NCBI GenBank assembly: GCA_963977445.1
Contig: CAXBPH010000102.1
Coordinates: forward strand, 1-21,841
DNA: 21,841 bases
Direction: 5' to 3'
Source of the DNA: an uncultured bacterium
GTDB taxonomy: Bacteria; Hydrogenedentota; Hydrogenedentia; Hydrogenedentales; JAEUWI01
Part shown: positions 1-21,841 of the stretch, piece after piece
How the letters are laid out: every line of letters begins with the position of its first letter
Position numbering within the stretch: the first letter of the stretch is position 1
Notes under the pieces: model-generated
What the model was told of the DNA's origin: nothing
The model's database searches: none
Seen by the model: only the letters and a program-made list of their open reading frames with translations
Translations under genes and position numbers: made by a program

Positions 1-2
1 CC

Positions 3-644
3 GGGTACCGGGATGGCAACTCCTATGTGCTCGAAGCCCCCGGCGGACTGATTCTCTTCGATGCCGGTTGTGGCGATACCCTGGAGCAGATATACGCCAA
101 TATGGCGTATTGGGGGCTTTCGGCAGACGATATAAAGGCCTGCGTATTGACCCACCCCCATTTCGACCACGCAGCGGGGGCCCACTTCCTGAAGGCGCGC
201 GGGGTGTCACTAATTGCCCACCGTGCGACAGCAGAAGCCGTCGCATCCGGTGATGAGCGTTGTTGTGGGTATCTCTATCACAAGACCTTTACGCCCTGCG
301 AGATAGATCAGGTTGTTGCCGATGGCGAGACGGTTGATGTATTGGGTATTTCACTCTCGGTGATGCACCTTCCCGGCCACAGCATGGGCTGCACGGCCTA
401 TCTGTTTGACTGGGAGGGAAAACGCGTCTGCGTGAGCGGCGATGTCATCGGCACCCTGCTCGATGGTCACTTCGGGTGGAGCGGCTCCTTCGATTTTGAT
501 AAGAATATCTATCTGAAGTCCTTAATCCGCTTTGCCCGTGTCGACACCGACATTATGCTTCCCGGCCACGGCATGATTTATTTCTATAAGCCACGGAGGC
601 GGGTCGAAGAGGCGATGAATATGGCCTTGATCGAATGGCGCTGA
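3..644 (+). CDS. MBL-fold metallo-hydrolase (5'-truncated by the window edge)
   Basis: The frame is open from position 3 (GYRDGNSYVLEAP...). It carries LILFDAG, THPHFDH (HxHxDH), PGHSMG, SGD and LPGHG, the standard metallo-beta-lactamase-fold motifs. Confidence 0.88.
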   Translation, partial: GYRDGNSYVLEAPGGLILFDAGCGDTLEQIYANMAYWGLSADDIKACVLTHPHFDHAAGAHFLKARGVSLIAHRATAEAVASGDERCCGYLYHKTFTPCEIDQVVADGETVDVLGISLSVMHLPGHSMGCTAYLFDWEGKRVCVSGDVIGTLLDGHFGWSGSFDFDKNIYLKSLIRFARVDTDIMLPGHGMIYFYKPRRRVEEAMNMALIEWR

Positions 645-657
645 TCGTGAGGCACCG

Positions 658-689
658 AGGCGTATCCAAGTTATAGCAACGCCTGTTTT
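658..689 (+). terminator. Possible weak intrinsic terminator after the MBL gene
   Basis: AGGCGT(658-663)...ACGCCT(679-684) followed by GTTTT. The stem is short and the loop long. Confidence 0.25.
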
Positions 690-741
690 GTATGTTAATA
701 TCAAGCCTGAGTTGATTGAGTTTTGTTGAAGGAGAGAGCGA

Positions 742-2421
742 ATGAAGGCCTTTACCATTGGCGTGGATTATGGCACCAATTCGGTGCGCGCTGTAGTTAT
801 CGATTGTTCGAATGGGGAAGAAATCGGGGCGAGCGTTTTCAATTACCCCTCGGGACACCAGGGGATTCTTCTCGACAAAGCGGACCACAATCTTGCCCGA
901 CAAAACCCTGCGGACTACGTGGCGGGCCTGGAATCTACGGTAGTCGGTGCCCTTTCCGCCGCAGATCAGGTAGAAGGCTTTCGTCGGGACGCTGTAATTG
1001 GTATCGGTGTAGACACCACCGGATCAACGCCCATTCCTGTCAATGACCAGTGTGTACCCTTGGGCATGACCGACGCATTTAAAGACAATTTGAATGCCCA
1101 GGCCTGGCTATGGAAAGACCACACCGCCGCCGATGAAGCCAGTAAGATTACCGCTCTGGGCTTTGAGCACCGTCCCCAATTTCTCGCAAAGTGTGGCGAA
1201 ACCTACTCTTCGGAGTGGTTCTGGTCGAAGATATGGCATTGTCTCAACGTAGACCGAGCGGTATTCGATGCCGCCCATTCCTGGGTAGAATGTGCCGACT
1301 ATGTGCCCGCCGTATTGGCTGGGGTAAATGATCCCGCCAAAATCGTTCGCGGCGTTTGTGCTGCTGGCCATAAGGCACTCTACTGTGATGAATGGGGTGG
1401 CCTGCCAGACAAAGAGTTTCTTTCCATGTTGGCTCCCGAATTGGCCGACCTTCGCGACCGCCTCTTTGAGAAAGCCTACGACGGCGCGACTCCTGCGGGC
1501 GCTTTGTGTGCTTCCTGGGCCACGACGTTGGGCCTTTCCGAGGGGATACCCCTTACCGTCGGGGCCATTGACGCCCATCTGGGCGCGGTGGGGGCCGGGG
1601 TGCAGCCGGGCGTGCTGGTGAAAATAATGGGGACCTCAACCTGTGACTGCACCGTCGCTCCCAATAGTGACACCCTGAGAGACATTCCCGGCATCTGCGG
1701 TATCGTGGACGGCTCCATACTTCCCGGGCACTACGGTCTTGAAGCAGGCCAGTCGGCGGTGGGCGATATATTCAAGTGGTTTGTCGAATCTGTTTGTTGT
1801 GGCGACGACTCCCTCCACATGGCGTTGACCAACGAGGCGGCCCGGCAGAAGCCGGGGCAATCGGGATTGCTTGCGCTGGATTGGAATAATGGAAACCGTA
1901 GCCTCCTGGTGGATTCGAAACTTACCGGCCTGATACTGGGCCAGACCCTGTACACGACGCAGGCGGAAATTTACCGTGCCCTTATTGAGGCGACAGCCTT
2001 CGGTGCCCGGGCAATTATCGAGCGATACAAAGAATACGGTGTCCCCGTGGAACGCATCATCTGCTGCGGCGGTATTGCCGAGAAAAACCCCATGCTCATG
2101 CAGATCTACGCCGACATTACCGGCTGCAAGATGCAAGTGTCTTCCTCCCAGCAGACCTGTGCCCTCGGTGCGGCGCTTGGCGCTGCGGTGATAGCCGGAC
2201 CCGAAAAAGGTGGCTATGCCAGCTACGTCGAGGCCCAGGCCAAAATGACTGGGGTCAAAGAAATTGAGTATACGCCGGTTGGGGCGCATCAGGCCGTATA
2301 TGATGAACTCTATGGTATATATATGAAAGTTCACGACGCCTTTGGCGGGGTCGATCGCGCGTCTGATTTGTCCGGGGTGATGAAGTCGCTCATCGCGTTG
2401 AAGGAACGTCAAAATAGTTAA
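742..2421 (+). CDS. araB: Ribulokinase (FGGY carbohydrate kinase)
   Basis: IGVDYGTNSVRA, GIGVDTTGSTP, LWKDHTA, YSSEWFWSK, AAGHKA, MGTSTCD, LEAGQSAVGDIF, LDWNNGNRS, YRALIEATAFG. RBS AAGGAG upstream. Confidence 0.9.
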   Translation: MKAFTIGVDYGTNSVRAVVIDCSNGEEIGASVFNYPSGHQGILLDKADHNLARQNPADYVAGLESTVVGALSAADQVEGFRRDAVIGIGVDTTGSTPIPVNDQCVPLGMTDAFKDNLNAQAWLWKDHTAADEASKITALGFEHRPQFLAKCGETYSSEWFWSKIWHCLNVDRAVFDAAHSWVECADYVPAVLAGVNDPAKIVRGVCAAGHKALYCDEWGGLPDKEFLSMLAPELADLRDRLFEKAYDGATPAGALCASWATTLGLSEGIPLTVGAIDAHLGAVGAGVQPGVLVKIMGTSTCDCTVAPNSDTLRDIPGICGIVDGSILPGHYGLEAGQSAVGDIFKWFVESVCCGDDSLHMALTNEAARQKPGQSGLLALDWNNGNRSLLVDSKLTGLILGQTLYTTQAEIYRALIEATAFGARAIIERYKEYGVPVERIICCGGIAEKNPMLMQIYADITGCKMQVSSSQQTCALGAALGAAVIAGPEKGGYASYVEAQAKMTGVKEIEYTPVGAHQAVYDELYGIYMKVHDAFGGVDRASDLSGVMKSLIALKERQNS

Positions 2422-2778
2422 AAATAGGTAGAAATTTGCGGGCCAATCGTTCGTTCTCGATTGTACGGATTTAGTACATTTCATTTTTAACTTTCTATTT
2501 TTCGTAGTTTAATGCACTATAGAGAGGTCTTCTGCGCCAAGATCGGTCATTAGCCCACTAAGCAGAAGAGGCAGATCACTTATGGTAGTCGACATAGGGG
2601 TGATGGCTACTTGTCGAGAATTGCGTGTATTTCGGGGCCGAGCAGCACAACGCAGTAGACGGCAGCATCAGGCTACGAATCAGCGGAGCCTGTGTCAGGA
2701 GAGATGATTGTCAGGTTCCTTATTCAATTCGGTGACAGACATCCAACCAGTGCGCACTTGGGATTTTGGAGCATGTCA

Positions 2779-4593
2779 ATGAAGGGTACGGGTGAAACGG
2801 GCGGCGTAGTGGCATACGACTCAAGGCTCAAACTGGAGCGCGCGGGGCGCCTGCATTCGTTTCATTGGATTGTCATTGTTCTTTCTTTCTGCCTCACCCT
2901 CTTCGCGTGGCGCTTTTCCTCATTGGAGCATGCCAAACGCGTCGAGCAGCGTTTTGATCGTGAGGTTGAGCAGGTGCTTGCACTCATCGACGATCGAATG
3001 CAGAAATACGAGGATGCATTGTGGGGGGGCGTCGCTTTTGTTGAGGCCTTGGACTGCGAAGTTGACTATGGCCAGTGGAAGCGCTACGCCGATAGTATTC
3101 ATATTGAGCAGAAGTACCCGGGAATCAATGGAATCGGGATAATTCACGCCATTGCAGCCGTTGACCTACCCGCCTATCTCGCGGAGCAGCGTACCCTGCG
3201 ACCCACCTACGACATCCATCCGGAGCACGATGGGGACGAGTTCTACCCAATTTCCTACATTATTCCCCTGGAAGGCAACGAAAAGGCTGTTGGCCTTGAC
3301 ATGGCCCACGAAACGAATCGCTTTATGGCCGCGAAGAAAGCCCGGGATACGGGCCTGGCACAAATCACAGGACCCATATCCTTGGTTCAGGATGCGGAAA
3401 AGACCCCGGGATTTCTCTTCTACGCGCCCTATTACGCGGATGGTTTCCCAGAAACATTGGAAACGCGACGCTCTAGCTTCCTGGGCATGGTCTACGCCCC
3501 CTTTGTGGTCAAGAAATTGATGGATGGTGTGTTGTCCCGTGATCGGAGACAGGTGGGGGTAGGGATTTCCGACGAGGGGGAAGTTCTCTATGATGAAAAT
3601 GTTCCAGGGGAACAATTCTACGACGCTGATCCCATGTTTGTGCATACAGAAATCCTTTCGCGCTATGGCCGACAGTGGGAGTTTGATATTCGGAGCGCAA
3701 CCTCCTTCCGTACTGCTCATACTACGAGCCAGCCATTGACCATCCTTCTGGGTGGTATCATGATTGATCTGATGTTGATTGGGCTCTTCGTCTACTTGAC
3801 CCGCGCTTCGCGTAGCGCGCTGCAATATGCCGATCTCATGACCGAGGAAGTGGAACGTCGGGCGTTAGACCTGGAGCGCCTGAACCTGGAGCTGGAACAC
3901 ACCAATCGCGAGCTGGATGAATTCACCCACATCGCCTCTCACGACCTGAAAGAGCCACTACGCGGAATCAGGAATTATTCTTCTTTTCTCTTGGAAGACT
4001 ATGAAGACAAACTGGACGATGAGGGTAAGGACAAACTCAATACACTAATCACCCTTTCAGAACGACTAACCCAGTTTATTGATGATCTCCACCACATGGC
4101 CCGCCTCGGTCGGGAAGAGCTCAATGTGACTAAATGTGACATGGGAGCGCTGGTAACGGAGGTGGTCAGCACGTTGAAGCCTTGGCTGGAGAGTGAAAAC
4201 GCCGTAGTGGAAATTGCGTCTGATATGCCCAGTGCGCGGTGTAACCCGGTATACCTTGGGCAGGTATTTAGAAATCTCATCGCCAATGGGATAAAATATA
4301 ATACTGCCGAAGAAAAGAAAGTTACTGTGGGCATCAGCTACGGCCCAGACGGTGAACGGTCTTATTTTGTAAAGGACAATGGGATCGGTATCCCCGAGCA
4401 GCAATATGACAATGTGTTTCGAATTTTCAAGCGGTTGCACGCTCGGGACAAATTCGGTGGGGGCTCTGGTTCGGGGCTCACACTTGCAAAAAAAATTGTT
4501 GAACGACATGATGGTAGAATATGGATAGAATCGAAAGAAAATCGGGGGACCGTTGTTTTCTTTACATTGAACCTCGAAGGGGTGAGTAAGTGA
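2779..4593 (+). CDS. CHASE-domain sensor histidine kinase
   Basis: Two TM segments flank a CHASE domain (YPGINGIG, PLEGNEKAVGLD, AQITGPISLVQD). H-box FTHIASHDLKEPLRGI, N-box NLIANGIKY, G1 VKDNGIGI, F-box FRIFKRL, G2 GSGLTL. Start placed at ATG 2779 (GGAG 7 nt upstream); ATG 2773 or GTG 2692 are alternatives. Confidence 0.9.
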   Translation: MKGTGETGGVVAYDSRLKLERAGRLHSFHWIVIVLSFCLTLFAWRFSSLEHAKRVEQRFDREVEQVLALIDDRMQKYEDALWGGVAFVEALDCEVDYGQWKRYADSIHIEQKYPGINGIGIIHAIAAVDLPAYLAEQRTLRPTYDIHPEHDGDEFYPISYIIPLEGNEKAVGLDMAHETNRFMAAKKARDTGLAQITGPISLVQDAEKTPGFLFYAPYYADGFPETLETRRSSFLGMVYAPFVVKKLMDGVLSRDRRQVGVGISDEGEVLYDENVPGEQFYDADPMFVHTEILSRYGRQWEFDIRSATSFRTAHTTSQPLTILLGGIMIDLMLIGLFVYLTRASRSALQYADLMTEEVERRALDLERLNLELEHTNRELDEFTHIASHDLKEPLRGIRNYSSFLLEDYEDKLDDEGKDKLNTLITLSERLTQFIDDLHHMARLGREELNVTKCDMGALVTEVVSTLKPWLESENAVVEIASDMPSARCNPVYLGQVFRNLIANGIKYNTAEEKKVTVGISYGPDGERSYFVKDNGIGIPEQQYDNVFRIFKRLHARDKFGGGSGSGLTLAKKIVERHDGRIWIESKENRGTVVFFTLNLEGVSK

Positions 4594-5051
4594 TGCTTAC
4601 CGATAAGAAGATAATTATGTTGGTGGAGGACTCCCCGGAGGACTTCGAAGCCGTTCGTCGGGCCTTTAAGAAGGCGGAGGTGAGTACGTCGCTCGTGCGC
4701 TTCGAGAGTGGCGACGAAGCGTTAAACTACCTTTTTAATCGCGAGCCCGACGGGGTCAATAAAACACCACCCTTGCCGTCGCTCATCTTGCTCGATTTGA
4801 ATTTGCCGGGACTCGATGGTCGCGGTGTACTCCATAAAATCAAGGGGGATTCTGCACTGCACACCATCCCGATAATAGTCTTTACGACGTCGCGGGATGA
4901 AAAGGATGTCGATTTCTGCTATGAACACGGTGCCAATGGCTACATTCAGAAGCCCATATGCATGGAAGAGCTGGTGAGTACGCTAAGGCGATTTCATAGC
5001 TTTTGGTTCGAGACGGCAATTTTGCCGGATTTGGGTAATGGAATTGAGTGA
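4593..5051 (+). CDS. Single-domain response regulator (Rcp1-like)
   Basis: MLVEDS, LILLDLNLPGLDG, PIIVFTTS, GANGYIQKP, FW near the C-terminus. TGATG stop/start overlap with the kinase. Confidence 0.9.
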   Translation: MLTDKKIIMLVEDSPEDFEAVRRAFKKAEVSTSLVRFESGDEALNYLFNREPDGVNKTPPLPSLILLDLNLPGLDGRGVLHKIKGDSALHTIPIIVFTTSRDEKDVDFCYEHGANGYIQKPICMEELVSTLRRFHSFWFETAILPDLGNGIE

Positions 5052-5053
5052 GT

Positions 5054-5734
5054 ATGTCCAAGATATCGGTTAGCCTCCTGCTTATTGACGATTGCGATGA
5101 AGATCGCATTGTCTACCGCCGTAGTTTGAGAGGGAGTCCACGCTACGAGTACACCATCCATGAAGCAGCAACGCTGGAAGAGGGCGCGGCAAAATTCCAC
5201 GAAGTCAAGCCCGATGGCGTATTGCTGGACTATCGGCTTCCTGATAGCGAAGGGATGGAGTTCTTCGAGCGTGTTCAGGGAAGCTTAGAAGGAACAGACT
5301 TCTTTGTAATCATGCTGACAGGGCAGGGCAGTGAACTAATAGCCGCCCAGGTCTTGAATAGGGGTGCTTCCGATTACTTGCCCAAGAGCCATGTCAGTGG
5401 GGATATCTTAAATCAATGTGTTCACTCCGCCTACGATCGAATGCTTCTGCGGCGTGCGGTGGCGGAGGAGCAGCGCGAAAAGGATCGTGTCATCGAACGC
5501 CTTCAATTCGCCCTGACCAAAATAAAACAACTCAGTCACCTGTTGCCCATCTGTGCCCACTGCAAGAATATCCGAAACGACGACGGATACTGGGAAGCCG
5601 TAGAATCCTATTTTTCCGATTTCGCCGGTGCCGAGTTCTCCCATGGCATCTGTCCCGATTGTATGCAGAAGCATTTCGGGCTGAGCGAAGAAGAAGTCTC
5701 TGAATTTAAAACGGAAAATCCGCCGACCGGTTGA
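5054..5734 (+). CDS. Response regulator with a C-terminal Cys-rich (CxxC...HGICxxC) domain
   Basis: Receiver LLLIDD, VLLDYRLPD, IMLTGQG, GASDYLPK. C-terminal LPICAHCKNIR...W...FSHGICPDC. Starts 2 nt after the previous stop. Confidence 0.87.
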   Translation: MSKISVSLLLIDDCDEDRIVYRRSLRGSPRYEYTIHEAATLEEGAAKFHEVKPDGVLLDYRLPDSEGMEFFERVQGSLEGTDFFVIMLTGQGSELIAAQVLNRGASDYLPKSHVSGDILNQCVHSAYDRMLLRRAVAEEQREKDRVIERLQFALTKIKQLSHLLPICAHCKNIRNDDGYWEAVESYFSDFAGAEFSHGICPDCMQKHFGLSEEEVSEFKTENPPTG

Positions 5735-5757
5735 CGTAGCACACGGTCAGGCTTGTT

Positions 5758-6660
5758 TCATTGGTCTACCTCGTATAATTTTCGCATCTCCCTATCGTGA
5801 AGCAGGTTCAATCCGGTTGGGTGCGCCGTGCGGTGGGCAAGTGCGTTTGCGTCATTAACCAGGAATTCGACCACTTCATTGGGTTCCGCCAGCCACACAT
5901 CGTCACCACCAAATGCCTTTACTGCTTCGAAGCGGGCCCGTAGTTCCTGTGACGTGCAATCTTTCGCCGGGTGAACGGCCACGTCGGGTTTGGGCATATG
6001 GCAGTAGTCCACCACCCATCCTTCCATCACCTGGGCCTGTTGAAGACGTTTCCACGGATCAAATTGAGAATAAAAGGGGCCGGGGTATTCCGTATGGAGC
6101 GGCGTGCGGCCGAGCCACATTAAATCCGTATCCAACGTATTTATCTTGTCGTAGATGGTGAGGATCGCGTCGTAGCCCGCTTCGGAAGCCGTGGCGATGG
6201 CGGGCGCATGACCATGGTTACTGCCAGGTACCGTAAAAATCGGGATTGAAACACCGAGTTTTTCGGCGAGCACCTTTCGGGCATCCACAACTTCTACCTG
6301 GGCATTTTCGTGGGTCACGCCGACGTGGGTCATGGAATGGCAAGAGGCCCCCCAGCCTTCCGCCATAAGCCCCTTCATCTGCTCAGGACTCAACGTCATC
6401 ATGTCGTGGTAGCTGCTTCCGGGCACGTTCCGAGGGATGCCCAGTTGGGAAGAGACAAAGGCCACATGGCCCGGGATGCCAAATTCCCGGTGGATGGGGA
6501 CGGCATAGTCGAGCAGGCCCGCACAGCCTTCGTCGTAGGTGATGGAATAGACCCATTTTTTGCCGTCTTTCCACGGGCCATCAGATTTGGCAAGGGCGGG
6601 CGAGGCCATCGCGGTACCCGCAGCGGCACCACTCAGGGAGAGGAAGCTTCGACGATCCAT
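5758..6660 (-). CDS. Tat-exported polysaccharide deacetylase (CE4/NodB)-like protein
   Basis: Twin-arginine signal MDRRSFL...ASPALA. SITYDEG (TFDDG-like), ASCHSMTH (HS/TxxH), DYCH. RBS AGGAG. Confidence 0.75.
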   Translation of the reverse strand: MDRRSFLSLSGAAAGTAMASPALAKSDGPWKDGKKWVYSITYDEGCAGLLDYAVPIHREFGIPGHVAFVSSQLGIPRNVPGSSYHDMMTLSPEQMKGLMAEGWGASCHSMTHVGVTHENAQVEVVDARKVLAEKLGVSIPIFTVPGSNHGHAPAIATASEAGYDAILTIYDKINTLDTDLMWLGRTPLHTEYPGPFYSQFDPWKRLQQAQVMEGWVVDYCHMPKPDVAVHPAKDCTSQELRARFEAVKAFGGDDVWLAEPNEVVEFLVNDANALAHRTAHPTGLNLLHDREMRKLYEVDQ

Positions 6661-6759
6661 TGGGGAACTCCTGTGTTCAGTTGCAGTAATGTCACTCGGG
6701 CTCTGGAAATAGACACGGGGCTCATCGGGAGGACGGTAGACTTGCCGAGTCGAACCCCT

Positions 6760-7848
6760 TTACTCCTTGCTCCTGTCTGTGAGATTAATCCATGACACCT
6801 GGGTGATCAAATGATTCAATGAGGCAAATGAAATCGACGCGTTGGTGGCATAAGCCGGGCTGCTGTTGGCAGGAAAGGTCGCCATCGTCGCATCACCCAC
6901 GAGAAACACGTTGAAGTCTTTCGAAAAATTATTGTAGCCGCAGGTCGTGCTGATGTAACACATATCGGTGGCGTAGCCCGTCATGAGGACGTGGCGGATA
7001 CCGTGTTCCTTCAGAAAGTCGCGGATGGCGTCGTAGCCGTCGGCATCGTAATGGACCACGTCGTTGTGGGCGACTTCGATGGTGTCGACCACGGGAACGG
7101 GAAGCTCCCAGAAGCCCTTGCCATTGTAGTGGTCGCCCGAATCGAGGCCGGGGAAATTCTTGAAATAGTCCGCGACCTTGTTCTCGTCATAGAGGGTCAG
7201 TCGGTCGGGAACATCTTGCGCGTCGTAATCGAAGCCGTTCAGAATTTCGGCCAATTCTTTTTTCCCCTCGGCCCGCTCTTCGGCGGAGGGGTTCTTGCGA
7301 ATGGTGCGGTAGATCTTGTCCAGCGGCGGCCGCTCCTTGTCCCGCTGGCTGTACACCACCATGCCCACCTTGTCCCGCATACGCTTCAAGAAGGGATTGA
7401 GCACTTCCTTGATGTGGAGGTGGGAGATATGGTTTTTGGTGGGGGTGCAAAAGTCTGCGACGCCCGCCGGTTCCGGGGAGCGCCAGCCCTGGTTGTCATC
7501 AATGGCCCAGGGGTGAACGACGATAATGGCTGTCTCCGACGCACGGAGGTGGTTGGGCATCTCAATGATGCCCCGCGCGTTGTAAGAAAAGCGCCAGGCC
7601 CGCACGTCGAGGTCCGCGTCTTCGTCGCGCACCAAGGCCGGGGCCTCAAAGCGGGTTTCCTCTTCCACCGGCTGGAAAAACTCGGGGTGTTCCGCCAGCA
7701 GCGGCGCGGGATTGTCTAGTTTTGTCAGGGTGTTATGGTACGTGGAGAAGGTGGGACTCCCATTTATCGATGCCTTTTGCAGCTCGGCCGACATGGGGGC
7801 GGCCGCGACCAGAATCAGGAACAGGGCGAGTCTTGAAAAGCTTTTCAC
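6760..7848 (-). CDS. Secreted isochorismatase/cysteine-hydrolase-like protein
   Basis: Sec signal peptide. ETAIIVVHPW at the first beta-strand, GIRHVLMTGYATDMC (nucleophile Cys motif), FNVFLVGDAT. GTG start with RBS GGAG. Confidence 0.65.
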   Translation of the reverse strand: MKSFSRLALFLILVAAAPMSAELQKASINGSPTFSTYHNTLTKLDNPAPLLAEHPEFFQPVEEETRFEAPALVRDEDADLDVRAWRFSYNARGIIEMPNHLRASETAIIVVHPWAIDDNQGWRSPEPAGVADFCTPTKNHISHLHIKEVLNPFLKRMRDKVGMVVYSQRDKERPPLDKIYRTIRKNPSAEERAEGKKELAEILNGFDYDAQDVPDRLTLYDENKVADYFKNFPGLDSGDHYNGKGFWELPVPVVDTIEVAHNDVVHYDADGYDAIRDFLKEHGIRHVLMTGYATDMCYISTTCGYNNFSKDFNVFLVGDATMATFPANSSPAYATNASISFASLNHLITQVSWINLTDRSKE

Positions 7849-7862
7849 GGCTGCGGGTTCTC

Positions 7863-9608
7863 CTATGGGATATTGCGTTCAGCCCGAGGATTCTCGGTGT
7901 TTGGAAGGCGAACTTCTATTTCCACTATACCGTTTTCCGGCACAACATGAATGACAGGATACTGTATCGGCTGGGGGTCTACCAAGAATAGCTTTCCCAT
8001 GCCCACGACGTGGGGAGGCCGATGTCCATCGACTTCGATGCGGGTGATTATTCCCTTCAGCATGTTGAGTGTAACGCCGTTCTTCCAGACAAGCTCGTTG
8101 TCCACGAGTTCCGGGAACTCATGGCAAATAAAGGACCAAGATTCCTCGGACACGACAAACTTTGCATGGACCCGCCCGGGCCGGTCAAGTCTCGCTTCGA
8201 TTTGGGGTGTCTCACCATTGGTTGCGGTGAGACTCGTTGTTGAGCCAGCGTTCGACAGGGTGACGAGGGGCTTTTCTTCGCCCTCCGCAGGGCCCGGATT
8301 GCTGCCCTGAAAGATCAGCTCTCCTCCGGCGTGGATCAGCAACTCGGACGTGTCCTTCAACGCGACCAGTAGCCCGTCGGGCTTCCAGTCCGCGCGGGCA
8401 TAGGCCTCGCCGACGGAGGGGAAATGATAGGAAAGGGGGGCGTCGCCGGGTCCAGGCACCACGGTGGCGTCGTACCAGACATAGGCGTAGCCACCGAGCT
8501 CGAAGAGCAATTGTTCTTTGCGGGTTGGCGTGATATAGCGGGTCTTCTGGATCTGGCCGAGGGACTGGTCCCACAGGGCCAGGGTCTGGGCAGTGCCATT
8601 GCGGTATTCCCGGGCGAGGGCCAAGAGCACGGGTGCGTAATAGTCCAGTTGCCCGTAGGGCGGTGAAAACAAGACACTCTGATTGGGTTTATTCCAACCG
8701 GGTTTCTTTCCCGTAGCCACCGAGGCGAGGGCGAGGTCTGCTTTCATTTGCTTTTCGAAGGGCCGGTAGAGATCCTTGCCTGTCACCCGGCGGAGGGCAT
8801 CCATAAAGAAGAGGCGGTAGTGCATGGTGGATGCCCAGAAGGTCGCCCCTTCGATTTGGGCTCCATCGTCTGCCAACCCCAGAGGGAGCAGGTGCTCCTC
8901 AAACTTTTTGGTCGTGAGCGCGAGCCAATCGGAGGCCTCGGGCACTTCGTCTAAGAGTGCCAGGGCCACCACGCCCAAAGAAGAGAACTCTACCACGGCA
9001 TGATGGGTGTGGAAATCGGCCCCCGTCTTTTCCGGCGTGTTGAAATAGTCGGAGTAGTAGTTTCCCGCCGTTGCGGAAAGCATCGTGATGATTTCCGAAC
9101 GCTCTTCCTCAGAAAACTGGTCATAGGCCAGATCGTAGGCTACCGCGATACCCTTGAGAAGGCGGGAGACGGCATAGGCCTTGCCCCCATCGGGTGTCGC
9201 ATCGGCATCCGGTCGCCACGCACGACAAGAGGCCAGGGTCCACGCCCGGGTCGCCTCTCCATAAGTCGCCTCGCCACTCAGGGCATAGGCAAAGGCGAGG
9301 TGCTCCGTAATGGCCATGTCCATCATCATGGCGTAGAATCGGACATAGAGATTCTCATAGACCGGGTCGTCGGCTACCGGGGCTATCCAATCTTTGCGGG
9401 GCGTTTGCGTCAGGCACCAATCCGCGGACTCGGCGATATTTTCCCAGATGCGTGCATGAACACCCCCGGCGCGCAGTGCCCGTAGCGCGCTTTGCTCGGT
9501 TTTCGTGATATAGAGGCGGGGGTGGGTGCTCGGAATTTCCGCTCCGCCCGCCTGGCCAACGTAGACCAGCACCATAGCCAGAAAGATCACCGGTAGTAGT
9601 CGTCTCAC
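7863..9608 (-). CDS. Secreted DUF4962 / heparinase II/III-like (alpha/alpha-toroid lyase-like) protein
   Basis: Signal peptide. HPRLY, LAFAYALSGE, AVAYDLAYD, DDGAQIEGATFW (DG..EG..YW-like) and FPSVGEAYARADW are typical of this lyase-like fold. GTG start with RBS AAGGA. Confidence 0.65.
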   Translation of the reverse strand: MRRLLPVIFLAMVLVYVGQAGGAEIPSTHPRLYITKTEQSALRALRAGGVHARIWENIAESADWCLTQTPRKDWIAPVADDPVYENLYVRFYAMMMDMAITEHLAFAYALSGEATYGEATRAWTLASCRAWRPDADATPDGGKAYAVSRLLKGIAVAYDLAYDQFSEEERSEIITMLSATAGNYYSDYFNTPEKTGADFHTHHAVVEFSSLGVVALALLDEVPEASDWLALTTKKFEEHLLPLGLADDGAQIEGATFWASTMHYRLFFMDALRRVTGKDLYRPFEKQMKADLALASVATGKKPGWNKPNQSVLFSPPYGQLDYYAPVLLALAREYRNGTAQTLALWDQSLGQIQKTRYITPTRKEQLLFELGGYAYVWYDATVVPGPGDAPLSYHFPSVGEAYARADWKPDGLLVALKDTSELLIHAGGELIFQGSNPGPAEGEEKPLVTLSNAGSTTSLTATNGETPQIEARLDRPGRVHAKFVVSEESWSFICHEFPELVDNELVWKNGVTLNMLKGIITRIEVDGHRPPHVVGMGKLFLVDPQPIQYPVIHVVPENGIVEIEVRLPNTENPRAERNIP

Positions 9609-9730
9609 GGGTTGTCCTTTATCGGTAGACAGGCAAAACGTCCTGCGTATTGATAGACCATGCGGAAGTCGTTCCTTTCTTCAATCAACCGACTACTTGT
9701 TCGAAATTTCTCGTCTCCGGGCTGCCGGGT

Positions 9731-11146
9731 TCACAACTGAGGGGATAAGACCCGCGCGGCGCCCTCCAGGATGTGTCGGAATGTCCGCTTTCTGGCAAGG
9801 TCCGCTTCCACGACCTGCGTCGCGGTTTCCGCATAGCCATCAATAATGCGGGTCAATTCCTCGGCGGGTTCGGCATCATAGAGCAACGCAGAAACCTCAA
9901 AATTCAGGCGGAGGCTGCGATAATCGAGATTGGCCGATCCCACCATGGACCAAGCCGTATCTACGACAATTAATTTCGAGTGAATCATCCCCGTGCTGTA
10001 CTCATAGATTTCTACACCTTCCTCCAGCAGTTCCGCATAGAAACTTCGGCCGGCATACAGCGCAAGGGGCTGGTCGGTCGAGGAGGGGATGACAATACGT
10101 ACCCGGACGCCACGCAAAGCCGCCTGCAGGAGGGCCATGCGCAAGACCGGTGAGGGCACGAAATAGGGCGTTACAATGTCGAGGGTTTGACGGGCTCCAT
10201 TGAAGGCTTCCAGGAGCAGCCGTTCGAGGACGTGGTCCTGGCAATCGGGTCCAGTCGGTAATATCTGGACGGCATGCCCATTGTCTTCGGAGAGGGGAAT
10301 GGGGGCCGGATGGTCCGTCGGAGTCTCCTCGGAGGCAAAGCGCCAGTCATCCAGGAAAATCGCCTGGAGATGGTTCACCGCCGGACCTTCGAGTTGCATA
10401 TGGACGTTGTGCCATAGCGGGTACCTGGGGTTGCGGCCCCGATCATCGTCGCTCACATTCTGGCTGCCGATAAAGCCGATGGAGCCATCAACCACAAGAA
10501 TTTTCCGGTGATTCCGGAGGTGGGGGCTCCATCGCCGTTTCCACGTGGCCAGGGGAAGGAAAAAGGCCACGTGTACACCGGCATCCAGAAAAGGCTGAAG
10601 AAAGGTCTGATTTTGCGTGAGAGAACCAACCGCATCCATCAATACACGACAGGTTATCCCCGCCGCTGCCCGTTCAATCAGGAGATCGCGAAGTTCCGTG
10701 CCGGTTTCATCGGGCCACCAGATGTAATACTCCATGTGAATGGATTCGTTGGCTCCACGTATCGCCTCCTTCCAGGATTCGTGGATAGCGTCGGAGTCAC
10801 TGTAGAGCGCATAGCGATTCCCCCGGGTCACCAGGGCACCAGCGAGTTTGGTGCCCACTTCTGCGGCGGTGCGAAAGGTACCGAGGGTGGCCGTTTTTTC
10901 CACCCATTCCCCTGCGGGAATCCGGGGCCGACCACAGGTGCCCCGTTTTCGCTGGGCCCGCAACATCACGCGATTTTCCCCCATACGGGCGTAGGCCAAG
11001 GCGCCCACAAAGGGTACGAAGAGGATGAGCAGCAACCAGACCAGCATGGCACCCGGTTCGAAGCGCTGTCGAAGTAAACTGGCGCTCAGGGGCAGGGCGA
11101 CTAGGGCATGCAATACAATAAGCGTCAGCAGCACGAAAAGGGGCAC
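9731..11146 (-). CDS. cls: Cardiolipin synthase (phospholipase D family)
   Basis: Two N-terminal TM helices and two HKD motifs (RNHRKILVVDG, IHSKLIVVD), plus TPYFVP and GSANLDYRSLRLNFE. Confidence 0.92.
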   Translation of the reverse strand: MPLFVLLTLIVLHALVALPLSASLLRQRFEPGAMLVWLLLILFVPFVGALAYARMGENRVMLRAQRKRGTCGRPRIPAGEWVEKTATLGTFRTAAEVGTKLAGALVTRGNRYALYSDSDAIHESWKEAIRGANESIHMEYYIWWPDETGTELRDLLIERAAAGITCRVLMDAVGSLTQNQTFLQPFLDAGVHVAFFLPLATWKRRWSPHLRNHRKILVVDGSIGFIGSQNVSDDDRGRNPRYPLWHNVHMQLEGPAVNHLQAIFLDDWRFASEETPTDHPAPIPLSEDNGHAVQILPTGPDCQDHVLERLLLEAFNGARQTLDIVTPYFVPSPVLRMALLQAALRGVRVRIVIPSSTDQPLALYAGRSFYAELLEEGVEIYEYSTGMIHSKLIVVDTAWSMVGSANLDYRSLRLNFEVSALLYDAEPAEELTRIIDGYAETATQVVEADLARKRTFRHILEGAARVLSPQL

Positions 11147-11207
11147 GTGGGATGGGACTTCCTATCGTTGGGGCGGTGGCGATTCGGTGCCAGTGCCATC
11201 GAAATAT

Positions 11208-14200
11208 TTACTTTGGCTCTTCAGATTGGAGGTAGGCAAAGAGGTTACGCAGTTCATCGGGCGTCAGCGGGGCGATGAGGCCTTCTGGCATCAGGGAAAT
11301 TCCGGCTTCCCGAATCTCCGCAATGTCACCCGTGGCGATGGTGGTCTTCTCTTCGTTGGCGTTAAGCAGGGTGACACTTCCAGGACTCCGCTCGGACACG
11401 ATCCCATTGTAGAAACCACCATCTTTCGTTTCTACGGCAAACTGCACATATTCCTTTCGCACCACGAGATTGGGGTTCACGAGACTCACCAGCAGGTAGT
11501 CTGTGTCCATCCGGTTGCTCTGGGTGAGATCGGGCGCCACGGAATGGCCTTCGCCGAAGAGCGTGTGGCATTGGGCGCAGTTTGCGGTAAAGATGAGGCT
11601 GCCCGCCTTGGGGTCGCCGGGCTGGGCCCGAAGGTCATTGTTCAGTCGCCGCATTTCTGCGAGGAGGGCTTCCGGGGTGCCACCGCCCACGTTCCCCCAG
11701 TGGGCCTGCACCAACGCGTCCAATTCCTCGTCCTTGTGCTGGGCGACGCGGCGCAACTCAAAGACGGGGATGGCGTCGGCATCCAGCGCTTTCGTGTCGA
11801 CCAGATTCAATAGATCCCGCGTCCAGTCGGCCCGGCTGAAGAGAAGCTGCCGGGTGTTCACCAGGAGGGTCGGGGGGAGCGTGGTATAGGCGTCCGTCAA
11901 TGTGGAGCCGATGATTGGGGCGTCAAAGCGTCGGAGGGCATTGAGGGCTTCCAGACGAATTTTATCCGGTCCGTCTTTCGTAACCAATGCGAGTAATTCG
12001 GGAACCATATCGGCACCCGTCGCTCGGGCGAGGGGTGCGATTAAGGCGATGCGCAGGTTTTCGTCGGTCCCACTGTCGCCCATGGTCTTTCGGGCCAGGG
12101 CCAGCGCAGGCGGATGTTCGAGTCGCGTGCCTAAGGCCAGGCGCACGGGGTTTGCAGGTTGCTCTTCCCACCGCGCAACCAGGGCTTCGCGTAACTCGGG
12201 AGAGAGGGGCGCCGCCACGTGTTCTTCGGCAGGTTCATCCGTTGCCGTTTCGGAGTAGGTGTCGTAGAGCACGCCACGCATGGTGCTGCCCTGTCGTCCC
12301 GCACGGTCGTCGAGCCCTTGGGCCACATGCTCGAGGAGGGTATCCACCTGGGCCACGTCATAGGGCCGGGTGAGGACCAATGCGCAGGCATCGTCCCACG
12401 CGGGATTGCCTTCGGCGACGAGACGGCGCACCAGCCGGGGGCGCAGGGCATTGGCCACCAGCGGCGAAGGATTACTCAGGAGGGGGCCATCCTGTCGGGC
12501 AGCGTCTGCACTGTTAGGCTCGATGGCCCACCACAGAAGCAGGGGGAGAAAGGTGTCGCTATCCTCCGTCGCATTCTCCAGCACGGCGTCGACGACACGG
12601 AGGGTCTGCTCCGGGGCCAGGCGTTTTGCCGTGGCGGCCAGTTGGGCCAATACGCGCACATCACTCTCGCTCCGCGCCAGCGCGGCCAGGGCGTAAACGG
12701 CCTCCTGAGCAACCGTGCCATGGTCAGCGATGAGACGGACGGCCCAAAAGCGAAACATAGGATCTTCATGTTTCAACAAGGCGCTAAGTTCGCCATCGGA
12801 AAATCCGCCCACGGCAAAGTGAGTCCAAAGACTTTCCAAGGCCTCCCGCCGGTTTTCGGATTGGCTGATTTTTGCTGCCAGGGCGGGCAAGACAGATTGG
12901 TCCTGACGGGAAGCCAGGAGCACCCGCGCCCGTCGGGCAAACCAGGCGTTTTTGTGGCTAAGGAGTTCGATGAGGGCCGCGTTGTCATAATCGCGCAGGT
13001 CAAAAGGAGCTTCCGCCGGGTGATTTTTCGGGGCGATGCGATAGACCCGCCCGTTTGTTCTATCCCAGGTGGCGTCGGGGTCGGGGTGGGCCATGCGGGC
13101 ATCATGCCAGTCACAAACATAGATGGCCCCGTCGGGCCCGGTCGTCACATCGCTGGGGGCAAACCACGTGTCATTGCTATCGGCGAAGGTGCCCTCCAGG
13201 GTGCTCTCGAAGGTAGAACCTTTTGGCGTCAGGCGGCTCCACTGGAGAAAGTGGGAGAGGAGGTTCCCATCAATAAAGGTGTTGTTGAATCGCTCCGGCA
13301 GGGCACCGCCCTGATAAATCTGCCCACCCGTCGCCACATGGCCACCCTTTGCATCGTTGTGGGTCACGTGGTCAAAATAGCCATAGGTGTAGGGGTTGTG
13401 GAGGTCGCCATGTTTCCCGAAGCTTTTCCAATAATAGGCACCCTGCATGGCGTGGATCATGAGGTAGGGCCCATAGTTGGTGCTGGCGAGCAATTGTCCA
13501 TCCTGGTCGTAGTCCAGACCCCACATGTTGCCACCGCCCTCGCAGAAGAGCTCAAACTCCTTGGTGCGGGGATGGTAGCGCCACACACCCTGTTGAAACT
13601 CGATACCGCGAATGTGGGCCGTCACCGTACTCCCCTGGAGGCCATAGAGCCAGCCATCGGGGCCCCACGTGAGGGAATTGGCTACCGAGTGGGCGTCTTC
13701 CATACCGAAACCCGTGAGGCAGACCTCCGGGTCACTATCGGGCACGTCGTCGTGGTCCTTGTCGGGATAGAAGAGTAAATAAGGCGTCTGCAGCACGAAA
13801 ACGCCGTCGTAGCCAAAGGCGAGACCCGACGCGAGATTGAGGCCGCTCACAAAGTCCTTCGAAGATTCGGCAACACCGTCGCCATCATCGTCGATGAGAA
13901 TAGTCACTTTATCGCCCCCTTTGGGGCCATAGGGCGGGGGCTCGGGAAGGCGGTCGTATTTGGTTCGGGAATAACGATCCACCGCAACCCGCTTCAAATC
14001 GGCCGGGTTGGGATATTGAATGTATTGAACCACCCAGAGCCGTCCCCGGTCATCAAATTCAATCGCGACGGGTTGGCGCACCTGGGGTTCACTCGCGACG
14101 AGGCTCACGTCCAGATCGTCGGCAAGGGACATTTTTCCGGCGGCTTCGGTCGGGGGATAACCCTGAGTCAGTGCGGTGGAAGAAAGTAGCAAGGCCAGTG

Positions 14201-14258
14201 AGGTGATCACCAAACGGTGTCGTGGAGAACACAACCGAAAACGAACAGGAAACAGCAT
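11208..14258 (-). CDS. PVC-type heme-binding CxxCH protein (membrane-bound dehydrogenase-like beta-propeller, HEAT-like repeats, cytochrome c)
   Basis: LVASEPQVRQPVAIEFDDRGRLWV, LTWGPDGWLYG, GPDGAIYVCDW, GRVYRI, helical repeats, NCAQCH heme site, APDLT, SLMPEGL...ELRNLFAYL. ATG 14258 chosen over TTG 14270. Confidence 0.88.
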   Translation of the reverse strand: MLFPVRFRLCSPRHRLVITSLALLLSSTALTQGYPPTEAAGKMSLADDLDVSLVASEPQVRQPVAIEFDDRGRLWVVQYIQYPNPADLKRVAVDRYSRTKYDRLPEPPPYGPKGGDKVTILIDDDGDGVAESSKDFVSGLNLASGLAFGYDGVFVLQTPYLLFYPDKDHDDVPDSDPEVCLTGFGMEDAHSVANSLTWGPDGWLYGLQGSTVTAHIRGIEFQQGVWRYHPRTKEFELFCEGGGNMWGLDYDQDGQLLASTNYGPYLMIHAMQGAYYWKSFGKHGDLHNPYTYGYFDHVTHNDAKGGHVATGGQIYQGGALPERFNNTFIDGNLLSHFLQWSRLTPKGSTFESTLEGTFADSNDTWFAPSDVTTGPDGAIYVCDWHDARMAHPDPDATWDRTNGRVYRIAPKNHPAEAPFDLRDYDNAALIELLSHKNAWFARRARVLLASRQDQSVLPALAAKISQSENRREALESLWTHFAVGGFSDGELSALLKHEDPMFRFWAVRLIADHGTVAQEAVYALAALARSESDVRVLAQLAATAKRLAPEQTLRVVDAVLENATEDSDTFLPLLLWWAIEPNSADAARQDGPLLSNPSPLVANALRPRLVRRLVAEGNPAWDDACALVLTRPYDVAQVDTLLEHVAQGLDDRAGRQGSTMRGVLYDTYSETATDEPAEEHVAAPLSPELREALVARWEEQPANPVRLALGTRLEHPPALALARKTMGDSGTDENLRIALIAPLARATGADMVPELLALVTKDGPDKIRLEALNALRRFDAPIIGSTLTDAYTTLPPTLLVNTRQLLFSRADWTRDLLNLVDTKALDADAIPVFELRRVAQHKDEELDALVQAHWGNVGGGTPEALLAEMRRLNNDLRAQPGDPKAGSLIFTANCAQCHTLFGEGHSVAPDLTQSNRMDTDYLLVSLVNPNLVVRKEYVQFAVETKDGGFYNGIVSERSPGSVTLLNANEEKTTIATGDIAEIREAGISLMPEGLIAPLTPDELRNLFAYLQSEEPK

Positions 14259-14322
14259 AGTACAGTCCAAGCTCCAGATGAAATTCCGATGTTGCCTGGG
14301 GATACGCGCCCAGCACCGCGCC

Positions 14323-14358
14323 CAATAAAACCAGTCTAGCGGGGAGGCTGTTTTATTG
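14323..14358. terminator. Stem-loop with A/T-tract flanks (possible bidirectional terminator)
   Basis: CAATAAAA-c-CAGTCT-loop-AGGCTG-TTTTATTG: an 8-bp perfect outer stem and a 6-bp inner stem containing one G-U pair. Confidence 0.35.
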
Positions 14359-14509
14359 CAACCTGAGTGTTGAGCATCAACTGATATGATGCCTTGTGAC
14401 AGGGTTTGATTCCGAAATATTGCAACTACGGCTTTGGCCTCGCGTATAGCACGTTTTCCAATAGCAACTTTTTATTATCGACGAATTGGTTGGGGGATTT
14501 TGAAAAATT

Positions 14510-14597
14510 CCTGTAAGCCTATACAGGTTGTGATCAGAGTCGAAACTCTATAACATAACCAGTACTATTATCATCTGCTCTAGTATTAACCAAGGAG
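14510..14597 (+). promoter_or_regulatory. Putative sigma70 promoter with flanking palindromes and RBS
   Basis: CCTGTA-N6-TACAGG (14510-14527); TTGTGA(14528)-17 nt-TAACAT(14551); TACTA-N13-TAGTA (14563-14585); AAGGAG at 14592. Confidence 0.4.
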
Positions 14598-14610
14598 AGC
14601 GTCGAGAGCT

Positions 14611-16128
14611 ATGGATACGGGCATTGATCCAAAAGAATCTGATTTCGATATAGCGGCAAGGTTTGCAACACTATTAGGCTCAATCGAAAATCTCGACGGA
14701 GAGCAATATGCTCTAATAGAAAATGAAAGAGATTTTGGGAAGGCAATGTCTAAACACCTTGATGAGCAGCAACTTCAGGCGGAGAATTTGTCGCAGAAGG
14801 CGAACAATTTAATGGGTGAATTGAATTCTCTATTTCGTAAAACAGAAAAGTTTCATCGCTCATTTCTAGAAGAAAGAGATAATTTGGCCACTGAACGGGA
14901 ACTCTTTGAGCTCGACAAGCAAGACCTGCAGCTGGATCGTGAAGAATTTGAAGCCGGTGAGTTGAAAAGTCGGATGGAACAGAATTCGGAGTTTGAGAGC
15001 GACAGGCGAGACTTTAGTGACGCGAAGGAAATATTTGAACGGGAAAAGAAAGGGTTTGAACTTGAGCGATTACGAATAGATGCAGAGATGAAATCCAAGC
15101 GTCTCGCTCTAGAAGTCGAGTATCAAGCGCGTTGCGCTGAGTTGGTCGATGATTCTTCGCGACATCAAGAAGTCTCGCAATTAGCAGGTAGTAATTCGCT
15201 CCGCTTGGTCGTACCAGAGCAAGCGCGTGATGAAGAAAGTTCCTATATCCAAGCATTTACATTGCTGCAGGAATACCTCGAAAGTACGTTCGGGATGTTA
15301 CCTTTTCGTACACAAATTCTATCGACAGACCGCCGAGAAGTAAATCTTCAGAATTCGATATCTTGGCTAATGCTCAATATACACACCAAACAGGCACTGG
15401 AGCGCTTGAAAATTCGAACTTACGGAGATTTGCTCAACTGTACAGCTGAGGATATTCAAAGAAAGGCGGGTCTATCCGATGAGCAACTCCGCTACCTCCA
15501 AGAAAAGATGGGTTATGCGGGGATTTCCTTTGAGTCCATCACACCCTCGGTCGGCTCACCGGACGACCCTGTGCAATGGATTAAATCATGTATAAGAATG
15601 CTCGGCGGAGCGTCGAATACTGAGAATAAAGTGGTGCAGAATCTCGAAGTAGTAGATGAGGAGTCAATATATAGTACTCCGAGAGCTTCTGATGATTTAG
15701 GTACAACTCAGAGTGAGCAAAGTACAAATCTGTCTCGTGGTTCATCGGAAATTATTGCGAGTACTGATACGCGTCGAAGTTCCGCTGTCAGGCGGGTTTA
15801 TTCGGTTTCTGCGGAAAGTTGGTTTGCCGCATTTAGGTTATCAGAAAGATTAAATAAGTTTTCGCCCGAGGAACGTATGCTATTACGCGACACTGGGGAA
15901 TTGATTAGGGCCCAATCGTCGATTGAAGATACACATGCGGATAAAGTTATTTTCTTGTATACCGCACTCCACGCGGCTATGGAAAATCAGGCATCGGGCT
16001 CAGAAACTGGTGCGTCTGGGTTGCCTGCCTCGACAGATAATCGTCTGGGGGAAAATTCTTCGGCAGAGATGCTAAAACGAAGCACGATAGATTCACCGCT
16101 ACTTAGTCGGGCCAATCTCATCGATTGA
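14611..16128 (+). CDS. Hypothetical protein: coiled coil, RNA polymerase alpha-CTD-like domain, C-terminal helical domain
   Basis: 505-aa ORF with RBS. Acidic heptad repeats at about aa 85-162. Residues 246-307 (LQNSISWLML...IRTYGDLL...GISF) align by eye without gaps to alpha-CTD. Confidence 0.75.
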   Translation: MDTGIDPKESDFDIAARFATLLGSIENLDGEQYALIENERDFGKAMSKHLDEQQLQAENLSQKANNLMGELNSLFRKTEKFHRSFLEERDNLATERELFELDKQDLQLDREEFEAGELKSRMEQNSEFESDRRDFSDAKEIFEREKKGFELERLRIDAEMKSKRLALEVEYQARCAELVDDSSRHQEVSQLAGSNSLRLVVPEQARDEESSYIQAFTLLQEYLESTFGMLPFRTQILSTDRREVNLQNSISWLMLNIHTKQALERLKIRTYGDLLNCTAEDIQRKAGLSDEQLRYLQEKMGYAGISFESITPSVGSPDDPVQWIKSCIRMLGGASNTENKVVQNLEVVDEESIYSTPRASDDLGTTQSEQSTNLSRGSSEIIASTDTRRSSAVRRVYSVSAESWFAAFRLSERLNKFSPEERMLLRDTGELIRAQSSIEDTHADKVIFLYTALHAAMENQASGSETGASGLPASTDNRLGENSSAEMLKRSTIDSPLLSRANLID

Positions 16129-17528
16129 GGAATGAAAATCAGATGCAGTGGGAAGAGAAGCTACGTAGCATTGGTGCCGGGGCAGTTGTCGACAAAGGTG
16201 TAAGCGTCAAGTATGACGGAATTCGACTTCCAAGGTTTATATCAGAATTCTTGTTGTCAGAATTCATGATTCGCTATGGTGATCAAGAAGAAGCGATAAA
16301 GCGGATGTCTGAGTTTATTGACAACAATATCCCTCAGCCGGGACATGCATCACAGTGGCATAACCGACTTCGCCTGGGTGAGAGATGTGAATTGATTGAT
16401 AGTGTGCGTGTTGCGGTTCATATGGAGCAACTCGAGACGGAACCGATGGTGAGTATTCCATCAATAGGGCTGCGAAAGACGCGTATTGATTCCGCGCTGC
16501 TCGATGCCAATCCTCGACTATTAAGGGAGGGGATCTGGGGTAAGGCGACCTTGGAAGCACGAAATGGCATGGTTTGGCTTGTGGATCTTAAGCCGTTTCA
16601 AGTTTCTGACGTTTCTATCGATGGTTTCATGGAGATTCGGAAGAATTTTACTCGTGATGAATGGGCAGAGATACTCGTCAGTACAATCGGTCTGTCACCC
16701 CTAAACTTTTCGGATCATAGAAAACAACTTATCCTGATTTCGCGATTACTTCCATTGGTCCAATCGCAGACTTTTCTCATAGAACTGGGCCCCCCCGGTA
16801 CCGGCAAGACCTTTGTATTGGACAAGCTATCTACTCGCTCTTTTGTGATTTCTGGGAGCAAGATTAGTCCCGCGCAGCTTTTCTATGATATTAGAGCAAA
16901 AACGGAAGGGCTATTACGGCAGTATTCCGCCCTATTGTTAGATGAGGTTGACAAAGTTCATGACAAAGAGCTTTCGGAAGAGGTTGTAAATAAACTCCTA
17001 AAATATATGGAATCGGGTACGTTCGATAGAGGGGGATTGGAATTTCAAAGTGATACATCGTTAATCATGGTGGGGAATTTACCTCAGGGGTTTCGTTCGG
17101 GTGGCCCAGTAATTCAGACTCTGCCAAATAAATTCACCCACGAGGCATTTTTGGATCGAATAAATGGAATACTACCCGGTTGGGAACTTTCCGCCGTTAT
17201 GCACTCTTCTTCAAGTCTCACAAAAACCTGGGGCTTTTCAGCAGACTATTTCAGCGAAGTATTAGAGCATCTACGGCAACTAGACTGGGTACCAGAACTA
17301 CGTCACAGAATTTCCTTTGATGGGTGTTCCATTCGTGACGAAAAGTCGATCATGAGAACTGTGGCGGGTCTTTGCAAGCTCATGTACCCTGACAGGGTTA
17401 TAACAGATGAGAACCTGCAGAGTATATTGGTCTTTTCCCTGGAGATCAGGCAGACTTTACTCGATGAGAGTGCGCTTCTTCACCACTCGCGTACGCGTCA
17501 CATTTCGGCAACAGTAAGACAAACTTAG
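16125..17528 (+). CDS. brxL: BrxL-family AAA+ ATPase, short form without the Lon protease domain
   Basis: VVDK..LPRFISEFLL, PRLLREGIWG, FTRDEWAEILVSTIG, RLLPLV, Walker A ELGPPGTGKT, SG..SPAQLFY, Walker B LLLDE, YMESGTFDRG, AFLDRINGILPGWE, GFSADYFSEVL, SIRD. TTG start overlaps the upstream stop; ATG 16143 is an alternative. Confidence 0.85.
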   Translation: MRNENQMQWEEKLRSIGAGAVVDKGVSVKYDGIRLPRFISEFLLSEFMIRYGDQEEAIKRMSEFIDNNIPQPGHASQWHNRLRLGERCELIDSVRVAVHMEQLETEPMVSIPSIGLRKTRIDSALLDANPRLLREGIWGKATLEARNGMVWLVDLKPFQVSDVSIDGFMEIRKNFTRDEWAEILVSTIGLSPLNFSDHRKQLILISRLLPLVQSQTFLIELGPPGTGKTFVLDKLSTRSFVISGSKISPAQLFYDIRAKTEGLLRQYSALLLDEVDKVHDKELSEEVVNKLLKYMESGTFDRGGLEFQSDTSLIMVGNLPQGFRSGGPVIQTLPNKFTHEAFLDRINGILPGWELSAVMHSSSSLTKTWGFSADYFSEVLEHLRQLDWVPELRHRISFDGCSIRDEKSIMRTVAGLCKLMYPDRVITDENLQSILVFSLEIRQTLLDESALLHHSRTRHISATVRQT

Positions 17529-17542
17529 GAACGAGGGCGACT

Positions 17543-17905
17543 ATGTTTCAAATTGATAGCACAAGTTCAATTCCGGCGTTTGAGCAGTTGGAGTTTTGTG
17601 TTAAGGCTGCTATGGCTTCGGGGCGGCTTCGCCCACATGAACAACTTCCGTCTATTCGCGAAATTGCAGATTCAGTCAACTTGAATCCTAATACCGTGGC
17701 CAAGACATTTCGTGGATTGGAAGTAGATGGGTTCGTTTACACACAGAGAGGTCGCGGTATCTTTGCGGGCGAGGACACTCGTGAAATGGGGAGCGAATTC
17801 TGCCGCTCGAAATTGAGTAAAATGTATTCTGAGATCCAAAAGCTTGCCTTAGATGCAGGTATTTCGATAAATGATTTGGCAATAGGAGAAGGGAAAGGAT
17901 CTTAA
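17543..17905 (+). CDS. GntR-family transcriptional regulator (YtrA subfamily)
   Basis: 120 aa. P.FEQL, LRPHEQLPSIREIA, LNPNTVAKTFRGLEVDG, TQRGRGIF, and a short C-terminal helix ending A..AGIS, as in YtrA. Confidence 0.9.
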   Translation: MFQIDSTSSIPAFEQLEFCVKAAMASGRLRPHEQLPSIREIADSVNLNPNTVAKTFRGLEVDGFVYTQRGRGIFAGEDTREMGSEFCRSKLSKMYSEIQKLALDAGISINDLAIGEGKGS

Positions 17906-17990
17906 GCGCGTTGATACCTCGTGTAACATCTTTATGGGACCTGAAAACTACAAGTGTCGCATTAGTACGAGAAGGAGAATTTACATATTT

Positions 17991-19439
17991 ATGAGCCCGC
18001 TGATTGGCCGCTTTCTGAAGTGTTTGTTGTTAATCACTGCGCTTCTTGGGGCGTTAAACTCGGCGTCTGAACGCCCCAACATCATCCTCCTCATGGCCGA
18101 TGACCTCGGATGGGGCGATGTGGGTTTCAATGGCGGCGAAATCATCCAGACGCCTCACCTGGACGCCATGGCGGCGGCGGGCCTGAAATTTAATCGCTTC
18201 TACGCGGCCGCGCCCGTGTGCAGTCCTACCCGGGGGAGTTGTCTCACAGGACGACATCCCTATCGCTATGGCATTCCCTTTGCCAATGAAGGCCATCTGA
18301 AAGAAGGTGAACGGACCCTGGCGGAAGTACTGAAGGGGCAGGGCTATCGCACGGGACATTTTGGCAAATGGCACCTCGGCACCTTGTCGCCCGACTACTC
18401 GGGGAAGAAAGGGCGCGGCGGTCTGGAGCACTATGCCACGCCGGGGATGAATGGTTTTGACGAATGGTTCAGCACGGAGTTTGCCGTCGCCACCTGGGAC
18501 CCCTATGACCCCGCCAATTCCCATTTGGGCAAGGACGTGCCCTTTGACACACGGGCGCTCTATTGGCACAACGGCGTCAACGTGGAAGGCGGCCTCGAAG
18601 GCGACGACTCCCGCATTATCATGGACAAGGCCATTCCCTTCATCGAGGACTCCGTAGCCCGATCGAAGCCCTTCTTCTCCGTCATCTGGTTTCACGCACC
18701 CCACAATCCGGTTGTGGCGGGCCCAGAGTACCGGGCGCGCTATGGGCAATACGATGAGGATGCCCAGCACTATTATGGGTGCGTCACGGCCCTGGACGAA
18801 CAAGTGGGACGGCTCCGTGCGACCCTGCGTACCCTCGGTGTAGCGGAAAATACCATGGTCTTCTTCTGCGCCGACAATGGCCCCGAGGGCGATGTGGCGG
18901 GGGGGCGAAATCAGGGTTCCAGTGGTCCCTTTCACGGCCGCAAGCGCTCCTTGTTTGAGGGGGGGATACGGGTGCCGGGGCTCCTCGAATGGCCTGCCGG
19001 GGTAAAACCGGGCACAGCGACAGACTACGCGGCGGTGACGAGCGACTATCTGCCCACCATCCTGGACGTGTTGGGTATTGAGCGAATTGACCAGCGCCCC
19101 CTGGATGGCGAGAGTCTCCTGCCCCTGATTCGGGGAAAGCGCACGATACGTAGCTCGCCCATCGCTTTCGAGACCAAAGGCGGCGCGGGCGAAATGTTGT
19201 CACGAAATTCGCCCCACGTGGCCCTGATCGAAGAGCGCTTCAAGTTGCTGACCGACTTCAGTGAAGATGGTGAGGAAGATCTGCTCTATGATCTGCTCGA
19301 AGACCCGGGGGAGACCAGGAACCTTGCTGGTACCCGGCAGGATCACGTATCGCGGATGAAGTCCATACTTTCCACATGGCGGGCCAGCTGCGCACGGAGC
19401 GACAGTGGGGCAGATTATGAGAGAATTGGCGGAAAGTAG
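17991..19439 (+). CDS. Formylglycine-dependent sulfatase (arylsulfatase-like), secreted
   Basis: Signal peptide, RPNIILLMADDLG, CSPTRGSCLTG (CxPxR), GKWHLG, APH, DNG, GRKRSLFEGGIRVP, LYDL..DPGE. ATG 17991 follows AAGGAG. Confidence 0.93.
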   Translation: MSPLIGRFLKCLLLITALLGALNSASERPNIILLMADDLGWGDVGFNGGEIIQTPHLDAMAAAGLKFNRFYAAAPVCSPTRGSCLTGRHPYRYGIPFANEGHLKEGERTLAEVLKGQGYRTGHFGKWHLGTLSPDYSGKKGRGGLEHYATPGMNGFDEWFSTEFAVATWDPYDPANSHLGKDVPFDTRALYWHNGVNVEGGLEGDDSRIIMDKAIPFIEDSVARSKPFFSVIWFHAPHNPVVAGPEYRARYGQYDEDAQHYYGCVTALDEQVGRLRATLRTLGVAENTMVFFCADNGPEGDVAGGRNQGSSGPFHGRKRSLFEGGIRVPGLLEWPAGVKPGTATDYAAVTSDYLPTILDVLGIERIDQRPLDGESLLPLIRGKRTIRSSPIAFETKGGAGEMLSRNSPHVALIEERFKLLTDFSEDGEEDLLYDLLEDPGETRNLAGTRQDHVSRMKSILSTWRASCARSDSGADYERIGGK

Positions 19440-19758
19440 CTCGTTTCGAGGTCTTGAGGGGGCTGGACGCCTGTGGACTGTGGTACTAATTGCCGGCGAT
19501 GAAACCTCGGTAGATCGAAGCGCGTGGGGGTGGTCCTGTCAATGAGGTTTGCGATCTCGGGACGAAAAGGGTACTATGAAATTAGACGTTAGATTCCCGA
19601 ATGTCGATAGAATGGTCGGCACTTTGCAATCTGAATTTCCTCACGGACTTCCGTTTCACCCCATCCCCTTCGATTTTGTTTCGTCGGTTTCGGTTGGGTG
19701 ACCCCAGCGTATGAGTGCGCCGCTGTGTTTCAGCAACGCGTGCTTCGAAAGGACTACA

Positions 19759-20664
19759 ATGAGAATTGGCATAATGTCTACCAGCCCTAAGATCTACTCC
19801 ACGTCCAGACTCGTGGAAGCGGGGAAGGCGCTTGGTCATGACATGCAGGTCATTAACCACAAGCGGTGCTACATGAGTATCGCGTCCATGAATCCCGAAG
19901 TCCACTATCGGGGCAAGCCGGTTGAAAAGCTGGACGCGGTAATACCCCGAATTGGGGCATCTATCACTTTTTATGGTACGGCTGTGCTGCGTCAATTCGA
20001 AATGATGGGGGTCTACCCCGTCAACGAGAGTGTTGCCATCTCCCGTTCCCGCGATAAACTGCGATCCCTGCAATTACTCGCCCGAAAAGGTATTGGCCTG
20101 CCCGTGAGCGGATTTGCCCGGGAACCCGACGATATTACTGATCTTATCGATATGGTTGGTGGTGCACCCCTGGTTGTAAAATTGCTCCAGGGAACCCAAG
20201 GCATGGGCGTAGTCCTTGCCGAGACCAAAAAGGCTGCCGAGAGCGTTATTCAGGCCTTTTACGGCCTGGAAGCCAACATTCTGATTCAAGAGTTCATCAA
20301 GGAAGCCGGTGGTGCGGATATTCGGTGTTTTGTTGTCGGAGATAAGGTTGTTGGTGCCATGAAGCGGCAAGGACCTGCCGGCGAATTTCGCTCCAACCTC
20401 CACCGTGGCGGCACGGCCTCCCTGGAAAAGATTACGCCCCAGGAACGTTCCGTAGCGAAACAGGCGGCGAGAGTCATGGGACTGAATGTGGCTGGCGTCG
20501 ATATCTTACGCTCGAATCATGGACCGGTCGTCATGGAAGTCAATTCCTCACCGGGCCTGGAGGGCATTGAGGCCGCGACAGGTAAGGATATTGCCTCTGC
20601 GATTATTAAGTTCATCGAAGGAAACGCACGAAGTGGTCGCACGGCCACCAGGGGCAAAGGTTAA
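19759..20664 (+). CDS. rimK: Ribosomal protein S6--L-glutamate ligase (ATP-grasp)
   Basis: [83 protein letters not shown]. 301 aa from ATG 19759 with RBS AAGGA. Confidence 0.95.
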
Positions 20665-20693
20665 GCCCCACAATCCAATCAATATATAAAGAC

Positions 20694-20736
20694 AATGCGC
20701 TTGGAACCCAACATGAGTTCCAGGCGCATTTTATTT
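20694..20736 (+). terminator. Intrinsic terminator after rimK (possibly bidirectional)
   Basis: AATGCGCTTGGAAC-N9-GTTCCAGGCGCATT (14-bp stem with one G-U pair) followed by TTATTT, lying between convergent genes. Confidence 0.75.
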
Positions 20737-20760
20737 GTACGGTCTGGTGGTCCTTAGATT

Positions 20761-20871
20761 CTACAGGCGACCAAAGATTCCGTGGACCTTGGTCAACGGG
20801 AAGTTGTCCTGCTCGAACTTCAGGAATTCGACGTGTCCGTCGGCATAGAGTGTGTTAGCGCCACCGGGGTG
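20761..20871 (-). pseudogene. 3' fragment of a DUF1559/prepilin-type protein (H-X9-DG motif)
   Basis: HPGGANTLYADGHVEFLK...FP...stop is an exact H-X9-DG motif. Upstream in this frame the sequence is just the antisense of the AraC fragment. Confidence 0.7.
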
Positions 20872-21117
20872 AATAAGTTTCACCTGTCCCGGGTTTTCCG
20901 GACGCGCACTGGCACAACGCCCATGGAATACATACGGCACGCCCGACTCGATTTCGCCCATCGACTGTTGCTGGAGACCGATCTTCCCTTGCGGGAGATT
21001 GCACCGAGGACAGGTTTCGCCAACGAGTACCATCTGTCGCGGCTGCTCAAGGCCCGCTACGGACGGGGAGCCCGGGAATTGCGACGGGGCAAGTTCGTGG
21101 GAAACCAGTCCCAATAG
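20866..21117 (+). pseudogene. 3' fragment of an AraC/XylS-family regulator (HTH region only)
   Basis: GVNKFHLSRVFRTRTGTTPMEYIRHARLDFAHRLLLETDLPLREIAPRTGFANEYHLSRLLKARYG is an AraC HTH. The N-terminal sensor domain and the first helices are absent. Confidence 0.75.
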
Positions 21118-21148
21118 CAGGGAGCGGCATTGGTGGACAATTGGGGGG

Positions 21149-21841
21149 TTAGCGACGTCCCGCGTGGCTTAACTTTTTGGTCCGGGTGAATTCCCGTGCT
21201 TTGGGTCGACCAATCGGTTTGCCATGATCGGGCATGAGGATGTGGTGCTGGCGCAGGCGGGCCTTCTGGTCGCGGGCGACTTCGATAGGCCGCATATACT
21301 GATCGACGCTGGCATAGAACATGGCCGTAGCCACAATGCCGGGCGTGGGGATGAAGCACTGCACCTGCTGGGGTTTCCAATTGCGCTCTTTGAGCCAGGC
21401 AGACAAATCACGCATATCCTCATCGGTGCAGCCGGGAAAGGCGCTGATAAGGTAGGGAATGACGTATTGCTCTTTACCGGCTTCGCAGGACTGCTCCTGG
21501 AAGAGGTTCAGGAACTTCTCGAATTTGTGGAACTTTGGTTTACGCATGAGTTTGAGCACTTTGTCAGACATGTGCTCGGGAGCAATCTTGAGTTGACCAC
21601 CCACGTAGTCGTTCACCAGGGATTTCACGTACTCGCCGCCGTCTTGGGCCATGTCATAGCGAACACCACTGGAAATACGAAGGTGTTTTACCCCTTCCAT
21701 ATCGCGGATGGAGTTCAGCAAGTCGACCTGTTCGGCTTCGTTGGTCTTGAAATGTTTGCAGGGGTCCGGCGTAAGACAATCGGCCCGCTTACAGGTCGTT
21801 GGGTCGTCGGCACAATAGGAGCCCCACATGTTTGCGGTAGG
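21149..21841 (-). CDS. ygiQ: YgiQ (UPF0313)-family radical SAM protein, C-terminal part (5'-truncated by the window edge)
   Basis: TANMWG, C.R..CL.P..C, SGVRYD, VGGQLKIAPEH, KEQYVIPYLISAFPGC, QVQCFIPTP...ATAMFY. Confidence 0.88.
   Translation of the reverse strand, partial: PTANMWGSYCADDPTTCKRADCLTPDPCKHFKTNEAEQVDLLNSIRDMEGVKHLRISSGVRYDMAQDGGEYVKSLVNDYVGGQLKIAPEHMSDKVLKLMRKPKFHKFEKFLNLFQEQSCEAGKEQYVIPYLISAFPGCTDEDMRDLSAWLKERNWKPQQVQCFIPTPGIVATAMFYASVDQYMRPIEVARDQKARLRQHHILMPDHGKPIGRPKAREFTRTKKLSHAGRR

Follow-up and report, generated by a model that had tools for sequence, protein, structure and literature searches.

BrxL proteins have been described from BREX loci. According to the available text of PMC10164562, type-1 BrxL (Acinetobacter) is an AAA+ ring with dsDNA in its pore that is required for restriction in some BREX systems, and in the solved assembly a Lon-like C-terminal domain joins two rings tail to tail. 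Type-4 BrxL comprises, in the portions of PMC12839542 available, a BrxL_N region (sigma-HTH-like and OB) and an MCM-like AAA+ module without a C-terminal domain; the same portions assign the BrxL ATPase to the MCM family. One paper, in its accessible part, calls BrxL specific to BREX types 1 and 4, and the accessible parts of published BREX work describe no more than that BrxL co-purifies loosely with other proteins of BREX. Some BREX loci have a dedicated upstream regulator, BrxR, of the WYL family (PMC9122589, in the text available).

Here we analyse a 21,841-nt stretch of DNA (the window) from an uncultured bacterium of the Hydrogenedentota, in which a short BrxL lies between a coiled-coil/alpha-CTD-like protein and a GntR regulator. 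This arrangement is described neither in the available text of the BrxL/BREX literature searched nor by any PADLOC model.

Results

A low-GC island with three tightly coupled genes

The three genes lie on the + strand in an island of ~3.7 kb with a GC content of 0.37-0.53, versus 0.54-0.67 in both flanks, and housekeeping genes border the island on either side. The AT-richer island amid GC-rich genes that a preliminary description had noted is thus confirmed by the composition profiles, as is the tight coupling of the co-oriented genes, with gaps of 14 nt between genes 1 and 2 and 14 nt between genes 2 and 3. A 4-nt overlap of genes 1 and 2, also claimed there, has to be given up. It needs the TTG start of gene 2, whereas the database gene call and three homologues, which start at the equivalent methionine, place the start at the ATG at 16143; a GAGGA sequence (16128-16132) lies ahead of this ATG.

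Table 1. Features of the locus (positions in the window).
Feature	Position	Strand	Basis or remark
Divergent intergenic region, 340 nt, 5' of gene 1	14271..14610	+	Sequence
Low-GC island	14325..18075	.	Holds all three genes; composition profiles
Gene 1, partner/adaptor P0001, 505 aa	14611..16128	+	ORF list; no Pfam family
Gene 1 long helix, presumed coiled coil, residues 39-192	14725..15186	+	AlphaFold2, pLDDT ~79-97
Gene 1 RNA polymerase alpha-CTD-like helix-hairpin-helix domain, residues 250-305	15358..15525	+	Foldseek, PDB profile
Gene 1 small four-helix domain, residues 391-462	15781..15996	+	pLDDT ~87-96; family alignment
Gene 1 C-terminal peptide PLLSRANLID, residues 496-505	16096..16125	+	Kept across family
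Gene 2 from alternative start TTG 16125	16125..17528	+	467 aa
Gene 2, short BrxL-type AAA+ ATPase	16143..17528	+	461 aa from ATG 16143
BrxL_N domain of gene 2	16179..16556	+	Pfam PF20442
BrxL_ATPase domain of gene 2	16575..17471	+	Pfam PF13337
Walker A GPPGTGKT, residues 222-229 (TTG frame)	16788..16811	+	Invariant in alignment A2
Walker B D273-E274	16941..16946	+	Invariant in alignment A2
Gene 3, YtrA-like GntR regulator, 120 aa	17543..17905	+	ORF list, profile matches
Gene 3 wHTH, residues 20-74	17600..17764	+	PF00392

As the GC content is low and gene 1 is present in one of 61 related genomes, namely the source genome (G000) itself, we infer a foreign origin of the island and a horizontal acquisition of the trio. 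A synteny comparison with eight congeners gave no clean empty insertion site. Sulfatase orthologues were found in seven of them, and the sulfatase-RimK pair is kept solely in G003, whose contig stops ~600 nt upstream and whose DNA similarity to the window begins at 18072, within the sulfatase gene. Direct or inverted repeats flanking the island are short, chance-level matches, and neither an integrase nor a relaxase nor origin-like repeats were found inside it.

The intergenic region upstream of gene 1 contains a hairpin (14323-14358) and a perfect palindrome, CCTGTA-N6-TACAGG (14510-14527). The latter is a candidate GntR operator only, its core occurring 5 times genome-wide versus 4.8 expected, i.e. 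at chance rate. A scan for sigma-70-type promoters gave 3 sites versus 5.3 expected, none of them 5' of gene 1.

Of the remaining window ORFs, 12 were scanned, and the only matches to a PADLOC defence family were generic PLD ones of a cardiolipin-synthase-like protein; neither PglZ nor BrxC was detected. The trio thus lacks the combination of PglZ and BrxC in the same locus that marks BREX, and the earlier statement that the window holds no other BREX gene stands. A stand-alone BrxL outside BREX, as had been proposed, applies to the window but not to the genome, which carries at least four BREX-type loci elsewhere, with PglZ and BrxC genes on other contigs: three type-1-like loci with PglZ and a long BrxL (C10, C41, C84) and a BrxC-PglZ-BrxD-BrxHI locus (C39), as well as a further BrxC on C122. 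In principle, these loci could use the gene 2 product in trans.

Gene 2 encodes a short BrxL

The BrxL ATPase identity of gene 2 rests on three profiles, all above their cut-offs: PF20442 (74.3 bits, cut-off 28.2), PF13337 (284.3 bits, cut-off 25) and TIGR02688 (355.2 bits, cut-off 329.3, profile positions 6-442 of 449). The long-form profile TIGR02653 is covered at positions 5-446 of 675 with 230 bits (cut-off 628), and the Lon-protease-like C-terminal domain is absent from the protein, which ends at 461-467 aa. Gene 2 is the short BrxL form known from type-4 BREX and not a truncation. Given the TIGR02688 match and the invariant Walker A and B motifs, it is, as judged from its sequence, intact. 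Its identity to type-4 BREX BrxLs is 38-43%, and to the long BrxLs of the same genome, with which it shares homologous N-terminal and ATPase domains, 29-32%.

Gene 1 combines a long helix with an alpha-CTD-like domain

No Pfam match was obtained for gene 1 at E values up to 0.01, and only four other relatives were found among 1.8 billion representatives. The Foldseek matches listed for the domain at residues 250-305 are RNA polymerase alpha chains or alpha-CTD structures, with an rmsd of 1.1 Å over 55 columns and a TM score of 0.76 (by target) for 1z3e_B. The partner family profile matches RNA polymerase alpha in the PDB at E 6.5e-5, weak rpoA matches were seen in NCBIfam, and structure rows of the Atlas point the same way, whereas searching the Atlas by features gave no match of use. 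The domain has the compact helix-hairpin-helix of the alpha-CTD fold (PF03118 family), and by sequence it falls below PF03118 membership. Together with the long helix of the AlphaFold2 model, this agrees with the initial naming of gene 1 as an alpha-CTD coiled-coil protein. The partner family is not conserved under the alpha-CTD stretches 'VRSYNCL' and 'NLGRKSL', which we take to be the DNA-binding determinant; the profile alignment suggests that these residues are not retained in the gene 1 domain. The four-helix domain is kept across the partner family (alignment A1). Overall, the partner diverges down to 26-29% identity, while the co-occurring BrxL stays at 69-76% and the GntR at 62-69%. 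Free-standing alpha-CTD proteins also occur in Planctomycetota clusters.

Gene 3 encodes a small GntR regulator

The GntR wHTH of gene 3 scores 40.4 bits with PF00392 (cut-off 27). YtrA-like GntRs have a very short C-terminal region (~120 aa in total) and are typically linked to ABC-transporter genes. The YtrA-type assignment made at the outset is tentative: the wHTH and the length of 120 aa would agree with it, but among the window ORFs no ABC transporter lies beside gene 3, and the best NCBIfam matches (the Rv1152 and PmtR models, 120-125 aa) are below their cut-offs. In this clade, YtrA-like GntRs are abundant housekeeping regulators with several copies per genome. Gene 3 most likely represses its own operon, which would amount to autoregulation.

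Short BrxLs without PglZ share a clade and nearly all their partners a C-terminal tail

In a BrxL tree of 41 rows, calculated with a 'quick' method and flagged with long-branch warnings, 24 short BrxLs that are not beside PglZ (context readable for 14 rows and unknown for 10) form one clade (SH-aLRT 98), with gene 2 in a subclade of 9 rows (SH-aLRT 96). The 14 PglZ-linked rows fall outside, including L041 and L062, which are type-4 BREX by their BrxP, SspB, SspC, PglZ and BrxL matches. The tree supports the view that the short BrxLs without PglZ are a lineage separate from the type-4 BREX BrxLs.

The partners encoded in this clade are of coiled-coil/alpha-CTD, Zn-ribbon/TPR, WD40, ankyrin and Lcl_C type, five groups among which BLAST found no similarity outside the tail. 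A motif R-x-x-[LIVMF]-x-D occurs within the last 12 residues of 16 of 18 non-PglZ partners and of 10 of 15 type-4 PglZ proteins (12 if E is allowed), counts to be read with the motif being short and defined after the first examples, and with many loci being mutually related. The background in the source genome is 32 of 5421 predicted proteins (0.6%), the strict form occurring once in the 5421; the type-1-like PglZ proteins of this genome do not have the motif. The variant of the tail follows the BrxL clade, and after the tail hypothesis had been recorded, nine metagenome loci were seen in which a downstream partner carries the tail.

A complex prediction for BrxL and partner residues 385-505 yielded 'weak support', with a score of 0.37 versus 0.00 for the best of three controls. 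Of 157 solved complexes, 116 reached the mark in question, just 18 of them at values of 0.60 or below; of 215 mismatched pairs, 2 reached it, both at such low values. The runs share at least 75% of their contacts, with a partner pLDDT of at least 66. One run out of three gave a score of 0.02.

Relatives of the locus

The nearest BrxL relative with readable context, in genome G006, is 62% identical to gene 2 and directly preceded by a 499-aa protein of the coiled-coil/alpha-CTD type. This pair directly follows a 3' fragment of brxC, and the contig stops inside BrxL, before any GntR position. No PglZ match (PF08665) was found in G006, which is 93% complete. The question raised earlier, whether the closest homologues sit in complete BREX loci, thus receives a divided answer, a brxC fragment being adjacent and PglZ not matched. 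BrxC lends no support to the idea that the pair is simply a type-4 locus in which PglZ has been replaced, since the G006 brxC fragment has no significant BLAST similarity to type-4 BrxCs or to those of the source genome.

In Logan/NCBI assemblies, the longest contigs of a partner (P0132), a BrxL (P0135, 73% identical) and a GntR (P0139, 62%) measure 4470 nt each, those of a BrxL (P0009, 76%) and a GntR (P0136, 69%) both 1999 nt, and those of two partner and BrxL pairs 12600 nt (P0004/P0133) and 4053 nt (P0007/P0012). The recurrence of the trio as a module in other assemblies is thereby supported, its adjacency being deduced from equal contig sizes alone. The G006 pair also supports the recurrence of partner and BrxL. 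The GntR is absent from a 48%-identical Sumerlaeota locus. Other relatives have vapBC-like genes (L033, by eye) or a Fic and a PD-(D/E)XK nuclease gene (L058) nearby, and together with brxC these neighbourhoods are defence-like. A search of viral contigs with the BrxL alignment returned one weak 36% fragment and otherwise nothing.

Discussion

We give an even chance to the trio being a horizontally acquired, conserved operon that derives from a type-4 BREX BrxL, works independently of PglZ, BrxC and any modification enzyme and is probably defensive. Its most likely function would be defence against phages or other invading DNA. As in the preliminary description, we infer sensor, motor and repressor roles for the three proteins. 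Gene 2 would form a ring-shaped, ATP-driven, dsDNA-binding motor, of which the N-terminal DNA-binding region and the MCM-like AAA+ core are intact. Gene 1, with its coiled coil, alpha-CTD-like domain and helical bundle, would act as a fast-evolving adaptor or sensor tethered to BrxL by its C-terminal R-x-x-hydrophobic-x-D peptide, much as the similar PglZ tail would tether PglZ in type-4 BREX. On recognising a trigger, or a target that is either DNA or protein, the adaptor would bring in or license the BrxL ring, and the ring would then block replication of the invader, while the YtrA-like GntR most likely represses the operon. A recognisable nuclease or other effector was not found in the trio.

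The lack of a nuclease or toxin would also fit a non-defence regulator of transcription or nucleoid state, in which the alpha-CTD-like domain engages RNA polymerase partners or promoter DNA, the BrxL ring remodels or clears DNA-bound complexes under stress and the GntR senses a metabolite. Transcription is the best-known setting of the alpha-CTD fold, free-standing alpha-CTD proteins are found in Planctomycetota clusters and YtrA-like GntRs are abundant housekeeping regulators with several copies per genome in the clade. We nevertheless regard this explanation as fairly unlikely: the occurrence is scattered and scarce (partner in one of the 61 related genomes, with four further relatives among 1.8 billion representatives), the GC content of the island is low, the partner has diverged to 26-29% identity against 69-76% for BrxL, the nearest BrxL kin are BREX components, and relatives adjoin brxC, TA and nuclease genes.

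With at least four BREX-type loci in the source genome and a brxC fragment beside the G006 relative, the trio could also be an orphan or decaying BREX fragment, its BrxL inert or serving a resident BREX in trans. This is very unlikely in our view, as all three ORFs are intact with their catalytic motifs kept, the trio recurs at 62-76% identity, the non-PglZ BrxLs form one clade and G006, at 93% completeness, has no PF08665 match. Moreover, the three type-1-like loci own a long BrxL and have PglZ tails without the motif, and C39 comes with a helicase of its own, BrxHI. The trio might instead serve to replicate or maintain a small integrated mobile element, with an MCM-like ring helicase working alongside a repressor and a protein that acts as loader or adaptor. 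This would account for the low-GC island, for a small wHTH repressor as the last gene and for the MCM-family ATPase (described as such in the available text of PMC12839542). Such a role appears highly improbable for an island of just 3.7 kb that has neither an integrase nor a relaxase, shows no origin-like repeats inside and no direct repeats at its flanks, and whose relatives on viral contigs amount to the single weak 36% fragment.

Starting again from the defensive operon, one may speculate that short BrxL rings are BREX-independent, modular immune motors, linked to interchangeable and fast-evolving sensors (the five partner groups above) by a portable C-terminal docking peptide, and that the PglZ peptide recruits BrxL in type-4 BREX. 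The alpha-CTD-like domain would then be a decoy of the RNA polymerase alpha-CTD that detects phage factors hijacking host transcription and licenses BrxL to clamp invader DNA. As a whole, we consider this extension quite unlikely.

For catalogues of defence systems, the trio is a further candidate, made up of two or three genes. As its clade dropped PglZ, BrxC and the modification enzyme, it offers a minimal system for studying the BrxL motor alone. The sole feature common to the partners of unrelated folds is the C-terminal peptide, also present on type-4 PglZ, through which the recruitment and action of BrxL, both open questions in BREX biology, can be addressed.

Comparison with known systems

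The closest system is type-4 (phosphorothioation) BREX, whose BrxL (TIGR02688) has the same domain set, with 38-43% identity and a score above cut-off, and in which the gene adjoining brxL likewise ends in an R-x-x-hydrophobic-acidic tail. Unlike type-4 BREX, the trio locus has no PglZ, BrxC/SspC, BrxP or DUF4007; its BrxL belongs to a separate clade and adjoins a coiled-coil/alpha-CTD-like protein, and the locus includes a GntR gene. Type-1 BrxL has homologous N-terminal and ATPase domains, whereas gene 2 lacks the Lon-like C-terminal domain and is not beside PglZ, and the type-1 PglZ proteins of the source genome, in contrast to the trio partners, lack the tail motif. Read as a defence-type operon, the trio resembles BrxR-bearing BREX loci, as far as the available text on these goes, in carrying its own small DNA-binding regulator, which is a YtrA-like GntR encoded by the last gene rather than an upstream WYL protein. 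In STAND/Avs defence, a conserved NTPase is combined with highly variable repeat sensors. The BrxL clade similarly pairs a conserved ATPase with variable WD40, ankyrin, TPR or coiled-coil proteins, but the ATPase is a BrxL/MCM-like ring and not a STAND NTPase, and sensor and ATPase are encoded by separate genes, whose products would be linked by a short C-terminal peptide.

Gene organization and genomic surroundings

The window is a complete contig (C102) of a 7.1 Mb genome in 464 contigs. In agreement with the preliminary description, it carries three co-oriented genes, with 14 nt between genes 2 and 3, in an AT-richer island (GC 0.37-0.53, compared with 0.54-0.67 on either side). The 4-nt overlap described for genes 1 and 2, however, requires a TTG start of gene 2. 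A 14-nt gap is likelier, as the database calls the gene from the ATG, three close homologues begin at a Met matching residue 7 of the TTG frame, and a GAGGA is located 10 nt ahead of the ATG.

Features of the window and of related loci
Feature	Position	Strand	Description
Low-GC island	about 14325-18075
Hairpin	14323-14358		9-nt outer arms CAATAAAAC/GTTTTATTG, GC-rich inner stem
Gene 1 ORF	14611-16128	+	505 aa
Gene 1, long single helix	residues 39-192		AlphaFold2 model
Gene 1, small alpha-CTD-like domain	residues 250-305		AlphaFold2 model and Foldseek
Gene 1, disordered linker	between small and four-helix domains		AlphaFold2 model
Gene 1, four-helix domain (a disordered tail follows it)	residues 391-462		AlphaFold2 model
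Gene 2 ORF from TTG	16125-17528	+	467 aa
Gene 2 ORF from ATG	16143-17528	+	461 aa, database gene call
Gene 3 ORF	17543-17905	+	120 aa
Sumerlaeota locus, PIN-domain-like and small upstream ORFs	L033:4472-5103	-	139 aa and 71 aa
Metagenome or genome locus, PD-(D/E)XK nuclease-domain and Fic/DOC + HTH proteins	L058:5728-9116		781 aa and 328 aa

The flanks are ordinary genes, coding for an FGGY kinase, a CHASE histidine kinase, two response regulators, a polysaccharide deacetylase, a cardiolipin-synthase-like protein with two PLD domains, a DUF7133/HEAT/cytochrome c protein, a sulfatase and RimK; generic PLD matches aside, none matched a PADLOC model. The sulfatase ORF has its first ATG at 17934 and a second Met at 17991; a stretch resembling a signal peptide follows the second Met, which is probably the start, and orthologues are similar only from 18072 onward. 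The near-perfect hairpin is part of the divergent intergenic region, at the island's left edge. It resembles a bidirectional terminator, though no gene terminates there. In a congener (L085, G003:C67), the DNA 5' of the sulfatase-RimK pair is unlike that of the window and reaches the contig edge in what appears by eye to be the 3' end of a transposase gene, which suggests a variable spot upstream of the pair.

The three proteins

Gene 1 was assigned to no family by Pfam or PADLOC, and its AlphaFold2 model has a mean pLDDT of 67. The Foldseek matches listed for its small domain are either alpha chains of RNA polymerase or structures of the alpha-CTD alone, among them 1z3e_B (rmsd 1.1 A over 55 columns, TM 0.76 by target). 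Together with a match of the family profile to RNA polymerase alpha in the PDB (E 6.5e-5) and weak NCBIfam rpoA matches, this confirms the alpha-CTD proposed earlier. In the alignment of the family profile with RNA polymerase alpha, the positions of the alpha-CTD's DNA-binding determinant are not conserved; hence, the domain's binding partner may be a protein instead of DNA. Free-standing alpha-CTD-domain proteins form clusters in a protein atlas, some TPR-fused and most common in Planctomycetota, so that proteins other than RpoA also use the fold in this part of the tree.

Gene 2 contains BrxL_N and BrxL_ATPase and no Lon-like domain. Its TIGR02688 score is 355.2 bits (cut-off 329.3), over profile positions 6-442 of 449, and the Walker A residues and D273/E274 do not vary among its relatives. 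It is the known short BrxL form, not a truncated one, and shares only 29-31% identity with the three long BrxLs of the same genome. Gene 3 encodes a GntR-type wHTH protein, whose top NCBIfam matches, the short Rv1152 and PmtR models, are both under the cut-off. It fits a YtrA-like regulator, despite no adjoining ABC transporter, and only six relatives at E up to 1e-10 were found in a word-indexed search.

Recurrence of the trio

The partner (gene 1) was found in one of 61 related genomes, that of the window, and a word-indexed search of 5.8 billion proteins returned only itself. Four further members came from an exhaustive HMMER search across 1.8 billion representatives; the coiled coil, alpha-CTD-like motif, helical domain and C-terminal peptide are common to them. 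On a 4877-nt contig of the congener G006, a brxC (3' part only), a 499-aa protein with the architecture of gene 1 and a BrxL 62% identical to gene 2 follow one another on the same strand, the BrxL being cut by the contig end; no PglZ match was obtained in this genome, which is 93% complete. In the Sumerlaeota locus L033, a BrxL of 48% identity is preceded by a 530-aa Zn-ribbon/TPR-like/coiled-coil protein, and its 13.8 kb contain no BREX genes and no GntR. The two small ORFs just upstream of this pair look by eye like a toxin-antitoxin pair of the vapBC type.

The BrxLs closest to gene 2 are 69-76% identical. Beyond G006 and L033, recurrence was judged by equal "longest contig" values of the relatives, taken as a sign of adjacency. 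A value of 4470 nt is shared by a partner (P0132, 29%), a BrxL (P0135, 73%) and a GntR (P0139, 62%), and one of 1999 nt by a BrxL (P0009, 76%) and a GntR (P0136, 69%), with no partner seen. Partner and BrxL share 12600 nt (P0004, 26%; P0133, 74%) and 4053 nt (P0007, 29%; P0012, 69%), with no GntR seen. The evidence for a conserved trio is good but indirect, and identities of 26-29% for partners, against 69-76% for BrxL and 62-69% for GntR, indicate that the partner evolves far faster.

Contexts of short BrxLs

The BrxL alignment was scanned against 185,579 species genomes and JGI metagenomes, giving 11 and 22 loci, respectively, at an identity of at least 38%. PglZ lies directly upstream in 15 loci. 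Of these, L041 and L062 were scanned and are type-4 (phosphorothioation) BREX, with matches to BrxP, SspB-like, SspC-like BrxC, PglZ and BrxL. In the type-4 loci L037, L039, L040, L063-L065 and L070, brxL is directly followed by two conserved STAND-like NTPase genes, of ~475 aa with nSTAND1 and of ~541-556 aa with nSTAND1 and Schlafen AlbA_2, which may be an accessory pair. The remaining loci of the scan showed no PglZ; among them, L034 has a same-strand WD40 protein upstream of BrxL, and L049-L058 a same-strand ankyrin-repeat, Lcl_C or unassigned protein downstream. The nuclease and Fic/DOC genes of L058 are directly upstream of its non-BREX BrxL pair.

In a tree of 41 rows (IQ-TREE "quick" mode, rooted on the long BrxLs of the window's genome), the 24 rows not beside PglZ, ten of them of unknown context, form one clade (SH-aLRT 98), composed of a 9-row subclade that includes the window's BrxL (96) and a 15-row WD40/ankyrin subclade (100), with 14 PglZ-linked rows outside; long-branch warnings make the deep joins provisional. 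The BrxL ORFs of L049 and L053-L058, in the WD40/ankyrin subclade, have 726-736 aa, and many BrxLs of this subclade have an extra ~260-aa N-terminal region before BrxL_N, with no Pfam match.

A shared C-terminal tail

Otherwise unrelated BrxL neighbours have similar C-terminal endings: ...RANLID, ...RTNVID, ...RSDLID, ...RVNLID and ...RTSMLD in the window family, ...RTQIID in the L033 partner, ...R[EKD]SF[DS]DF in WD40, ankyrin and other partners, and ...RR[TAN]FDD... in most type-4 PglZ. Defined after the first examples as R-x-x-[LIVMF]-x-D within the final 12 residues, with the metagenome loci seen only after the idea was recorded, the motif occurs in 16 of 18 non-PglZ partners (missing P0006, with a different ending, and L056, with ...FDSF) and in 10 of 15 PglZ partners (12 with E allowed; the three misses end in [KQ]R[ED]LF). 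The background is 32 of 5421 predicted proteins of this genome (0.6%), and a stricter form is confined to one of them, gene 1; no type-1 PglZ of the genome carries the motif. Minus the last 15 residues, the non-PglZ partners fall into five groups without BLAST similarity at 1e-3, and the tail variant tracks the BrxL clade. A ribosome-binding-site constraint as the cause was excluded, since some partners are downstream of BrxL.

A predicted complex between BrxL and residues 385-505 of the partner scored 0.37, "weak support" (best of three controls 0.00), on a mark that 116 of the 157 solved complexes reached, along with 2 of 215 mismatches; at 0.60 or under, this holds for only 18 of the solved complexes and for both of these mismatches. 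Contact agreement between runs was at least 75% and partner pLDDT at least 66; one of the three runs scored 0.02.

Interpretation

We read the locus as a BREX-derived, probably BREX-independent module, in which BrxL would be the ring motor, gene 1 a rapidly evolving sensor or adaptor whose C-terminal peptide tethers it to BrxL, and the GntR, in the closest lineage, an autorepressor. A function in defence is favoured by the BREX ancestry of the BrxL family, a base composition that looks foreign, a patchy distribution, partners that diverge to an extreme degree and include a variety of repeat types, and relatives whose neighbours are of defence type. The module has no evident effector. In the published account, BrxL is an ATP-dependent dsDNA-binding chamber (PMC10164562), which suggests that it may act as a roadblock on invading DNA.

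The setting is not BREX-free: the genome is unusually BREX-rich, with genes on other contigs (catalogued as L001-L007, L100 and L102) that include three loci with PglZ and long BrxL (C10, C41, C84), a BrxC-PglZ-BrxD-BrxHI locus with NsnA/REase-like and SIR2-like genes ahead of it (C39) and an additional BrxC (C122). An orphan BREX part acting in trans is less well supported than a defence module, as are a role of the trio in transcription or the nucleoid and a module for mobile-element replication.

Among known systems, the PADLOC models of 2023 report "BrxL" alone for gene 2 and nothing for genes 1 and 3. In the part of its main text covered, a 2026 BREX survey mentions neither BrxL outside BREX, standalone BrxL, a PglZ tail nor WD40, its sole "tail" concerning BrxC, and full-text searches gave nothing relevant on BrxL-like proteins, TIGR02688 or BrxL with ankyrin.
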